Positions 1 to 60,632 of a stretch of DNA of 60,632 nt are shown one piece after another (the stretch's first letter is position 1; the number at the start of each line of letters is the position of its first letter). A model generated the notes under the pieces. It was not told the DNA's origin. It saw only the letters and a program-made list of their open reading frames with translations, and searched no databases. The stretch comes from a virus. The DNA is taken from positions 1 through 60,632 of the IMG/VR virus record IMGVR_UViG_3300017917_002028. One strand, given 5' to 3'. The position numbers were made by a program, and so were the translations under genes.

Positions 1-99
1 CGTACTGCGGTGGCCACGCCCACGGCTTGTAGGCTTCGCTGAACCACAGTTCGTTGCCCTTGAAGGCGCACAGGATGCCGTTGGGCAGCGCCATGAGCC
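1..99. repeat. Terminal overlap copy 1 (identical to 60534-60632): circular closure or direct terminal repeat
   Basis: Read directly: both ends spell cgtactgcggtggccacgcc...gcgccatgagcc (99 nt). Unit genome is 60,533 bp. Confidence 0.95.
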
Positions 100-1288
100 C
101 CTTGAGCCCCGAGGGCGGGGCGAACCAGTTGGTCGAGGCCAACTGCTCGTTGATCTGCTCGGCCTTGGTCGTGTCGGCTAAGGTGAAGGCGCCGGACTGC
201 GTGAGCACGCTGACACTGCCCACGTAGAAGTATTCGGCCAGCGTCGAGCCGGTGGGCGTGCGGTAGACGCGGATCTCCTTGATCGGCGCGTAATTGCCGG
301 CCGCGTCTTTTGTGACGGTCACATTCACGCTGACCAGGGGCGAGGTCGTGACGATCGTGGGGCTGCTGGGCGGGCCTTCCTCGTTGTAGGTGTTGACGAA
401 GGTGTAGACGTAGGCCCGGGCCTCCTTGTCGGCCTCCTTGATCGCCGTGGTCAGGGTGGCCGTGTAGGTCGTGGCGCCGCTGTCCTTGACGATGGCCAGT
501 GACCAGATCCCGCCCGTGCTATCCAGCGAGGAATTGTCCGAGTAGATGTCGAACAGTTGCGAGTTGTCGGCGATCACGGTGGCCGTGATGCGCAACACCG
601 GGAAGGCCTGGCTCGGCGTGGCATCGGCGGTCGTGGTGGCGTAGGTCGCACCGTCCCAGGTGTAGAGCGTGCCGGTGTCGCTGGCCTTATAGACCACACC
701 GGATTCGCCCGCCTCGGGGAAGTCGTCGCGGGTCGAGAAGGACACCTGACGGCTCATGACGTTGGGCGTGAATTTGTACTGTCCACCGCCGAGGGCGGTT
801 GGTGTGATCGACTGCTCCTGGTACTTGACCCCGCCGTACTCGTAGTGAAACTTGAAGGCCAGGCTGTACTTGGTGGTGTCAGAAGCATCGGGCAGCACTA
901 CGGCCAGTGCCGGCGCCACCGACGGGCGAGGCACGCCCACGTGGTACGACGACCCGGGCGGCCCCCCGTTGACCTGCGTGCTGATCCGGCTGGCCACCTT
1001 CATTTCGGCGCCGTCGGTGAAATACAGCCGGTTGAAGGTGTCGCTCACCAGTGGCGAGCGCACCGCGTCAACGTCTGTCGTCCAGGTGTAGAAGGTCAAC
1101 CCGTCGTCGGTGTAGATCGACTTCGGGTTGTTGACCATGGTGCCGACGAGAAACCCGCCCTTGGTGCTGCGCAGTTCGCCATAGGCAAAGTCGCAGTTCT
1201 GGGCGATGGTGGCCGCGTTTTCCGGCAGCAGCGACTCGGGCACCCTGGGCCGGATACCCGAGAGAATGTTGAGTTTCAACGCGGTCAT
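1..1288 (-). CDS. Tail hub/nozzle-like structural protein, N-terminal part of a gene that wraps the junction (continues at 59758-60533; 687 aa in total)
   Basis: A minus-strand ATG at 1286-1288 opens a frame with no stop down to nt 1 (hand translation MTALKLNILSGIRPRVPESLLPENAATIAQNCDF...). Through the overlap it is in frame with ORF 59758..60627. It is absent from the ORF track only because it runs off the window edge. The product call rests on position and size. Confidence 0.6.
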   Translation of the reverse strand, partial: MTALKLNILSGIRPRVPESLLPENAATIAQNCDFAYGELRSTKGGFLVGTMVNNPKSIYTDDGLTFYTWTTDVDAVRSPLVSDTFNRLYFTDGAEMKVASRISTQVNGGPPGSSYHVGVPRPSVAPALAVVLPDASDTTKYSLAFKFHYEYGGVKYQEQSITPTALGGGQYKFTPNVMSRQVSFSTRDDFPEAGESGVVYKASDTGTLYTWDGATYATTTADATPSQAFPVLRITATVIADNSQLFDIYSDNSSLDSTGGIWSLAIVKDSGATTYTATLTTAIKEADKEARAYVYTFVNTYNEEGPPSSPTIVTTSPLVSVNVTVTKDAAGNYAPIKEIRVYRTPTGSTLAEYFYVGSVSVLTQSGAFTLADTTKAEQINEQLASTNWFAPPSGLKGLMALPNGILCAFKGNELWFSEAYKPWAWPPQY

Positions 1289-1340
1289 AAGAATTTCTCA
1301 ATTGTTTGGGCGCAGTTTATGGCGGCCTGCCCCATTTGCC

Positions 1341-1670
1341 TCACTGCCACGGCGGCGGCAGGCTCACCAGTGGCGGATTCACCTGCGCGGCCACTTGCTG
1401 ATCCAGCCACGCCTTGTAATCGTTGATCTGGGTCGTGCCCATTTCCTGCTCCACCCACCCCTGCACAACGGCAGGCGTCAGATCCCCGAAGGGGATGAAA
1501 TCCTGCACGTCGATCGGGCCGCACGGCTGGGCCCCCGTGGCCTGCGCTGTGTGGCCTAAGCCGTCGCTTGCCGTCAGTTGCCAGTGCACCACACTGACGG
1601 CATTGGTGACGTTCTGGTAAACCGGAATCACAACCAACTGCTCAAACTGCCAGGTGTAGGCATTGGGCAT
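1341..1670 (-). CDS. Hypothetical protein downstream of the tail fibre cassette
   Basis: 109-aa ORF with an ATG start, non-junk composition and the same strand as the late operon. Confidence 0.6.
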   Translation of the reverse strand: MPNAYTWQFEQLVVIPVYQNVTNAVSVVHWQLTASDGLGHTAQATGAQPCGPIDVQDFIPFGDLTPAVVQGWVEQEMGTTQINDYKAWLDQQVAAQVNPPLVSLPPPWQ

Positions 1671-1759
1671 CTGTCAGGGCTACATCTTTAGGGTGGACAT
1701 GCAGCGATTCGGATTGAACTGCTACATCACAGCGAGACAGCAGACGTCCCGGCCATGCG

Positions 1760-2221
1760 TTATTCCTCCAGAAGAACGCTTGGCGCTGGGGGCTCGGCCG
1801 GAGGAAGTGGTGCCGGGTTGTCGTACACCGGCACCCAAGTTTGGTTGGCTTCGTCCCAGTCGTACCACATAACACCTTCTGGCCATGGCACTGCTGGTGC
1901 AGGCACAGGGGCTTTCCACAGGTAAGAAAAGCTGTCCAAAACCCACGATGGAAACGGCTTTGGCGGGGCAAAACCCTCCCCCTCCGGCCCATTGGGGAGC
2001 CAGAGATACCCAATACCAGCGTAGTTTTTGCGGAACGCCTTTGACTGATCTGGGTCTGGAACGTTGGTGTCGGGGGTGTAGTACACCCCACCTTTTGTGT
2101 TGTAGCTGGTTTGAACCCACTTGGCCGGATCACCCCAGTTGCCTGTGTTGATCTCGGCTTGGTCAATGACCAGCACTTGCAACACGACATGGTTGTCGTC
2201 GATTTGAGCAAAGTGAGCCAT
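1760..2221 (-). CDS. Hypothetical Trp/Pro-rich protein in the tail-fibre accessory region
   Basis: 153-aa ORF with an ATG start. It lies in a block of visibly lower GC (1670-2230). Confidence 0.6.
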   Translation of the reverse strand: MAHFAQIDDNHVVLQVLVIDQAEINTGNWGDPAKWVQTSYNTKGGVYYTPDTNVPDPDQSKAFRKNYAGIGYLWLPNGPEGEGFAPPKPFPSWVLDSFSYLWKAPVPAPAVPWPEGVMWYDWDEANQTWVPVYDNPAPLPPAEPPAPSVLLEE

Positions 2222-2226
2222 AGTGC

Positions 2227-3228
2227 TTACGCCGTGAATGTGCCGGACGAATAAAAGTAGTGGTACGTGTACCCGCCGCTGGAAACAACAGTTCCGCCCG
2301 AGCCGCGCTGTGCGCCTGCGTAGCGGATGACGACAATACCGGAGCCGCCAGCGCCGCCGGACGAACCTTCGGCGGCTCCACCGCCGCCACCTCCGGTATT
2401 TGCGGAGCCGCTAGTAGCGGCGATGTTGTAATAGGGCGAATCTTGAAAGAAAGAACCACGTCCACCGCCGCCAGCGCCGCCGATACCCCAAACCGACGGG
2501 TTTTCTCCGCCAAGAGTTGTGTATTCGTAAAGTGCGCCGCCACCGCCGCCGGCGTATGTGACGCCGTCAACCCAAGTGGTGCCAGCGCCCCCTTGCCCTT
2601 GACCGGCAAAATTTCCTGACCGAGTCGCACCGCCGCCAGGACCACCTTTGTACCAACTGGCGCTCGCATAACTTGCGTCGCCTCCGGCTGTGCCTTGCCC
2701 GGTTGTGCCGGCTGCTCCGCTGTTTGTCCAGCCGCTTGCCGCGCCGCCGCCGCCACCGCTACCGCCAACTTTGGCCCGATTGAAGTCGTCGGCACCGCCA
2801 CCACCGCCACCGCCGGTAGCTACCAATCCATTGAAACTTGAATTGCTGCCGTTGGAGCCTGCAAGCGGAGAGCTTGGATAGTTTGTCCCTGCTGCAATAG
2901 TTCCACCAGCGCCAACCGTAGCAGTCAACGCAGTGCCGCCGCTGACGGTAGCGGACCCGGTACGATAGCCACCCGCGCCGCCTGCCCCGCTAACGCCGTT
3001 GGGCGCGAAAACAGGCTGCCCACGAGAACCCCCACCAGCCACCACGAGGTACTCGATGGTGTAGGTGTTCGCCTTGCCCCACCCGTCGCTCATGCTGATC
3101 GCGCCGCTGGGCTTGCCGAACAGAGTGCGGACCGCCGACTCATTCAGCGAGATGGCCTGCGTCGCGCTGCGGCCAAGCTCGGTGTTGACCTGCGACATCG
3201 AAATCGCACCGGATGATGGCAGTGGCAT
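2227..3228 (-). CDS. Glycine-rich domain protein (tail-fibre associated)
   Basis: 333 aa with long GGxGG/GAGG runs after IEYLVVAGGGSRG. Its start overlaps the tail fibre stop (TAATG). Confidence 0.7.
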   Translation of the reverse strand: MPLPSSGAISMSQVNTELGRSATQAISLNESAVRTLFGKPSGAISMSDGWGKANTYTIEYLVVAGGGSRGQPVFAPNGVSGAGGAGGYRTGSATVSGGTALTATVGAGGTIAAGTNYPSSPLAGSNGSNSSFNGLVATGGGGGGGADDFNRAKVGGSGGGGGAASGWTNSGAAGTTGQGTAGGDASYASASWYKGGPGGGATRSGNFAGQGQGGAGTTWVDGVTYAGGGGGALYEYTTLGGENPSVWGIGGAGGGGRGSFFQDSPYYNIAATSGSANTGGGGGGAAEGSSGGAGGSGIVVIRYAGAQRGSGGTVVSSGGYTYHYFYSSGTFTA

Positions 3229-6200
3229 TACGCACTCCCCTCCAGCGCGGCAAGGCGGGCCTCAAGAGCGACGATACTGGCTGAAACTTTAGCATTTTCG
3301 GCTTTTAGTTTTTTGTTGGCCGCTACCAGCACTGGTACTAACTTTTCGTACTGCACGGTCAAGTAGTTTTTGCCTGATTTGCTGCCGCCCTCAACAAGCG
3401 GGTCTTTGTCAAAAGGAGCTTGGTGAACAGCATACGGATATACTGACTGAACCTTTTGCGCCAAAAGCCCGGCATCTTGTTTTGGTGGGAAGAAGTCCCA
3501 ACGATTACATTCTTCAGTATCCCAATCAAAATACACACCGTCGATTGCGTCAAGAATCTCAAACGGGTCGTCAATCGGACGAACGTTGGTTTTAAGGCGT
3601 TCATCAGATGCGTACGCTGTTACGTTTCCCGTGTTGATCTGATTTCCAGAGCCATCCCAATAAACGCGCCACGTGCTGTTGTTGAAATAGAAACCGGTGG
3701 CGTCGGTTCTAAACATGAAGGTGCCGCTATGGTCTGGAAAGGAAATACCGGAGTAGCCGTTTGTAGACCCAGAGACGCCAATAGAACCGAATGAGCCGTA
3801 GGTTATGGCGTTACCAGTGATGCGCTGCCACGTTGCGGCGGTAAGCGACCCCGCGCTGTCGGCGTACCCAACATGCGTGTCGGCGTGACCCGAGTCGCCG
3901 TTGTAGCCGTACAGACGCCAATAGGTTCCAGTCCAATAGGTCTGAACGCTGTAGTCGCTGTTGTCGTCGCGACGGTACAGGCGGGTCACACCTCGCGTGT
4001 TGCGCGTGTCGCTGTTGAGGCTGGTGTTGTAGTCCTGACGAACGGCGTAGCTGGTGTAGTTACTGCTGTTGAGCAATAGCCGCCAAGCAGTCCACGAAGT
4101 GAGGCTACCACTACTGCCTCTATGCCAAATGTTGTTATTGTCAGTGAACCCGAGCTGGTGAGCGCCGCCACCAGATCCATCTGTCCACTGCTGGAACTGA
4201 ACAATGCCGTGGTACGAGCCGCCATCAGAAAGCCCGTCGGTCGTGTTCGACATGAAGGCGGTGTTGAGCCCTTGTCCGAAATACCCCGGCGTCAGGGATG
4301 TTGACCGCAGGTCTGAGGTCGACAACTCAATCGCGCTGCCAGTGATGTTGATGCCCCACGTGCCAGACGCTCCAGTTCCGTTGGCTTGCGGTGGCGTATA
4401 GCCCAGCGCAGTCGTGACCATGCCGCTGGTGATGCCGCTGATGTACCCGTTCGGGTTCGTGCTGTTGTACGGCGTATAGCCCAGCGCGGTCGTCACGTCG
4501 CCAGACGAAATGCCGCCCCATGTTGGCGCCGCGTTTGAGCCCGCAGATTTTAGGAACTGACCTGCTGTTCCATAGTTGCCAGCAAACGCAATCGCTCCTG
4601 TGGTGTTGAGCGTCATGCGCGTAGTGCCAGCAACGTCGAAGTCCAGCGGTTTTGCCGAACCTGAGCCGACACTGCCCGAAACCAGCACGGCACGGGTGCC
4701 CGAGATGTAGAGGCTGGCGTAGCTCGAATTGGCCGGGTCCGAACTGTTGAACACGGCGAGGTCAGCCGTTGCGCCGGTGCCCAGCGGCATGATGCCGACA
4801 CTGGTGCCGCTGTTGGCGGTCGAGGTCTGGAACAGAACACGTTGCGCCAGGTCGGCGTTTGAGAAGTCGCCGTAGATCCGGCGAGCGCCTCCAGTGAAGT
4901 TCAAATTGCCGATCAGCGATGTCGAGCCGTACAGGTTGATGCCGCTGGTGACGCCCGTATTGCTGGAGCCGATGTTGACGACGACAGTGGACCCGGACAG
5001 GCCGTTGATGCCGACGTTGACGGTCTTGGTCGTGCCGCTGGCGTTGTTCGCGTGACCGACGTTGATGAGCGTGCCGGTGGTGCCGATGTTGGCGTTGGCG
5101 TAGGCGGTGAACGTGCTGTTGGCCGTCAGAGCGCCAGAAATCGTCTGCCCTGCTGCGGAATTGGCAACGATGACGGTTTGCGTGCTTGTGCCTTGGCGGA
5201 ACTGAAGCCCAAAGTTGTTGATCCAGATGTCGCCGTTGACCGGCGACGACGGAACGTCATTGGTGCCAGGGTTGCCGATGTTGAGCGGCGCGGCCGATGT
5301 GCCGACGGCGGGCAGCGTCAGCTTGCCGGTCAGCGTGCCACCGGCGAGCGGCAGGTAGGTGCTCGATGCGCTGGAGCCCGTGAGGTACCCGGCCGGGTTG
5401 CTGGCGTCGTAGGGTGTGAAGCCCAGGGCGCCCGTCACGTCGCCCGATGACAGCGTGATCGCGCCGGTGCGGGTGTTAAAGCTGGTCACGCCAGCGTCGA
5501 TAGCGATATCGCCAGCGCCCAGCAAAGAAGTGCCGTTGATGGTCCTGATATTGGTGCCAGAGACCAGTGCGGCTTGGTAGGTGCTGGCCGCGGTGGAGGC
5601 CAGCAAGTAAGGCGCAAGATCAGTGGAAAGGCTGGCTGCGTTGTAGGGCGTAAAGCCCAGGGCGGAGATGACGATGGCGCCCGTCAATTCACCGAGGATG
5701 GTGGCTGCCGACTTGTTTTCGACATTGCCCAGCCCGAGGTTTGTGCGGGCGGTGGCAGCGTTGGCCACATCGGACAGGTTGTTGGCGGCGATCAGGGCGC
5801 CCGAGAGCGAGGCGTAGGCGGGAAGCCACACCCCCGCATTGGCGTCGTAGACCCTCATGCCACCGCCTGACGCCATGGGTGCGGTGTTGAAGTACAGGGC
5901 GCCCGACACCAGCGGGTTGCCGTCGTTGTCGGTGGTCGGATCGCTGGCTTTCGGGCCCAGGTAGCGATCGTCGAAATTGTCGAAGGCGGCCAGCGTTTGA
6001 TCGCGGGCAGCTTCGGCGGCTTCCTTGGCCAAGGCGGCCGACGATGCACTGGTTGCTGCTTCGCCGGCCTTGGTGGTGGCTGTAGTGGCGCTGGCGGCCG
6101 CATTGCTGGCGCTGGTGGCAGCCTCGGTCGCTTTGGTGGCGGCAGTGCCCGCTTGGGCGGTGGCGGTTTGCGCGTCAGCCTGCGCAGCCGTTGCCGAAGC

Positions 6201-7271
6201 CGCGGCCTGAGTGGCCGATGCTGCGGCCGCATCCGCGTGGGTACCGGCCAGGGTGGCACTGCCCGCGGCGTTGCTCGCTTGCGTGGCGGCGCTGGTGGCG
6301 CTGGTAGCGGCCGCGCTGGCGCTGCTGTCCGCGTTGCTTGCAGAAGTCGCTGCCTCGTTTGCTTTGGTCGAAGCCGTGCTGGCCGAGGCGGCAGCCGCGT
6401 CGGCCGAGGCTGCGGCCTCGCTGGCTTTGGTGGTCGCCGTGGTGGCCGCGGTGCTCGCCGTGCTGGCGCTGGTCGCGGCGTTGGTCGCCGAGGTGGCGGC
6501 CTCGCCGGCCTTGATCGTCGCAGTGCCGGCCGAATTGGCGGCATCGGCGGCCGAGGTGACGGCCTCGCCGGCTTTGGTGGTGGCTGTTGCGGCCGAAGCG
6601 GCGGCGCTGCTCGAACTGCTGGCGGCGCTGGCGGCGCTGTCAGCGGCTTCGGTGGCCTTGGTGGTGGCCGTGGTGGCAGCCGTTGACGCGGTGGCCGCAC
6701 TGGCAGCCGCCTCGCTGGCTTGGGTCGTGGCGGTGCTGGCGCTGGTTGCCGCTTCCGTGGCTTTTGCGCTGGCCGTGGTGGCGCTGGCCGCAGCCTCGCT
6801 CGCCTTGGTCGTGGCGGTGGCGGCGTGTCCGGCTGAGATGGTGGCCTCGTTGGCGGCCGCCGTGGCTGAGGCGCTGGCCTGGCTGGCCGAGGTGCTGGCT
6901 TCGCTGGCTTTGGTGCCGGCAAGCGTGGCACTGGCAGCGGCAGCGGCAGCCGAAGTGCTCGCCTCGCTGGCTTGCGTGGTGGCGGTGCTGGCCGAAGTGC
7001 TGGCCGAAGTGGCCGAGACGGCTGCAGCGGCGGCGGAAGTGGCCGATGCCGTGGCCGAAGTGGCTGCATTGGTGGCTGCGGTTTCTGCAGCAACCTTCGC
7101 TGCCATGAGTTCGGGCGTCACGTCGCCGGTGTCGCCCTTATCGCCCTTGTCGCCTTTGTCGCCCTTACCCCCTTGCGGTCCAGTGGCCACGACTTCGACG
7201 ACCGAGGCGGGTGCAATTTCCTGCACAACGACGGTTGCGCCCTGCTGCTCAACAACGACCAGATCCGTCAT
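3228..7271 (-). CDS. Tail fibre (1,347 aa): collagen-like GDK repeats, Ala/Ser/Thr-rich helical repeats, LG(F/Y)TP repeats, C-terminal S74 intramolecular chaperone
   Basis: Motifs present: GKGDKGDKGDKGDTGD, FDDRYLGPKASDPTTDNDGNPLVSGALYFN, four ALG(F/Y)TPY repeats, and C-terminal ...YASDERLKTNVRPIDDPFEILDAIDGVYFDWD (SDxRxK autoprocessing motif). Confidence 0.9.
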   Translation of the reverse strand: MTDLVVVEQQGATVVVQEIAPASVVEVVATGPQGGKGDKGDKGDKGDTGDVTPELMAAKVAAETAATNAATSATASATSAAAAAVSATSASTSASTATTQASEASTSAAAAAASATLAGTKASEASTSASQASASATAAANEATISAGHAATATTKASEAAASATTASAKATEAATSASTATTQASEAAASAATASTAATTATTKATEAADSAASAASSSSSAAASAATATTKAGEAVTSAADAANSAGTATIKAGEAATSATNAATSASTASTAATTATTKASEAAASADAAAASASTASTKANEAATSASNADSSASAAATSATSAATQASNAAGSATLAGTHADAAAASATQAAASATAAQADAQTATAQAGTAATKATEAATSASNAAASATTATTKAGEAATSASSAALAKEAAEAARDQTLAAFDNFDDRYLGPKASDPTTDNDGNPLVSGALYFNTAPMASGGGMRVYDANAGVWLPAYASLSGALIAANNLSDVANAATARTNLGLGNVENKSAATILGELTGAIVISALGFTPYNAASLSTDLAPYLLASTAASTYQAALVSGTNIRTINGTSLLGAGDIAIDAGVTSFNTRTGAITLSSGDVTGALGFTPYDASNPAGYLTGSSASSTYLPLAGGTLTGKLTLPAVGTSAAPLNIGNPGTNDVPSSPVNGDIWINNFGLQFRQGTSTQTVIVANSAAGQTISGALTANSTFTAYANANIGTTGTLINVGHANNASGTTKTVNVGINGLSGSTVVVNIGSSNTGVTSGINLYGSTSLIGNLNFTGGARRIYGDFSNADLAQRVLFQTSTANSGTSVGIMPLGTGATADLAVFNSSDPANSSYASLYISGTRAVLVSGSVGSGSAKPLDFDVAGTTRMTLNTTGAIAFAGNYGTAGQFLKSAGSNAAPTWGGISSGDVTTALGYTPYNSTNPNGYISGITSGMVTTALGYTPPQANGTGASGTWGINITGSAIELSTSDLRSTSLTPGYFGQGLNTAFMSNTTDGLSDGGSYHGIVQFQQWTDGSGGGAHQLGFTDNNNIWHRGSSGSLTSWTAWRLLLNSSNYTSYAVRQDYNTSLNSDTRNTRGVTRLYRRDDNSDYSVQTYWTGTYWRLYGYNGDSGHADTHVGYADSAGSLTAATWQRITGNAITYGSFGSIGVSGSTNGYSGISFPDHSGTFMFRTDATGFYFNNSTWRVYWDGSGNQINTGNVTAYASDERLKTNVRPIDDPFEILDAIDGVYFDWDTEECNRWDFFPPKQDAGLLAQKVQSVYPYAVHQAPFDKDPLVEGGSKSGKNYLTVQYEKLVPVLVAANKKLKAENAKVSASIVALEARLAALEGSA
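5860..7181 (-). repeat. Low-complexity coding repeats in the tail fibre: 9-bp GDK repeats (7122-7181) and about 400 aa of A/S/T-rich degenerate repeats
   Basis: Degenerate TKASEAAxSA-type units repeat in the protein, and the DNA is GCN-rich. This block accounts for the long spurious ORFs in all other frames here. Confidence 0.85.
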
Positions 7272-7618
7272 CGTGTGATCTCCTTGGAAACGGTGATCTC
7301 ACCTTCGATCAGACGGGTCACGTTGCCGTCGCTGCTGGTCAGTTCAAGGTCATATTTGCCGCGGGACCAGGTGATTGCCGCGGTGGTCGCGGCACTGAAC
7401 ACCATGGTGGTGGTGCCCGTCAGCGGCGTGATCGTGAGCTTGCCGTTGGTGGTGGATAGCTCCAGGAGGATTTCGTCGGATGAGGCGCTTTTGCGCACCT
7501 GCATCTTGGCTGTGTAGCCGGTCAGGTTGACGGCAGAGCCGGTGCTGTCTTTCCAGACAATCGGCTTGAGAAGGGTTGCGCCCTGCTCGATCTCGAAGTC
7601 GTAGGTGGCTGCGGCCAT
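7268..7618 (-). CDS. Small beta-rich virion protein (tail fibre-proximal), function unknown
   Basis: 116-aa ORF. Its stop overlaps the tail fibre start (ATGA-type coupling). Confidence 0.65.
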   Translation of the reverse strand: MAAATYDFEIEQGATLLKPIVWKDSTGSAVNLTGYTAKMQVRKSASSDEILLELSTTNGKLTITPLTGTTTMVFSAATTAAITWSRGKYDLELTSSDGNVTRLIEGEITVSKEITR

Positions 7619-7631
7619 GGGTGATTACCTT

Positions 7632-8303
7632 TCACGCTTGTGCGCTGGTCGTGGGGGCCGGCGCCCGGGCGTTGGGGTTGGTGCCCGCTTCCATGCGGGC
7701 CTTGCCGGTCAGAAGCGCGGCAAACTTGGCGTAATGCTTGTCGGCCTTCACCACGTCGGCGTACTCGCTGTCCTTGCTGAATGCGCGGTAGAGCATGTAG
7801 TCCAACAGCGCGGGCTCGTAGATGTCATCGACGGTGATGGTGGTCGTGGCCTCGGGCGGCACGGCGCCGTAGATGACCTCCACCTTGCCCGCGTTGGTCG
7901 CGGGCTGGGGCGGGTAGACGTAGAAGGCCTTGGGGTCCAGCAGGTTGAAGATGAAGTGCTTGACCGTGGCGCTGGCCGGGGCGGCGTGCCAGGTGGGCAG
8001 CGTGGCGTCCAGCGTGTCGCGCTCGGTCTGGCGCACAACCCGCCCCGGGGTCACGCCATCGGCGGCGAAGTTGCGCGGGATGTCGATCAGTTGCACGCCG
8101 TCATTGGGCAGCGCCTGCCGGGTGCCGGCCGCCAGCGTCACCACGGCCGCCTTGACGTACACGTTTGTCTTGAACACGACCATCTCGCGCTGGCCCGAAT
8201 TGAGCCAGCCCAGCAGTTCGTCGCCGGACCAGCGCACGCCGGTGGCGTCCTGCAGGATCTTCTGCGCCTTGGTGATGATCGAAGCGGTGGTGATCGTGCC
8301 CAT
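7632..8303 (-). CDS. Structural protein, possible head-tail adaptor
   Basis: I take the start at the internal Met (MGTITTASIITKAQ...), preceded by GAGGA. The upstream part of track ORF 7632..8510 is Arg-rich junk overlapping the previous gene. Confidence 0.6.
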   Translation of the reverse strand: MGTITTASIITKAQKILQDATGVRWSGDELLGWLNSGQREMVVFKTNVYVKAAVVTLAAGTRQALPNDGVQLIDIPRNFAADGVTPGRVVRQTERDTLDATLPTWHAAPASATVKHFIFNLLDPKAFYVYPPQPATNAGKVEVIYGAVPPEATTTITVDDIYEPALLDYMLYRAFSKDSEYADVVKADKHYAKFAALLTGKARMEAGTNPNARAPAPTTSAQA

Positions 8304-8311
8304 GGCCGTCC

Positions 8312-8950
8312 TCAGTGTTGTGCGGTCACGCGCACGGACGCGCGGCCCAGTGCCGACACGGCCGCTTCGCGGGCGTCGTTGAAGCCCTGCTCGAAGCGCA
8401 GGCGACGATCGGCGCCGGTGGCCAGATCGGTCCACGGCTTGTTGGGCATGAGCATCAGCTTGGCGATGGCGCCTTCGGTGATCTGGTAGACAAACTGGTT
8501 CCAGATCCACTTCGGAAAGCCCGTGGCCGTCTGGCTGGGCTGCAGCGCCAGCGTCATGACCAGGCCGCCCGTGATGTTGTCGGCGGGCAGCGGGGCCAGG
8601 ATCACCTGCTCGGTGTCGATCTGGGTGTAGTGCTTGACGGCGGCGGTGGTGGTGCGCCAGCCCGGCAGTTCCTTGTTGAGCCAGACGACCGACTTAGGCG
8701 TGAGCGGCACCTTGTTGTATTGCACGTCGATGACCGCGGCGATCTCGGCGCCAGACGGCGGCTCCAGGTCGTACTCCAGAACCCCCGCCCGGATGCTTTG
8801 TGGCTCGGGGAAGAACTGCCAGATCCACGACTCGCGGCAAAACTCGATGACCGCCCGCTTGATGGCTTGTTCAGTGACCGGATCGCTGGGATCAGCGGCC
8901 AACTGAGGCAGCACTTCGCTGATGAGGTCGGAATACTGGATATTGGCCAC
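8312..8950 (-). CDS. Structural protein, possible head completion/adaptor
   Basis: 212-aa ORF with a GTG start at 8950, in the position expected between head and tail genes. Confidence 0.6.
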   Translation of the reverse strand: MANIQYSDLISEVLPQLAADPSDPVTEQAIKRAVIEFCRESWIWQFFPEPQSIRAGVLEYDLEPPSGAEIAAVIDVQYNKVPLTPKSVVWLNKELPGWRTTTAAVKHYTQIDTEQVILAPLPADNITGGLVMTLALQPSQTATGFPKWIWNQFVYQITEGAIAKLMLMPNKPWTDLATGADRRLRFEQGFNDAREAAVSALGRASVRVTAQH

Positions 8951-9004
8951 GGCAGACGCCCCGATTGAGAATTGCTCAAGTATCGCGGCGGGGCCGCAAT
9001 TTGA

Positions 9005-9412
9005 TTAAAGCCCCGGGGTCACGGGCGGCACGTCGCGCTCGAATTCCTCGATCGCGTCGATCAGCAGTTTTTTCGACTTGGTGGCGTCCAGATCCTTGTC
9101 CCACTTGGCCTTGGCCAGTGCCACCAGTTCGGCCTTGCTCATCTTCTCCAGCGGCTTGGCAAGGCTCGCCTGATCGATCTGCACGTCCTGGCCGTCCTCG
9201 TCGGTGACATCGACGGTGGTGGGCTGGTTGACGATGCCCGCGTCCTCATCGTTGACCACATCCCACTGGTCGGGGAATTTCAGCAGTTGCTTGGCCTGCT
9301 CGGGGGTGACTTCCTGCACGTCGCCGGGGCCGTTCCAGACCTTGCCGGACTTGGCCACGTTGTCGAAGCAAGTGGGCTTCTTGCCGACGTAGACGATCTT
9401 GATGAGGGACAT
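9005..9412 (-). CDS. Hypothetical acidic virion-module protein
   Basis: Start at MSLIKIVYVGKK..., preceded by GGAGAAAACC. Confidence 0.6.
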   Translation of the reverse strand: MSLIKIVYVGKKPTCFDNVAKSGKVWNGPGDVQEVTPEQAKQLLKFPDQWDVVNDEDAGIVNQPTTVDVTDEDGQDVQIDQASLAKPLEKMSKAELVALAKAKWDKDLDATKSKKLLIDAIEEFERDVPPVTPGL

Positions 9413-9430
9413 GGTTTTCTCCTGGGGTTG

Positions 9431-9464
9431 CAAAAAGAAACGGGCAAGCCCGGAGGCCTGCCCG
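9431..9464 (-). terminator. Rho-independent terminator after the decoration-like gene
   Basis: The minus strand reads GGGCAGGCC-tcc-GGCTTGCCC followed by GTTTCTTTTTG. Confidence 0.7.
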
Positions 9465-9491
9465 CGTTCACTGGTCAGAACTCAGTGGCAA

Positions 9492-9899
9492 TCACTTGCC
9501 CTTGAATTCGTAGGTCACCACGGTGTCCAGTTGACCCGTTGCCGTAGCGCCACCGACGGTAGCGATCAGGTAGGCGTCGTACTGGAGGGTGAAGGGCGCC
9601 ACGGCGGTCTGGGTGCTGGTGGCGGCCGAAGCCACATCGGTTGCGCCCAGCAAGGCGGTGGCAGAACCACCGGCCTCGCCGTTGACGTACTCGAAGCCCA
9701 GCGACAGCGTGGTGCCGGTACCGAGGTCGGCGGCGATCATGCGGGCGTCGTAGATCTTGGTGCCTGCGAACAGCTTGTTCAGGCGGATCTTGTCGCCGCT
9801 GGCCGCGCCGGCCAGGTTGATGTAGCCGTGCGCAGCGGCCAGGGGGCAATCACCGCTGTATACGGTGTCTTGCAGGGAGGGTGCGTTGATGGTTGCCAT
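9492..9899 (-). CDS. Capsid decoration-like protein
   Basis: Start at MATINAPSLQ..., preceded by GGAGAATTTGAG. It is a 135-aa beta-rich protein directly after the capsid gene. Confidence 0.5.
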   Translation of the reverse strand: MATINAPSLQDTVYSGDCPLAAAHGYINLAGAASGDKIRLNKLFAGTKIYDARMIAADLGTGTTLSLGFEYVNGEAGGSATALLGATDVASAATSTQTAVAPFTLQYDAYLIATVGGATATGQLDTVVTYEFKGK

Positions 9900-9931
9900 C
9901 TCAAATTCTCCAAACAGGTTTCGGGGAGAGA

Positions 9932-9959
9932 CCCTCAACTACCGACCGGCAGTTGAGGG
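9932..9959 (-). other. 9-bp-stem hairpin directly after the major capsid stop (attenuator or RNA-stability element)
   Basis: CCCTCAACT-10 nt-AGTTGAGGG. The sequence that follows is only weakly U-rich. Confidence 0.5.
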
Positions 9960-9967
9960 ATTCTCAA

Positions 9968-11236
9968 TCAGGAGCCCAGCAGCGTGCGGCCGGCAGCCGA
10001 TGCGGGATCGGGTGCGTAGCTGTCCACCACGGCCACACCGAAGTCGGTGTCGGCGCCGTCGATCTTGAAGCGGATCTTCGACGAGCCGGTCATGGCAGCG
10101 CACACCGTTTCGATGCTGTTGCCGTGGTCCACCGATTCCTCGGACCAGTCGTAGAAGTAGTCGGAGGCCGACTTGCCGTAGGCCTTGGCCAGCGCCTGGG
10201 CGCCGACGATGATGGCGCGGTCCACCGGCTGCGCCGTCTGCACGGTGCTTTCGGTGTAGGTGCCGCCGTCGGTACCGCCCGTGTCCACGACCACGTTGTC
10301 GCCGGCGCCGAAGCGGATCGCGTAGCGGTTCATGCGCTTGATGAGCACGCCGTTCCACATGATCGTTTCGTAGGCGTCAAACAGCGGGTGCTTGAGGCCG
10401 GCCGACTTACGCTCGAAGGCGTACTGCACGGCTTGGCGCCAGGTGGTCTGGCTGGTGCGCGACTGCAGGTAGAGCCACTGGCGCTCGGTCACGAACATGA
10501 CCCACAGCGGATCGTTCCAGGCGCGGTCGTCACCCTTGATCTTGACCGACTGCATGACCACGGGGGATTCACGCAATTGGGCCACGATGCGGTCGATGTC
10601 CTGCAGGGTCAGGGCGTCGTTGGTGCCGATGTCGGCCGGGCTGGTGGCGTCGTTGGCCGCGAAATAGCGGTTCTTGGTCGGGGCCTTGACGGCGTTGACC
10701 ATGATTTCCGCGAAGTCGGGGTCGGCCTGCGGGGGCACCACCCAGTCGGAAGTGGACTGCGCACCGCGGGCACCGGCCAGGTGCACGAGGGCGGTCTGAT
10801 CTTCCAGACGCTGCATCCAGGCCTGCAGACCGGCCATGGAGATGTTGCGCAGGTTGTGCACCGTGCGCTTTTGGGTCATGCGGCCACCCGAGTCAGCACC
10901 ACCGCGGACCTGGTTGATCTGCACGTCCATGCTGGAGTAGGTGAGCTGCATCATGCGGCCTTCGATGCGCTTGTCGCCCATCACCGGCTTGCCCTGCAGG
11001 ATGTTGAACAGGTCGATGCTCACGGTGTCGCCGGCGCCTTTGGCCAGGTCACCGGCCTTGACGATCGGGTAGTCCGGGGAGGTCTGGCCCTTGGTCTTGG
11101 CGGCAAAGGAGCCCTCTTTGGGCATCTCGCCGGCCAGCAGGTTCATGAAGCCGGGGGAGTGTTGCACGCGGGTGAACAGACCCACCGAGTAGATTTTCCG
11201 CGCAAGGGCGGAACCGACTGGGATATTGGTTGCCAT
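9968..11236 (-). CDS. Major capsid protein
   Basis: 422 aa, directly downstream of the scaffold gene and bracketed by terminators. Called from size and position; no motif was verified. Confidence 0.75.
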   Translation of the reverse strand: MATNIPVGSALARKIYSVGLFTRVQHSPGFMNLLAGEMPKEGSFAAKTKGQTSPDYPIVKAGDLAKGAGDTVSIDLFNILQGKPVMGDKRIEGRMMQLTYSSMDVQINQVRGGADSGGRMTQKRTVHNLRNISMAGLQAWMQRLEDQTALVHLAGARGAQSTSDWVVPPQADPDFAEIMVNAVKAPTKNRYFAANDATSPADIGTNDALTLQDIDRIVAQLRESPVVMQSVKIKGDDRAWNDPLWVMFVTERQWLYLQSRTSQTTWRQAVQYAFERKSAGLKHPLFDAYETIMWNGVLIKRMNRYAIRFGAGDNVVVDTGGTDGGTYTESTVQTAQPVDRAIIVGAQALAKAYGKSASDYFYDWSEESVDHGNSIETVCAAMTGSSKIRFKIDGADTDFGVAVVDSYAPDPASAAGRTLLGS

Positions 11237-11258
11237 TTTTGGTTACCTCAAAGTTTGG

Positions 11259-12281
11259 TTACAGGGAGCGGAAGTACGCATCCATTTGGTCTTGCGTCAT
11301 GCTGGCGAACTTGTCGGCAAGCTGGAGGGCCGTGAGGTTCTCCGCTTCCTCGCGCTCGTCCTGCGCGGCGTGTTGACCCACCGGGAACTCGGAAAGGGAA
11401 GTCGGCACATCGGTGCGACTGGCCTTGGCGGCTTTCGCCGCGGCGGCTTGTGCTGCCTTTCGCAAATCCTCGGCACTCGGTTGTGAAGCGGGCTTGCCTG
11501 CCCCGGGCAATTCGATCGGGCCCAAAGCGGCCTCCACCATCTCGGTGACCTTGGCGAAGCGTTCGGACAGAGGCTTTTCGGCCCAGGCGGTCTGACTGCG
11601 CAAGGTGGCGTCGAACTGTTTGGCCAGTTCAAAAGCCTCCTTGTTGGACGCCTGGATGTGCGCCAGCTTGGGGATCGAATCAATCGCGTCCTGCACGGTT
11701 TCCTGTGCGCTTCGCGCTTGCTCGGCCTCGGCCGTTCGCACGCTTTCCTCGACCGGGGCCAGCTTGGATTCGAGCGCCTTGGCTGCTGCCATGGACGCCA
11801 TCACCGCCTTGTACACGGTCGGGAAGTCCTCTTTGAGTGCTTCCAGATCCTCGGGAGAGAGGTCACTTACAGTCGGCGGTTGCGGGTCGGTGCGGGCGCT
11901 CTCACCATCTTTCGCCCCTTGATTGCCCGACTTCACCATCTTCTCAAGCGTTTCGACTCGCTCGCGCATCTCGTTGGCCAATTGCTCGGCCCGGGTTGCA
12001 CGGTCGCGTTCGCTCTTGAGCACCGAGTACGGAATGACGTGCTTTCCGTCCTTGGTGGCCACCCCTGCGGGTTCGGCCTCGGGTTCAGTCTGGCCCTGCT
12101 TGGCCTGCTGCGGCTCGTCTTTTGCGGGATCGTCCTTGGGCTGGTCGTCCGGCTTCGGATCGACGGGTTCGGGCTTTGCGTCGGAAGCGGCAGATGGGTC
12201 GCCGTTTTCCAGTTGCTCAAAGACCTTTGCCAGTTCTTCCGGATCGGTCGTGTTCAGATTCTCAAGTTCGATGCCTGCCAT
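11259..12281 (-). CDS. Scaffolding protein
   Basis: 340 aa, acidic and Ala/Glu/Lys/Gln-rich helical protein between the portal region and the capsid gene. RBS GGAGTGAAGTGA. Confidence 0.7.
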   Translation of the reverse strand: MAGIELENLNTTDPEELAKVFEQLENGDPSAASDAKPEPVDPKPDDQPKDDPAKDEPQQAKQGQTEPEAEPAGVATKDGKHVIPYSVLKSERDRATRAEQLANEMRERVETLEKMVKSGNQGAKDGESARTDPQPPTVSDLSPEDLEALKEDFPTVYKAVMASMAAAKALESKLAPVEESVRTAEAEQARSAQETVQDAIDSIPKLAHIQASNKEAFELAKQFDATLRSQTAWAEKPLSERFAKVTEMVEAALGPIELPGAGKPASQPSAEDLRKAAQAAAAKAAKASRTDVPTSLSEFPVGQHAAQDEREEAENLTALQLADKFASMTQDQMDAYFRSL

Positions 12282-12418
12282 TCACTTCACTCCACATATC
12301 GCGTTGGTTGCGGGACTCCTGCTGGTTGACCAATAACCCATGGCGGGGAATACAACCGTTCAGGTGGATTAAGTATTTCTCAATCGGGGCAATTTGACTG
12401 TTTGTGCATCCAGTGCCC

Positions 12419-12445
12419 AAAAAAAAGCCCCGCCGAAGCGGGGCT
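12419..12445 (-). terminator. Rho-independent terminator upstream of the scaffold-capsid cassette
   Basis: The minus strand reads AGCCCCGC-TTCG-GCGGGGCT followed by T8. Confidence 0.85.
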
Positions 12446-12478
12446 AGGTGCATCCGAAGATGCGGAGGAGACAACTGC

Positions 12479-12862
12479 TTACTTGAGCCGGCGCAGGCGG
12501 TAGAGCGTCTGGCCGTAGAGGGCCTCGATCTCGTCCACGATGTTGTGCAGGCAGGACCAGGTGCGCGGGATGGCCTCGTCGCGCACCTCGTGGATGTAGT
12601 CCAGTTGCCCGGCCAGGGTGTCGATCATGGTCAGATTGCCGTCGTGGGTGGCCAGCGGGATGTCGAGGATGGTGTCGAAGATGCCCTGGTAGACCTCCAC
12701 CAGCGTGTCGGTCAGTCCGACGATGCCCTCGTAGAACGGCGCCAGCGCGCCGGTGTGCGCGGCGTAGCTGCCCGCTCCCGTGACCTTGAGGTGTTCGCGG
12801 TGCGCGAGTTCGCGGGCCAGAAACAGCGTGGCCGCGAGCATTTCCATCTTCTTCTGGGACAT
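12479..12862 (-). CDS. Hypothetical helical protein (portal-proximal)
   Basis: Start at MSQKKMEMLAAT..., overlapping the upstream stop (ATGA-type coupling). Confidence 0.6.
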   Translation of the reverse strand: MSQKKMEMLAATLFLARELAHREHLKVTGAGSYAAHTGALAPFYEGIVGLTDTLVEVYQGIFDTILDIPLATHDGNLTMIDTLAGQLDYIHEVRDEAIPRTWSCLHNIVDEIEALYGQTLYRLRRLK

Positions 12863-13128
12863 CACACTTCCCCGACCAGTCCGGTGGCTGCCGTGCCGGT
12901 GGCCCACACGCGGCGCACGCGCAGCGGGTGACGGCCTGCGGCCAAGTTGGCGTAGGTCACGACTGAGCCGTCGAACATCGTGAGCTTGGCGGCGCCAGCC
13001 GTGCCGACGTACAGGCTCAGGGTCACTTCGGCCAGGTCGGTCGCGTCATCGGGGGTGATGACAAAGGCGCCGGTCACAGGGCTGGCGATACGGGCGGGCG
13101 TGGACTGGTGGCGGTTTTCTGCGGCCAT
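12862..13128 (-). CDS. Hypothetical small beta-rich protein (portal-proximal)
   Basis: 88-aa ORF located 9 nt after the portal stop. Confidence 0.6.
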   Translation of the reverse strand: MAAENRHQSTPARIASPVTGAFVITPDDATDLAEVTLSLYVGTAGAAKLTMFDGSVVTYANLAAGRHPLRVRRVWATGTAATGLVGEV

Positions 13129-13137
13129 GGCGGCTCC

Positions 13138-15315
13138 TTACTGCATCATGGGTTGTGGTTGGGGCTGACCGCCGCCGATGGCGGGCGGCGTGACGGCGAT
13201 CTGAGGCGTGCGCACGATCGGCTCGTAGCGGGCCCGCACGCTTTCGGCCTGGATCTTCTCGGCCTCGGCGTTGAGCTTGCGAATGCGGGCGGCGCGTTCG
13301 GCGGCATCGAGCACAAAGGCCTTTTGCTCCATGGCCTGCTGCTGCGCGGCGGCCTGCTGCTGCGCCTGCATGGCCGCCTGCTGCTGCTCGGGGTCTTGGA
13401 TGCCCACGGCGGCACGCAGGCGATCGGCCAACTCGTGCCGCTTGGGCAGATCGGTGGCTTCGATCACGAAGTCGATGACGAAGCCCTGAATGTTGGGCGG
13501 CAGCGACTTGGTGATCTCGGTGAGCATCTGCAGTTGCTGCATGCGGTAGGTCGGCGTCGAAGGCACGTCGTCGAGCACGATCTTGGCCTTGACCTTGGCC
13601 ACGTCGTTGACCATGACCACCTGGCCGGTCTGCGGGTCTTGCATCGGCTGGTTGAGCACGATGACCTTCTTTTGCTTGCCCTCGCCGATGGTGACTTTGG
13701 CCGGGCCTTGCGTGAGGTCTTGCTTGACCAGTTCGAACAGCATCTCGCCGACGATGCGGCGCGAGTAGCGGAAGTTGTCGTTGATCTCGGCCAGGGTGTT
13801 CATGCCCTGCTCGATCAGCGAATTGATGGCCAGCCCTGATGTCGCGCCCGACTGCTGGCCCTGCATCGACTTGTGGATGCCCGAGGCCTCGGAAATTTCC
13901 TGCTTGGCCTCCTGCATGACCTGGAACTGCTGGGCCGCCAGTTCGCCGCCCGGATCGACCCGGAATGTGCTGTTCGGTTTGCGGTTGTGGTTGAGGATGA
14001 TGTAGGCGTCGGGACGGGCCACCTCTTGCGCGGCCTTGTTGTGATCGGTGACGGCATCGGCGTCGGTGACCACGCGGCGGCTGTTGAGTGCCCACAGCAT
14101 CTTGGACTTGCGGGCGTTGACCTCATCCTGCGGCGAGACCATCGAGCGGATCAGGCCGTAGGGCACGTTGGTCAGATCCTCGCGGTGGCCGAAGAACGGC
14201 ACGTAGGGGAACTGGTTGTGCTTGTACGGGCTGGGCACGTCGTAGAGGAAGTGCGGGCCGGTGTACCAGGCCAGACGCACCTTTTGGAAGGTGGCTTGCT
14301 TGACCTTGGCGATGCCGGCCACGATGGCCTCGTTGTGGCGCGGATTGTTGAAATCGGCCTCCAGCACGGTGCCGTTGGGCAGCGTGAGGGTGTAGCCGCG
14401 CACCCACTTGCGGTACCAGATTTCGTACAGGCAAATGCGCATGCGCTGGATGTCGCGCCAGTCCACCGCGGCAATGCGGGTGTCGCGCTCGATCTCCCAC
14501 GACTGCACCAAGCGGGAGTCCTGCTCCAGCAGGGGATCGAACCCGGCCCAGCCTCCGGTCGTCATGCGAAAGAGCGTGGCGTACTGGGGCATCAGCGCAA
14601 TGGCGTGCTCCAGTTCGAGCCAGCGGCGGCGGATCAGGTAGCGGGCGTCGGAGAGGTCCGGCTGCTCGGCCCGCCAGTCCCAGAAGATCTCGCGCCGGTG
14701 CACGTAGCGCACGCGGTACGGACACTTGAACGGGTCGTTCTCGCGCCCGACCTCTACCCAGCCCAGCCCCGCCTTGACCTGGGCGGAATAGGCATCGCTG
14801 ATGGCGCGGTCGGCGCGTGACTCGATCTCGGCGTGCTTAAGCTTGACGCTCAGGGCCTCGGCCATCTCGTCGTCGCATTCCTCGTCGTCCTCGGGACGCA
14901 CGCGCCAGTCGCTGCGACTCTTGGCCTCCATGCCCAGCACCGTATCGATGGTGGGCTTGATGATGTTGGTGATGAGGGGCGGCTGGCCGCGCTCGCGCAG
15001 TTTCTCGACGGTCTCGGGCGAAAGCTGGTTGCCGTCGTAGTAATCGGCCGCGCGATCGGCCTCACGGCGCCAGTGCGGCTGGTGCTTGATCTCGCGCAGG
15101 AACATCTCGACCTGGCCGCGCGGCAGCGCCGAATCCTGCAGATCTTCGGGCACGCCTGCGGCGCTGTCGGTGGGCGCCTCGCCCATGACGATGTTGCCGC
15201 TGGGCTTTTGGTCGTGCTGAAAGCGCCTGGCCATTGTCGGCCCGCCAGCGTTGGCCGCGAAACTTTCGTCTTGCGGCATCGCTGAGTTGGTCAATTGAAT
15301 GTCGCCAATGGGCAT
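13138..15315 (-). CDS. Portal protein
   Basis: 725 aa, downstream of TerL with a Gln/Ala-rich C-terminus. Called from size and position. Confidence 0.8.
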   Translation of the reverse strand: MPIGDIQLTNSAMPQDESFAANAGGPTMARRFQHDQKPSGNIVMGEAPTDSAAGVPEDLQDSALPRGQVEMFLREIKHQPHWRREADRAADYYDGNQLSPETVEKLRERGQPPLITNIIKPTIDTVLGMEAKSRSDWRVRPEDDEECDDEMAEALSVKLKHAEIESRADRAISDAYSAQVKAGLGWVEVGRENDPFKCPYRVRYVHRREIFWDWRAEQPDLSDARYLIRRRWLELEHAIALMPQYATLFRMTTGGWAGFDPLLEQDSRLVQSWEIERDTRIAAVDWRDIQRMRICLYEIWYRKWVRGYTLTLPNGTVLEADFNNPRHNEAIVAGIAKVKQATFQKVRLAWYTGPHFLYDVPSPYKHNQFPYVPFFGHREDLTNVPYGLIRSMVSPQDEVNARKSKMLWALNSRRVVTDADAVTDHNKAAQEVARPDAYIILNHNRKPNSTFRVDPGGELAAQQFQVMQEAKQEISEASGIHKSMQGQQSGATSGLAINSLIEQGMNTLAEINDNFRYSRRIVGEMLFELVKQDLTQGPAKVTIGEGKQKKVIVLNQPMQDPQTGQVVMVNDVAKVKAKIVLDDVPSTPTYRMQQLQMLTEITKSLPPNIQGFVIDFVIEATDLPKRHELADRLRAAVGIQDPEQQQAAMQAQQQAAAQQQAMEQKAFVLDAAERAARIRKLNAEAEKIQAESVRARYEPIVRTPQIAVTPPAIGGGQPQPQPMMQ

Positions 15316-15500
15316 GAGAACAGTCCGGTTATGCTTTGCGCCGAGGGTATTTTGGTTGCCCTCGGGCTATTTGACGGTCAGGCCCGGCGAGCACTGCACG
15401 CGCACGGGCAAGGGGCTGCAGGTTCTGCACACCAAGGAAGTGCCGGCCGGTGCGTTCGGCCGCTGGCCAGAGGCCGAAGTGGTATTCGCCTGCAAGTGAC

Positions 15501-16970
15501 TTAGCCGGCCCGCCAGTCGTAGTTGTCCTTGCGGCGGTCGATGGCCATCTTGGACGGGTCCGGGGGCACGGAGGCAAAGCGGCGCATGACGTAGGCGTAG
15601 CGCGTGGCGCTCAAGAAGTCGTCCTGCAGCTTGACGATCTGGCCGTCCTTGCGGTGGTAGAGGCGGAATTCCTCGAAGAACATGGTGACGCTGGAGAACA
15701 CCTTGAACTTGCCCGCCTTCATGTCCTCGAACATGGCCATGACCCCGGCTTCGACACTAACGCGGCTGGTTTTCTTGCCTTCCTCGTCGCCGGTCTCGGG
15801 CAACTGGGCGTACTCGTGCAGCATGTTGGCGCCGTGCTGGCGGTAGATGTCGGCCAACTGGATGCCGTCGCCCTTGCTTCGCTGCAGGCCGTCAGCGGGC
15901 CACGCCACCGGCACCCATTCGCCGCGTTGCTTGATGAGCGGCACCAGGTCGGCGGGCGTCTTGTTGCTTTCGCGGTAGCCGTCGTAGACGTAGGTGGTGT
16001 CGGTGTCCCGATCCCAGGCGATCCACGCCCCGGCGCTGGGGTGGTCGATGCCGAAGTCCACGCCACAAATGACGGGCCAGTGGTCGGGAATTTGGAACGG
16101 ATCGACGGTGATGAGCGACTCGGCGATCGGGAACACCCGGCCGCTGCCCAGAATCGGAATGCCCTTGGCCCGGGCCTCGCGCTCGTGCTCGGGGTAGCTG
16201 GCCACGATCCGATCGCGTTCCTCCTGCGAGTAGTGGCCCACGTCGTCGATCGTCATGTTGGTGTCCGATCGGTCGGGCGTGGGGTTCTGCAGGAACAGGC
16301 GCACGACCTCGGACATGCCCAGCAGCGGGGTGAACGTGATCCAGACGATGCCCTTGGTGGCGTTGGTGCGGGTCAGCACCTCGGTGTAGATGTCGATCGG
16401 CGGTTCTTCGTCCAGGGCGGCGAAGTCCAGCGTTTCGCCCTGCAGTTTTGAGCGGCCCTTTTCATACGACTTGAAGTACAGGCGCGAGACGCCGCCCGAG
16501 ATGTGCTTGACGAACACGCAGTCCACGCAATCGGCCACGCCCTGCGCACGCTTGACCTCGATGACCAGATCGGCCGGGATCGTGCCGGTGCCCCACTCGC
16601 CCGGGCGCCCCAGCACCAGACGCTGTAGGGTGTCGCGGGTGGACTCCATGGACTCGCCCAGGGCCCAGCCGGTGACGCCCCGGCTCCACCGCTTGCCCTG
16701 CCACCAGTCGGGGTAGAGGCCAGTCAGGTGGTAGGCGATCTCGTAGGCGCTTGACCAGGTTTTGCCTAGCTGGTTGCCGGCGCGAAACAGGCGTTCGCGG
16801 TAGGTGGACCCACGGTTGTGGAACTCAACCTGCTTTGGGTAGGGCTTGTACCTCGATAACTTGTTGCGATCCTGCCGGCGCTTGAGTTCCTGAGCCAATT
16901 TCAATAAGGCCAGTTTGGGCGGCAAGCTCTGCAACGATGCGGGCAATGTCGTCGTCGCTGAGATTTGCAT
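15501..16970 (-). CDS. terL: Terminase large subunit
   Basis: 489 aa. N-terminal ...YPKQVEFHNRG...GNQLGKTWS (Walker A-like) and acidic nuclease-type motifs downstream. The start is uncertain: ATG 16970 overlaps terS by 146 nt. Confidence 0.85.
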   Translation of the reverse strand: MQISATTTLPASLQSLPPKLALLKLAQELKRRQDRNKLSRYKPYPKQVEFHNRGSTYRERLFRAGNQLGKTWSSAYEIAYHLTGLYPDWWQGKRWSRGVTGWALGESMESTRDTLQRLVLGRPGEWGTGTIPADLVIEVKRAQGVADCVDCVFVKHISGGVSRLYFKSYEKGRSKLQGETLDFAALDEEPPIDIYTEVLTRTNATKGIVWITFTPLLGMSEVVRLFLQNPTPDRSDTNMTIDDVGHYSQEERDRIVASYPEHEREARAKGIPILGSGRVFPIAESLITVDPFQIPDHWPVICGVDFGIDHPSAGAWIAWDRDTDTTYVYDGYRESNKTPADLVPLIKQRGEWVPVAWPADGLQRSKGDGIQLADIYRQHGANMLHEYAQLPETGDEEGKKTSRVSVEAGVMAMFEDMKAGKFKVFSSVTMFFEEFRLYHRKDGQIVKLQDDFLSATRYAYVMRRFASVPPDPSKMAIDRRKDNYDWRAG

Positions 16971-17463
16971 ACTCGTCCTCGGGTTTCTTTTCTGCGGGCT
17001 TGAACAGGCCCATCGTGTCGCCCAGCATCCTCAGGGCTTGGTTCGCTCCGGTGGCATCGAAGCGGAATTCGCCGGTCGGGTTGCCTTCCTTGTCCGTGAC
17101 CGGCTCGGCCTGCATGCACCGCTCGGCCACCCTCATCAGGCGCGAGATCACCCATTCCCGATCCAGTCCGGTCTTGAGGATGGCGTTCTCGGTGGCGATG
17201 GCCGACAGTTCGTTGATGCGGCTGCGCACCAACTGGTTTTCGCGCTCCCAGCCGCGCGCGGTGTTGATGGCGACCGGGGAACCGATGGCCATCACCGATT
17301 CCTCCATGTTCATGCCCATGGCCCGGGCGCGGCAGTAGGCCTCCTGGTGGACGGTCAGACCGGAATCAAGGCGCACGCCGCCGTTGAGCTTGCGCGTGCC
17401 CTTGGGCATCGAGCGTTTGCGGCCCGTGGGAGTGTTGGCGTTGGCGGGTGCTGCGTCGGCCAT
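16825..17463 (-). CDS. terS: Terminase small subunit
   Basis: Start at MADAAPANANTPTGRKR... (ATG 17461-17463, overlapping the upstream stop). It has an HTH-like segment LTVHQEAYCRARAMGMNMEESVMAIG and lies just before terL. Confidence 0.65.
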   Translation of the reverse strand: MADAAPANANTPTGRKRSMPKGTRKLNGGVRLDSGLTVHQEAYCRARAMGMNMEESVMAIGSPVAINTARGWERENQLVRSRINELSAIATENAILKTGLDREWVISRLMRVAERCMQAEPVTDKEGNPTGEFRFDATGANQALRMLGDTMGLFKPAEKKPEDEYANLSDDDIARIVAELAAQTGLIEIGSGTQAPAGSQQVIEVQALPKAG

Positions 17464-17795
17464 CAGTGAACGGCGGGGATGGTCACGAGCTTGAACACGG
17501 CCAGGCCCAGCAGGGTTGCGCAGCCCACGACGCCGGCAATCACCCATGCCCGGATGAGCCTGAGCGTGGGCATTTCCACCTCGACCTTGCGCATGCGGCT
17601 GTCCACCTTCTCGATCGCATCGAAGGCGCGGCCCAAAGCCTCGCGGGTCTCCAGGTGCTTTTGCTCCAGGGTGGCCAGCCGCTCAAGGTTTTCAGAGATC
17701 GCCTGCAGGGTCTTTTCGATCATGGACAGCCGGTACTGGGTCAAGGCATCAGATCCGTGGGGTGGGTTCGGTGGAGTGGGTACTGCATCCATCAT
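17463..17795 (-). CDS. Coiled-coil protein with a C-terminal transmembrane helix
   Basis: Start at ATG 17793-17795, overlapping the Rz stop (ATGA). The C-terminus LIRAWVIAGVVGCATLLGLAVFKLV is hydrophobic. Confidence 0.6.
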   Translation of the reverse strand: MMDAVPTPPNPPHGSDALTQYRLSMIEKTLQAISENLERLATLEQKHLETREALGRAFDAIEKVDSRMRKVEVEMPTLRLIRAWVIAGVVGCATLLGLAVFKLVTIPAVH

Positions 17796-18286
17796 TGAGC
17801 CTTGCAAATGGTTGTCGAATAGGTCTGCAGCCCGGTCACTTGGTCGCGGAGTTCGTCAGCCGCTCGCGCCACGTCCCTATATCGGTCTGCGCACGTTCCA
17901 AGTAGCTCTCGGGCGATACGGGCTTCGCCAGCGAGGGCGGCAGACTGGGGATCTGCGGGGGCTGGACGGGCATTGAGTCGGTCGATTTCGTTGCGCAGGC
18001 TGCGAGCGATGAGGTCAGCAGTAGCAGCACGGGCAGCGAGCACGGTCTGTCTTTGGGCAGCGTCATGGGCGATCCTCTGGGCTTGTTGGTGCATGGCCTG
18101 CTCCTTGGCGCGGGCATCGGCTTGGGCTTGGGCGGTGGCCTGCGCCACTTCGGCGCGGTAGCTGGCCAGGGCGGACTGCGCCGACTTCATGCGCACGTAG
18201 CTCGTGCCGGTGGTGGCCAGCAGCACCGCGCACGCAATGGCCCAGACGAAGCCGGGCACGAGGTCAAACGCCTTCCACCACATCAC
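17792..18286 (-). CDS. Rz: i-spanin (Rz-like)
   Basis: N-terminal TM (FVWAIACAVLLATTG) followed by a long Ala/Gln/Arg coiled coil. It follows the endolysin and hosts an embedded lipoprotein ORF. Confidence 0.8.
   Translation of the reverse strand: MMWWKAFDLVPGFVWAIACAVLLATTGTSYVRMKSAQSALASYRAEVAQATAQAQADARAKEQAMHQQAQRIAHDAAQRQTVLAARAATADLIARSLRNEIDRLNARPAPADPQSAALAGEARIARELLGTCADRYRDVARAADELRDQVTGLQTYSTTICKAQ
17836..18066 (-). CDS. Rz1: o-spanin (Rz1-like) lipoprotein, fully embedded in the +1 frame of Rz
   Basis: MTLPKDRPCSLPVLLLLTSSLAAC carries a lipobox (LAAC), and the mature part is Pro-rich. The ATG is internal to track ORF 17836..18117. Confidence 0.75.
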   Translation of the reverse strand: MTLPKDRPCSLPVLLLLTSSLAACATKSTDSMPVQPPQIPSLPPSLAKPVSPESYLERAQTDIGTWRERLTNSATK

Positions 18287-18981
18287 ACTTTCCCCTTGTA
18301 CTTGGGCATGCGGGTGTGCAGCACGTCATGGACGTGGTGCCGGTTGATGTCGCAGGCCGACCGCCCGGCGTACAGCGGGCGGGTGGACTTGAAGCAGACG
18401 AGCTCGACGTGGCCAAACCACTCGTTGGGGTTGCAGGCGGCACGCAGGGCGCAGGCGCGGCGCTCGTTGATGACGCCACCGAGGCCACCGTTGTAGGCGG
18501 CGTCGGTCATGGCCAGGCGGGCGTGCGCGGGTGGAATCAGGGGCGTGAGGCGATTCCAGGTGCTGCGCGACATCAGCACGACGACCCGCATCTGCAGGTC
18601 CGGGCGCTGGTAGACCGTATCCCAGCGCAGTTCGTTGAGGCCGCGCGGATCAAGGCGGCGACTGTCCTGCAGGGCATCGAAGCGGGTGGAGCCGTCGGCA
18701 TTGAAGGCCCGGGTCAACTGCCCGAGGCCGGCGCCTTCTTCGCGGTCGGTTTTGAGGCGGGAGGTCGGGGACCAGCAGCGTGAGTGCTTGAGCGAGATGC
18801 AGGACTCATGCTCGATCAGGGCCGGGAAGTAGTGCGGCATGGGCATGGTGGGCCACACGTCGCGGATCTGGGCGGTGAGCGTGGGCAGGTGCTCGTGGGC
18901 GCGCGGCGGGATGAATGACTCGACCGGCTGCGAGGCAACCGGGAGCGAGACAGCAGCCAGCAGCGCGACCAGTCGTTTCAC
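18283..18981 (-). CDS. Endolysin: secreted (signal-peptide) lytic transglycosylase
   Basis: GTG start at 18979-18981 (GTGA overlap with the holin stop) gives VKRLVALLAAVSLPVASQP... The catalytic-type motif ALIEHESCISL is present. The upstream part of track ORF 18283..19176 is junk overlapping the holin. Confidence 0.8.
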   Translation of the reverse strand: MKRLVALLAAVSLPVASQPVESFIPPRAHEHLPTLTAQIRDVWPTMPMPHYFPALIEHESCISLKHSRCWSPTSRLKTDREEGAGLGQLTRAFNADGSTRFDALQDSRRLDPRGLNELRWDTVYQRPDLQMRVVVLMSRSTWNRLTPLIPPAHARLAMTDAAYNGGLGGVINERRACALRAACNPNEWFGHVELVCFKSTRPLYAGRSACDINRHHVHDVLHTRMPKYKGKV

Positions 18982-19307
18982 CGCTGCACCTGCGCAAAGA
19001 ACAGCAGCAGACCGATCAGCACGAGGGCACGCAGCAGGCAAACGCCCAGATAGGCGATGCCGGCCGCTGTGTTGCCGGTCATGGCTTGGGCGTAAAGCGT
19101 CTCGCTGGACGCGCGGCCCAGCATGGACTTGGCCACGAGGTAGGCCAGGCCGGTGACGAGGAAGGCCTGCAGCCACAACTGCACGCGCAGCAGCGTGTCA
19201 GCGCCACCGCTGGGGTCGGTGGCCAGGAACCACGCCAGCACGGCAGCAGGAATGACGGCGAACTGAACCCAGCGAGCACCGAGGACGGACAGGATCTTGT
19301 TGAGCAC
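18978..19307 (-). CDS. Holin (multi-TM)
   Basis: 109 aa with 3-4 hydrophobic helices. GTG start preceded by TAGGAGAA. Directly upstream of the endolysin. Confidence 0.7.
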   Translation of the reverse strand: MLNKILSVLGARWVQFAVIPAAVLAWFLATDPSGGADTLLRVQLWLQAFLVTGLAYLVAKSMLGRASSETLYAQAMTGNTAAGIAYLGVCLLRALVLIGLLLFFAQVQR

Positions 19308-19317
19308 GCACGTTCTC

Positions 19318-19422
19318 CTAGAGCATGGTCATGCGGATCACCGGCAGCAGGATGTACGCAGCCCAAAGGATGATGGCCACGACACCAGCGGCAGCAATAA
19401 ACGCGAGAAGCCAATCGAACAT
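19318..19422 (-). CDS. Possible 34-aa single-TM peptide (holin partner or antiholin candidate)
   Basis: Hand translation MFDWLLAFIAAAGVVAIILWAAYILLPVIRMTML. It has no convincing SD and is below the ORF-track size cut-off. Confidence 0.35.
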   Translation of the reverse strand: MFDWLLAFIAAAGVVAIILWAAYILLPVIRMTML

Positions 19423-19461
19423 GCTGGCGAGGGTAAGTGCTGTGCTGGAATTTGACGGCGC

Positions 19462-19812
19462 TTACGCCTGTCCGCGCTCTTTGAGCACGGCCATGCCCGA
19501 ATAGACGATCGCGCCCAGCACTTCCTGCTCAAAGGCGGTGCCTTGGCGGGTGCTGGCGGCTTCTTCGAGCTTCTTGGCGGCCTGGCCGGTGAGAAACCCA
19601 CGGCCATGCATGCGGGCGTAGTGCACCCAGGGCTGCGACAGGAAGGGCGTGAGGCCACCGCCGTGACGTTCGCCCTTGCCGTACATCGCCTGCTCGATGG
19701 CGGCCACGAAAACCGGGAACAGCGGGTGTCCCATGACCTCATCGGAGGGCTGATGGGCGTGAACAGCGCCAGGTGGGGCGATCAGAGCGGGGTCAATGTC
19801 GGGTGTTTTCAC
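19462..19812 (-). CDS. Hypothetical all-alpha protein (weak, unverified resemblance to phage NTP-pyrophosphohydrolase-type proteins)
   Basis: 116 aa with a GTG start and GTGA overlap. Contains the motif YGKGERHGG...GFLTGQAAKKLEEA. Confidence 0.55.
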   Translation of the reverse strand: MKTPDIDPALIAPPGAVHAHQPSDEVMGHPLFPVFVAAIEQAMYGKGERHGGGLTPFLSQPWVHYARMHGRGFLTGQAAKKLEEAASTRQGTAFEQEVLGAIVYSGMAVLKERGQA

Positions 19813-20093
19813 CTGAAGAACCTCAAAAATGCGTTTTGCAGGGCGATAGCTGGGTTTTCATCCAGTGTTTTGGGCACGCGGCCCCAGCGAGCGGTGAATT
19901 TCCGGCCGGTGCGCATGACCTTGCCGGTGTTGTTGAGGGCGTTGAGGGCAAAGATCGCCTGCTTGTAGGTCAAGCCGGCGAGCTGCGCGACCTGGTGGCC
20001 CGTCAGCAGGTGGTCGGTGGACTCGATGGCGGCCAACACGCGCATGCGGTAGGTCTGGGTCTTGTGGGTCTTGAGCGAGCGGGCGCTGGCCAT
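19809..20093 (-). CDS. Small winged-helix-like DNA-binding protein
   Basis: 94 aa. The segment LLTGHQVAQLAGLTYKQAIFALNALNNTGKV is HTH-like. Confidence 0.55.
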   Translation of the reverse strand: MASARSLKTHKTQTYRMRVLAAIESTDHLLTGHQVAQLAGLTYKQAIFALNALNNTGKVMRTGRKFTARWGRVPKTLDENPAIALQNAFLRFFR

Positions 20094-20096
20094 CGG

Positions 20097-20528
20097 TCAT
20101 TCGTCCATGGAAGGCGCAACGTCCGGGGACCAGCCGAGGTATCGGCAGAGGATCGATCGCGCCTCCTGCGCCGATCTGGCCACCTTCACGGACCATCCCT
20201 GTTCGTCCAGGTGGTAGAGCCACTCCTTTTGCGAGGCTGAGGTCTGGCCGGTGGCCGACTTCATCTCGATGACCAGGCCGGGGTGCTTGCCCGATCGCAC
20301 GGGCAGGATCAGATCCGGGAAGCCGGGCTTGACGCCCAGGGCCTTCATCTGCGAGCCGGTGAAAGCGTCCCGCTTGCCGCCGTTCGGACTGTGGTGCAGC
20401 CACTTGAGGTCGGGCATCAGCGTGCGCACGGCGACCTTGTGCGACCACTTGATGACGCGGGCCTGCTCGATTTCTTCACCACGGTTGGTGGTGCGGGGGA
20501 CGGTGCGGGGACGGGGGATCGATGCCAT
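20097..20528 (-). CDS. VRR-NUC domain nuclease
   Basis: EEIEQARVIKW...HSPNGGKRD...GFPDLILP...GLVIEMKSATGQTSASQKEW matches the VRR-NUC pattern (PDL...ExK). Confidence 0.8.
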   Translation of the reverse strand: MASIPRPRTVPRTTNRGEEIEQARVIKWSHKVAVRTLMPDLKWLHHSPNGGKRDAFTGSQMKALGVKPGFPDLILPVRSGKHPGLVIEMKSATGQTSASQKEWLYHLDEQGWSVKVARSAQEARSILCRYLGWSPDVAPSMDE

Positions 20529-20599
20529 GGGGCGGCATTGTCCCGAGTGATTAATTTTTACTCAAGCACTGGTCAAACGTACAGGCCTGCTCAACGACC

Positions 20600-20915
20600 C
20601 CGGAAGTCAGCGACCGCTAACGCTCCAGTTCCAGTTCCGAAGTGAGTTCCCGGAACTCAAAATGGCCCGCAAACCCGCATGGTTGGTGGATTCTTGGAGT
20701 GAGTTCCAGAATTCCGGCAGTTCCCCTTCTCTACCCATCCGGGCATCCGGAAATCCGGGGAAGGGTGTGGGTGTCGGAACTCTGGAACTGGGTAGGGAAA
20801 GAGAAGAAAAAAAGAGAGAAATATCTATATATATCAATAACTTACTTACCTACAGGCTGTGGATAACTTGTTCTGGAAATTCTGGAACTTTCCGGAACTG
20901 ACGGAATTTGAGGGG
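20600..20915. promoter_or_regulatory. Candidate replication origin and regulatory hub between the divergent operons
   Basis: Five AGTTCC repeats on the left and five GGAAC repeats on the right. A 15-bp palindrome GAGTTCC-c-GGAACTC lies at 20643-20657. Also present: 3x ATCCGGnn (20737-20760), 4x approximately 10-bp YYGGAAnTTn (20871-20910), and a polypurine plus (TA)n AT-rich core (20794-20850). Confidence 0.5.
20858..20866 (-). promoter_or_regulatory. DnaA-box consensus match
   Basis: Plus strand tgtggataa, which is TTATCCACA on the minus strand (9/9 to the E. coli consensus). It sits next to the AT-rich core. Confidence 0.5.
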
Positions 20916-20992
20916 TGTTGCAAGAAAACTACAGAAAAACTTAATTTATGCCGCATGCGTTGAGATTTCCTCGATAATTTAACTGTGCCCAG

Positions 20993-21007
20993 TTGAGTGG
21001 CACTCAA
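20993..21007. promoter_or_regulatory. Perfect dyad TTGAGTG-g-CACTCAA (operator-like), 37 nt upstream of the first early gene
   Basis: Read directly. A related site TTGAGATTTCCTCGA lies at 20960-20974. Confidence 0.55.
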
Positions 21008-21029
21008 TTAACGAGGAAAGGACTGACCG

Positions 21030-21389
21030 ATGAAGCAATACGAATACGAGGTGCGCAACAAGCGCACGGGGGCCACCAACCAGGTGCGCGTGACAGCCCC
21101 GAACCAGATGTTTGCCTGGGCCGTGGCGTTTGACGAGTACGGCGACCAGTTCGAAGTGGCCGACTTCCCGAAGGCTGTGCGCCCTGCGCATCAGGTCTTG
21201 GGCGAGATCGACGCCACCAACACCGACTACCCCCAGCGCGTGCTGGACCTGGCGGCTCAGGCCTTCGGGATGGCGCCCAAGATCACCGCAAACGTCTGCG
21301 ACTGCTGTGACGCCGAGGTTGCCGAGATCATCGGCGCACCGGACGGCCAGGAGGTTTGCCAGGCCTGCTTCGATGGGGGTGCAGCATGA
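21030..21389 (+). CDS. Early protein with a C-terminal CxxC...CxxC zinc ribbon
   Basis: 119 aa, RBS GAGGAAAGG. Cys pattern ...NVCDCCDAEV...EVCQAC. Confidence 0.7.
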   Translation: MKQYEYEVRNKRTGATNQVRVTAPNQMFAWAVAFDEYGDQFEVADFPKAVRPAHQVLGEIDATNTDYPQRVLDLAAQAFGMAPKITANVCDCCDAEVAEIIGAPDGQEVCQACFDGGAA

Positions 21390-21667
21390 CAACCGTTATC
21401 GAAGCCCGCGCGCGTGAACTTGTCGCCAAGCTCAAAGGTATGGCGATTCACGAGAGCCACTACCAAGACCTTGCCAACGCGCTGCAATCGCAGGATGAAG
21501 TGCGCGCCGCGCATGAACTGACCATCGAAGCCGCGCGAAGCAACTATGCGAGTGACGACATCGAGATCGACGACCTGCCTATGGTGGCCGAGACCGCAGA
21601 CGGTGGCGTATGGGTCAGTGCATGGGTGTGGGTGCCCCTCGAACAAGACGATGGGAGTGCAGCATGA
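21386..21667 (+). CDS. Hypothetical early protein
   Basis: Start at MTTVIEARAREL..., with ATGA overlap onto the upstream stop. Confidence 0.7.
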   Translation: MTTVIEARARELVAKLKGMAIHESHYQDLANALQSQDEVRAAHELTIEAARSNYASDDIEIDDLPMVAETADGGVWVSAWVWVPLEQDDGSAA

Positions 21668-21855
21668 CCTACACCGAAAACGAATACCTGGAGGCTGGCC
21701 GTCGGTATGAGTCGGCCCGCACCGTGGACGCCACCCGGGCGCGCGCCGAGGTGCTGCGCCGGATGCTGGAGCGTGAGGAACTGGACGAGCGGGCGGAAGC
21801 CCGCCGATTGATCGAACAGGGCCGGGCCGAGGCGCGGCAGGGAGTGGTGGCATGA
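21664..21855 (+). CDS. Hypothetical Arg/Glu-rich helical early protein
   Basis: Start at MTYTENEYLEAG..., with ATGA overlap. Confidence 0.6.
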   Translation: MTYTENEYLEAGRRYESARTVDATRARAEVLRRMLEREELDERAEARRLIEQGRAEARQGVVA

Positions 21856-22121
21856 GCACGACCAAACCACTCGAATGGGCCGACCTGTGGGCGGCCATGG
21901 ACGCCCAGCCTGACGCCTGGATACCGACGACCGAGGAAATGTACTGGGACATGCTGGAGGCGGTACCGCCGCGCTGCCAGACCGCCCGGGCGTTCCTGGT
22001 GGGCGAGGCCCGCCGCCATGACTCGAACGGTCATGCCGTGCATGCCTGCTTCAAGCAGGTGGGGTCGGAGTTCTTCGCCAAGCACATGACCGTGGCCGAG
22101 TTTCAGGGGGGTGCGGCATGA
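21852..22121 (+). CDS. Hypothetical early protein
   Basis: 89 aa with ATGA overlap. Confidence 0.7.
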   Translation: MSTTKPLEWADLWAAMDAQPDAWIPTTEEMYWDMLEAVPPRCQTARAFLVGEARRHDSNGHAVHACFKQVGSEFFAKHMTVAEFQGGAA

Positions 22122-22390
22122 GCAAGCACACACCGGGGCCGTGGGAGATCACTGGTGGCTTTGTTGTTGGACCCGCATGTAATGCCATCGCAAAGATCCA
22201 TCAACAGGCGTCGCCGTCGGTGACGCTCGCCAACGCCCGCCTGATTGTCGCCGCGCCCGAGTTGCTGGAGGCTTTGCGCATGATCGCCGCCGAGACGACG
22301 GTGGACGGCACGGAACGCGAAGAACTGTGCGCAACGATCCAAGGCCTTTGCCGCGCAGCCATCGCCAAAGCAACGGGAGGTCAGCCATGA
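22118..22390 (+). CDS. Hypothetical early protein (N-terminal TPGPW motif)
   Basis: 90 aa with ATGA overlap. Confidence 0.7.
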   Translation: MSKHTPGPWEITGGFVVGPACNAIAKIHQQASPSVTLANARLIVAAPELLEALRMIAAETTVDGTEREELCATIQGLCRAAIAKATGGQP

Positions 22391-22512
22391 AACACGACAT
22401 CTTCGAATTCACCACTGCCGGCATGACCCGTGGGCAGCGTGCCTGGCGCGTGCTGTTCCTGCTGGCTTGCATCGTGATGGCCGGGCTGGATCTGTGGGTG
22501 CTGAGGCCATGA
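22387..22512 (+). CDS. 41-aa membrane peptide
   Basis: MKHDIFEFTTAGMTRGQRAWRVLFLLACIVMAGLDLWVLRP, with ATGA overlap. Confidence 0.5.
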   Translation: MKHDIFEFTTAGMTRGQRAWRVLFLLACIVMAGLDLWVLRP

Positions 22513-22541
22513 CGCAGCCTGTGGCCCGGTGAGAGGGGGCC

Positions 22542-22853
22542 ATGGGGTGCGATTGGCACCGACAACAGGAAGAACAAATGGAACACGACGAAAAGACAGG
22601 CGGCCCAGCCTTCCCGGCGATGGAAGTCCGCACGCACGACACGGGCGACATCGTGCACAACGCCAGCCAGGGCATCAGCGTGCGCGATTACTTCGCGGCC
22701 CACGCGCCGATCACCTGGCAGGACGCCATTGAATGGTTGGACACCTACGGTGGCGAAGTTGTCGGTCCGTGGCATCCCGAAAGGATCATGGACACACTGG
22801 TAATGCTGCGCAGCGAGTACGCCGACGCCATGCTGAAAGCGAGGGCGGTATGA
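22542..22853 (+). CDS. Hypothetical early protein (GGPAFP motif)
   Basis: 103 aa. An alternative start at 22578 follows AGGAAG. Confidence 0.65.
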   Translation: MGCDWHRQQEEQMEHDEKTGGPAFPAMEVRTHDTGDIVHNASQGISVRDYFAAHAPITWQDAIEWLDTYGGEVVGPWHPERIMDTLVMLRSEYADAMLKARAV

Positions 22854-23095
22854 ACAACCCAATCGCCAGAAAGATCACAGCCCAAATGTGCGTTGAAGCC
22901 CTCAAAGCCGTGGGTAAATCTATCCCCGCAAAAGAACTGGCCGACTTCATGACGCGCACCGACTCCCGAGCAGTGGCAACAGCCTTGCGCAAGCCCGTGC
23001 GCGATGGCCGAGTCAAGATTATGTACAAGCGCGGGCTTGGGCTTGGCGCTCACTACCGCTTTGTGCGCATGACTGCGAAAGGCGGTGCATCGTGA
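22850..23095 (+). CDS. Small basic protein, possible winged helix
   Basis: Start at MNNPIARKITAQ..., with ATGA overlap. Confidence 0.6.
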   Translation: MNNPIARKITAQMCVEALKAVGKSIPAKELADFMTRTDSRAVATALRKPVRDGRVKIMYKRGLGLGAHYRFVRMTAKGGAS

Positions 23096-23400
23096 ACAGC
23101 CTCCAATTTGCCATGCAACACGTACAAGCCGCTGCACAGGAACACCAGAACTTGGCGACCCAGTGCAATGCCCTTGCCGGACTCATAAAGTCCATGAAGC
23201 GTCCGTCAGATGAGCCGATGCCCGTGGAAACACTGGCAAAGGGTCTTCTGCCCTTTGGGCTGTGCATAGTCCATAAGAGCGCGGTGCTCGACGCCCTGGC
23301 CATCGTCGAACAGACGGACGACGCCGAAGGCCTATCAGGTGACGACTTGCGCCGCCTGGAACGCCGACTCAATGCGGCGCTGAACGGGAGCGCGACATGA
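23092..23400 (+). CDS. Hypothetical early protein
   Basis: 102 aa with ATGA-type overlap. Confidence 0.65.
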   Translation: MNSLQFAMQHVQAAAQEHQNLATQCNALAGLIKSMKRPSDEPMPVETLAKGLLPFGLCIVHKSAVLDALAIVEQTDDAEGLSGDDLRRLERRLNAALNGSAT

Positions 23401-24062
23401 GCATGCGCAAACCCCCGGTATCCGAACAACGGATAGCCTTCGAGTCTTGGTTCAAATCCAGCCACACCAGCGCGAACCTTGTCCGCACCGACAAAGGCTA
23501 CATCGACAACACGACCCGCGTGGCGTGGCGTGCGTGGCAGGCTGCACGCACCGCCATCGAGGCGGCTGAGAAGCAGGAGCCTGTGGCGAATGCGTCAGCG
23601 TGGTTTGCGTTGGTCATGAATGCTGCGGCAGAGCTTGAGGACGCATCACACTGCCTTCGGGATGAAGACGCAAAGCGTGTGGCGATCAGCGGGGCAAAGC
23701 ATTACCGCGATGCAGCCAAAGCCCTCTACACCACCTCACCTGAAGCACAAAAGCGCATCCAAGAACTAGAGGCCGAACTCATGCGGATGCAAGGGCGTGA
23801 ACTCAAGCTGCAAATGGCGCTGAACAAACCCGCAGCACAGCCAGCCTACGACCAAACAGCGCTGGAGCTTTGCGATGTTTGCGGGTGGAAGACGCTGATA
23901 CCCGATGACGGGTGCCTGAACTGCGAGCGTGAAGCCGCAGCACAGCGGCAATGGGTTGGGCTTGAATCCAGCGATTGGAACTCTATCGGATACACCACTG
24001 AATTTCGTCGCGGTGGCGAATGGGCGGACGCCAAGCTGCGCGAGAAGAACAGGGCCGCTTGA
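23397..24062 (+). CDS. Hypothetical early protein with an internal zinc ribbon (CDVCGW...CLNC)
   Basis: 221-aa ORF with an overlapping start. Confidence 0.7.
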   Translation: MSMRKPPVSEQRIAFESWFKSSHTSANLVRTDKGYIDNTTRVAWRAWQAARTAIEAAEKQEPVANASAWFALVMNAAAELEDASHCLRDEDAKRVAISGAKHYRDAAKALYTTSPEAQKRIQELEAELMRMQGRELKLQMALNKPAAQPAYDQTALELCDVCGWKTLIPDDGCLNCEREAAAQRQWVGLESSDWNSIGYTTEFRRGGEWADAKLREKNRAA

Positions 24063-24610
24063 TGACCCGCCTAACCTTCACCAAGCCCGCCGCCCTGGCC
24101 AAGCTGCAGCGCATCCGTGACATGCTGGCCGAGCGTCCGATGAACGTGCACGAGATCGCCCAGGCGCTGCCGATCAGCAAGCGGTGGGCGCTGGAGTATG
24201 TCGCGCACCTGCACGACGCCCACGAGATCCACATCCTGCGCTGGGACAAGCACATCGAGGCCCGCGCCAAACGCCACGCCACTGAGGTCTGGACGCTGTG
24301 CCCGGGGGAAGATGCCCCCCGGCCAGCAGCCGACGACCGCAAGGTGCGCATGCGCCGCGCATGGGATGCAGTCAAGGCCGATCCCGAGCGTCACATGGTC
24401 ACGCTGGCCAAGCGCCGCACGCGCCGCCGCCTCAAGAACCTGCGCCCGGACCCCGCCGCTGCGTGGCTGGTGCCTGCCCCCACTGCCCCCAGTCCTGCCC
24501 CCGCCCCTGCCCGCTGGCCGTTCCCGCTGGGTGGCCCGCCGCCCCAGGACAAACCGGACGGCAGGCGACCACGATTCAACCCGAACAACTGCGAGGATGC
24601 ATTGCTGTGA
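24062..24610 (+). CDS. Putative DNA-binding (winged-helix-like) protein with a Pro-rich tail
   Basis: Start at MTRLTFTKPAALAKLQRIRDMLAERPMNVHEIAQAL..., with a 1-nt overlap onto the upstream stop. Confidence 0.6.
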   Translation: MTRLTFTKPAALAKLQRIRDMLAERPMNVHEIAQALPISKRWALEYVAHLHDAHEIHILRWDKHIEARAKRHATEVWTLCPGEDAPRPAADDRKVRMRRAWDAVKADPERHMVTLAKRRTRRRLKNLRPDPAAAWLVPAPTAPSPAPAPARWPFPLGGPPPQDKPDGRRPRFNPNNCEDALL

Positions 24611-24906
24611 TGTTTGAGCAGAGATCCGTCTACCTGACGTGCGCCCAGGTGGCCGAGCGTCACGGCGTAGACCGCCAATCGATCGCCCGACTGTGCCGCA
24701 TGGGCGCCATCTTCCCGGCCATCAAACACGGCACGGTATGGCTGATCGGGCAGAACTACGTGATTGCCGCGTCCGTGGGCAAGGCCGGGCGCCCGGGCTC
24801 AATGGAGGTAAAGCCGCGGCACTCGCGCCGTGGGCGCCCCAAAGGCGTAAAGAACAGCCGGCCTTACCCGAAGGGTGTCAAACGGCCCCGGAGGAAACCT
24901 CTATAA
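24610..24906 (+). CDS. HTH DNA-binding protein with an AT-hook-like basic tail
   Basis: MFEQRSVYLTCAQVAERHGVDRQSIARLCRMGAIFPAIK..., with C-terminal RRGRPKGVKNSRPYPKGVKRPRRK. Confidence 0.65.
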   Translation: MFEQRSVYLTCAQVAERHGVDRQSIARLCRMGAIFPAIKHGTVWLIGQNYVIAASVGKAGRPGSMEVKPRHSRRGRPKGVKNSRPYPKGVKRPRRKPL

Positions 24907-24936
24907 AAAAGGAACGTAACAAAAAGAGGTACCAAA

Positions 24937-25110
24937 ATGAATAACCAAACCAATCCGCTGATTGCCGAGACACCAATCGAAACCGTCCAGAACGTGACCG
25001 AGGCCATGGAGTCGCTTATGACCCTCATGGCCACGCAGCACAGTGGGCTGTGTCGATTGATGGAGCCGTTGTTGCACGCGCTGCAGCACGCCGCAGATCA
25101 GCAAAAATAA
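24937..25110 (+). CDS. Possible 57-aa protein closing the early operon
   Basis: Hand translation MNNQTNPLIAETPIETVQNVTEAMESLMTLMATQHSGLCRLMEPLLHALQHAADQQK. RBS AGAGG. Below the ORF-track cut-off. Confidence 0.45.
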   Translation: MNNQTNPLIAETPIETVQNVTEAMESLMTLMATQHSGLCRLMEPLLHALQHAADQQK

Positions 25111-25139
25111 AAAAAGGGGCCGTCGGGCCCCTTTCTGTT
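25111..25139. terminator. Bidirectional rho-independent terminator between convergent operons
   Basis: A7-GGGGCC-gtcg-GGCCCC-TTTCTGTT. The flanking A and T runs allow it to serve both strands. Confidence 0.85.
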
Positions 25140-25147
25140 GGGCGGGA

Positions 25148-27556
25148 TCATTCCCCGTCCACCGCGAAATAAACGTCCCCCGCATAGTTCCACTGCACGC
25201 CAGGCGCGCGGGTGAGGGCCCCGGCCTCGACGGCAGTGTCCATGAGTTCTTTGAACTGACGTGCCGACATGGCCATGAGCTTGAGCAGTTTGGAATGCGG
25301 CATACCGCCTTGCGTGCAGATCGCGCCGAAGCGGGCATCCTTGGCGTACTTGCGGGCGGCCTTGATGAACTTGATGGCCCGCTTGATGTCGGCGTCCACC
25401 TGCCCCTGCACTCGCTCGCGCCGCACAGCCCGGATCAGATCCAGATCGTAGTGGCGCACGTACTGGATGGCCCATTCAAGTTGTGCGGGCATCACGCGCC
25501 GGGCGTTCGGATCGCAGGCCTTGGCCACGATCATGGCCAGACGCATGGCCTTCTCCATGGTCCGCCCGAGAATCACGTCCAGGCCCTCCCCTTCGCTGGC
25601 CTCCTTCTCGTCGTTGAGTTCCGATTCCAGCGCCTGCATGAGCGGCATGCACGACTCGTCGAAGTCCAAGGCGATGATGGTGGCCGGCATTTCTGCCGGG
25701 TTCACGTCCGCCAGATTGCCTTGCGTGGCCCCCGACACGTGCACGGCCTGGCACCAGTCGATGATCCGCTGCGGTGGCTCTGTGCGGTCCACAAACCGGG
25801 TCAGTTGCCGCGGTTGCTTGGACTCCACCACGATGCACCGGCCCAGAAAGCCGTCTTGCACCAGGTCGGAAGTGAGCGCCGAATAGAACGTGCCCGGGGT
25901 GGTGGCGCCCAGCAGACTGATTGCCGGGTTGTGCACCACGCGCTCGACGCCTGCCGCCTGCGCCTTCGAGAGCGTCATGGTCGAATAGGTGGGCGGGCGC
26001 ATCACGCCGTCCAGGCGGCCAAAGGCCTCGATGAGCTTGTCGATCGCCGCTTCGCTGTGGGCCTGCCCGTTGGCACGCGAGATCTTCAAGAGCTTGCCCA
26101 GTTCGTCGATCGTGGCCAGGTGGGCGGGTGACTTGAGCAAGGCCGAGAACACGCCACCGGCCGAGGTGTAGCCGCTGCCGCCGATGAGCTTATCGAGGCC
26201 GGCTTTGGTCAGGATTTTTTCGACGCTGGCCTGCGGGTGCTCTTTGCCTTCGGTGGACTTGGCCACCATGACCATGTAGAGGCTCGTGTAGTTGCCGTAC
26301 TGGCTGCGATAGGTGCGGGCCATGATGACCGAGCCCAGGGCCACGGCAGCGGCCACCGACAGTTCGGGCTGTGCCTTGGGGGCCGTGGCCGTGATCCAGC
26401 GGGCAATGTCGCCCAGGATGCCGGGCGGGTTGGCGATGAATGCGGGGATGGCTGGCGCCGGGTCGAAACTGGTCTGCGGTGGCAGCATCACGGGCGTGGC
26501 CGGTGCTGCAGGCTTGAGCCATGGCAGGGTAAGGGGCACGCTGACGGCGGCCTGCGCTGCAGGCTTTGGGTTGTTGGCCGGCTGGCCCCCGACGGTCATG
26601 GTGATGGGCTCAGGTTCCGAAAGCTGCAGGCATGCCCGCAAGGATTCGGCGGCCTTCTGGAAAGACAGCCCGTTGGCGTACATGACCAGATCGATCGGGG
26701 TCATGCCGTAATTGCCGCCGAAGTCGAAGATGCCATGTGGGTGCACGCCGACGTTCGGATTCTTGGCGCCGCGCCAGGTGGCCACGGTACGAAAGCCGTC
26801 GCGCTCAGGCTTGGACATCGGCACGATCTTGGGCACCCAGTCGCCCAGCCGCTGCAGCGCCGCGCGGTTGAGGTCACGAAAGTACGCGGCCTGGATGGAC
26901 AGGTCGGTGTTGATCGGGTCCGCGCTGTCGGCTGGGGCGGTCTGCTTCTTCTGGTACTTCTTGTCCTCCTGCGTCTGGTACGGCTCCAGCGTGCGGGCGA
27001 CTTGCTCCAGGAAGTCGTCGGGCAGCGCGGGCAGATCCTTGGGGTCGTAATCCTCCAGCAGATCTTCGGTCAGGTAGATGTAGGTGTGCCCGTCCGGGTG
27101 AATGGTCCCGGGCATGAGGGTCTGGCGCCCGTCCGAGAGCACATCGAGCACGCGAGCGCCGCCGATGTTGAAGCTGCAGGACTTCTCGCCGTTGTAGCGG
27201 AAGAAGGCGGTGTAGCCCTTGGCGCCCTTCTTCTTGACGGGCGTGTACGGGATCAGGCGCTCAAGGGCGTCGGTACCGGGGGCGTCATAGTCTCGGTCGA
27301 GCCCGATCACGCCCGAGAGCTTGCCGGTCAGCAGCCCGATACCAGCACCGGGCCATGTCTCCCAAATCTGGACTTCGAGTTCCGTGGGCAGGCGCTGGTT
27401 GAACCGCTCCCAGTCGAACAGCCCGCGCCAGCCTTCGGCGGCGTCGTACTGTCCTGGCCGCTTGGTGCCCGGGGCGATGGGGACAACCGAGTATCCGCGT
27501 TCGAGGTAAGCGTAGGCGCGTCGCTCAAATGGCGACTGTTCTTTCTTTGAATCCAT
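25148..27556 (-). CDS. Replication protein: N-terminal primase-polymerase (PrimPol) plus DUF3987-type helicase-like domain
   Basis: YLERGYSVVPIAPGTKRPGQ...GIGLLTGKLSGVIGLDRDYD is the PrimPol pattern. The central and C-terminal regions resemble DUF3987. Confidence 0.8.
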   Translation of the reverse strand: MDSKKEQSPFERRAYAYLERGYSVVPIAPGTKRPGQYDAAEGWRGLFDWERFNQRLPTELEVQIWETWPGAGIGLLTGKLSGVIGLDRDYDAPGTDALERLIPYTPVKKKGAKGYTAFFRYNGEKSCSFNIGGARVLDVLSDGRQTLMPGTIHPDGHTYIYLTEDLLEDYDPKDLPALPDDFLEQVARTLEPYQTQEDKKYQKKQTAPADSADPINTDLSIQAAYFRDLNRAALQRLGDWVPKIVPMSKPERDGFRTVATWRGAKNPNVGVHPHGIFDFGGNYGMTPIDLVMYANGLSFQKAAESLRACLQLSEPEPITMTVGGQPANNPKPAAQAAVSVPLTLPWLKPAAPATPVMLPPQTSFDPAPAIPAFIANPPGILGDIARWITATAPKAQPELSVAAAVALGSVIMARTYRSQYGNYTSLYMVMVAKSTEGKEHPQASVEKILTKAGLDKLIGGSGYTSAGGVFSALLKSPAHLATIDELGKLLKISRANGQAHSEAAIDKLIEAFGRLDGVMRPPTYSTMTLSKAQAAGVERVVHNPAISLLGATTPGTFYSALTSDLVQDGFLGRCIVVESKQPRQLTRFVDRTEPPQRIIDWCQAVHVSGATQGNLADVNPAEMPATIIALDFDESCMPLMQALESELNDEKEASEGEGLDVILGRTMEKAMRLAMIVAKACDPNARRVMPAQLEWAIQYVRHYDLDLIRAVRRERVQGQVDADIKRAIKFIKAARKYAKDARFGAICTQGGMPHSKLLKLMAMSARQFKELMDTAVEAGALTRAPGVQWNYAGDVYFAVDGE

Positions 27557-27589
27557 GTACTGCCTTGTTGCGTGCCGTTGCCACGGCGG

Positions 27590-27751
27590 TTACTTGTGCG
27601 CTCTGTCGCCCATCGGCCGGCAATCGCACCTGCGCCCCTGGTTGCAGTCTCCGGTGCACCCCGATTCCACCGGATCGCGGGCCACGTGCAGCAAGCACAT
27701 GACGAAGATGCCGACCCAGCAGCCGAGCACGAACAAAACGATCCCCATCAT
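27590..27751 (-). CDS. 53-aa membrane peptide with a Cys-rich tail
   Basis: Hand translation MMGIVLFVLGCWVGIFVMCLLHVARDPVESGCTGDCNQGRRCDCRPMGDRAHK, with ATGA overlap onto the upstream stop. Confidence 0.5.
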   Translation of the reverse strand: MMGIVLFVLGCWVGIFVMCLLHVARDPVESGCTGDCNQGRRCDCRPMGDRAHK

Positions 27752-28233
27752 GGTGATACCCTCCCCTCGATTACGCGAGCACGCTTGTTACGAATGTCAT
27801 TGGTCACGATGTCCAGCGCCTTCTCGATCTCGGCCACGGTGCACTGTTCGAGTTGTGCGTCGTGGATCTCCAGCGCCAGATTGACGGCCTGCAACTCAGG
27901 CCCGGTGAAAACAAAGCGATCACCGCGCTCGATGCCGCGCCGCGTCATGGTCAAGAGAGCGTCCTGCGCCAGCCGGATCTCGCTCGACCAATCGCGGCCC
28001 AGGCCATCACGCACGCGGGCCAGCGCCTCGGTCATGTTGAGTGCCGCGATCAGCATGTCGATGTGGTCGCGCGTGCCGTGGCCCCGCGTGATTTCGGCCA
28101 TCGATGAATGGTTCTTGGTGCGCAGGTCGATGTATTCCTTGCGCACGTCGCGCAGCGGCTGCATGCCCTGCTTCACCCACGTCATCACGTCCAGGCGCAC
28201 GCCTTTGGGGCGGTACTTGGAACGCTTACGCAC
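27748..28233 (-). CDS. Hypothetical early-left protein
   Basis: 161-aa ORF with gene-like composition. Confidence 0.7.
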   Translation of the reverse strand: MRKRSKYRPKGVRLDVMTWVKQGMQPLRDVRKEYIDLRTKNHSSMAEITRGHGTRDHIDMLIAALNMTEALARVRDGLGRDWSSEIRLAQDALLTMTRRGIERGDRFVFTGPELQAVNLALEIHDAQLEQCTVAEIEKALDIVTNDIRNKRARVIEGRVSP

Positions 28234-28594
28234 GGCCAGCGTCCTTGCGGTAGATGCGCCGGCCTGACATGAGACTGGGCACGGCGAGGTGATCCTCAGA
28301 GCCCGGGCGCATGGGTGACATGCGCTGGCCGTTGTAGTCGCCGGTAGCGTGGAAGCGCCGGGGCGTGGCCACGGTGCACAGGACGGTATCTTCGGCGAGC
28401 AGCAGGCGGGCCTTGGTGGTGACGCTGAACTCGTCCTCGTTGCGCCTGAGTGCGCCCGAGATCACAAGCTGGCGCAGGCGCATGGCGTGACGCACGATCT
28501 TGGGGAACATCTCTTTGAAGTCCTCTAGCGTGACCGGCCCGTGCTTGGCGATCTGCGAGAGCAGTTCGAGGTTTTCTTTGCTGTACGGCTTCAC
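28226..28594 (-). CDS. Hypothetical early-left protein (cII-like position)
   Basis: 122 aa. Its start overlaps the cro-like stop. Confidence 0.65.
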   Translation of the reverse strand: MKPYSKENLELLSQIAKHGPVTLEDFKEMFPKIVRHAMRLRQLVISGALRRNEDEFSVTTKARLLLAEDTVLCTVATPRRFHATGDYNGQRMSPMRPGSEDHLAVPSLMSGRRIYRKDAGRA

Positions 28595-28854
28595 TTCAAC
28601 TTCCTTGCGAATTTCTTGGCCTCGTCGTGGCCTCGCTGCACAAGGTCGGGCCGGACGATCTCCAGCGGCAGTCCGGCCATAACGGCAACGGTCTGCGCGT
28701 GACGGTCAGGGATTCGGCGCCCCCACTTGGCAACGGTCTGCACGCTCACCTGGCAGCGTTTGGCCACGGCGCCGCCGCCCCCGGCCATAGCGATCACCCC
28801 GGCGACCGTGAACCCCACCGGGGCGTCTGGTCTAAGTGCTTGATTCTTGGTCAT
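28591..28854 (-). CDS. cro: Cro-like (YdaS/Cro family) HTH regulator
   Basis: AVAKRCQVSVQTVAKWGRRIPDRHAQTVAVMAGLPLEIVRPDL, divergent from the cI-like gene. RBS AAGAGG. Confidence 0.7.
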   Translation of the reverse strand: MTKNQALRPDAPVGFTVAGVIAMAGGGGAVAKRCQVSVQTVAKWGRRIPDRHAQTVAVMAGLPLEIVRPDLVQRGHDEAKKFARKLK

Positions 28855-28868
28855 GCCTCTTGATTGTG

Positions 28869-28883
28869 TTAAGAAAAACTCAA
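28869..28883. promoter_or_regulatory. Dyad TTAAGAAAAACTCAA in the cro/cI intergenic region
   Basis: Read directly. It lies 29 nt upstream of the cro-like ATG. Confidence 0.5.
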
Positions 28884-28977
28884 TGTTAGTCTAAATCAAC
28901 CGATATAGGAAGGTTGTTGTTTTCTTGACGAAGCAGTAATGTGTCTGCATCGACCGATCGAACGACCGAGGTACCCA

Positions 28978-29604
28978 ATGAAAACCACCCTTGCGCAACG
29001 TATCCGCGCTGCCCGCACTGCCATCACGCCGACCATCACTCAGCGTGACGTGGCCAAGCGATTCAACCTGTCGCCCAGTGCGGTGAACCTGTGGGAGTCG
29101 GGCAAGACCGAGCCCAGCGCCACCGACCTGGCCGAGCTGGCCAAGTGGTTCAACGTCAGCGCCGACTGGTTGCTGGGTGTCGAGTCAAAGATGCCGGCAC
29201 AGCACCGGCCCAAGGACTCCCCGCCTCTGTGGTCGGTGCCCGTCGTCACGCCCTCGTCGCTCGTGCGCTGGCACTGGGACGCCGTTACCGAGATCCTGCA
29301 GACGGCGGTGGCCTACCCGCCGCAAACAGCCGCGGCCGTGCTGGTGTCCACGGACGCGCTGGCCAGCACCTGCCCGACCGGGTGCTATGCGGTGGTCTCC
29401 AAGGCGCACAACGTCGAGCCCGGGCAGATCGTCATGGCCAGTGTCGGCAAAGCCAGCGAGCCCGTCCTGCGCAAGTACGTCAGCGAGGGCGGTACCGGCC
29501 TACTGGTCGCCGACGACATGCGCTACCCGTCCTATCGCATGGACGAAGGCGTGAAGATCATCGGGCGCGTGACCGAGATCTGCATGCGTCGTGTCCTGCA
29601 TTGA
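28978..29604 (+). CDS. cI: CI-like repressor (XRE HTH plus S24 LexA-type peptidase domain)
   Basis: Start at MKTTLAQRIRAARTAITPTITQRDVAKRFNLSPSAVNLWESGKTEP. The C-terminal domain has ASTCPTG...VLRKY (Ser/Lys dyad-like). Confidence 0.85.
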   Translation: MKTTLAQRIRAARTAITPTITQRDVAKRFNLSPSAVNLWESGKTEPSATDLAELAKWFNVSADWLLGVESKMPAQHRPKDSPPLWSVPVVTPSSLVRWHWDAVTEILQTAVAYPPQTAAAVLVSTDALASTCPTGCYAVVSKAHNVEPGQIVMASVGKASEPVLRKYVSEGGTGLLVADDMRYPSYRMDEGVKIIGRVTEICMRRVLH

Positions 29605-29615
29605 CACACCCAGGT

Positions 29616-29652
29616 GCGGCCGTTGTGACAAAACAACGCGCCGCTTTTTTTT
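29616..29652 (+). terminator. Rho-independent terminator after the cI-like gene
   Basis: GCGGCCGTTGT-gacaaa-ACAACGcGCCGC (one bulged base) followed by T8. Confidence 0.8.
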
Positions 29653-29662
29653 GCCTGAGTGG

Positions 29663-29690
29663 TTGAGTTTTTCTTTACTTTCGATATAGT
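29663..29690 (+). promoter_or_regulatory. Sigma70-like promoter of the rightward recombination/replication operon
   Basis: TTGAGT, 16-nt spacer, TATAGT. Confidence 0.6.
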
Positions 29691-29700
29691 TCGCTCCGCG

Positions 29701-29719
29701 TTAAGTTTTTCTCAACCGC
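29701..29719 (+). promoter_or_regulatory. 19-mer TTAAGTTTTTCTCAACCGC (dyad motif), copy 1
   Basis: Begins 43 nt upstream of ATG 29744, about 11 nt downstream of the -10 element. Confidence 0.6.
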
Positions 29720-29743
29720 AACCAACGAAGGAGCGAACGTCAC

Positions 29744-29959
29744 ATGTCACTGAAACGCTACGTGCAACGTGTCTGGAATGTGGTCTTTCCGACCGCATCA
29801 CCGGATGAATTGCGCAGTCACCTGCTGCGCGAAGCGCAGTTAAACCACCTGCAGGCCATGGCCACCGCAGAAGAACACGAGGTCACCGCCGCGTACTACC
29901 GCGAGCAGGCCTCGATGCTTGAGGCGCGCATCACCCGACTGGAGGCGCCACGTGTCTGA
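29744..29959 (+). CDS. Hypothetical protein
   Basis: 71 aa, RBS GAAGGAG. Confidence 0.6.
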   Translation: MSLKRYVQRVWNVVFPTASPDELRSHLLREAQLNHLQAMATAEEHEVTAAYYREQASMLEARITRLEAPRV

Positions 29960-30329
29960 CCTCAAGCAACTGTCCGCCGACTGGCTCAAGGCCAAGGCCG
30001 AGGAAGCTGCCGCCAACAAGCGCCGTGTCGCCATCGAAGAACAGATCGTGGCGCTTACCGGCAAACGCGACGAAGGCAGCCAGACCCACGAGGCCGAAGG
30101 CTTCAAGGTCACAGTCACCGGCAAGGTGAGCCGCAAGATGGACTGGGACAAGTGGGAACAGGTCAAGTCCCAGATCGCGCCCAACCTGCACCCCGTCAAG
30201 TTCAAACCCGAGTTGGACGAGAAGGGCGTGAAGTACCTGCAAGCCAATGAGCCCGAGATTTACGCCCTCTTGCCCATTGAAGTGAAACCGGCCAAGACGG
30301 CCATCGAAGTGAAAGCAATCGAAGCATGA
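29952..30329 (+). CDS. Hypothetical protein of the recombination module
   Basis: GTG start after GGAGG (VSDLKQLSADWLKAK...). Confidence 0.6.
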   Translation: MSDLKQLSADWLKAKAEEAAANKRRVAIEEQIVALTGKRDEGSQTHEAEGFKVTVTGKVSRKMDWDKWEQVKSQIAPNLHPVKFKPELDEKGVKYLQANEPEIYALLPIEVKPAKTAIEVKAIEA

Positions 30330-30514
30330 ACGGAAAGAAAGCCAAGGCCTTGCGCCGTGCCATCGGATTCACCCCAGGCGAGCCGCGTGCGTACAACGTG
30401 TCGGGAGCCACACGGTTCTTCACCGGCCACCACACCGCCACCGGCGCCCGCCGCAACTACCAGTCGATCAAGCGCCACCCTGCGCTGATGCGTGCTGTTC
30501 TGGGGGCTGCGTAA
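30326..30514 (+). CDS. Hypothetical basic protein
   Basis: 62 aa with ATGA overlap. Confidence 0.55.
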   Translation: MNGKKAKALRRAIGFTPGEPRAYNVSGATRFFTGHHTATGARRNYQSIKRHPALMRAVLGAA

Positions 30515-30732
30515 TGGCCAAGGTCACTATCACCATCGAGGACACCGACAACGGCCAGATCAACGTCGGCGCCGACTTCGGCGAAGCGATCGAGGACACC
30601 AGCCAGGCTCACGGCATGGGCCAGGTGCTGCTGCAGTCCATCCTGACCAACGCCAAGAGCTACCAGACCATCGAGGACACGGCGCCCGAGCACAACGTCG
30701 AGCCGTCCCGAATCATCACCGCCACCAACTGA
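30514..30732 (+). CDS. Hypothetical acidic protein
   Basis: 72 aa. Its start overlaps the upstream stop. Confidence 0.6.
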   Translation: MAKVTITIEDTDNGQINVGADFGEAIEDTSQAHGMGQVLLQSILTNAKSYQTIEDTAPEHNVEPSRIITATN

Positions 30733-30753
30733 ACGAACGAAGGAACCTGAACC

Positions 30754-31524
30754 ATGGCATTCGACCTCTCCAGCATTACACGCGGCAAGCGCCTGCGTGC
30801 CCCCAAGATCGTGGTCTACGGCCCGCCCAAGGTCGGCAAGTCCACGTTTGCCGCGAGCGCACCCAACGCGGTCGGCATCATCACCGAAGAAGGCCTGGAC
30901 AACATCGACGTGGCCGCCTTCCCCAAGGCCAACACCTTTGACGAGGTAATGCAGGCGCTCGCCACGCTCTACACCGAGGCGCACGAGTTCCAGACCGTGT
31001 TCGTCGATTCCGTGGACTGGCTGGAGCCGCTGATTCTGGCCAAGGTCTGCGCCGAGCACCGCGTCAAGAACATTGAGGAAATCGGCTACGGCAAGGGCTA
31101 CATCATGGCCGACGACCTGTGGCGCCAGTTCTTCGACGGCCTGGACGCCCTGCGCAACCAAAAGAACATGACCATCATCTGCATCGCGCACGAGCAGATC
31201 AACAAGGTCAAGAACCCCACGCTCGCCGACGACTACGACGCCTACAGCCTCAAGCTCAACAAGCGGGCTGTGGCCATCATCAACGAGTGGGCCGACGTGA
31301 TCGGGTTCGCTGCGCATGAGGTCATCACTCGCTCCACGGATGCCGGCTTCAACCAGAAGGACATCAAGGCGATCAGCACCGGCGCCCGCAAGCTGCACCT
31401 GAACCCGCACCCCGCCTACATCGCGGGCAACCGCTACGGCATGCCGGACTGCGCCCTGAACTGGCCCGCATTCCAGCAGGGGTTGACTGCCGCAATGACG
31501 GCCGGCACTTCTTCGGCCGCCTGA
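30754..31524 (+). CDS. RecA-superfamily AAA ATPase (Sak4-type recombination protein)
   Basis: Walker A YGPPKVGKST and Walker B-like VFVDSVD. It is followed by a DUF669-like gene. Confidence 0.75.
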   Translation: MAFDLSSITRGKRLRAPKIVVYGPPKVGKSTFAASAPNAVGIITEEGLDNIDVAAFPKANTFDEVMQALATLYTEAHEFQTVFVDSVDWLEPLILAKVCAEHRVKNIEEIGYGKGYIMADDLWRQFFDGLDALRNQKNMTIICIAHEQINKVKNPTLADDYDAYSLKLNKRAVAIINEWADVIGFAAHEVITRSTDAGFNQKDIKAISTGARKLHLNPHPAYIAGNRYGMPDCALNWPAFQQGLTAAMTAGTSSAA

Positions 31525-31543
31525 TTAAGTTTTTCTCAACCGC
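31525..31543 (+). promoter_or_regulatory. 19-mer TTAAGTTTTTCTCAACCGC, copy 2 (exact)
   Basis: It starts immediately after the TGA of the ATPase gene and again 43 nt upstream of the next ATG (31568). Confidence 0.6.
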
Positions 31544-31567
31544 CATTCACCAAGAAAGGATTGAACG

Positions 31568-32110
31568 ATGGCATCACTGAACGGCTTTGACGCCTCCCAA
31601 GTACCCGAGCAAATGGAGTTCACCGCGCTGCCCGAGGGGCAGTACGTGGTGATCGCCACCGCATCGGAAATGAAGCCCACCAAGAACGGCCAGGGCCAAT
31701 TCCTCCAGTTCACCTTCGAGGTTCTGGACGGTCCGCGCAAGGGCAGCAAGCTCTGGGCACGCCTGAACCTGGTCAACCAGAACCAGACCGCCGTGGACAT
31801 CGCCCAGCGCGAACTCGGTGCGATCTGCCGCGCCGTCGGGGTCATCAAGCCCAACGACAGCGCCGAACTGCACAACCGCCCGTTGCTGGTGACCGTGGCC
31901 GTCGAGGTTGACGACCGCAAGCGCGAGGGCAACGTCATCAAGAAATACGAGCCGGTCAATGCCGGTGGTGCTGCGCCCGTGAACAACGCCGCGCCGGTCG
32001 GTGCTGCCCCTTGGGGCGCACAGCAGCAGCAAGCCGCGGCACCTGCAGCCGCGCCTGCCGCGCAACCGTGGAACGCAGCCGCTGCTGGCGCTGCGCCCTG
32101 GCAGAAGTAA
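31568..32110 (+). CDS. DUF669-like ssDNA-binding-type protein
   Basis: N-terminus ...FTALPEGQYVVIATASEMKPTKNGQGQFLQFTFEVLDGPRKGSKLW and a Gln/Ala-rich tail. Confidence 0.6.
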   Translation: MASLNGFDASQVPEQMEFTALPEGQYVVIATASEMKPTKNGQGQFLQFTFEVLDGPRKGSKLWARLNLVNQNQTAVDIAQRELGAICRAVGVIKPNDSAELHNRPLLVTVAVEVDDRKREGNVIKKYEPVNAGGAAPVNNAAPVGAAPWGAQQQQAAAPAAAPAAQPWNAAAAGAAPWQK

Positions 32111-32215
32111 GGAGTACGGGCCGAAAGCGGATGCTGCTGTACCAGCGCCGGTGACGATCAGCGGACGCAGCGAGTAGGCCCTTCCCCAATCCCCTCAACA
32201 ACTGGAGAAACCCAA

Positions 32216-32488
32216 GTGACCCAACCGACCCCGACGCCCTTCGATCCGGCGCAAGTGCCGATCAACTACACGCTGAACTTCCACCAGGTCAACCTGATCC
32301 TTGAAGGCCTGTCCGAACTGCCGCGCAAGAAGTCCGAGGGCTTCTACGAGCAGTTCCGCAGTGTCGCCCTGCAGACCCTGCAGATCGCCGAGCAGGCCGC
32401 CAAGGACGCAGCCGAGAAGGCAGCGGCAGACGAAGCAGCCCGCAACGCAGAACCCGAGGCCGCCACGGCAGAAAGCGCCGAAGCATGA
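32216..32488 (+). CDS. Hypothetical protein
   Basis: 90 aa with a GTG start after GGAGAA. Confidence 0.6.
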   Translation: MTQPTPTPFDPAQVPINYTLNFHQVNLILEGLSELPRKKSEGFYEQFRSVALQTLQIAEQAAKDAAEKAAADEAARNAEPEAATAESAEA

Positions 32489-33006
32489 CCATGCAGCAAT
32501 ACATTGGCGTCAAGCTGATTAACGCCAAGCCGATGACGCGGCAGGCCTACAACGACTTCCGCGGCTGGACCTTGCCTGCCGACGAGAACGGTGCTGACGA
32601 GGGCTATCTGGTCGAGTACCTGGACGGCGGCCGTGGCAACACCGACCACTACGCCGGCTACGTGTCCTGGTCGCCTGCCGACGTGTTCGACCGCGCCTAC
32701 CGCAAGACCAGCGGCATGACCTTCGGGCTTGCGCTCGAAGCCTTGAAGCTGGGCAGCAAGGTGGCGCGTACTGGCTGGAACGGCAAGGGCATGTGGCTGT
32801 CGCTGTCTGCCCATAACGCCAGCACCCGCATGGTCCCTGCTGGCGGATTCTGGTCAGAGAACAACGCAGAGTACGCCCGCTCGATCGGGGGCGCTGCGCC
32901 GGTGCTTCCCTGCATCACGATGAAAACCGCCACTGGCGAGATCCTGATGGGCTGGCTGGCCAGTCAGACGGACATGCTGGCCGAAGATTGGGAGATCGTG
33001 GAATGA
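32485..33006 (+). CDS. Two-domain protein with a C-terminal DUF2829 (Tad2-type) domain
   Basis: FGLALEALKLGSKVARTGWNGKGMWL...ITMKTATGEILMGWLASQTDMLAEDWEIVE matches my recollection of the DUF2829 pattern. Confidence 0.65.
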   Translation: MTMQQYIGVKLINAKPMTRQAYNDFRGWTLPADENGADEGYLVEYLDGGRGNTDHYAGYVSWSPADVFDRAYRKTSGMTFGLALEALKLGSKVARTGWNGKGMWLSLSAHNASTRMVPAGGFWSENNAEYARSIGGAAPVLPCITMKTATGEILMGWLASQTDMLAEDWEIVE

Positions 33007-33413
33007 GCACCGACGCCCAAATCGAAGCCGAGATCCAGTCCAAAGGCAAGACCGCGCCGCGCATCACGCCCGCCGACATCGAAGCGAACATCCTGATGGA
33101 GAGCTACTTCACGGCTGCTGACGGGGTTCGCGCCACGGGCAAGGAAGCAGTCATGGAGCACACGCTGCTGACCTTCTGCGTGCTGGTGCTGCGCAACGGA
33201 TTCACCGTCACCGGCGTGTCGGCCTGCGCCAGCCCTGAAAACTTCGACGCAGAAATCGGCCGCAAGATTGCGCGCCAAAACGCCGTCGAAAGAGTCTGGC
33301 CCCTCATGGGCTACGAGCTTCGCTCCAAGCTGGCCGCTGCGGCCGACAACGACTTCCCTCTCGGGAATGCGTGCGATCTGTCTGGCGAAGGCACCTGCGA
33401 GGCCTGCCAGTAA
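33003..33413 (+). CDS. Gp49-like phage protein
   Basis: Start at MSTDAQIEAEIQSKGKTAPRITPADIE, then ...TFCVLVLRNGFTVTGVSACASPENFDAEIGRKIARQNA. ATGA overlap. Confidence 0.5.
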   Translation: MSTDAQIEAEIQSKGKTAPRITPADIEANILMESYFTAADGVRATGKEAVMEHTLLTFCVLVLRNGFTVTGVSACASPENFDAEIGRKIARQNAVERVWPLMGYELRSKLAAAADNDFPLGNACDLSGEGTCEACQ

Positions 33414-33523
33414 CGAACGGCACGGGCCGAGACTCCCGGCCCGGATCACCGCCCAAACGCGGGGCGCTGCCAAATGCGTGACAGCCGGGAGAGACCGGCA
33501 CCGAACAACGAGGGACCGAATCA

Positions 33524-33808
33524 ATGAATTACGAAGAACACGTGCGCGCAATGTTGCGGCACGCCACCGAGAAATGCAGCACCGACCAGCAGGCCGCCAC
33601 CGAAATGGGCGAAGTCGTCAAGGCGCTGGGCAATGGCATTGCCCTCGTCGCCATGGGCCTGCCGCAGCAGTACATCGCCGCTTTTGTCGTCGAGGTCACG
33701 AAGGCCATCGCCGCACAGATCCACGAATACCAGATTAAGCACGGCGCCGCGGTGGACGCTGAGACATTCCTGCGCGATCACTTCAACCCGGGGGTGTTCA
33801 ATGGCTGA
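33524..33808 (+). CDS. Hypothetical protein
   Basis: 94-aa ORF. Confidence 0.6.
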   Translation: MNYEEHVRAMLRHATEKCSTDQQAATEMGEVVKALGNGIALVAMGLPQQYIAAFVVEVTKAIAAQIHEYQIKHGAAVDAETFLRDHFNPGVFNG

Positions 33809-34874
33809 CATCGCCGACTTCACCGACCCGATCGTTGCAGCGATCTACGAGCAGTACGAAAAGCGCGGCGAGTCCGAGAAGGCCCGCACCTACCTGGGCG
33901 CGTCTGTCATCGGCAAGGAATGCAAGCGGGCCCTGTGGTACTCATTCCGCTGGGCCACGAAAGAGAAGTTCGACGGTCGCATGCTGCGACTGTTCCAGAC
34001 CGGGCACCTTGAGGAACCGCGCATGGTGGCCGACCTTCGGGCGATCGGCGCCAAGGTCTACGACGTGAACCCGGCCGACGGCAAGCAATTCGGTTTTGTC
34101 GGGCATGGTGGCCACGCCCGCGGACACATGGACGGCTGCGCCCAGGGCATCCCGAGCGGTGGCCAGAAGTGGCACGTACTGGAGTTCAAGACCCATTCGG
34201 CCAAGAGCTTTGCCGAACTCAAGAAGAACGGCGTGAAGAAGGCCAAGCCCGAGCACTACGCCCAAATGCAGTGGTACATGGGCAAGTCGGGCATGGATCG
34301 GGCCCTGTACCTGGCCAAGAACAAGGACACCGACGAGCTTTATTCCGAGCGCATCGAGTTCGACAAGGTGTTCTTCGAGCAACTCGAAGCCAAGTTCGAC
34401 AGCATCATCTTTGCCGCCGAGCCCCCTTCCAAGATCAGCGACGACCCGAAGTTCTACCTATGCAACTGGTGCAGTCACAAGGACGTGTGCCACGGCCATC
34501 GCGTGCCGGCCGTCAGTTGCCGCACCTGCGTGCACTCCACGCCCGAGCGTGACGGAGACGGCCGCTGGTCATGCGCCAAGCACGGCCCGGAGATCCCGGT
34601 GCACGCCCAGCGCACCGGCTGCAGCAATCACCTGCCCCTGCCGTTCCTGCTGACTTATGCCGATGCGGTGGACGCCGGCGACGGCTGGATCGAGTTCAAG
34701 CGCAAGGACAACGGCCTGCAGTTCTTTGTGGTCGAGCCGGGGGTCATTCCACCGGGGCCGGTGGTCATCACTTACTCCACGCACGAGATCAGCGCAGCCG
34801 CCAACCATCGGGCTATTTGCGACCCGGAGGTTGAGAAATACAGAACAGAGTTTCAGGGATCAATCGTAGGTTAA
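33801..34874 (+). CDS. PD-(D/E)XK (RecB/Cas4/lambda-Exo-type) nuclease with a C-terminal Cys cluster
   Basis: Start at MADIADFTDP. Motifs GHMDG, VLEFKTHS (ExK) and QMQWYM (QxxxY). The C-terminus has 8 Cys (CNWCSHKDVCHG...CRTCVH...WSCAKHG...GCSNH). Confidence 0.7.
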   Translation: MADIADFTDPIVAAIYEQYEKRGESEKARTYLGASVIGKECKRALWYSFRWATKEKFDGRMLRLFQTGHLEEPRMVADLRAIGAKVYDVNPADGKQFGFVGHGGHARGHMDGCAQGIPSGGQKWHVLEFKTHSAKSFAELKKNGVKKAKPEHYAQMQWYMGKSGMDRALYLAKNKDTDELYSERIEFDKVFFEQLEAKFDSIIFAAEPPSKISDDPKFYLCNWCSHKDVCHGHRVPAVSCRTCVHSTPERDGDGRWSCAKHGPEIPVHAQRTGCSNHLPLPFLLTYADAVDAGDGWIEFKRKDNGLQFFVVEPGVIPPGPVVITYSTHEISAAANHRAICDPEVEKYRTEFQGSIVG

Positions 34875-34876
34875 TC

Positions 34877-35233
34877 ATGATCGACTTCATCACATACCAA
34901 TACCAAGCCATGCGCACCGCAAAGCCCGGTGACGCCGACTTTGATCTCATGCACGCGGCCTACGGGGTGGCCGGGGAGGCGGGCGAGTTCGCCGACTGCA
35001 TCAAGAAGCACCAGATCTACGGCAAAGACTTCGACCGAGAAAACGCGATCGAAGAACTGGGCGACTTGCTTTGGTACATCGCCCTGGCCTGCAACGCCTT
35101 GGACACCACCATGGATCAGGTGGCCATGGCCAATATCGCCAAGCTGCGCAAACGCTACCCGGAGAAGTACAGCGATCAGCACGCAGCGGCTCGTTTGGAC
35201 AAGCAGCATGACCAAGCGAGTTCCACAACCTGA
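34877..35233 (+). CDS. MazG-like nucleotide pyrophosphohydrolase
   Basis: GVAGEAGEFADCIKK and IEELGDLLWYIA (EExxE/D metal-binding helices), followed by ...NIAKLRKRYP. Confidence 0.8.
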   Translation: MIDFITYQYQAMRTAKPGDADFDLMHAAYGVAGEAGEFADCIKKHQIYGKDFDRENAIEELGDLLWYIALACNALDTTMDQVAMANIAKLRKRYPEKYSDQHAAARLDKQHDQASSTT

Positions 35234-35414
35234 GTGGCTGGTTCAAGCCCAGTGCTTAGGCAAACACCGCTTCGACGACCGGGGGCTCGCCAACAAGGTG
35301 GCCCGCCAGTCGGCAAGGCGCAAGACAGCAAGGCCGAACGTCTATCGATGCATCAATTGCGGAGGCTGGCACATCGGCAACGGAAACGGACGACAAGCAA
35401 ATCGAAGGAAGTGA
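35208..35414 (+). CDS. Possible 68-aa zinc-ribbon protein
   Basis: MTKRVPQPEWLVQAQCLGKHRFDD...VYRCINCGGWHIG. It overlaps the MazG-like 3' end by 26 nt and has a weak SD. Confidence 0.45.
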   Translation: MTKRVPQPEWLVQAQCLGKHRFDDRGLANKVARQSARRKTARPNVYRCINCGGWHIGNGNGRQANRRK

Positions 35415-35417
35415 CGC

Positions 35418-36530
35418 ATGAGTTTCAGTCAACAACAAGAGCAAGCCATCAAGGCCGTCAAGGCATGGCTTGCCGATAAGAAGGGCCCGCAGGTGTTCCG
35501 CCTGTTCGGTTTCGCCGGCACAGGCAAAACGACCATCGCCAAGGAACTGGCCAGCGAGGTCAAGGGCCGCGTGCTGTTCGCCTGCTTTACCGGCAAGGCC
35601 GCCCTGGTGCTGCGCAAGAAGGGCTGCCATGGCGCGAGCACGATCCACAGCCTCATCTACAAGCCGGTGTCCCTGCCAGGTGGCGCCGTCACGTTTGAGT
35701 TGAACGACGAAAGCGACGCCAAAGACGCGGCCCTGCTGGTCATCGACGAGGTTTCGATGGTCGGCCAGGACATCGCCACGGATCTGCTGTCGTTCGGCTG
35801 CAAGGTGCTGGTGCTGGGGGACCCGGCCCAGCTACCGCCCGTATTCGGCGAGGGCTATTTCATCAACGCCGAGCCCGACTTCATGCTGACCGAAGTGCAT
35901 CGGCAGGCGCAGGACAGCCCAATCATTCGCATGAGCATGGAGGTGCGCGAGGGCCGTGGCCTGCAGGTCGGGCGCTACGGTGAAAGCGCCGTGGTGCCCC
36001 GGTTCAGCCTCAAGTACCACGAGATGCCCGAGATCGTCTGCACGCCGGATCAGGTGCTGTGCGGCACCAACCGCATGCGCCAGAGCCTCAACAACATGGT
36101 GCGCGAGCACAAAGGGCTCAAGGGCAATCCGCACGAGGCCATGCCCGCGGTCGGCGACCGGCTGGTGTGCCTCAAGAACAAGAAGGACAAGAGCCTGTTC
36201 AACGGCGGCCTGTTCGATGTGCTGTCCGTGGTCAATGACGACGTGGCCTCGCAAATGGCCGTGCGCTCGCTCGACCAAGACGATTGGGACGTGGACATCC
36301 GGGTGCCGGCCGAACTGTTCACCGGCAGCGACAAGAAGAAGAACTGGTACGACTTCCAGAGCTTCGACGAATTCACCTACGGCTGGGCGCTCACGGTGCA
36401 CAAGTCGCAGGGCAGCCAGTGGAACAACGTGACCGTGTTCGACGAAAGCGCGTCCTTCCGCGAGCACTCGGCCAAGCACCTCTATACCGCGATCACCCGG
36501 GCGGCAGAAAGGGTCACGGTGATCGTATGA
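35418..36530 (+). CDS. SF1 RecD/Dda-like DNA helicase
   Basis: Motifs GFAGTGKTT, LLVIDEVSMVG, VLGDPAQLPPV and WALTVHKSQGSQW. Confidence 0.85.
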   Translation: MSFSQQQEQAIKAVKAWLADKKGPQVFRLFGFAGTGKTTIAKELASEVKGRVLFACFTGKAALVLRKKGCHGASTIHSLIYKPVSLPGGAVTFELNDESDAKDAALLVIDEVSMVGQDIATDLLSFGCKVLVLGDPAQLPPVFGEGYFINAEPDFMLTEVHRQAQDSPIIRMSMEVREGRGLQVGRYGESAVVPRFSLKYHEMPEIVCTPDQVLCGTNRMRQSLNNMVREHKGLKGNPHEAMPAVGDRLVCLKNKKDKSLFNGGLFDVLSVVNDDVASQMAVRSLDQDDWDVDIRVPAELFTGSDKKKNWYDFQSFDEFTYGWALTVHKSQGSQWNNVTVFDESASFREHSAKHLYTAITRAAERVTVIV

Positions 36531-36772
36531 ACCAGACCCGCATCGGCTCCCTGATTGAAGCCTGCATCAACACGGCCATCGGCTTTGCCATGTCGATCGC
36601 CCTGAGCCTGATCGTCTACCCGATGTTCGGCCACTCATTCACGCTGGCCCAGAACGTCGGCATCACAGCGATCTTCACCGTGGCCAGCATCCTGCGCGGC
36701 TACGTCGTGCGGCGCTGGTTCAATGCCCGCATCCATCGGGCCGCGGTGCGCCTGGCAGGGAGTGCGGCATGA
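36527..36772 (+). CDS. 81-aa membrane protein
   Basis: Start at MNQTRIGSLIEACINTAIGFAMSIALSLIVYPMF..., with ATGA overlap. Confidence 0.6.
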   Translation: MNQTRIGSLIEACINTAIGFAMSIALSLIVYPMFGHSFTLAQNVGITAIFTVASILRGYVVRRWFNARIHRAAVRLAGSAA

Positions 36773-37395
36773 GGGACGTGAGCCACCACGGCTACGGCCT
36801 TGAACTTGACTCTTTGCCAAAGACTCAAGCCGAAGCAATTGCAACCGGATCGAGGTTTTATTTCACCGGAAAGCCATGCGCCCATGGACACGAGTCCCCT
36901 AGGTACACCAAAGCGGCTGCATGCGTTGCCTGCAACCGCGTCAGAAATGTAAAGCGCGACGGCATTGCTGTTGACCGCGCAGGAGCGAGAGCCAGAAAGC
37001 ACGCAGCACGAGTACTGGCACACGAGTCTGGGGCGATGACTTACGACAACCCCGATCCGTGCAGTAACGGCCACTACAAGCGTTGGGTGTCAACCAACAA
37101 CTGCGTCCAGTGTGATGCTGACGCAAGACAACGACACAAGATCAGCGCCAAGTTCTCCAGGATCAAAAAAGAGTACGGCCTATCGCGTGAACAGTACATG
37201 GCGATGGTTGATAGTCAGCGTGGATCGTGCGCGATCTGTTGCGAAACACCTGAATCTCACTTCTCGCTGCACGTTGACCACTGCCACACCACGGGCGTAG
37301 TGCGCGGCTTGCTGTGTAGCAAGTGCAATCAAGGCATCGGGCTGTTCAAAGAAAGCAAAGCATTGATGGCGAAAGCCATGGAGTACCTGTCGTGA
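36769..37395 (+). CDS. Endonuclease VII-family (HNH-like) nuclease with two N-terminal CxHGH...CxxC modules
   Basis: CAICCETPESHFSLHVDHCHTTGVVRGLLCSKCNQGIGLF. GC is visibly lower than in the neighbouring genes. Confidence 0.85.
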   Translation: MRDVSHHGYGLELDSLPKTQAEAIATGSRFYFTGKPCAHGHESPRYTKAAACVACNRVRNVKRDGIAVDRAGARARKHAARVLAHESGAMTYDNPDPCSNGHYKRWVSTNNCVQCDADARQRHKISAKFSRIKKEYGLSREQYMAMVDSQRGSCAICCETPESHFSLHVDHCHTTGVVRGLLCSKCNQGIGLFKESKALMAKAMEYLS

Positions 37396-39035
37396 CTGTT
37401 TCACTTCGACAATATCAAGAAGAGGCCGTGCAGGCCATCTACGATTACTTCAAAACCAAGTCCGGGAATCCGTTAATAGTCCTGCCCACCGGCGCCGGCA
37501 AAAGCCTGACTATGGCCGCGTTCATCAAGGGCGCCATAGAGGCCTATCCCGCAACACGCATCATCCTCTTGACGCATGTACGCGAATTAATTGAGCAGGA
37601 CGCCCAGGCCATCATCCGGTACTGGCCCGAGGCGCCCATCGGCATCTGGTCGGCGGGTGTTGGCCAGAAGGTCAAGGAACAGGTGACCGTGGCCGGCATC
37701 CAGTCGATCCACAACCTGCCGGCCAAGTTCGCCGGTACCGATCTGGTCATCATCGACGAGGCCCACCTGGTCAGCAAGAAGTCCGACACGATGTACGGCC
37801 GGTTTCTCGCGGGCCTGCGCCACCACAACCCGGCGCTCAAGGTGATCGGTCTCACGGCCACGCACTACCGCATGGACTCGGGCCTGCTGACCGACGGCGA
37901 AAGCCGCATCTTCACCGACGTGGCCTACGAGGCCCACGTGGGCGAGCTTATCAAGGCCGGTTACCTGTGCCCGCTGGTGGCCAAGAACGGCGCCACCAAG
38001 GCCGATCTGAGCCAGGTGCACACCCGTGGCGGCGAGTTCGTGGCCAATGAACTGCAGACCGCCATGGACAAGGCCGATCTGATTCAGGGCGCACTCGATG
38101 AGGTGGCCACCTACGCCCACGACCGCCAGCACATTCTGGGGTTCTGCGCCGGTGTCGAGCACGCCGCGCACTGCGCCGAAGCGGCCCGGGCCCGGGGATG
38201 GTCGGCCGACTTCGTGACCGGCGACATGAGCCCCGCCGAACGCGAATACAAGATCGAGGGGTTCAAGTCGGGTCGGCTGCGCTTCCTGTTCAACGCCATG
38301 CTGCTGACCACGGGCTTTGACGCCCCGCACATCGACTGCATCGTCATGCTGCGCCCGACCAAGAGCACGGGCCTGTACGTGCAGATCATGGGCCGCGGCC
38401 TGCGCAAGCACCCCAGCAAGGAAAACACCCTGGTGCTGGACTTCGCCGGCAACGTCGAACGCCATGGCCCGATCGACCAGATCCGCGTGAAGAAGAAGCG
38501 CGACGGCAAGGGCGAAGGCGTGAGCGTGGCCCCGGTCAAGGAATGCCCGTCATGCCATGAACTGCTGCACACGAGCGTGATGCTGTGCCAGTGCGGGCAC
38601 GAGTGGAAGGCCAGCGCCCCACACGGTACCGAGGCAGCCGACGCGGTGATCGTGGCCGCGCTGGAAAAGCCACGGCTCTACAACGTGGACCGGATCGAGT
38701 ATCAGGCGCACAACAAGACGGGCAAGGCGCCCAGCATGCGCGTGACCTACTGGTGCGGGCCTTCGTCGTTTGACGAGTGGGTACCGATCGAGGACGAGCG
38801 CCCGTTCGTGAAGAAGCACGCCGTGTCGTGGTTCTGGGAGCGCGGCTGCATCTGCCCGCCAAACGTCGAGGCCGGATTGGAGATGGTGCGGGCCGGCCGG
38901 GTGCCTGCACCGGACAGCATCATGGTCAAGCCCGACGGCAAGTATTGGCGGGTGGTCGGCGCCACCATGGGCGCCCGCCGCCTGGATGTCTCCACGGTGG
39001 TGGAGCGTGATCGGTTTTGGGAGCAAGTCGCATGA
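37392..39035 (+). CDS. SF2 DEAH-box helicase with a C-terminal zinc finger
   Basis: GTG start (GTGA overlap). Motifs LPTGAGKSL, IIDEAHLV, LTAT, TTGFDAP, QIMGRGLR and CPSCHELLHTSVMLCQCGHEW. Confidence 0.85.
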   Translation: MTVSLRQYQEEAVQAIYDYFKTKSGNPLIVLPTGAGKSLTMAAFIKGAIEAYPATRIILLTHVRELIEQDAQAIIRYWPEAPIGIWSAGVGQKVKEQVTVAGIQSIHNLPAKFAGTDLVIIDEAHLVSKKSDTMYGRFLAGLRHHNPALKVIGLTATHYRMDSGLLTDGESRIFTDVAYEAHVGELIKAGYLCPLVAKNGATKADLSQVHTRGGEFVANELQTAMDKADLIQGALDEVATYAHDRQHILGFCAGVEHAAHCAEAARARGWSADFVTGDMSPAEREYKIEGFKSGRLRFLFNAMLLTTGFDAPHIDCIVMLRPTKSTGLYVQIMGRGLRKHPSKENTLVLDFAGNVERHGPIDQIRVKKKRDGKGEGVSVAPVKECPSCHELLHTSVMLCQCGHEWKASAPHGTEAADAVIVAALEKPRLYNVDRIEYQAHNKTGKAPSMRVTYWCGPSSFDEWVPIEDERPFVKKHAVSWFWERGCICPPNVEAGLEMVRAGRVPAPDSIMVKPDGKYWRVVGATMGARRLDVSTVVERDRFWEQVA

Positions 39036-39235
39036 AACCCCACGAGATCCAAGTCAAGGTGAACATCGCCCAGCGTGAGGCCGATTACTGGCGCCAGATT
39101 CTGCGCGACAAGGCCTGCAAGAACTGTGTCGAGTGGGAGGGCAACACCTGCCGCCTGGCCGGGCACATCACGCCACCGCCCGACGTGCAGAAAACAGGCT
39201 GCCCCGAATGGACGTATGACCAGATCCCGTTTTGA
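39032..39235 (+). CDS. Small Cys-rich protein
   Basis: Start at MKPHEIQVKVN..., with ATGA overlap. Cys pattern CKNCVEWEGNTC...GCPEW. Confidence 0.6.
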   Translation: MKPHEIQVKVNIAQREADYWRQILRDKACKNCVEWEGNTCRLAGHITPPPDVQKTGCPEWTYDQIPF

Positions 39236-39238
39236 ACC

Positions 39239-39499
39239 ATGAACACAGCATTCCTACTCATGGCCCAGTACAACGGGCTCGCCGTCATCCCGGCCGATGT
39301 GGTCTGCCGCGACTACTTCCCGCACCTCACGCCCGACAAGTTCGTGCGCAAGGTGTCGGCCGGTGAAATCAAGTTGCCGCTGATTCGCATGGAGGGCAGC
39401 CAGAAGGCGGCTAAGGGCGTGCACCTGCAGGACTTAGCCGACTACCTGGACGCCCGCCGCGCGGCAGCCCGCAAAGAGGCGCAACAACTGGCCGGGTGA
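39239..39499 (+). CDS. PrtN-like activator, candidate excisionase/recombination directionality factor
   Basis: MNTAFLLMAQYNGLAVIPADVVCRDYFPHLTPDKFVRKVSAGEIKLPLIRMEGSQKAAKGVHLQDLADYLD matches the PrtN family pattern as I recall it. It sits next to the attP-like region and int. Confidence 0.65.
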   Translation: MNTAFLLMAQYNGLAVIPADVVCRDYFPHLTPDKFVRKVSAGEIKLPLIRMEGSQKAAKGVHLQDLADYLDARRAAARKEAQQLAG

Positions 39500-39615
39500 T
39501 GGGTGCTACGCCGGAGCTACACCAGAATCCGGTACCGCCCCTAAGCCTGCGCCAGCGTTCACGTTTTATTTAGGATCTGTCCAATCCATCATCGGCGCCA
39601 CGCATAAACGCCAAG

Positions 39616-39651
39616 CCCTTGTCAGATCTCTATTTCCTGATCCGACAAGGG
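39616..39651. promoter_or_regulatory. Imperfect 13-bp inverted repeat around a 10-nt AT-rich spacer: attP core candidate and/or terminator of the rightward operon
   Basis: CCCTTGTCaGATC-tctatttcct-GATCcGACAAGGG, followed by TTTGCGTGGCTTTTTCG. Confidence 0.45.
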
Positions 39652-39732
39652 TTTGCGTGGCTTTTTCGTCTGTCTGATTCAAGCTCATTTCGGCCGTTTT
39701 GGTGCGATTTTTTCCTGCCGGTGCTACATTCA

Positions 39733-39757
39733 GTGCTACAGAACGACCGTGTAGCAC
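39733..39757. promoter_or_regulatory. Inverted GTGCTACA repeat just upstream of int (arm-type or operator-like site)
   Basis: GTGCTACA-9 nt-TGTAGCAC. Further GTGCTAC copies lie at 39503 and 39721, with GAGCTACA at 39514. Confidence 0.5.
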
Positions 39758-39772
39758 CGAAGGAACGACCGA

Positions 39773-40828
39773 ATGGGGACGATTACACCACGCAAGCGCA
39801 GCGACGGCACGACCGGGTACACCGCCCAGATCCGGATCAAGAAGGCCGGCCGCGTCATCCATCAGGAAGCCCAGACCTTTGACCGGGAACAGGCGGCCAA
39901 GATCTGGATGAAGAAGCGCGAGACCGCACTGAGCGAGCCCGGGGCGCTGGAGAAGGTCAACCAGCCCGACCCGCCACTGCACAAGGTCATCGACCACTAC
40001 CTCAAAGACACCCGGCGCGAGTACGGCAAGACCAAGATCCAGGTGCTCAATGCCATCAAGGCCAGCGACCTGGGGGGCATGCAGTGCTCGGGCATTCGCA
40101 GCCAGCACATCATCGAGTTTGCGCAGGGCCTGGGCGTGCAGCCGCAGACCGTGGGCAATTACCTGTCACACCTTGCGTCCGTGTTTGCCGTGGCCCGGCC
40201 GGCTTGGGGCTACCCACTGGACAAGGGCGCCATCGACGACGCCCGGACCGTGGCGCAGCGGCTGGGCCTGACATCCAGATCGAACCAGCGCGATCGGCGC
40301 CCCACCCTCGAAGAACTTGACCGCATCCTGACGCACTACGGGGTCATGCAGGCCAAGCGCAGTGACGCGATCCCGATGCAGGACATTGTGCGGTTCGCCA
40401 TCTTCTCCACGCGGCGACTGGAGGAAATCACCCGCATCGCCTGGGAAGATCTGGACACGGAGCGCAGCGAGATCATCGTGCGCGACATGAAGCACCCGGG
40501 CGAGAAAATCGGCAACGACGTGCGGGTGACGCTGACCCCGCAGGCCCTGGCCATCGTGCGCAAGCAGGCGGGCAAGACCGGGCCGATCTTTCCCTACAAC
40601 AGCGACAGCATCAGCGCCTCATTCACCCGGGCGTGCAAGGTACTGGGCATCGAGGATCTGCACTTTCACGACCTGCGCCATGAGGGCATTAGCCGGTTGT
40701 TTGAACTGGGCTGGACGATCCCGCATGTGGCCACCGTCTCGGGCCACCGCACGTGGACCTCGCTCAAGCGATACACGCACATTCGGCAGACCGGCGACAA
40801 ATATGAGGGCTGGTCATGGCTGGGATGA
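39773..40828 (+). CDS. int: Tyrosine integrase
   Basis: 351 aa. C-terminal ...HFHDLRHEGISRLFELGWTIPHVATVSGHRTWTSLKRYTH (HxxR ... H ... Y). Confidence 0.9.
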   Translation: MGTITPRKRSDGTTGYTAQIRIKKAGRVIHQEAQTFDREQAAKIWMKKRETALSEPGALEKVNQPDPPLHKVIDHYLKDTRREYGKTKIQVLNAIKASDLGGMQCSGIRSQHIIEFAQGLGVQPQTVGNYLSHLASVFAVARPAWGYPLDKGAIDDARTVAQRLGLTSRSNQRDRRPTLEELDRILTHYGVMQAKRSDAIPMQDIVRFAIFSTRRLEEITRIAWEDLDTERSEIIVRDMKHPGEKIGNDVRVTLTPQALAIVRKQAGKTGPIFPYNSDSISASFTRACKVLGIEDLHFHDLRHEGISRLFELGWTIPHVATVSGHRTWTSLKRYTHIRQTGDKYEGWSWLG

Positions 40829-40901
40829 AAAAGTCGCACCGAAAAGAGGCACACCGATTGCATACCGAGTGCGGTGCAATCTGACAATTCCCTGAAAGCC
40901 C

Positions 40902-41141
40902 ATGCCGTTCAGTCTTGTGCCGACCCCAGCCCTCGAACTCATCATCGAAGAATCGGACCACCCGCACGCAGACAAAGCCGTCGAAGAACTGCGAAAGCTG
41001 CGTGACATCAATTGTCACCTGCTGACACATTTCGTTGCGATCAAACAACAGACGGAGGCCAGCACTGCCGGCCTCCAGTCCTTAGTCCGCGAGATCGAGC
41101 CCGAGGCGCCCCCGCATCTCTCTGGGCGCCTGCTTGAGTAA
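40902..41141 (+). CDS. Possible 79-aa protein at the int-distal end (moron candidate)
   Basis: The composition is non-junk. Against it: weak SD, only moderate GC3, a 60-nt convergent overlap of its 3' end with the giant gene, and the giant gene's terminator hairpin inside it. Confidence 0.3.
   Translation: MPFSLVPTPALELIIEESDHPHADKAVEELRKLRDINCHLLTHFVAIKQQTEASTAGLQSLVREIEPEAPPHLSGRLLE
41039..41076 (-). terminator. Terminator of the late operon
   Basis: The minus strand reads GGAGGCC-9 nt-GGCCTCC starting 5 nt after the TAA, followed by GTCTGTTGTTTGA. Confidence 0.6.
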
Positions 41142-44100
41142 GCGGCCGTCCTTGTCGATGCCCATCTGCCGCGCCTTGTCACGGATCTGATTGGGCTTGA
41201 TGACGATCGGCGTATCCGGGTTGCGCTTGTTCCAGGTCTCCAGCCGCTGCTGGGCTTCGGTCACCAGCGCCGGATCGCTGTCCACAATGCCGCGCACCCA
41301 CTGGTCCACGATGCTGGACTCGGTGCGCTTTTGCAGCCCGATGTCCTGCTGCACCGGCATGGTCTTGCGAGTCTCCTGCGCCACCTTGGTCGGGTTGAAG
41401 CCGATGCTCTTGACCGCGATGTCGGTGCCGTCCACGTCCACCACCTTGCGGCCCTTGGCGTCCGTGGCGTAGCCCTTCTTGGTCATCTCCACGGCGGCCA
41501 GCACGTCCTTGACCGCCTTGGGCGCAAGGTTCTGCAGGGCCTTGCCGGCGTTGCCTTCCACGGCCGCGTCGTAGGCGTCCCCGATCTGGCTGGCCATGCC
41601 TGCCGTGGGGCCAAAGATCTCGGCCACCTCGCGCCCACGGCCTTGCTCGTTGCTGGGTTTGAGCAGGCCGGTACCGGGGATCAGGTTGCCTAGACCCAGA
41701 CGGCCCGAGAAGTCGAGCGGCAACTTGGACGACACGCCGTACAGGAACAGGTCGCCCATGGTCTTGCCCAGAATCTCGTGCGCGAGCCGGCGCTTGTTGC
41801 GGCGCATGTTGGTGTCCAGGCCGAACATCTGCCCCACGGTGTCGATCAGGTCGTCGAGATCCTGCGCGAATGGCAGGCCCTCGGCGCCGGATGCGAGCAT
41901 CAGCACGGCCAGCATGGTCAGCGCGGCCCGCTTGCCCTCAGGCCCGCCACGCTTCCACATGCGCGAGAGCAGTTCGAGGTACATCAGGCTGAACTGCTTG
42001 AAGGTCAGGATGGCGCGGCCAACAGTGTTTTGTGCCCAGTTGGGTCGGTTGACCTTGTTGTAGATGCCCTGCGTTTCGTTGACCGCCCTCACCGCGAAGG
42101 CGTAAGGGTTGCGCTCGCCGTTGGCCTGCGCCACTTCCCATGCCGCGATGAACGTCAGGCGGCGGTTGAAGCCTTCGGCCAGGGCGAACATCGAGCCCCA
42201 CAGCGTCAGGAAGGCGCTGACCCGGGCGCGGGCATCTTCGCTACCGGCCTTGATCGCCTTGCCTGCGCCGGGGATCTTGGCCAGGGTGTTGACCAGATTG
42301 GAGGCCACGCCCTGGGCGCCGACGCTGTAGAGGTGGAAGATTTCCTGAGCGTCAACGATGCCCTCCTGCGCGGCCCGCTTGAGTGCCGTGCGCAATTCGT
42401 CATCGGTGATCTGCTTGCGCCCCATGGCGTAGGGCAGCGCCTGCGTGATCGCCTTGGTGGCCACCGGGATGCCGAACTGCGACAGGTACGGGGCAGTCAT
42501 CATGACGGGCTGCGTCAGGTTGACCACGGCCGCGGCGACTGAGCCGCCCAGGAACCACGCGAACATCGTGGAGGAAATCTGGGCGCCGTCGTCGCTCGGG
42601 TTCATCACGAACTTCTTGAGCCGGATGGCCTCGTCCAGCACGTCGCCCTTTTCCTTGGGGATGTACTTGATGGCGTTGTTCAGGTCGCGCAGGTAGTAAC
42701 GCTGCGCGGCAAACCGGCCGTTGCTGGTGATGAAGTTCGACAGCACCCGGGGCAGATCCTGGCTGAAACCTTCGGTGCCCTTGCGCTCCAGGCGGCGCTT
42801 CAAGGCGCTGCGCTCGGTCATGGCCAGTTCGATGTACTTGCGCATGGCCGTGTCAGCGCCGATCGCCTCGGCAAACAGCGCCAGCGTCTCGGGGCTGATC
42901 CCGGCGTACATCTCGTGGCTGGTCTGGCTCTTGGTGCCGGCCTTCACCCGCACGTCATCACGGTCGGCGTACAAGGCGGCCTTCTCGGCGCGGACCGCCT
43001 TGGCCTCGCCCTCGGTCTCGTACTGGCCGTAGAACAGCGTGATCGAGTCGCCGTTTTCGTCGCGGGCCACGTTGCCGGTGGTCGGGTCGATCGCCTGCAC
43101 GGTCACGGTGAACTTGCCGAAACGCATCAGCGGCGCATACCCGGCCGCCTTGAGGTTCTTGCCGGTCACGAAGATCTTTTCGATCTGGCGCAGCGTGCGC
43201 TTGTAGCTCTCGCGTGCGGCCTCCAACTCGGCCTGCTGCTGGTCAGCGCCCATGCCGGCCGCGGCCTTGATCGCCCGGTCGAGCATCTTGATCTGCTTCT
43301 TGATCTCGCCGGTAATCAGCGCCTGGGCCTGGCGGGGGTTGTCGATGATGGTCCGGCGCATGGCCTTGGGCACAAAGCCCTGGGCCATGGCGTAGGCCTC
43401 GGCCGCGGCCAACTCGTCGAGGCTGGCGTCGATCGCGTTGCGGGCCTGCTGGTACAGGGCCCACGACTGTTCGGTCGCACCCGGGCGGGCCATGAATTCG
43501 GCCATGGTCCAGACGCGGCCCTGCATGACGCTATCGCCGGCCAGCGTGCCGTCGAAGATCGCCTGGGCGGCATGCTCCAGATTCTTGTCGGCCTTCTTGC
43601 CCTTGACCATGGTGGCCAGCGCCGACTTCACATCGTCCACGCGGGGCAGCACGCCCGGGGCCAGTTCGGCCGGGCGAATCGAGGTCAGCGAGACCTCGTT
43701 CTGCATGGCGTTGACGTAGCCGAACACCTTGCCGAAGTGCTTGTCCTTGAGGGCCTTGTTGAACTGGGTGGAGAGCGTCTTGTCGTAGGCGCCGAAGGTC
43801 TTGAGGCTCTTGTCCCGGTTGCCAAAGAACTGGATCAGGTTGTTCTGGGCGCGGCGGGTGATGTCGTTGAACGTCGGGGCACCGTTTGAGGAACCGGACC
43901 GCTCAACCAGCATCTTCTCGGACTGCATGGCGCCGTCGGTGCGCATGACCTCGCGCAGTGCCTTGAGCACCGGCGCATCGCTGCGCAGGCCCAGCACGCC
44001 CTTGACGCGCTCGATGAACTCCTTGAACCACTGCACGGCACGCGACACCCACGAACCGCGCGCTTGGAACCGGCCGGACAGGATGCGGGTGGCGTTGACC

Positions 44101-47100
44101 GCCCAGAACTCGGACGGGCTGTAGAGCTGGTAGTGCTTGTCGTAGGTCAGCGTGCCGCTGCCAAAGGCATCACGCACCCGGTCCGATGCCTTTTGATCGC
44201 CGGTCATGCTGGCCTTGAGCATGTCGCGCATGAGCTCCTGAACCTCGGGGGTCGCAGCCTTGTAGGCGGCATCCCAGGCGCGTTGCCATGCCTGCAGCAC
44301 GCCGTCCTGCACTTCCTTGGGCATCATGCGCTCGGTGTGGTGCAGGATCTCGTGCACCGCCGAACCGACGTTTGCCTTGCCGGCGATCAGCTTCATGATG
44401 CGGGGCAGCGGCATGTACTCGGCCGCCTGGCCGCGCTCGCCCTCGCTGCGAATGCTGATGCCCAGGCCATCGGCCACGTCCGGGTTCTGGTCGAGCAACC
44501 ACTGGGCGAAGTCGGCGGCCTCGCGCGTCACCGTGTTGTCGGCCACGCCACGGCGCATCTGGGCCACGATCCATTCGGCGCCACGACGGCGGCCGGCCAC
44601 GACGCGGCGGTACTCGCGCTCGTCGCGCTGGTTGTTCAGTGACGCCGTGATCTCCCGCACGGCCAGCACGTACTCGGCCTCGGTGATCTTGCCGTCGTCC
44701 AGGCGCTGCTCCAGCTTGTTGAGCTTCTGGCGGGCATTGACGCGCACGGGCTCGGGCACGCCGGCAAAGGCGCTGGCCGGGGCGCGGGCGATGTCCATGA
44801 TCTTGGGCCCCGGCGCCTCGCCATCGAGCGAAGTCTTGCCGGCACGCAGGGCGGCCACCACGGCCTTGTGGCGCTCGTTCAGGCTGCGCAGTTCTTCCTC
44901 TTTCGGGAAACCCCGGGCCAATTCCTTCTTGGCGTTCTCGGCGTCCTTCTCGAACTGCACCACGGCATCGGCCGTGCGCTCCTTCCACTTGGCCGCGTTG
45001 TCGGCCAGGTTGTCCATGCGGGTGATGAACCCGGACACACTGAACTTGTCGTTCTGGCCGTAGGTGGTGCTGCTGACCAGGTGGTCGCGGTGCAGGGTGA
45101 AGAACGTCACGCCCACCGAATCCCGGCGCAGGTACAGGTCAATGCCGCGGTACGAGCCGACCTTCTTGCCTTCGCTGGTGTCGGCATTGGCCACCATCTT
45201 GCTGGCCAGTTCCTCGGTGTTGACGCCCTTCTCGCCGTCGATGGTCAGGCCGAACACCTTGAGGCCCAGCTTGTCCTTGTTCTTGGGCTGGACCTGGCCG
45301 GCGAACTCGTCGGCCATCTTGGCGCTGCTGTATACCCATCCAGTTTTGTTCTCGGCGTCCTTGATCTTCTTTTCCAGATCGAAGCGGCTGCGCTCCCACG
45401 ACTTCTTCATGGCTTGCAGCTTGCGCAGGTCCGTGCGCATGCTGATTTCTTCGAGGATCAGCGGATTGCCCGAAGCGCCGGCCTTCATCTCGGCGGCGTT
45501 GGCCGATTCGCTGGAAACGTCCTCGACCTCGCGCAGCGTGGCGTCGGTCTTGAACTGCTCGATCGCCCGGGCCTTGGTCTCGATGATCTCCCACATGCGC
45601 GAGTCATAGGTCTGCTTGGTGGCGTAGCGGTAGATCGCCACCTCGAACCCTTCGGGATCGGCCTCGTAGAACTCGTTGCCCTGGCGAATGATGCGGCCCT
45701 CGCGCTGCTCCAGATCGGCCGGGCGCCACGGTGCATCCATGTGATGCAGGGCCACCAGCTTGGACTGCACGTTGGTGCCGGCGCCCATCTTTTGGGTGGA
45801 GCCCAGCAGCACGCGCACCTCGCCCGCGTTGACGGCCGCGAACAGGGCCGCTTTCTTCTCGTCGGTGTTGTAGTCGTGGATGAAAGCGATCTGCTCGGCC
45901 GGCATGCCCTTGGCGATCAGCTTGGCCTTGATGTCGTCGTAGACCGAGAAATTGCCGCCACCGTCGGCCAGCATTTCGTCCAGGCTGATTTCTTTGGCGC
46001 CCTCGGCGCTGTCCTCGTCCGATCCGGTGTCGTCGGCCTGGGCCTGCTGTTCTTCCCAGCGGGCGATGTAGTCGTCGATCGCCTCGCTGGCAATGGCGCG
46101 GCCCTGCACGCGCTCGCCGAACGTCGTCAGATCGGTCTTGGCCATCTTGGCGTTGGCGGCGTCCACGGCTTCGGCCTTGGTGCGCCCTTCGGCCACGGTC
46201 AGGCCGCTCGTGCGCTCGATGACCTGATAGACCTTGCCGGTCTTGTGCGTGAAGAACTGGAAGTCAGGCGCGGCCTGCAGGTTCAGGGGAACACCGGCCA
46301 CGTGCAGCAGGGTCTCGCCGCCGTTCACGCGCAGGAAGAACGTGGGCACCTTGGCGGCTGCATCGGCCGTGGCCTGCCCCTTGGCGCTGGCCGGTACCGA
46401 CAGGTCGCAGAACACCAGTTGCGTGCCCTTGCGCTCGTCGTTGGCCTTCCAGGTGTCGAAGATCCGGGACACGGCCGCATTGATCTTGCTGCCCTCGAAG
46501 TCGGGGGCGTTCTCGTCGATCAGGCGGTAGTCGAGACCGGCCTTGCGGGCCTGGCCGGTGATGGCCAGCGGGATCTCTTTCGGGTTGGTCTTGCTGGCCA
46601 CCTTCCAGTTTTCCAGCCGGTAGACGATCGTGCCCGACTTGAATGTGATGACCGGCTGGCCGTTTTCGTCGAGCTTGGGCTTGCCGTCGGCGTCCATCTC
46701 CTGCTGCGGGATGCCGATGAATTCGGCCTGCAACGGGCTGCGCTCAGTCACCACGTTCTCGGGCCGGCCGCCCTTGACCTTGGGCAGCGGGAACCGCTTA
46801 CCCTGGGCCTCGGCATCACGCATCAGGTCAGCGCGGCTCACGGTGTCGGCAATCTCGCCCCAGATCCCTTTCAACTCGGGCAGGTTGGCGAACTTGCGGA
46901 ACCGGGTTTTCTGCACGAACTTGCCGGCCGCGTTCATTTCCCAGTCGCTGGTGGACTGGCCGAACGTGTTGGCCCAGGCGTCGAAGTTGTGGATGCCGCG
47001 GGCCTTGAGCGTTTCGTACTGGAGGAAACGCTGCATGTGGAACACCTCGGCGATCGAGTTCGCCAGCGGCGTGCCGGTGGCAAAAAACACGTTCTTGCCG

Positions 47101-50100
47101 CCTGCCCGCTCGGACACATAGCGCGTCTTGACGAACATATCGAAAGCGCGGGTCGATCCCTGCGGGCTACCCAGCCCGGCCACGCCCTGCAGCGTCGTGG
47201 TGTAGAACAGGTTTTTGAACTCGTGGGCCTCGTCCACGGCCAGCGCGTCCACGCCCAGATCGGCGAAGTCGAGAGCGTCGTCCTGCGAGCGGTCGGCGAG
47301 CTTCTTGAGCTTTTCCTCGATGCGGGTCTTGGCTCGCTCCAGATCCTTGACCGTGAAGCGGGCGCCCTTGTCGGCCTTGGCCTGCTGGATGGCCAGCGTC
47401 AGTTCGGCCAGTTGGTCGTCCAAGATCTTCTGCTCGGTCTCGGCCGGTACCGGAATGCGGCCGAACGACGAATGCGCCACCACCACCATGTCCCAGTCGC
47501 CCGTGGCGATGCGCGAGAACAGCAGTTTGCGGCGGTCCTTCTGGAAATCCTTGCGGCTGGCGGCCAGCACGTTGGCGCCGGGGTACAGCGCCAGAATGTC
47601 CTTGGCCCACTGCCCGACCAGGTGATTGGGCACCACGATCATGGGCTTGTTGGCCAGGCCCAGCCGGCGCATCTCCATCATGGCGGCGATGATGGCGTAG
47701 GTCTTGCCGGCGCCGACCACGTGATCTGCCAGCCCCTTGCCTTCCACCAGTGAGCGGTACACCCAGTTCAACTGGTGCGGGCGCAACTGAATGGCGGTGT
47801 TCATGCCCGGAAGCGTCAGGTGCGAGCCGTCGTACTTGCGCGGGACGTTGGTGTTGTAGGTGTCGTTGTAGGACCGGGCCAGCCGCTCGCGGCGGTCGTT
47901 GTCCTTCCAGATCCAGTCCTGGAAAGCCTCGGCCAGCGCGTCGGCCTTGCCCTGCGCCGCGGCGGTTTCCTCGGCGTTCAGCACCCGCTGGGTGTTGCCG
48001 TCGGGCAGACGGATCTCGTCATAGACGGCCACCTGCTTGTTGCTCATCAGCGTTTCGATGATGCGGTGGGCGCCCATGCGCTCCGTGCCAAACGTGGTGT
48101 TGGTCTCGGTCGGCGTGCCGGCGCCCACGTCCACCGACCAGTTGCCGGTGGCCGGCAGGAAAGCGCCGGACATCTTGCCGCCGAAGGTCTCCTTCACAAA
48201 CGCGGCATAGTCGGACAGCGGCACCCAGGGCGAGCCGATCTTCACGAAGATGTCGCTCGGGTTGATGTCGGCCGGCTGCACCTTCATCAGCGCGGCCACG
48301 TTGCGCTGGAAGCGGGCGTCCTTCTCGGCAGCAGCGCGGGCCTGCGTCAGCGCGGCCTTGACGTTGCCCGACAGGTACAGGTCAGCAGGCACCCAGCCGC
48401 TGGCCGGATCTTCGAACACCAGGTCGCCCAACTCGGCCACGATGGTGTCATGGGGCTTGTTGCCATTCCGATCACCCAACAGGCCCGACATGTACCCCAT
48501 GTCGATGCGGCCGCGCTCGTTGAGCGATGCCAGCATGGCCTCTTTGGCCGTGCCCGCCTTGGTGACTTGCGCCACCGGCGTCTGCACCCGCTTGGTGAAG
48601 ATCGTCGCCTTGCTGGCCTTGGGCTGGCGGGGCTTCTGGCCGGTGGACTTGGCCACGGCCTCGGTCACGCCCTTGTCGAACTTCGCTTCGAGCGACAGCA
48701 CCAGGGCCGCGTCGGAGTCGTCGGCAAACAGGCGCTTGTTGGTCTGGCCGTTGAGGTAGCCGTATTTCTTGACGAAGGCGTCGTAGGCCTTATTCAGTGC
48801 CGCACGGTTGGCCTCGATGTCGGCGTCTTTGCTGGTGGCGCTTTTCTCCAGTGCCAACTGCTGGCGCACCAGGTCGCGCAGACCGATCATGCCGACCATG
48901 CGCTCCAGTTCCTTGCCTTCGCGGGCCACGGGCACCGACTGGCGCTCGCCGTTGAAGTCGGGCATGCGCTGGTAGAGCTTGCCGTCCTGCAGGAAGTAGC
49001 CGTACTCGCGCACGTTGTCGGCCGTGCTGACCTTGTTGGCCTTCTCGCCGGCCTCGATGAAGGTGCTCTTGCCCGTCTGGAACACGCCCTCGGGCAGTTT
49101 CTCGATGGCTTTGGCCATCAGGTCGGGCAGGTTGTCGCCCTCGCGGGCCGACAGGGTGGGCTCGTTGGCGCGGTACATCGAACCGGCCAGCGTCATCTCG
49201 CCCAGCATCATGTCGGGGTTGGCCACGAAATACTTGTTGACCGGGATCGGCTGGCCGCTCTCGCGGTCGGTCAAGTCGGCCATGCCATTCCACTCGGCCG
49301 TGTTGGCCTCCACGCCGTCCGTCAGCTTCTGCAGGAAGATGATGTCGGTCGTGACCTCGGTGTTGGCGTTCTCCTGGAATGCGTTGTTCGGCAGGCGGAT
49401 CGCGCCCAGCAGGCGGGTGCGCTCGGCCAGCCATGCGCGGGCCGCTTTGCCGCGGGCGTCGTTGGCATCCATCAGGCCCTTGGACACCACCATGGCCAGC
49501 ACGCCACCGGGTTTCAGGGTTTCCACCGACTTGGCGAAGAAGAACCCGTGGATCTTGAACTTGCTGATTTCCGGGTTGCTCGGGTCGTAGAGCGACTCGT
49601 CACCGAACGGCGGGTTGCCGGTGGCCACGTCGAACGACTCGGGCGCGAGCTTGATGTCCTGGAACCCGATCGGCGCGTTGACCTTGGCCTGCGGGTACAA
49701 CTGCTTGGCAATGCCGCCCGTGATGTGGTCGAACTCCACGCCGAACAGACGGGACTTGCCGCGGGCACCGACCGGCATCAGGCCGAAGAAATTGCCCGAA
49801 CCCAGTGACGGCTCCAGCACGGCGCCGTTCTTGAACCCGATGCGGGCGAGACCCGCCCAGATCGCCTCGACCACCGGCTTGGCCGTGTAGTGGGCGTTGC
49901 GGGTGGACGATGCGGCCGTGGCGTACTCGTCTGCCGTCAGCAGTTCCTTGAGCTCGGCGTATTCCTTCGACCACTGCTTGTTCTTGGGGTCGAAGGCCTG
50001 GGGCATGCCACCCCAGCCGATGTACTTGGCCAGCACCGCCTGCTCGGCGGCCGTGGCCTGGCGGCCCTCGGACTCCAGCGACTTCAACAGCCGGATGGCC

Positions 50101-53100
50101 GCGATGTTGTTGGCGTACTTGGTCTTGGCACCCTGACCGGCGAAGTTCAGTTCGTCGGTGATGGTGAAGTTGGTCGCTACAGTGTCAGCGGCAGTTCGGC
50201 CATCTGCAGCTTTTCCGTCAGGCTGACGTGCTGCATCTGCGGGTCGATCCGATACTCGTTCGCCTGCACCAGTTGCGGCTTGAGGTTCTTGAGCATCGGC
50301 AGGAGCTTGTTGTCCGCGGTCAGTTGCTTGAACTTGCTCGGACTCCCCTCCAGCCAAATCGACAGCAGTTCGTTGGTCACCAGCAGCGGCAGGCCCGCCT
50401 TGCTCAGTGCCTGCATTTGATCCTTCGGCAGTGCTGCCATCACGTCGCTGTGGGTTGCCATCTTGTGCTTCCTTCGGTGTTTCCAGATTTTCCGCCTTGG
50501 CAGCCGGTTGCGCAATGCTCGATTGCGCGGCTCGCGTTGCTTCTTGCTCAACTGCCTGGGCAGCCAAATCGGCCAGTTCGGTGCTGGCCAGGTTCACCGG
50601 CATCCAGCGGTTTTGACTGCCGCCGTAGGGGTCGCCGGCCTTGGTCACGCGCATCATCACCGACACGCCCGACGTGGTAGTGGGCACGGGGCCACGCAGC
50701 GAAGTGCCGCCGATCGTGATGTAGATGCCCCGCTGCATGTCCGGGTGGAACATGGCCAGGCTCACGTCGCCCGACGTAGCCACACCCGACTCGTTCACGT
50801 TCACCGGCTTCATGGGCTTACCGGCCCGATTGGTGGCCGGCTCGAACCCGCGTGCCTGTAGCGTTTTCGCAACGTCCTGCAGGTACTTGCGGGTGTCGTT
50901 GAGGAACTGCGTTTTCACCGGCCCGCTGGGGCGTTCATCGCGGCTGTCGTAGCCGTCGATGCTGCTCACGCCGTAGTCGTCGCGCAGGGTCAGCGCACCA
51001 GCCGGTTTTTCTTTCTTGCGCTGGGGCTTCTCCACCTGGCCGATGGCCTGCTCGGTGCCGGGCGCAGGCTTCATGTGCTCGGCCGTGCCCTGCGTTTCCA
51101 TCAGGTCGATCTCGGCCGGCGTGCTCATGCCGGCTGTGTCCAGACCGGGGTAGTGGCGCACGCCCTCGTAGAAACTGCGCAGGTACGGCCGGATCTTGTC
51201 GCCGAAGTCCTCCACCATGGCCTTGGCGTAATCCGAATACTTGCGCACGCCCGCCTCGATGTAGGCACCGGCCAGCGTCACGCCGTCCACCAACACCTCG
51301 GGGTCGATTCCCGAATTCATGTTGCCCAGCTTCGAGCGCAGGCGTGCGCGGGCTGCGGCCACCTTGTCCTCGGTGAACAGCTTGTTGCCGGCAAACTTGC
51401 TGGTGTCGGTCGCGGGCTGGTCGGCCGGGGCCGTGGTGCCCGCTTGGCCATCGTAGCCCTGCATCCACTCGAAAGCGGCCTTGTCGGTCAGGCCTGCAGG
51501 CGGCGTGCGGGGCTGGCCGGCCTTGGCGGCTTCGGCGCCCTGGGCCATGGGCTCGACCTGCTCAGATTTCCCAGTTTCTTCGACACGTTTCTCGGACGTG
51601 TCGATTTCAGCGGTGTTTTTGGGCGTGGCGCGCTTGGCCTTGGCCTCTTTCTCGGTCTTGGGCTTTGGCGCTGCCTCCACCTTGCGCAGCATGCTGGCGC
51701 CGACCGTGGCGTTGCCGACCGTGACGAGCCCCATGTCGGCATCCATGATCTTGTCGATGGTGCCGCGTACCACCCTGCCCTCGCGCTTCGATCCATCGGG
51801 CATGGTGTAGGTGCCGGGCGCGGTGTACTCCACCTGGTCGCCCTTCTTGAAGTTTTTGAGGGCTTCGCGGTTGGCTGCTTTCTGGCGCTCGATCTGCTCG
51901 TAACGCGCCTTTACGGCGTCGGCGTTGGCTGCTGGTGCTTCTTGTCCTTGCGCTTCTGCTTGCTGGGCTTGAGGGGCTTGAGTGCCATTCTTCGCTTCCT
52001 TTTGTTGGCGTGCTTCTTTCTCGGTCCTGGGCTTGGCCGGCGCCTCATCGAACGGGATGTCCGAATCGTCGGCCTGCTCAACCACGGGCGCGGTGTTCTG
52101 GATCGCCTCACGGTCCAGCCGCGCCTCGTCGTCGATCAGCGCATCTTCGGCTGGTAGCCCTTCGAGTCGTTGGCCTGCTTCGGTACCGACTTGGGCGGCT
52201 GGGGCTTGCCCTGCGGGTTCTTGCTGGGCGGCTGGCCCGCTTGCGAGCCCATCGCCGACGACGGCACCTTGATCGAGTGCAGGCCCAGTTCCTTCGTTGA
52301 GTGCTTGCGTTTGAACATCTTGGTTCTCCTGTGCGGCCACGAGGCCGGGTTCTGTGGCGGCCGGGAATGTCTGGCCAGCCTCGGGTTGCTCGACCGGCCC
52401 GGCCGCGGGGGCAGGCACTTGTGCCTGATTCTGGAATTGCGACTGATCGCTGGGGATGCTGGCAGCGCCAAACCCGTACAGGGCACGCAGCACCTGCGGG
52501 TCGTTCTGGGCTCGCTCCAGCCCGGCGAGTTCCTGCTGCTCGGCCGGCGACAGGCCGACCCCGGGCACGTCCTGATCGACGATGCCCGTCTCGCCCACGA
52601 CGGTCTGAATGGAGCCGTCGCGCTTCTCGCGCAACTGCTGGTAGCGGGTGGCCGCAAAGTCCAGCACGTCCTGGTCGCTCACGTCCTCCACGCCAGGGGG
52701 CGTTGCGGCCGGCGTCGGCAGCACGGTCGCCTCGGGGATGCCGGCCTGCTCGGCCAGTTCGCGCACGATGTTGTCGGCGGTCTCCACGAGCGGGCTGGCG
52801 GGCGGATTGATCGCGGGCGCCCCGGCCTGCTCGGCCGGCTCCACCGGCAGGGCGCCGGCGTCAAACGTGGGTTCGATGCGGCCGTCGGGCGTGACGTTGG
52901 CCGACACCGGCGCGGCATCGGGGGCCATGGTGGGCCCGCTGCGCGGCGCCAGGCCCTGCGTGTTCCACTTGTTGAGTGCCTGCTGACGCGCATATTCGGC
53001 GTCGGCGTCGGTCGTGGTCTTTCCGTCCTCGCGCATGAAGCGCACAACCTTGGAAACGCCCGTGGTGCCGCCCGCCATGACGCCCGACTGCATGATCGTC

Positions 53101-55016
53101 TGGGCAATGGTGTCGGCCACCTGCTTGAGATAGTCGGCGCCCGTGGCCTGCGGGTTGAGGCCGACCGGGGCGAACTTGTCGGTACCGAACTGGCCGGTGG
53201 TGGTCAGCAATTCGCCCGGCACTTCCTTCTTGAGTGCGGACCACAGGAATCCGACGATCTGGTCACTGGGCATGCCGCGGGCGGCCGCCTTGATCGCGGC
53301 CATCTGCTCGCGCAGGCCGAACTTCTCGCCCAGCACCTCGAAGGCTGCAAAGATCGATGCGCGAGTGGCCGCGTCCTGGGCGGACTGACCGGCCGCGCGG
53401 CCGTCGCTGTACTCCTGCCCGAACGACTGCACGGCCATGCCGGCCAGCGGAATGGCCTGCGTGCCGGCCTTGACGCCACCAATCAACAGGGGCAACTGCT
53501 GGCCGATGCTGCTGATCGCGCCCTCGAAATTGCGCTCCAGGAACGTGCCCGACTCGCCAATCGCCTGCTCTTTGCCGCGGGTCCAATCACCGCCCGCCTT
53601 GGCCGCGGCAGCCGCGCCCTCCAGCCCGTAGACCTCGGACAAGAACTGGCCGTAGCCAGACACCGCCTTGCCGATGCCAAGCCCCGCCTTGGCCACGCCA
53701 CGGACCACCGGGTTGTTGAGGCCATTGGGCCCGCCCGCCTGGTCAAACAGGGCTTTGGTGTCGAAGTCGAACGTGCTGCCCTGCGCCACACCGCGGCGCT
53801 GCATGAACTCGATCTCGCGGCCCGGTACCACACCGGCCGCTGCGGCCTCACGCGCTGCACGCTCGGCAAACGCCGGATCTTCGCCAGCGGCCACCAGGCG
53901 CTGCACGCGGGCCTCGATGCGGGGATCGAGCTTGGCCGTGGTGGGCGTGGCCACCTGATCGGCCTGCTCGAACACACCGGACCGCTCGCGGGCCAGCATG
54001 CCCACCCAGCCCGATTGCTCGGCCATGGCCTTGCGCTGATCGGGCGTTGCGGCGTCCCACTGCGCATTGAAGGCGGCCCGCACCTCGGGGCGCACCGGCA
54101 CCTTGCTGGCCGTGGGCAGTTCGCCCGGGGCCGGGGCGTTCTCCAGCACCGATGCCGGCTTCTTGTCGCCCGGTCGGATGCCTGCCTTGGGGTAGATGCC
54201 AAACGCAGCTTTTTCGGCCTCGGGCGGGATTGGCGCCACCTGGTCGTCGGACTTGAGCGGCATCTGCAGGAACTGCTGGCGCAGGCCCTGGCCTTCGGCG
54301 CCCGCGTGCGGCGCGATCCAGTAGTCGAAGTACGCGGCCTTGGCCTTGAACTTGTCGTCGGCTGAGAGCTTGCGGAATTCGGGATTGGCCTCGATGTCGT
54401 CCCACTTGGGCGCCTTGCCCAGATCCGGCAGGGTGGCGGCCTGCGCCGACGGCACGACGTTGCCCACTCGCTTGAGCACGTCGGCCACGTAGCCGGAAAC
54501 GCGCTTGCCGTTGCCGTCGGCGCGGTCGTTGCGCCACGCACTGCCCTGCCCCGGGTTGACGTTGCCTTCGCCCGAGAAGTAGCCCGCGGCGATCCTGGCG
54601 GGGTCGTTGCCGAACTTGCCGGCCAGATCCTTGATGATGCGCACCCCGACGCGCATGTTGTCCTCGGGGCTGTCGATGCGCTCGCCGGCGCGGGCGTAGC
54701 GGCGGAAGGTGTCGGGCATGATCTGCATGCCGCCACGTGCGCCGTCGGTGCTGGTGCGGGCGTTTGTGCCGCCGCTGGACTCCTGGCCGTAGATGGCGCC
54801 GATCACCGGCAGCAGACTTTCGGCGCCCTCTTGGGCGGCGATGCTGCGGATCACGTCCTGGCTGACGGGCTGCGTTTTCTGCGCGGCTGGCGCCGGCTTA
54901 GGCTGATCGAGAAAACCGGAGAGGTCTTGCCCGCCCGTGGCCGGTTGGGGGGAACCCCCAGAACCTGTGTTGTTGTTGCTCGAAAAAAAGTCAGACAGGT
55001 TCTGGTTGAGTTCCAT
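41082..55016 (-). CDS. Giant (4,644 aa) virion-associated polyvalent protein: lytic transglycosylase, linker/LPD-type modules, DarB-like N6-adenine methyltransferase plus SF2 helicase, HExxH module, hydrophobic C-terminal region
   Basis: A single open frame with an ATG start. Motifs were read in the translation (see the sub-features). It is the last gene of the virion module, after the internal virion proteins. Confidence 0.85.
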   Translation of the reverse strand: MELNQNLSDFFSSNNNTGSGGSPQPATGGQDLSGFLDQPKPAPAAQKTQPVSQDVIRSIAAQEGAESLLPVIGAIYGQESSGGTNARTSTDGARGGMQIMPDTFRRYARAGERIDSPEDNMRVGVRIIKDLAGKFGNDPARIAAGYFSGEGNVNPGQGSAWRNDRADGNGKRVSGYVADVLKRVGNVVPSAQAATLPDLGKAPKWDDIEANPEFRKLSADDKFKAKAAYFDYWIAPHAGAEGQGLRQQFLQMPLKSDDQVAPIPPEAEKAAFGIYPKAGIRPGDKKPASVLENAPAPGELPTASKVPVRPEVRAAFNAQWDAATPDQRKAMAEQSGWVGMLARERSGVFEQADQVATPTTAKLDPRIEARVQRLVAAGEDPAFAERAAREAAAAGVVPGREIEFMQRRGVAQGSTFDFDTKALFDQAGGPNGLNNPVVRGVAKAGLGIGKAVSGYGQFLSEVYGLEGAAAAAKAGGDWTRGKEQAIGESGTFLERNFEGAISSIGQQLPLLIGGVKAGTQAIPLAGMAVQSFGQEYSDGRAAGQSAQDAATRASIFAAFEVLGEKFGLREQMAAIKAAARGMPSDQIVGFLWSALKKEVPGELLTTTGQFGTDKFAPVGLNPQATGADYLKQVADTIAQTIMQSGVMAGGTTGVSKVVRFMREDGKTTTDADAEYARQQALNKWNTQGLAPRSGPTMAPDAAPVSANVTPDGRIEPTFDAGALPVEPAEQAGAPAINPPASPLVETADNIVRELAEQAGIPEATVLPTPAATPPGVEDVSDQDVLDFAATRYQQLREKRDGSIQTVVGETGIVDQDVPGVGLSPAEQQELAGLERAQNDPQVLRALYGFGAASIPSDQSQFQNQAQVPAPAAGPVEQPEAGQTFPAATEPGLVAAQENQDVQTQALNEGTGPALDQGAVVGDGLASGPAAQQEPAGQAPAAQVGTEAGQRLEGLPAEDALIDDEARLDREAIQNTAPVVEQADDSDIPFDEAPAKPRTEKEARQQKEAKNGTQAPQAQQAEAQGQEAPAANADAVKARYEQIERQKAANREALKNFKKGDQVEYTAPGTYTMPDGSKREGRVVRGTIDKIMDADMGLVTVGNATVGASMLRKVEAAPKPKTEKEAKAKRATPKNTAEIDTSEKRVEETGKSEQVEPMAQGAEAAKAGQPRTPPAGLTDKAAFEWMQGYDGQAGTTAPADQPATDTSKFAGNKLFTEDKVAAARARLRSKLGNMNSGIDPEVLVDGVTLAGAYIEAGVRKYSDYAKAMVEDFGDKIRPYLRSFYEGVRHYPGLDTAGMSTPAEIDLMETQGTAEHMKPAPGTEQAIGQVEKPQRKKEKPAGALTLRDDYGVSSIDGYDSRDERPSGPVKTQFLNDTRKYLQDVAKTLQARGFEPATNRAGKPMKPVNVNESGVATSGDVSLAMFHPDMQRGIYITIGGTSLRGPVPTTTSGVSVMMRVTKAGDPYGGSQNRWMPVNLASTELADLAAQAVEQEATRAAQSSIAQPAAKAENLETPKEAQDGNPQRRDGSTAEGSNAGTEQGGPAAAGDQRTAVDLAGGESEQVQATDRGQQAPADAQEPQAATGAGERVSDRPADAARQPDGKAADGRTAADTVATNFTITDELNFAGQGAKTKYANNIAAIRLLKSLESEGRQATAAEQAVLAKYIGWGGMPQAFDPKNKQWSKEYAELKELLTADEYATAASSTRNAHYTAKPVVEAIWAGLARIGFKNGAVLEPSLGSGNFFGLMPVGARGKSRLFGVEFDHITGGIAKQLYPQAKVNAPIGFQDIKLAPESFDVATGNPPFGDESLYDPSNPEISKFKIHGFFFAKSVETLKPGGVLAMVVSKGLMDANDARGKAARAWLAERTRLLGAIRLPNNAFQENANTEVTTDIIFLQKLTDGVEANTAEWNGMADLTDRESGQPIPVNKYFVANPDMMLGEMTLAGSMYRANEPTLSAREGDNLPDLMAKAIEKLPEGVFQTGKSTFIEAGEKANKVSTADNVREYGYFLQDGKLYQRMPDFNGERQSVPVAREGKELERMVGMIGLRDLVRQQLALEKSATSKDADIEANRAALNKAYDAFVKKYGYLNGQTNKRLFADDSDAALVLSLEAKFDKGVTEAVAKSTGQKPRQPKASKATIFTKRVQTPVAQVTKAGTAKEAMLASLNERGRIDMGYMSGLLGDRNGNKPHDTIVAELGDLVFEDPASGWVPADLYLSGNVKAALTQARAAAEKDARFQRNVAALMKVQPADINPSDIFVKIGSPWVPLSDYAAFVKETFGGKMSGAFLPATGNWSVDVGAGTPTETNTTFGTERMGAHRIIETLMSNKQVAVYDEIRLPDGNTQRVLNAEETAAAQGKADALAEAFQDWIWKDNDRRERLARSYNDTYNTNVPRKYDGSHLTLPGMNTAIQLRPHQLNWVYRSLVEGKGLADHVVGAGKTYAIIAAMMEMRRLGLANKPMIVVPNHLVGQWAKDILALYPGANVLAASRKDFQKDRRKLLFSRIATGDWDMVVVAHSSFGRIPVPAETEQKILDDQLAELTLAIQQAKADKGARFTVKDLERAKTRIEEKLKKLADRSQDDALDFADLGVDALAVDEAHEFKNLFYTTTLQGVAGLGSPQGSTRAFDMFVKTRYVSERAGGKNVFFATGTPLANSIAEVFHMQRFLQYETLKARGIHNFDAWANTFGQSTSDWEMNAAGKFVQKTRFRKFANLPELKGIWGEIADTVSRADLMRDAEAQGKRFPLPKVKGGRPENVVTERSPLQAEFIGIPQQEMDADGKPKLDENGQPVITFKSGTIVYRLENWKVASKTNPKEIPLAITGQARKAGLDYRLIDENAPDFEGSKINAAVSRIFDTWKANDERKGTQLVFCDLSVPASAKGQATADAAAKVPTFFLRVNGGETLLHVAGVPLNLQAAPDFQFFTHKTGKVYQVIERTSGLTVAEGRTKAEAVDAANAKMAKTDLTTFGERVQGRAIASEAIDDYIARWEEQQAQADDTGSDEDSAEGAKEISLDEMLADGGGNFSVYDDIKAKLIAKGMPAEQIAFIHDYNTDEKKAALFAAVNAGEVRVLLGSTQKMGAGTNVQSKLVALHHMDAPWRPADLEQREGRIIRQGNEFYEADPEGFEVAIYRYATKQTYDSRMWEIIETKARAIEQFKTDATLREVEDVSSESANAAEMKAGASGNPLILEEISMRTDLRKLQAMKKSWERSRFDLEKKIKDAENKTGWVYSSAKMADEFAGQVQPKNKDKLGLKVFGLTIDGEKGVNTEELASKMVANADTSEGKKVGSYRGIDLYLRRDSVGVTFFTLHRDHLVSSTTYGQNDKFSVSGFITRMDNLADNAAKWKERTADAVVQFEKDAENAKKELARGFPKEEELRSLNERHKAVVAALRAGKTSLDGEAPGPKIMDIARAPASAFAGVPEPVRVNARQKLNKLEQRLDDGKITEAEYVLAVREITASLNNQRDEREYRRVVAGRRRGAEWIVAQMRRGVADNTVTREAADFAQWLLDQNPDVADGLGISIRSEGERGQAAEYMPLPRIMKLIAGKANVGSAVHEILHHTERMMPKEVQDGVLQAWQRAWDAAYKAATPEVQELMRDMLKASMTGDQKASDRVRDAFGSGTLTYDKHYQLYSPSEFWAVNATRILSGRFQARGSWVSRAVQWFKEFIERVKGVLGLRSDAPVLKALREVMRTDGAMQSEKMLVERSGSSNGAPTFNDITRRAQNNLIQFFGNRDKSLKTFGAYDKTLSTQFNKALKDKHFGKVFGYVNAMQNEVSLTSIRPAELAPGVLPRVDDVKSALATMVKGKKADKNLEHAAQAIFDGTLAGDSVMQGRVWTMAEFMARPGATEQSWALYQQARNAIDASLDELAAAEAYAMAQGFVPKAMRRTIIDNPRQAQALITGEIKKQIKMLDRAIKAAAGMGADQQQAELEAARESYKRTLRQIEKIFVTGKNLKAAGYAPLMRFGKFTVTVQAIDPTTGNVARDENGDSITLFYGQYETEGEAKAVRAEKAALYADRDDVRVKAGTKSQTSHEMYAGISPETLALFAEAIGADTAMRKYIELAMTERSALKRRLERKGTEGFSQDLPRVLSNFITSNGRFAAQRYYLRDLNNAIKYIPKEKGDVLDEAIRLKKFVMNPSDDGAQISSTMFAWFLGGSVAAAVVNLTQPVMMTAPYLSQFGIPVATKAITQALPYAMGRKQITDDELRTALKRAAQEGIVDAQEIFHLYSVGAQGVASNLVNTLAKIPGAGKAIKAGSEDARARVSAFLTLWGSMFALAEGFNRRLTFIAAWEVAQANGERNPYAFAVRAVNETQGIYNKVNRPNWAQNTVGRAILTFKQFSLMYLELLSRMWKRGGPEGKRAALTMLAVLMLASGAEGLPFAQDLDDLIDTVGQMFGLDTNMRRNKRRLAHEILGKTMGDLFLYGVSSKLPLDFSGRLGLGNLIPGTGLLKPSNEQGRGREVAEIFGPTAGMASQIGDAYDAAVEGNAGKALQNLAPKAVKDVLAAVEMTKKGYATDAKGRKVVDVDGTDIAVKSIGFNPTKVAQETRKTMPVQQDIGLQKRTESSIVDQWVRGIVDSDPALVTEAQQRLETWNKRNPDTPIVIKPNQIRDKARQMGIDKDGRLLKQAPREMRGRLGLDLAD
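44343..44357 (-). other. HExxH (HEILH) zincin-type motif in the giant protein
   Basis: ...GSAVHEILHHTERMMPKEV... No further metallopeptidase signature was verified. Confidence 0.45.
45650..47820 (-). other. SF2 (SNF2/DarB-like) helicase module of the giant protein
   Basis: VGAGKTY (about 47701-47725), DEAHEFKN (about 47212-47236) and QREGRIIRQGN (about 45678-45712). Confidence 0.8.
49050..50100 (-). other. N6-adenine DNA methyltransferase module of the giant protein
   Basis: NFTITDE...AIRLLKSLE...YIGWGG, motif I EPSLGSGNFF (about 49786-49815), motif IV NPPFG (49602-49616). Confidence 0.8.
50177..50461 (-). CDS. Candidate overprinted 94-aa gene in the +1 frame of the giant gene
   Basis: ATG 50459-50461 lies 6 nt after AAGGAAG (50468-50474). 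Stop is TAG 50177-50179. Hand-counted GC3 is 84% here, against 32% for the long frame over the same codons. The product is non-repetitive and Leu/Lys/Gln-rich (MATHSDVMAALPKDQMQALSKAGLPLLVTNELLSIWLEG...). Confidence 0.55.
   Translation of the reverse strand: MATHSDVMAALPKDQMQALSKAGLPLLVTNELLSIWLEGSPSKFKQLTADNKLLPMLKNLKPQLVQANEYRIDPQMQHVSLTEKLQMAELPLTL
52136..52318 (-). CDS. Second candidate +1-frame ORF (60 aa, Lys/Pro/Gln/Ser-rich) inside the giant gene
   Basis: ATG 52316-52318 follows AGGAGAA. GC3 is about 92%, against about 48% for the long frame. The product is low-complexity, so this may be a compositional shadow. Confidence 0.3.
   Translation of the reverse strand: MFKRKHSTKELGLHSIKVPSSAMGSQAGQPPSKNPQGKPQPPKSVPKQANDSKGYQPKMR
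54447..54854 (-). other. SLT-type lytic transglycosylase domain of the giant protein
   Basis: IGAIYGQESSGG (catalytic Glu-Ser), GGMQIMPDTF and AAGYFSGEG. Confidence 0.8.
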
Positions 55017-55025
55017 GAGGCGCCT

Positions 55026-56144
55026 TTATTGAGAAGGGATGCCGAGTAGGGATCGGATTTGAGGATTCACTGTACCGGCCGCGGTGGAATTTGACGGCGT
55101 GTTGTTGAGGCCCGGCTGCTGCGCACGCTGGGCCCGGTCGTACAGGGCGCCGAAGTCGGCCATGTCCTGATCGGTGGGCTTCTTGCCCATGGCGATCGAG
55201 TCCTGGGCGCTCTTGAGGATGAACTGCTCACGGCTCATGGTCTTGGCCGAATTGAGGTGCGCCAGCGCCTGCTGCTGGGTCATGCCGTGGGTCGTCGTGA
55301 GGTAGTTCACGTCACGCTCCAGCGGACCCATCTTGTTGGCCTGACTCTTGGCCGACTCGGGCGCGGTGTAGACCGGCGTGGCCTTGCCGTCTTTGAGGGC
55401 CACCAGCGAATCACCGGCGTTGACGGTTTTGTATTCGGTCTTGCCGAAGGAGTCACGGATGCGCTGCATCTGGCCGGCGCTGATCTGCATGACCGGCTGG
55501 CCGTTGGCATCCTGAGCGACAAACACTTTCTCGCCGTTCTGCTCGGTGATGCCCACAGCGGCCACCCTCGGACGGGCGGCACCGCTCGCTTCATTGAGGC
55601 CATTGATGAAGGCGATCACCTGGTTGCTGTCGCCGATCTTGATGAGGTCGGCCAGTTTGGCAATACCGGCCGTTGCCGCGTCTGCTTCACTGAACACGCC
55701 CGCACGGCGCTTTTCGGCGATGACCCGGGGCAAGTCGGTCACTTGAAACTCGGAAAGCGTTTTCCCGATTTCGGCATTGTTGATGGCGGTTGCGCGTTCT
55801 GCGTCCTTGGTGAGCCCCCGGGTCGTGGCGTCTGCGCCACGGTTGGCCAACTCCTGCCGCGTCACGCCGGTCTGCTGGTCAACCAGGCTCAGGCCGGCCT
55901 CGTTCTGCTTGGCACGCAACTGGTTTCCGCTTCGATCGGCCGCGGCTTTGTCGGGTGCATCTTCGAGCCCCAGCCGGTTCTCGGTGCTGCGCAAGCGGTA
56001 ACCGCTGCGCTCGGCCTCCATCCTGTCGGGCAGGTTGGACAGTTCAGCATCGCGCAGTGCCTGCTGGTAATTGCGCACCTGGCGACGGTCGCCCTCGCGG
56101 AAGTATTCGTCTGCTGCGATGAGCCCGAGTCCGATGCTGTTCAT
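55026..56144 (-). CDS. Internal virion (ejection-type) protein
   Basis: 372 aa, RBS GAGGA, directly upstream of the giant gene. Helical and Ala/Gln/Arg-rich. Confidence 0.6.
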   Translation of the reverse strand: MNSIGLGLIAADEYFREGDRRQVRNYQQALRDAELSNLPDRMEAERSGYRLRSTENRLGLEDAPDKAAADRSGNQLRAKQNEAGLSLVDQQTGVTRQELANRGADATTRGLTKDAERATAINNAEIGKTLSEFQVTDLPRVIAEKRRAGVFSEADAATAGIAKLADLIKIGDSNQVIAFINGLNEASGAARPRVAAVGITEQNGEKVFVAQDANGQPVMQISAGQMQRIRDSFGKTEYKTVNAGDSLVALKDGKATPVYTAPESAKSQANKMGPLERDVNYLTTTHGMTQQQALAHLNSAKTMSREQFILKSAQDSIAMGKKPTDQDMADFGALYDRAQRAQQPGLNNTPSNSTAAGTVNPQIRSLLGIPSQ

Positions 56145-56153
56145 GGTGGATCC

Positions 56154-56876
56154 TCAAATGAACTGGCCGATGTCCTGATTGCCGTATTCGTTGCCGGTGC
56201 CAAAGCCGCCGTTGTTCTGCAGGTTCATGGCAGTGCCGGCCTTCACGCCGACGTTGCCCAGCCAGTTGCTCACCGTGGGGCTGCTGAACACGCGATCTGC
56301 CACTCGTCCAATCGCGCCCGAGGTCCGCATCGACTGATCGAGGTTCGAGTCCGCCAAGCTAAGATTGCTGCGGCCCGACGTGGCCAGCATGCTCGAAGCG
56401 GAGGCCGGCAGGCCTTTGCCCAGACTCAGGGCGTCCGTCTTGCGGGCATACGCCGTGTCGCGCACCTTCTGGCGGGCCGCGTTCTGCTGAGTGGCATCGG
56501 TAGCGGCCTGCGCCAGTTCGAGCCCCATCAGGTTGGCCGAATACCCGGGCGTGGACGGATCGAGCCCGGGCGTGCGTGCGAGCCGGTCGCGGGCCTTGCT
56601 GAACTGGCTTGATACCGTGGCCGATGCGTCACCGGCTGCGCGGGCAAAGTTCTCGGGGCTGTCGTAGTTCTGGGCCTCGCTGACCAGCCCCTTCTCCAAC
56701 GGCTCGTAGATCTCTTTGTATCGGTTCCACTGGTCCGATGCGATCTCGGCCTGCATGGATGCAGCATCTGCCGCTGCGTTGTTGGCACGCTCGGCCGCCT
56801 TGTTTGCTTTTCGGTTCACCACGGAACCGACGACGGCGGTCGCCGCCGCTCCAGCAAGTGCGCTCGCGATGAACAT
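56154..56876 (-). CDS. Internal virion protein with an N-terminal hydrophobic segment
   Basis: 240 aa. N-terminus MFIASALAGAAATAVVGSVV... Confidence 0.6.
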   Translation of the reverse strand: MFIASALAGAAATAVVGSVVNRKANKAAERANNAAADAASMQAEIASDQWNRYKEIYEPLEKGLVSEAQNYDSPENFARAAGDASATVSSQFSKARDRLARTPGLDPSTPGYSANLMGLELAQAATDATQQNAARQKVRDTAYARKTDALSLGKGLPASASSMLATSGRSNLSLADSNLDQSMRTSGAIGRVADRVFSSPTVSNWLGNVGVKAGTAMNLQNNGGFGTGNEYGNQDIGQFI

Positions 56877-56877
56877 T

Positions 56878-57447
56878 TCAGTTCCCCTTCAATTCCAATG
56901 CCGGTTCGTCGGCCATGAGTTTTTCGGCCAGCTTCATCAGGTCGCTCTGCAGGCCCTGGTGAAAGAGTTGGTGCGTCTCGCTTTTGATGACCAGCGCGTC
57001 CTCGACTTCCTCGGGCGTGGTCACGGTGGTGGCGTGCACGTTGGCCATGATGCTGTCCTCGTGCGCATAGATCAGCTTGCGCACCCCGGGCGGGCTCTTG
57101 AACACGCAGGGCCCGGTGGCCTCCGACACGACGCCATCGGTGATGACGGTCACCCGGCCCGAGAACAGGATGTTCAGGTGCTCGGTCTTGTGCCGGTGCC
57201 CGATCAGGAACGTGCCCTTGAGGATCTTGCCCTGGCGCATGTAGAGCCCTTCGGCGAACACGTGCTCGATGGGCACTTCGGCCTGCTCGCACTGGAGCAT
57301 CACGGCTTCCAAAAGCTCCAGCTTCCGTGCCGGTGCGAGGCCTTCGGCGGTCGCGGCTGCACCGGACGCTGCAAGCGGGTCCGCAATCAGGCGTTCGACG
57401 GCAATGCTGGGGGCGATCATTGAGGCATTTTCGCCGTCGGCCCTCAA
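56878..57447 (-). CDS. Cupin-like (double-stranded beta-helix) protein in the virion module
   Basis: ...IEHVFAEGLYMRQGKILKGTFLIGHRHKTEHLNILFSGRVTVITDG... TTG start; an alternative ATG lies at 57420. Confidence 0.5.
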   Translation of the reverse strand: MRADGENASMIAPSIAVERLIADPLAASGAAATAEGLAPARKLELLEAVMLQCEQAEVPIEHVFAEGLYMRQGKILKGTFLIGHRHKTEHLNILFSGRVTVITDGVVSEATGPCVFKSPPGVRKLIYAHEDSIMANVHATTVTTPEEVEDALVIKSETHQLFHQGLQSDLMKLAEKLMADEPALELKGN

Positions 57448-57455
57448 TTTGACCC

Positions 57456-58043
57456 CTACCAGGCGACGGCCTCGACCTCGGCGGCCGTGCTGGCGGCGTC
57501 AATCTGCTGGCGCAGGCCGCGGGCCTTCACGTGCTGGGCGTTGACGTGTTGGCCGAGGGCCACCCCGACCGCCTGCATTTCGGCGCCGTTGAGCGTGCGC
57601 ACGGTGTTGTCGGCCAGCGTCCAGTCGATGAGGAATCCGGGCGTAATGCCGGCCAGTTGGGAGGCGCCGATGATGCGCTGCTGACTCAGGGCATCGCTGT
57701 CAAAGGGCGAGCCGTCCCAGGTGAACCCGCCAAACTCGGCTTGCGACCGTGCCGCCTTGATCTTTTCCCACTGGTCGGCCTTGATCTGATCGAGTGCCCG
57801 CGCGTCGTACCACTGGTACGTCGCGTTGTCCCAGCCCCACCCGGGGTACGGCGGGAAAAGCGGTTGCCCGGTGTCGATCACCTGGCCGTCGGCATAGCGA
57901 AACACGGTGTCCGTACCAGACGGGGCGTCAATGCCTGGGATGACTGTTTCACCAGGCAGTTTGGCGATCTGCTCAACATCGTCGGTGGCGGACTCGCCGT
58001 AACCAGTGACGATGTTGTGCTGATTGATCTTGATGTATTTCAT
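57456..58043 (-). CDS. DUF4376-type tail-fibre accessory protein
   Basis: ...QWEKIKAARSQAEFGGFTWDGSPFDSDALSQQRIIGA...WTLADNTVRTLNGAEMQAV...IDAASTAAEVEAVAW. Confidence 0.6.
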   Translation of the reverse strand: MKYIKINQHNIVTGYGESATDDVEQIAKLPGETVIPGIDAPSGTDTVFRYADGQVIDTGQPLFPPYPGWGWDNATYQWYDARALDQIKADQWEKIKAARSQAEFGGFTWDGSPFDSDALSQQRIIGASQLAGITPGFLIDWTLADNTVRTLNGAEMQAVGVALGQHVNAQHVKARGLRQQIDAASTAAEVEAVAW

Positions 58044-59761
58044 CGCTTGCCGCTCATGATGACAACGCCAGCCACGCAGATCAGGTTCTTGTACGTGTCT
58101 CCGCCAGACTCTGGGCCGGTCCTAATCCCAAGGGTGACGGTATGTGTGCCATTAGGCAGATTCACAAAACCCGTGATGGCGTTGGTTTTTGATTCTCCAA
58201 GGGTGCAACCGGCTTGCGACAAAAGCGTTCCGTTGATGAATGCTCCGGTCACCAGAACGGCAGCATTTCCGCCTTCCTCGTAAAACGTGGTGTAGCCGGT
58301 GATGATTGTCCCGGCTGTTTCACCAGAGGCAAGCCCGGAGATGACAACTGTCGCGGTACAGATCGTTCGGTAGTTGTTATCGAGCGTTCCATAGTTGGTC
58401 ACCGGAACGTAGTTTGATGTGTGTCCGGTGATAAGTTGTCCGTAGCTTGGCACCGTCACCGCGTTGCCATCGAGAAACAGGGTGCCAATGTCGGCCCGCT
58501 TGATGACGGCCTTGTCGATGTAGACGCCAGCCGGGTTGCCCCTGGCGTCCGTGGTGGTCAGCACAATGAAGGGCACCCTCGGCGTGATGCCTGGGCCGCT
58601 GGGGCTGCCGATGGCAAACCGATCGGCACGCACGATGAAATCCGACGTGGGCGTCGAGTTGTTGGCCGTCGAGATCAGGCCGTAGCCCGCCACATAGCCG
58701 TTTACATCGATCTTGACACTGTACTTGGCGTAGATGTCGTTGTCTGCGTTGAGGCGAGCCGTGGCCTCGGTCTGGATTGCCGCGGTGTTCTGGCCCACCG
58801 TTGCCTGCAACGTGCTGACCGACGATGACAGCGCCGCCACGTTGTTGGCAGTGGTGGTCTGCTGGGTTTGCAGCGCCGAAATGTTGCCGTTCACGTTCGC
58901 AAACTGCGTGGTCATGCTCGTCGTGATGGCGTTGTCGGCATTGGCGCGGGTCGTCTGCTCCGTGGTGATGGCCGATTCCGCTGCGCTTACGCGGGTCGTC
59001 AGTGAGGTCAGCGAGTTGGCCTGGTTCGCGGTCGTGGTGTTGAGCGTGCTGATGTTGGACTCTGCCGTGCCCACCCGCGTCGTCAGGCTGTTCAGCGACG
59101 TGGCCTGCGAAGCGGTCGTCGTTTGCAGGCTGGTGATATTCGATTCAGCAGTGTTAACCCGGGTGGTCAGGTTGTTCAGGCTGGTTGCCTGACTCGCCGT
59201 TGTGGACTGGAGGCTGACGATCGTGGACTCGGCGCCGTCCACTCGTGTCGTGAGTCCGCTGATCTGCGTGGCTTGCGTGGCGGTGGTCGATTGCAGCGAC
59301 GAGATTTGCGACCCTTGCACCTGGTCAAACTGCAGGCGAGTTGCGGCTTCCTCGGCCAGATCGTCTGCCACCTGCTGAACCGCCGCGATCCGCGCCTGCT
59401 GCTCGGTGACGACCGACAGGTCGATGAGTCGAATCCGGTCGCCCAGTTCCTTGAACAACACCGACTCCATGACCGAGGCCTGCAGGTCGGTGATGATCCG
59501 GTTGATCTGCGATGCGGTCAGCCCGGGCTTGGTTTCCTGCTGCAGTTGCGTGAGGGCGGATCGCATGCCTCCGACCACCCCGCTGAGGTCTCCCAGTTCG
59601 GCCGCCGTGATGAAACGCATGTCGCCCTTGCCGGACGATCCGTTGCGCACGTGCCAGCCGTCCACAATGGCCCGCAACACCTGCCGGGTGTTTTGATCCT
59701 GAATGGCATCGAGCGCCGCCAGCGGCACACCGGGAACGCCTTTTTTGGTGTCGATGCTCAT
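58040..59761 (-). CDS. gpJ-like tail tip/host-specificity-type protein with coiled-coil repeats
   Basis: 573 aa with four approximately 28-aa repeats, then ...YAKYSVKIDVNGYVAGYGLIS...FIVRADRFAIG (J-like C-terminal pattern). Confidence 0.65.
   Translation of the reverse strand: MSIDTKKGVPGVPLAALDAIQDQNTRQVLRAIVDGWHVRNGSSGKGDMRFITAAELGDLSGVVGGMRSALTQLQQETKPGLTASQINRIITDLQASVMESVLFKELGDRIRLIDLSVVTEQQARIAAVQQVADDLAEEAATRLQFDQVQGSQISSLQSTTATQATQISGLTTRVDGAESTIVSLQSTTASQATSLNNLTTRVNTAESNITSLQTTTASQATSLNSLTTRVGTAESNISTLNTTTANQANSLTSLTTRVSAAESAITTEQTTRANADNAITTSMTTQFANVNGNISALQTQQTTTANNVAALSSSVSTLQATVGQNTAAIQTEATARLNADNDIYAKYSVKIDVNGYVAGYGLISTANNSTPTSDFIVRADRFAIGSPSGPGITPRVPFIVLTTTDARGNPAGVYIDKAVIKRADIGTLFLDGNAVTVPSYGQLITGHTSNYVPVTNYGTLDNNYRTICTATVVISGLASGETAGTIITGYTTFYEEGGNAAVLVTGAFINGTLLSQAGCTLGESKTNAITGFVNLPNGTHTVTLGIRTGPESGGDTYKNLICVAGVVIMSGKR
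58964..59299 (-). repeat. About four tandem 84-bp coding repeats (SLQSTTASQATSLNxLTTRVxTAESNIx)
   Basis: Seen in both the protein and the DNA (e.g. ...cgggtggtcaggttgttcaggctggttgcctg... recurs). Confidence 0.8.
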
Positions 59762-60632
59762 ACGGCGGCCAACTCCCGTGCCGTGTTGGCGATTCGCAAC
59801 TCACGGAACCGGCCGTAGCCGCTGATCTTGATCTTCCAGCGGTCAGACATGAACCCGCCCGGCAGCCGGAAATTCCACACGCCGGTGAACACGTTTTCCG
59901 AATGCCGCAAGACCCCATCGGCGTAGAACTGCACCTGCCAGCCTCCGGTGCTCACCGCCTGGGCAAAGCCGAAGTTGGTGGGCCGCGGCAGCACGATTTC
60001 GCGCGACTGCCATGTAGCCGTCAGATCGTCGCCGCCGTTGAACTGGTAGATGCCGTTGCCCTGCGCGTAATAGAACTGGTCGGACAGCGGGCTCACAAAG
60101 GCGCACGCCGCGCTCAGGTTGGGCAGATCGGTCATGGTGCCGTCGGCCTCGTCAAAGCGGATCATGAACGGCGTGAAGGCGCCGGCGCCGTGGAATGCCA
60201 CCAGGCGTCCGTCCCATACCGAAAAGCGCATGCCCGACAGGGCGGCGCCGTACTGCTGGCGCCAGACATCGCGCGTGAACAACTGTTGGCTCTGGGCGAG
60301 ACTGGCGGTGCCGCCCACGATCGTGACCAAGCCGTCGTTGCTGGCGTAGATCACGGCGCCGTCCACCACGGCAATGGCCCACTTGGAGACCCCGGCCTGA
60401 TCGACGTTGAGCCGGGTCGTGGTCATCGAGTCGGGCGACACACCAGAGACGAGGTGCGGCTGCTTGACCGTCGTCACCACGGCACCGGAGCCGTGAGCGA
60501 TGGCGCCGACGATGGTGGCCGGCAGGGGTTTGACGTACTGCGGTGGCCACGCCCACGGCTTGTAGGCTTCGCTGAACCACAGTTCGTTGCCCTTGAAGGC
60601 GCACAGGATGCCGTTGGGCAGCGCCATGAGCC
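59758..60632 (-). CDS. C-terminal part of the wrap-around tail hub/nozzle-like protein
   Basis: The ORF 59758..60627 translation (MALPNGILCAFKGNELWFSEAYKPWAWPPQY...) is also encoded by nt 1-94. The listed Met is therefore internal. The sequence is beta-rich and repeat-like, and lies in the tail module. Confidence 0.6.
   Translation of the reverse strand, partial: LMALPNGILCAFKGNELWFSEAYKPWAWPPQYVKPLPATIVGAIAHGSGAVVTTVKQPHLVSGVSPDSMTTTRLNVDQAGVSKWAIAVVDGAVIYASNDGLVTIVGGTASLAQSQQLFTRDVWRQQYGAALSGMRFSVWDGRLVAFHGAGAFTPFMIRFDEADGTMTDLPNLSAACAFVSPLSDQFYYAQGNGIYQFNGGDDLTATWQSREIVLPRPTNFGFAQAVSTGGWQVQFYADGVLRHSENVFTGVWNFRLPGGFMSDRWKIKISGYGRFRELRIANTARELAAV
60534..60632. repeat. Terminal overlap copy 2 (identical to 1-99)
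   Basis: Same 99-nt string as the window start. Confidence 0.95.

Follow-up and report, generated by a model that had tools for sequence, protein, structure and literature searches.

Overlapping genes are usually seen as new frames born inside the old genes of small viruses. The closest described systems to the locus reported here are lambda Rz1, which lies in the +1 frame of Rz, and the phiX174 genes B in A and E in D, and in these cases the embedded frame is regarded as the younger. Our nested gene is like them in being a small ORF placed wholly inside a larger gene of the same strand, in another frame and with its own ribosome-binding site, with both products presumed to be made (the Bcep22-like phages have an embedded Rz1 of their own; PMC9144972). 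It differs from them in that the embedded protein is conserved, is predicted to fold and has free-standing relatives, whereas the host frame is a poorly conserved spacer, and in that the host is a 14-kb multidomain gene with the overlap falling exactly in an inter-domain linker. The host gene shares the SLT, methylase and SNF2 helicase architecture of the polyvalent or DarB-like proteins (P1 DarB; Bcep22 gp75; Iyer et al. 2017, PMC5512222), and P1 DarB is known from published work to be packaged in virions and to protect incoming DNA from restriction. What is new in comparison with these is a second gene hidden in the linker, rather than another polyvalent-protein domain, and neither TnpV nor any overlapping or nested gene is mentioned in the survey of polyvalent proteins (PMC5512222). 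TnpV (Pfam PF14198) is a small protein of the Clostridium transposon Tn4451 and of many conjugative elements, its function is unknown, and its genes are free-standing and are not known to be nested; TnpV and the nested proteins are alike in size (about 100 aa), helical fold and occurrence in mobile elements. In the out-of-frame gene remodelling described for E. coli families (PMC8788219), an existing coding stretch is read in another frame as part of another protein, as it is here, but in our case the original frame has not been lost and both readings have long been retained across many phage genera.

The window referred to below is the whole 60,632-nucleotide stretch that was analysed (IMG/VR virus record IMGVR_UViG_3300017917_002028). 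The features discussed are listed in Table 1, and the frame of the giant gene is referred to as the long frame. The giant protein has Pfam matches to SLT (aa 60–155), an Eco57I-type methylase (1780–1875), SNF2/ResIII (2409–2602) and Helicase_C (3040–3113), and meets our criterion for a DarB-like protein, which was the presence of a cell-wall hydrolase, a DNA methylase and an SNF2-type helicase in one giant protein. Residues 862–4644 share 76% identity with a 4,626-aa ORF on a 61-kb contig (L012), and homologs of the giant gene, with tblastn matches in 111 phage records, carry the annotation 'DarB-like antirestriction'.

Table 1. Features of the giant gene and its nested ORF in the window.
Feature	Position	Strand	Details
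Giant DarB-like polyvalent virion protein gene	41082..55016	minus	4,644 aa; single ORF; host (long) frame
Upstream linker part	50463..50600	minus	Coded in the long frame only; GC3 intermediate, about 0.5; holds the SD of the nested gene
Shine-Dalgarno-like AAGGAAG	50468..50474	minus	6 nt before the nested ATG; long frame reads Lys-Glu here
Nested 94-codon gene	50177..50461	minus	+1 frame of the giant gene; small protein predicted to be all-helical; ATG 50461-50459, TAG 50179-50177
Long-frame codons over the nested gene (n = 95)	50178..50462	minus	Giant protein aa 1519-1613, DGNPQRRDG...RTAADTV
Methylase module start	49391..50171	minus	NFTITDELNFAGQGAK... through the Eco57I-type catalytic region; starts 2 codons past the nested stop

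A first-pass annotation, made from the sequence alone, had proposed that a small gene with its own Shine–Dalgarno (SD) sequence and ATG shares DNA with a linker of the giant gene. The positions it gave for the ATG, TAG and AAGGAAG and the spacing between them held to the base on the minus strand, its 94-aa translation was identical on recomputation, and its hand counts of GC3, 30/95 in the long frame and 79/94 in the +1 frame, were exact (GC2 in the +1 frame is 30/94). The nested ORF satisfies our requirement for an embedded gene, as it lies wholly inside the giant gene and differs from it in frame but not in strand, and the requirement for its own initiation signals is met by the AAGGAAG and by the SD-like motifs kept in relatives. 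The overlapped stretch of the long frame is a spacer rich in D/G/A/Q/R/T/E, and its GC3 is far outside the chance range of the other 95-codon windows of the giant gene (0.883 ± 0.068, n = 45, minimum 0.58). The giant gene holds approximately 40 ORFs of 80 aa or more in the alternative frames of its own strand, and the nested ORF is the only one of these with a coding-like position profile (GC of 0.59/0.39/0.81). Upstream of the nested ATG the +1 frame is closed by a stop at about 50596–50594, and no sigma-70-like promoter or terminator was found on the gene's strand near the nested start. Immediately after the nested stop the long frame reads ...TV-ATNFTITDE, and methylase homologs elsewhere start at or just before the same motif (e.g. 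MFTITGELG in P0012; note that this search yielded only proteins of <500 aa, with no full-length giant relatives among them). The upstream linker part varies strongly among relatives. Two other GC3 dips in the giant gene (52406–52106 and 52076–51870) were considered as further nested genes and rejected, as these are Q/A/P/E-rich linkers in which the +1 frame is junk.

The first-pass annotation had read the +1 frame as carrying the normal coding signature of this genome, and this held only in part, as relatives of 47–50% GC show the same GC pattern; GC3 was for that reason dropped as proof of which frame is the older. The pattern is set by the sequence of the small protein together with the need to avoid stops in the long frame.

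Stronger evidence comes from comparison with relatives. The nested protein has ten close homologs of 85–98 aa, and a profile search returned 16 clusters, all of 76–142 aa. Eight distinct window-type nested copies share 60–90% amino acid identity and keep the ATG and stop (seven have 94 codons and one has 85), with the stop always just upstream of the methylase N-terminal motif, at a distance of two codons in the window to approximately 14 codons. Every nested member of the window clade has an AAGGA, GAGGA or AGGAG motif 6–10 nt before its ATG, and an SD-like motif is also found there in most other phages (in Bcep22, GAAGGAGG). Pairwise differences at nested codon positions 1/2/3 are 0.22/0.18/0.33, amino acid identity is higher in the nested than in the long frame in 28/28 pairs (means of 72% vs 54%), and the median apparent dN/dS is 0.38 for the nested frame and 1.72 for the long frame. 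We are confident from this that the nested frame is under protein-level selection. Two checks proposed in the first-pass annotation, that homologs should conserve the ATG, SD and TAG and should show reduced variation at long-frame third positions, both came out in its favour: start, stop, SD and length are kept, and position 3 is the most conserved position of the long frame.

These comparisons bear on the possibility that the nested ORF is a chance or compositional shadow, in which the GC pattern comes from a biased G/A/D/E/Q/R-rich linker and the +1 ORF is not translated. In favour of this, linkers of this sort use codons starting with G or C, which raises GC3 and reduces the number of stops in the +1 frame, the two other linkers of the giant gene also show GC3 dips, and the same GC pattern is seen whatever the GC content of the genome. 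Against it, the +1 frames of those two linkers have stops and are P/R/S-rich, the long-frame third position is the most conserved, the nested protein is more conserved than the linker, the nested ORF remains intact where the long frame is dead, and the small protein has free-standing relatives and a confident predicted fold. We regard this explanation as all but excluded.

The long frame is also constrained, though in a different manner. No stop was found in it across the nested ORF in any of the 13 phage lineages or genomes examined, or in any other nested copy. When synonymous codons of each nested protein were resampled, the probability of an open long frame was 0.000 for VvAW1, 0.003 for both LASTA and PalP_Y7, 0.007 for Atu_ph08 and 0.009 for POI1126; 0.027 for USP_18, 0.055 for PEp14, 0.066 for L012 and 0.072 for Mwe-JY07; and 0.175 for Itty13, 0.18 for Gerry, 0.22 for 8P and 0.23 for the window. 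It should be noted that the compared sequences are related, so that 13 open frames are not 13 independent trials. Since the frame is open in all 13 lineages with a per-genome chance of 0.000–0.23, we conclude that it is very probably held open across the family by selection rather than by chance. The suggestion in the first-pass annotation that it stays open by chance is thus only weakly true of the window and fails across the family. Our criterion for selection on both frames is met by the dN/dS, codon-position pattern and kept start and stop of the nested frame on the one hand, and by the open long frame in 13/13 on the other, and in all likelihood the constrained reading is the small protein, with the giant protein using the same DNA as a variable spacer.

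A referee might prefer three separate cistrons, i.e. an N-terminal gene, the small gene and a methylase-helicase gene, with the long frame merely happening to be open over the small gene. This is supported by the fact that an open alternative frame is not rare in the 65% GC genome of the window (P = 0.23), by gene callers on short metagenomic contigs having called the small ORF and the downstream methylase separately, and by methylase homologs elsewhere beginning at the same motif. However, the N-terminal frame has no stop of any kind before the methylase, and therefore ribosomes must read through. In addition, all 13 lineages keep the frame open and in phase, among them some with genomes of 47–58% GC, in which the chance of this is at most 0.01, every indel between the methylase motif and the nested stop has a length divisible by three, the methylase module lacks a conserved start codon or SD, and the homologous giant protein of phage JC1 (gp69) is reported in virions (PMC9144972). 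We therefore consider three cistrons very unlikely.

The arrangement is not restricted to the window. Nested ORFs were found in Itty13, PEp14, 8P, USP_18, LASTA, VvAW1, Atu_ph08, POI1126, Mwe-JY07, PalP_Y7, Gerry and Bcep22, and the equivalent linker of the giant genes also carries divergent nested ORFs in JC1 and Ralstonia phages. At least 13 phage groups (approximately 70 GenBank records) thus very likely carry a small ORF here that is divergent in sequence but matches in size, frame and position and is preceded by an SD of its own. Phage records with tblastn matches number 21 for the PEp14 type and 41 for the Gerry/Bcep22 type, and all but a single record have no annotated feature other than the giant CDS at the match; the exception is the old record of PBC5, in which the match lies in orf33, the N-terminal half of a split gene. 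Profile comparison by hhalign linked the window type to the PEp14 type with probabilities of 91% (E 1e-6) and 83% (E 9e-6), and by this measure these two types are homologous. It is possible that the Gerry/Bcep22, USP_18 and PalP_Y7 ORFs belong to the same family, although the grounds for this are weak scores, a motif in common, and similarity in size and position. Other searches were negative: megablast of the nested region found no match in phages, tblastn of the window's small protein found none in phages or plasmids, tblastn of the Bcep22-type nested protein found none in plasmids, and scans of viral and genome contig sets with the family-alignment pattern found none (the same scan of a metagenome found a single locus, in L012).

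The first-pass annotation had considered the window only, and we widen this to the whole Bcep22/PBC5/PEp14-like group of giant genes, of which the nested ORF is very probably a conserved feature and not a peculiarity of the window. Its core reading of a small gene sharing DNA with the linker was upheld by this comparative evidence. Its statement that it knew of no description of such an arrangement agrees with the GenBank features, in which only the giant CDS is given, and with the literature we searched, in which no description of the nested gene was found, though such a negative cannot be proved.

This distribution also answers the concern, raised in the same annotation, that two compensating assembly indels have put a normal in-frame domain out of frame. 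Paired indel errors would be expected to look like this, with the frame switching away and returning within about 290 bases and remaining open on both sides. Nevertheless, the same arrangement of ATG, SD and stop is present in independent assemblies and in some 70 GenBank phage genomes from many laboratories and platforms, and a conserved stop ends the nested frame where an in-frame domain would have none. This alternative can be all but dismissed.

A further alternative is a frameshift, either programmed (+1) or natural, by which the small-protein sequence is fused to the N-terminal part of the giant protein, so that the 94 aa form the C-terminal domain of a shorter product, instead of or besides a free protein. 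The PBC5 record (AF448724.1) supports this, as orf33 shares the frame of the nested ORF and runs to its stop, with the methylase given as a separate orf23, and in the window the 44 +1-frame codons before the ATG are free of stops. Against this, a nested-frame stop lies two to five codons before the ATG in PEp14, LASTA and VvAW1, so that a shift has hardly any space in which to occur, nearly all of the ATGs, that of PBC5 included, are preceded by an SD, and the PBC5 long frame is still open across the nested ORF, which fits a single recent or erroneous indel in a sequence from 2001. A frameshift origin is therefore very unlikely, and we take nested initiation at the small gene's own ATG as the preferred reading.

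The first-pass annotation had also proposed predicting the structure of the 94-aa product, and AlphaFold2 returned a confident fold of seven helices (pLDDT 89, pTM 0.80) from only 11 sequences. No significant match to the nested protein was found in Pfam, PHROG, NCBIfam or PADLOC, and Foldseek searches of PDB and BFVD with two models found none. Matches from a PDB sequence search were to designed helical repeats only and were judged to be a compositional effect. The one lead is TnpV, to which 19/21 PEp14-type proteins match below threshold, with at most 20.7 bits, aligning to profile positions 22–82 with E-values down to 1e-4; the Bcep22 nested protein scores 14.2 bits with a weak alignment, and the window-type family has no match to the Pfam TnpV profile. 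As the gathering threshold is 27 bits and all scores fall below this, membership of TnpV is not met. The window type is tied to TnpV only indirectly, through the hhalign matches to the PEp14 type (83–91%), with no direct comparison of profile or structure behind it. The family has a weak similarity to this transposon protein family, and homology between them is no more than possible.

Copies of the small ORF also occur outside giant genes. It is intact in three unrelated integrative elements (L001-3, L004 and L005-8) in which the long frame is broken or lacks an upstream partner, and a more distant member of the family is free-standing in L030. The copies in L004 and L005 carry dead remnants of the methylase N-terminus, and because of these we infer that both derive from nested ones; as the ancestral state they were rejected. 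No unfused three-gene ancestor was found. Among the giant proteins, those of 8P and USP_18 share 85–100% identity up to the linker and 20–45% from the start of the nested gene onward, and L016 has a different upstream module yet the same nested gene and methylase. The nested gene recombines along with the methylase-helicase module that follows it, and it is possible that the two form one exchangeable cassette, which is inferred and not shown.

The first-pass annotation took the small gene to have been overprinted on the linker, and we amend the direction: the linker would have been overprinted on the gene. Overprinting de novo would require the embedded frame to be the younger, taxonomically restricted and without homologs beyond the overlap, and this criterion is not met in view of the free-standing homologs and remote TnpV similarity; the low-complexity, fast-evolving reading of the overlap is that of the long frame. 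The small protein is the reading under constraint and probably the older of the two, with the linker a free rider, though that the small gene came first is inferred rather than shown and remains unsettled.

We therefore propose that 50177–50461 is, with high confidence, dual-coding and contains an independently translated nested gene, with the caveat that there is no Ribo-seq or peptide evidence for either product across the segment. In the proposed mechanism, the +1 frame would be a genuine gene for a folded, all-helical protein, for which ribosomes most likely initiate internally on the mRNA of the giant gene, using the SD and ATG of the nested ORF. Reading through the same bases, the long frame would give a flexible spacer of about 95 aa between the methylase-helicase part of the DarB-like protein and the virion and cell-wall modules at its N-terminus. 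Selection would act on the amino acid sequence of the small protein and, in the long frame, on openness and phase only, and the arrangement would be old and general among DarB-like giant genes. The small gene may have come first, with the giant gene arising or being extended by out-of-frame read-through into a methylase-helicase gene, and the small gene and methylase-helicase may form one exchangeable cassette; neither has been shown. If they do form one cassette, it would follow by inference that the small protein works with that module. It could then be a partner of the methylase-helicase that, for example, helps it to fold or to be packaged or modulates its activity, though its biochemical function is unknown and we lean against this suggestion.

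A bolder reading is that a virion-protein gene was fused to a methylase-helicase gene across a pre-existing TnpV-like gene, the alternative frame of which became the linker, with the small gene kept as a hidden partner that the injected methylase-helicase cannot do without (e.g. a chaperone, packaging adaptor or regulator) and swapped with the module as a two-gene cassette. We hold this to be a little more doubtful than not. In this reading, the free-standing copies in satellite-like islands would be a captured partner, possibly used to interfere with the phage, and this is offered only as a possibility.

Whatever the function of the small protein, our preferred dual-coding reading means that a conserved small gene has been missed in every deposited annotation examined (approximately 70 records) of these tailed phages of about 60 kb, which include the well-studied Bcep22, JC1 and PEp14, Ralstonia biocontrol phages, and phages under study for therapy. 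Existing proteomic data could be searched again at once for the nested product, and for annotation pipelines a coding signal in the linkers of giant genes is worth looking for. The locus would provide a clean example of dual coding in which one frame bears all of the protein-level constraint and the other needs openness only, and suggests a route by which a multidomain gene may grow by reading through a neighbour without losing that neighbour. As an unrecognised conserved player would adjoin the antirestriction methylase-helicase, the phenotypes of giant-gene knock-outs or truncations in these phages may be confounded.

The window belongs to a tailed phage with a portal, large terminase, major head protein, tail fibres and primase, and the features of its giant gene, which encodes a DarB-like polyvalent virion protein, are listed in the table. 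The first-pass annotation had described a 94-codon ORF in the +1 frame of a linker of this gene, with its own ATG, SD and TAG just before the NFTITDE start of the methylase module, and this held exactly, as did its hand-counted GC3 values for the segment, which on recount were again 30/95 for the long frame and 79/94 for the +1 frame. Its interpretation of a small gene overlapping the giant-gene linker also proved essentially right, and the scope is wider than was thought. Past the nested stop the long frame reads on as ...TV-AT-NFTITDE. GC3 in the remaining 45 giant-gene windows of 95 codons was 0.883 ± 0.068 (minimum 0.58), and the nested ORF alone has a coding-like profile (GC 0.59/0.39/0.81) amongst some 40 ORFs of ≥80 aa that the giant gene holds in alternative frames on the same strand. 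Two more GC3 dips (0.45–0.6, with high first-position GC) contain no nested gene; they are Q/A/P/E-rich linkers where the +1 frame is P/R/S/K-rich junk.

Features of the giant gene and of the ORF nested within it
Feature	Position	Strand	Basis or detail
Giant ORF	41082-55016	minus	4,644 aa, ORF analysis
Lytic transglycosylase domain	giant protein aa 60-155		Pfam
Eco57I-type methylase domain	giant protein aa 1780-1875		Pfam
SNF2/ResIII helicase with Helicase_C	giant protein aa 2409-3113		Pfam
AAGGAAG (SD)	50474-50468	minus	6 nt 5' of nested ATG
Nested ATG	50461-50459	minus	sequence
Nested TAG	50179-50177	minus	sequence
GC3 dip	52406-52106	minus	no nested gene
GC3 dip	52076-51870	minus	no nested gene

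Ten homologues of the small protein (85–98 aa, 66–90% identity) were recovered from 5.8 billion proteins searched, and we sorted the homologue contigs into two classes. The nested copies (L009–L011, L013–L019 and the 61-kb L012) have the same arrangement as the window, keeping the ATG, SD and stop, with the long frame open over the small ORF and continuing into the methylase module. The free-standing copies (L001–L003, L004 and L005–L008) are found in small integrative elements with AlpA, primase, integrase and HTH genes, where the small ORF is alone and the long frame is broken or lacks an upstream partner. Pairwise nucleotide differences across copies were 0.22/0.18/0.33 by nested-frame codon position, so that conservation is highest at the third position of the long frame. 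Every one of the 28 pairs of nested copies showed higher identity in the small protein than in the linker (means of 72% vs 54%), with an apparent dN/dS of 0.38 for the nested frame and 1.72 for the long frame. AlphaFold2 predicted a seven-helix domain from 11 sequences (pLDDT 89, pTM 0.80), and 16 clusters, all of 76–142 aa, were returned when 1.84 billion representatives were searched by profile; the one cluster checked is a free-standing member (L030). Profile, fold and sequence database searches gave no assignment of function.

On this comparative and model-predicted evidence, and without evidence of expression, the small ORF is very probably a real gene. A chance shadow ORF is virtually ruled out by the homologues, codon-position pattern, dN/dS, conservation above that of the linker and predicted fold, and compensating sequencing errors creating an apparent frame switch are excluded by recurrence in independent assemblies and ~70 GenBank genomes.

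Two of the contigs deserve separate mention. L012 (JACCDG010286506.1, metagenomic, 61,054 bp) is near the window in size and its giant ORF (4,626 aa) shares 76% identity with that of the window over aa 862–4644, with the first ~860 aa unaligned; it is probably the whole genome of a related phage whose giant protein has another N-terminal module. L005 (8657–9391; also L006–L008) carries a tandem pair of family genes, an 8P-type of 108 aa and a window-type of 94 aa, followed 3' by a dead methylase N-terminus remnant (NFTITDELNFVGQGAKTKYGN), and the element also encodes an MmeI-type restriction enzyme, a PrtN-like activator and an HTH repressor. The tandem may reflect capture of nested genes from phage giant genes.

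In order to assess the long frame, we held the small protein fixed and redrew synonymous codons according to codon usage in the gene itself. For the window, 23% of trials left the long frame open, which alone is little proof, but the wider family alters this picture. An unannotated +1-frame ORF of 90–120 codons is found in the equivalent linker of GenBank giant-protein relatives (Itty13, PEp14, 8P, USP_18, LASTA, VvAW1, Atu_ph08, PBC5, POI1126, Mwe-JY07, Gerry, PalP_Y7 and Bcep22), and none of these has a long-frame stop over it. The resampling probability of an open long frame was 0.000 for VvAW1 (50% GC), 0.003 for LASTA and PalP_Y7, 0.007–0.009 for Atu_ph08 and POI1126, and 0.03–0.22 for the others. 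These results indicate that both frames are under selection, the nested frame for its protein and the long frame to remain open and in phase, with the caveat that the sequences are related and not independent trials. All indels in the interval from the nested stop to the methylase motif have lengths that are multiples of three, and most nested ATGs have an SD-like motif 6–10 nt 5' (GAAGGAGG in Bcep22). That three separate cistrons are present rather than one giant protein is very improbable, as there is no long-frame stop anywhere, the long frame is kept open and in phase across the family, and the methylase has no conserved start.

The nested third position remains GC-rich in low-GC phages (0.65–0.75), so it is dual coding, rather than a codon signature of the genome, that produces the GC pattern. 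In the Vibrio phage VvAW1 and Pseudoalteromonas phage vB_PalP_Y7 (47–50% GC), nested GC3 is 65–75%, far above the genome level, and synonymous codons appear to be dictated by keeping the long frame stop-free.

Using tblastn, the PEp14-type protein was located in 21 phage records and one phage-like Brucella plasmid, and the Gerry/Bcep22 type in 41 Ralstonia and Burkholderia phage records. The sole annotated feature beneath the match was the giant CDS in all but the old PBC5 entry, where it is orf33, the N-terminal half of a split gene. The 8P protein scored 29 bits against a window-type model from which it had been left out, and so falls within that type, and hhalign matched the window and PEp14 types at 91% (E 1e-6) and 83% (E 9e-6) over a W-x-E-x-x-P-x-K-F-K-x-L...G-x-L core. 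Matches to TnpV, a Pfam family of small transposon proteins, were below threshold in 19/21 PEp14-type proteins and weak for the Bcep22 protein. For the ORFs of USP_18, Gerry/Bcep22 and PalP_Y7, placement in the family is tentative, relying on their position, size and motif and on weak scores. We note that the DarB-like giant ORF of the Pseudomonas phage Itty13 (NC_070969.1 4691–9514) is open across the whole 4.8 kb on one strand (GC3 0.88), while RefSeq instead lists three opposite-strand 'hypothetical protein' CDS (PQC19_gp01–03), which are probably antisense shadow ORFs that displaced the true gene in the annotation.

The giant gene is split in the Sinorhizobium phage PBC5 (L031; AF448724.1 24724–27963), where orf33 (2,185 aa) ends at the stop of the nested TnpV-like ORF, the methylase is a separate orf23, and the long frame remains open over the nested ORF. 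A single indel compared to Atu_ph08, just 5' of the nested SD, would explain the split, and might be either a 2001 sequencing error or a natural variant. PBC5 orf33 continuing in frame into the nested ORF would favour a frameshift fusing the N-terminal part to the small-protein sequence. However, several phages have a nested-frame stop 2–5 codons 5' of the ATG, and PBC5 itself retains the SD and open long frame, making such fusion very unlikely in the window and improbable as a general mechanism. PHROGs contains the nested sequence solely at the end of its PBC5 orf33 profile. PHROG 938 (2,185 positions, labelled 'endolysin') matches the PEp14 and VvAW1 nested proteins at positions 2084–2173; it was probably built on the frameshifted orf33, and the label is misleading for these positions.

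Returning to the overlapping gene, the giant proteins of the Pseudomonas phages 8P and USP_18 are 85–100% identical until the linker and only 20–45% identical from the nested-gene start on, and the two genes are mosaic, breaking at the linker (the first ~400 aa are also dissimilar). In L016 the upstream module differs and the nested gene and methylase are of window type. From this identity switch and module swap we infer that the nested gene travels with the methylase–helicase. Methylase homologues elsewhere begin at the motif after the nested stop (e.g. P0012 'MFTITGELG'). Atu_ph08 and PBC5 have an extra conserved domain (GPFGPILRGYEGKWREAALELERRQSGDAI...TWLLTAFE) between the two, and the nested gene is therefore not always directly beside the methylase.

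It is possible that a longer ORF took in a pre-existing small gene and the methylase–helicase gene after it, through read-through of the small gene in its -1 frame. This unproven inference is drawn from the conservation and predicted fold of the small protein, the low complexity and fast evolution of the linker, and the TnpV similarity, which points to a free-standing family. Dead methylase N-terminus remnants show that the free-standing copies in L004 and L005 derive from nested copies, and no unfused ancestral arrangement was found among the loci compared.

The nested gene is not mentioned in the polyvalent-protein survey (PMC5512222), the JC1 (PMC9144972) and Atu_ph08 (PMC6630229) papers, or the full-text literature searched, which did not cover the original Bcep22 paper. 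Expression and function of the small protein have not been shown experimentally, but we are confident that the dual-coding gene is real. Embedded phage genes are already known (Rz1 in Rz; phiX174); what is unusual in this case is that the host gene is polyvalent and 14 kb long, that the two genes overlap in a linker between domains, that constraint falls on the embedded reading, and that the arrangement has been kept across many phage genera and yet overlooked.
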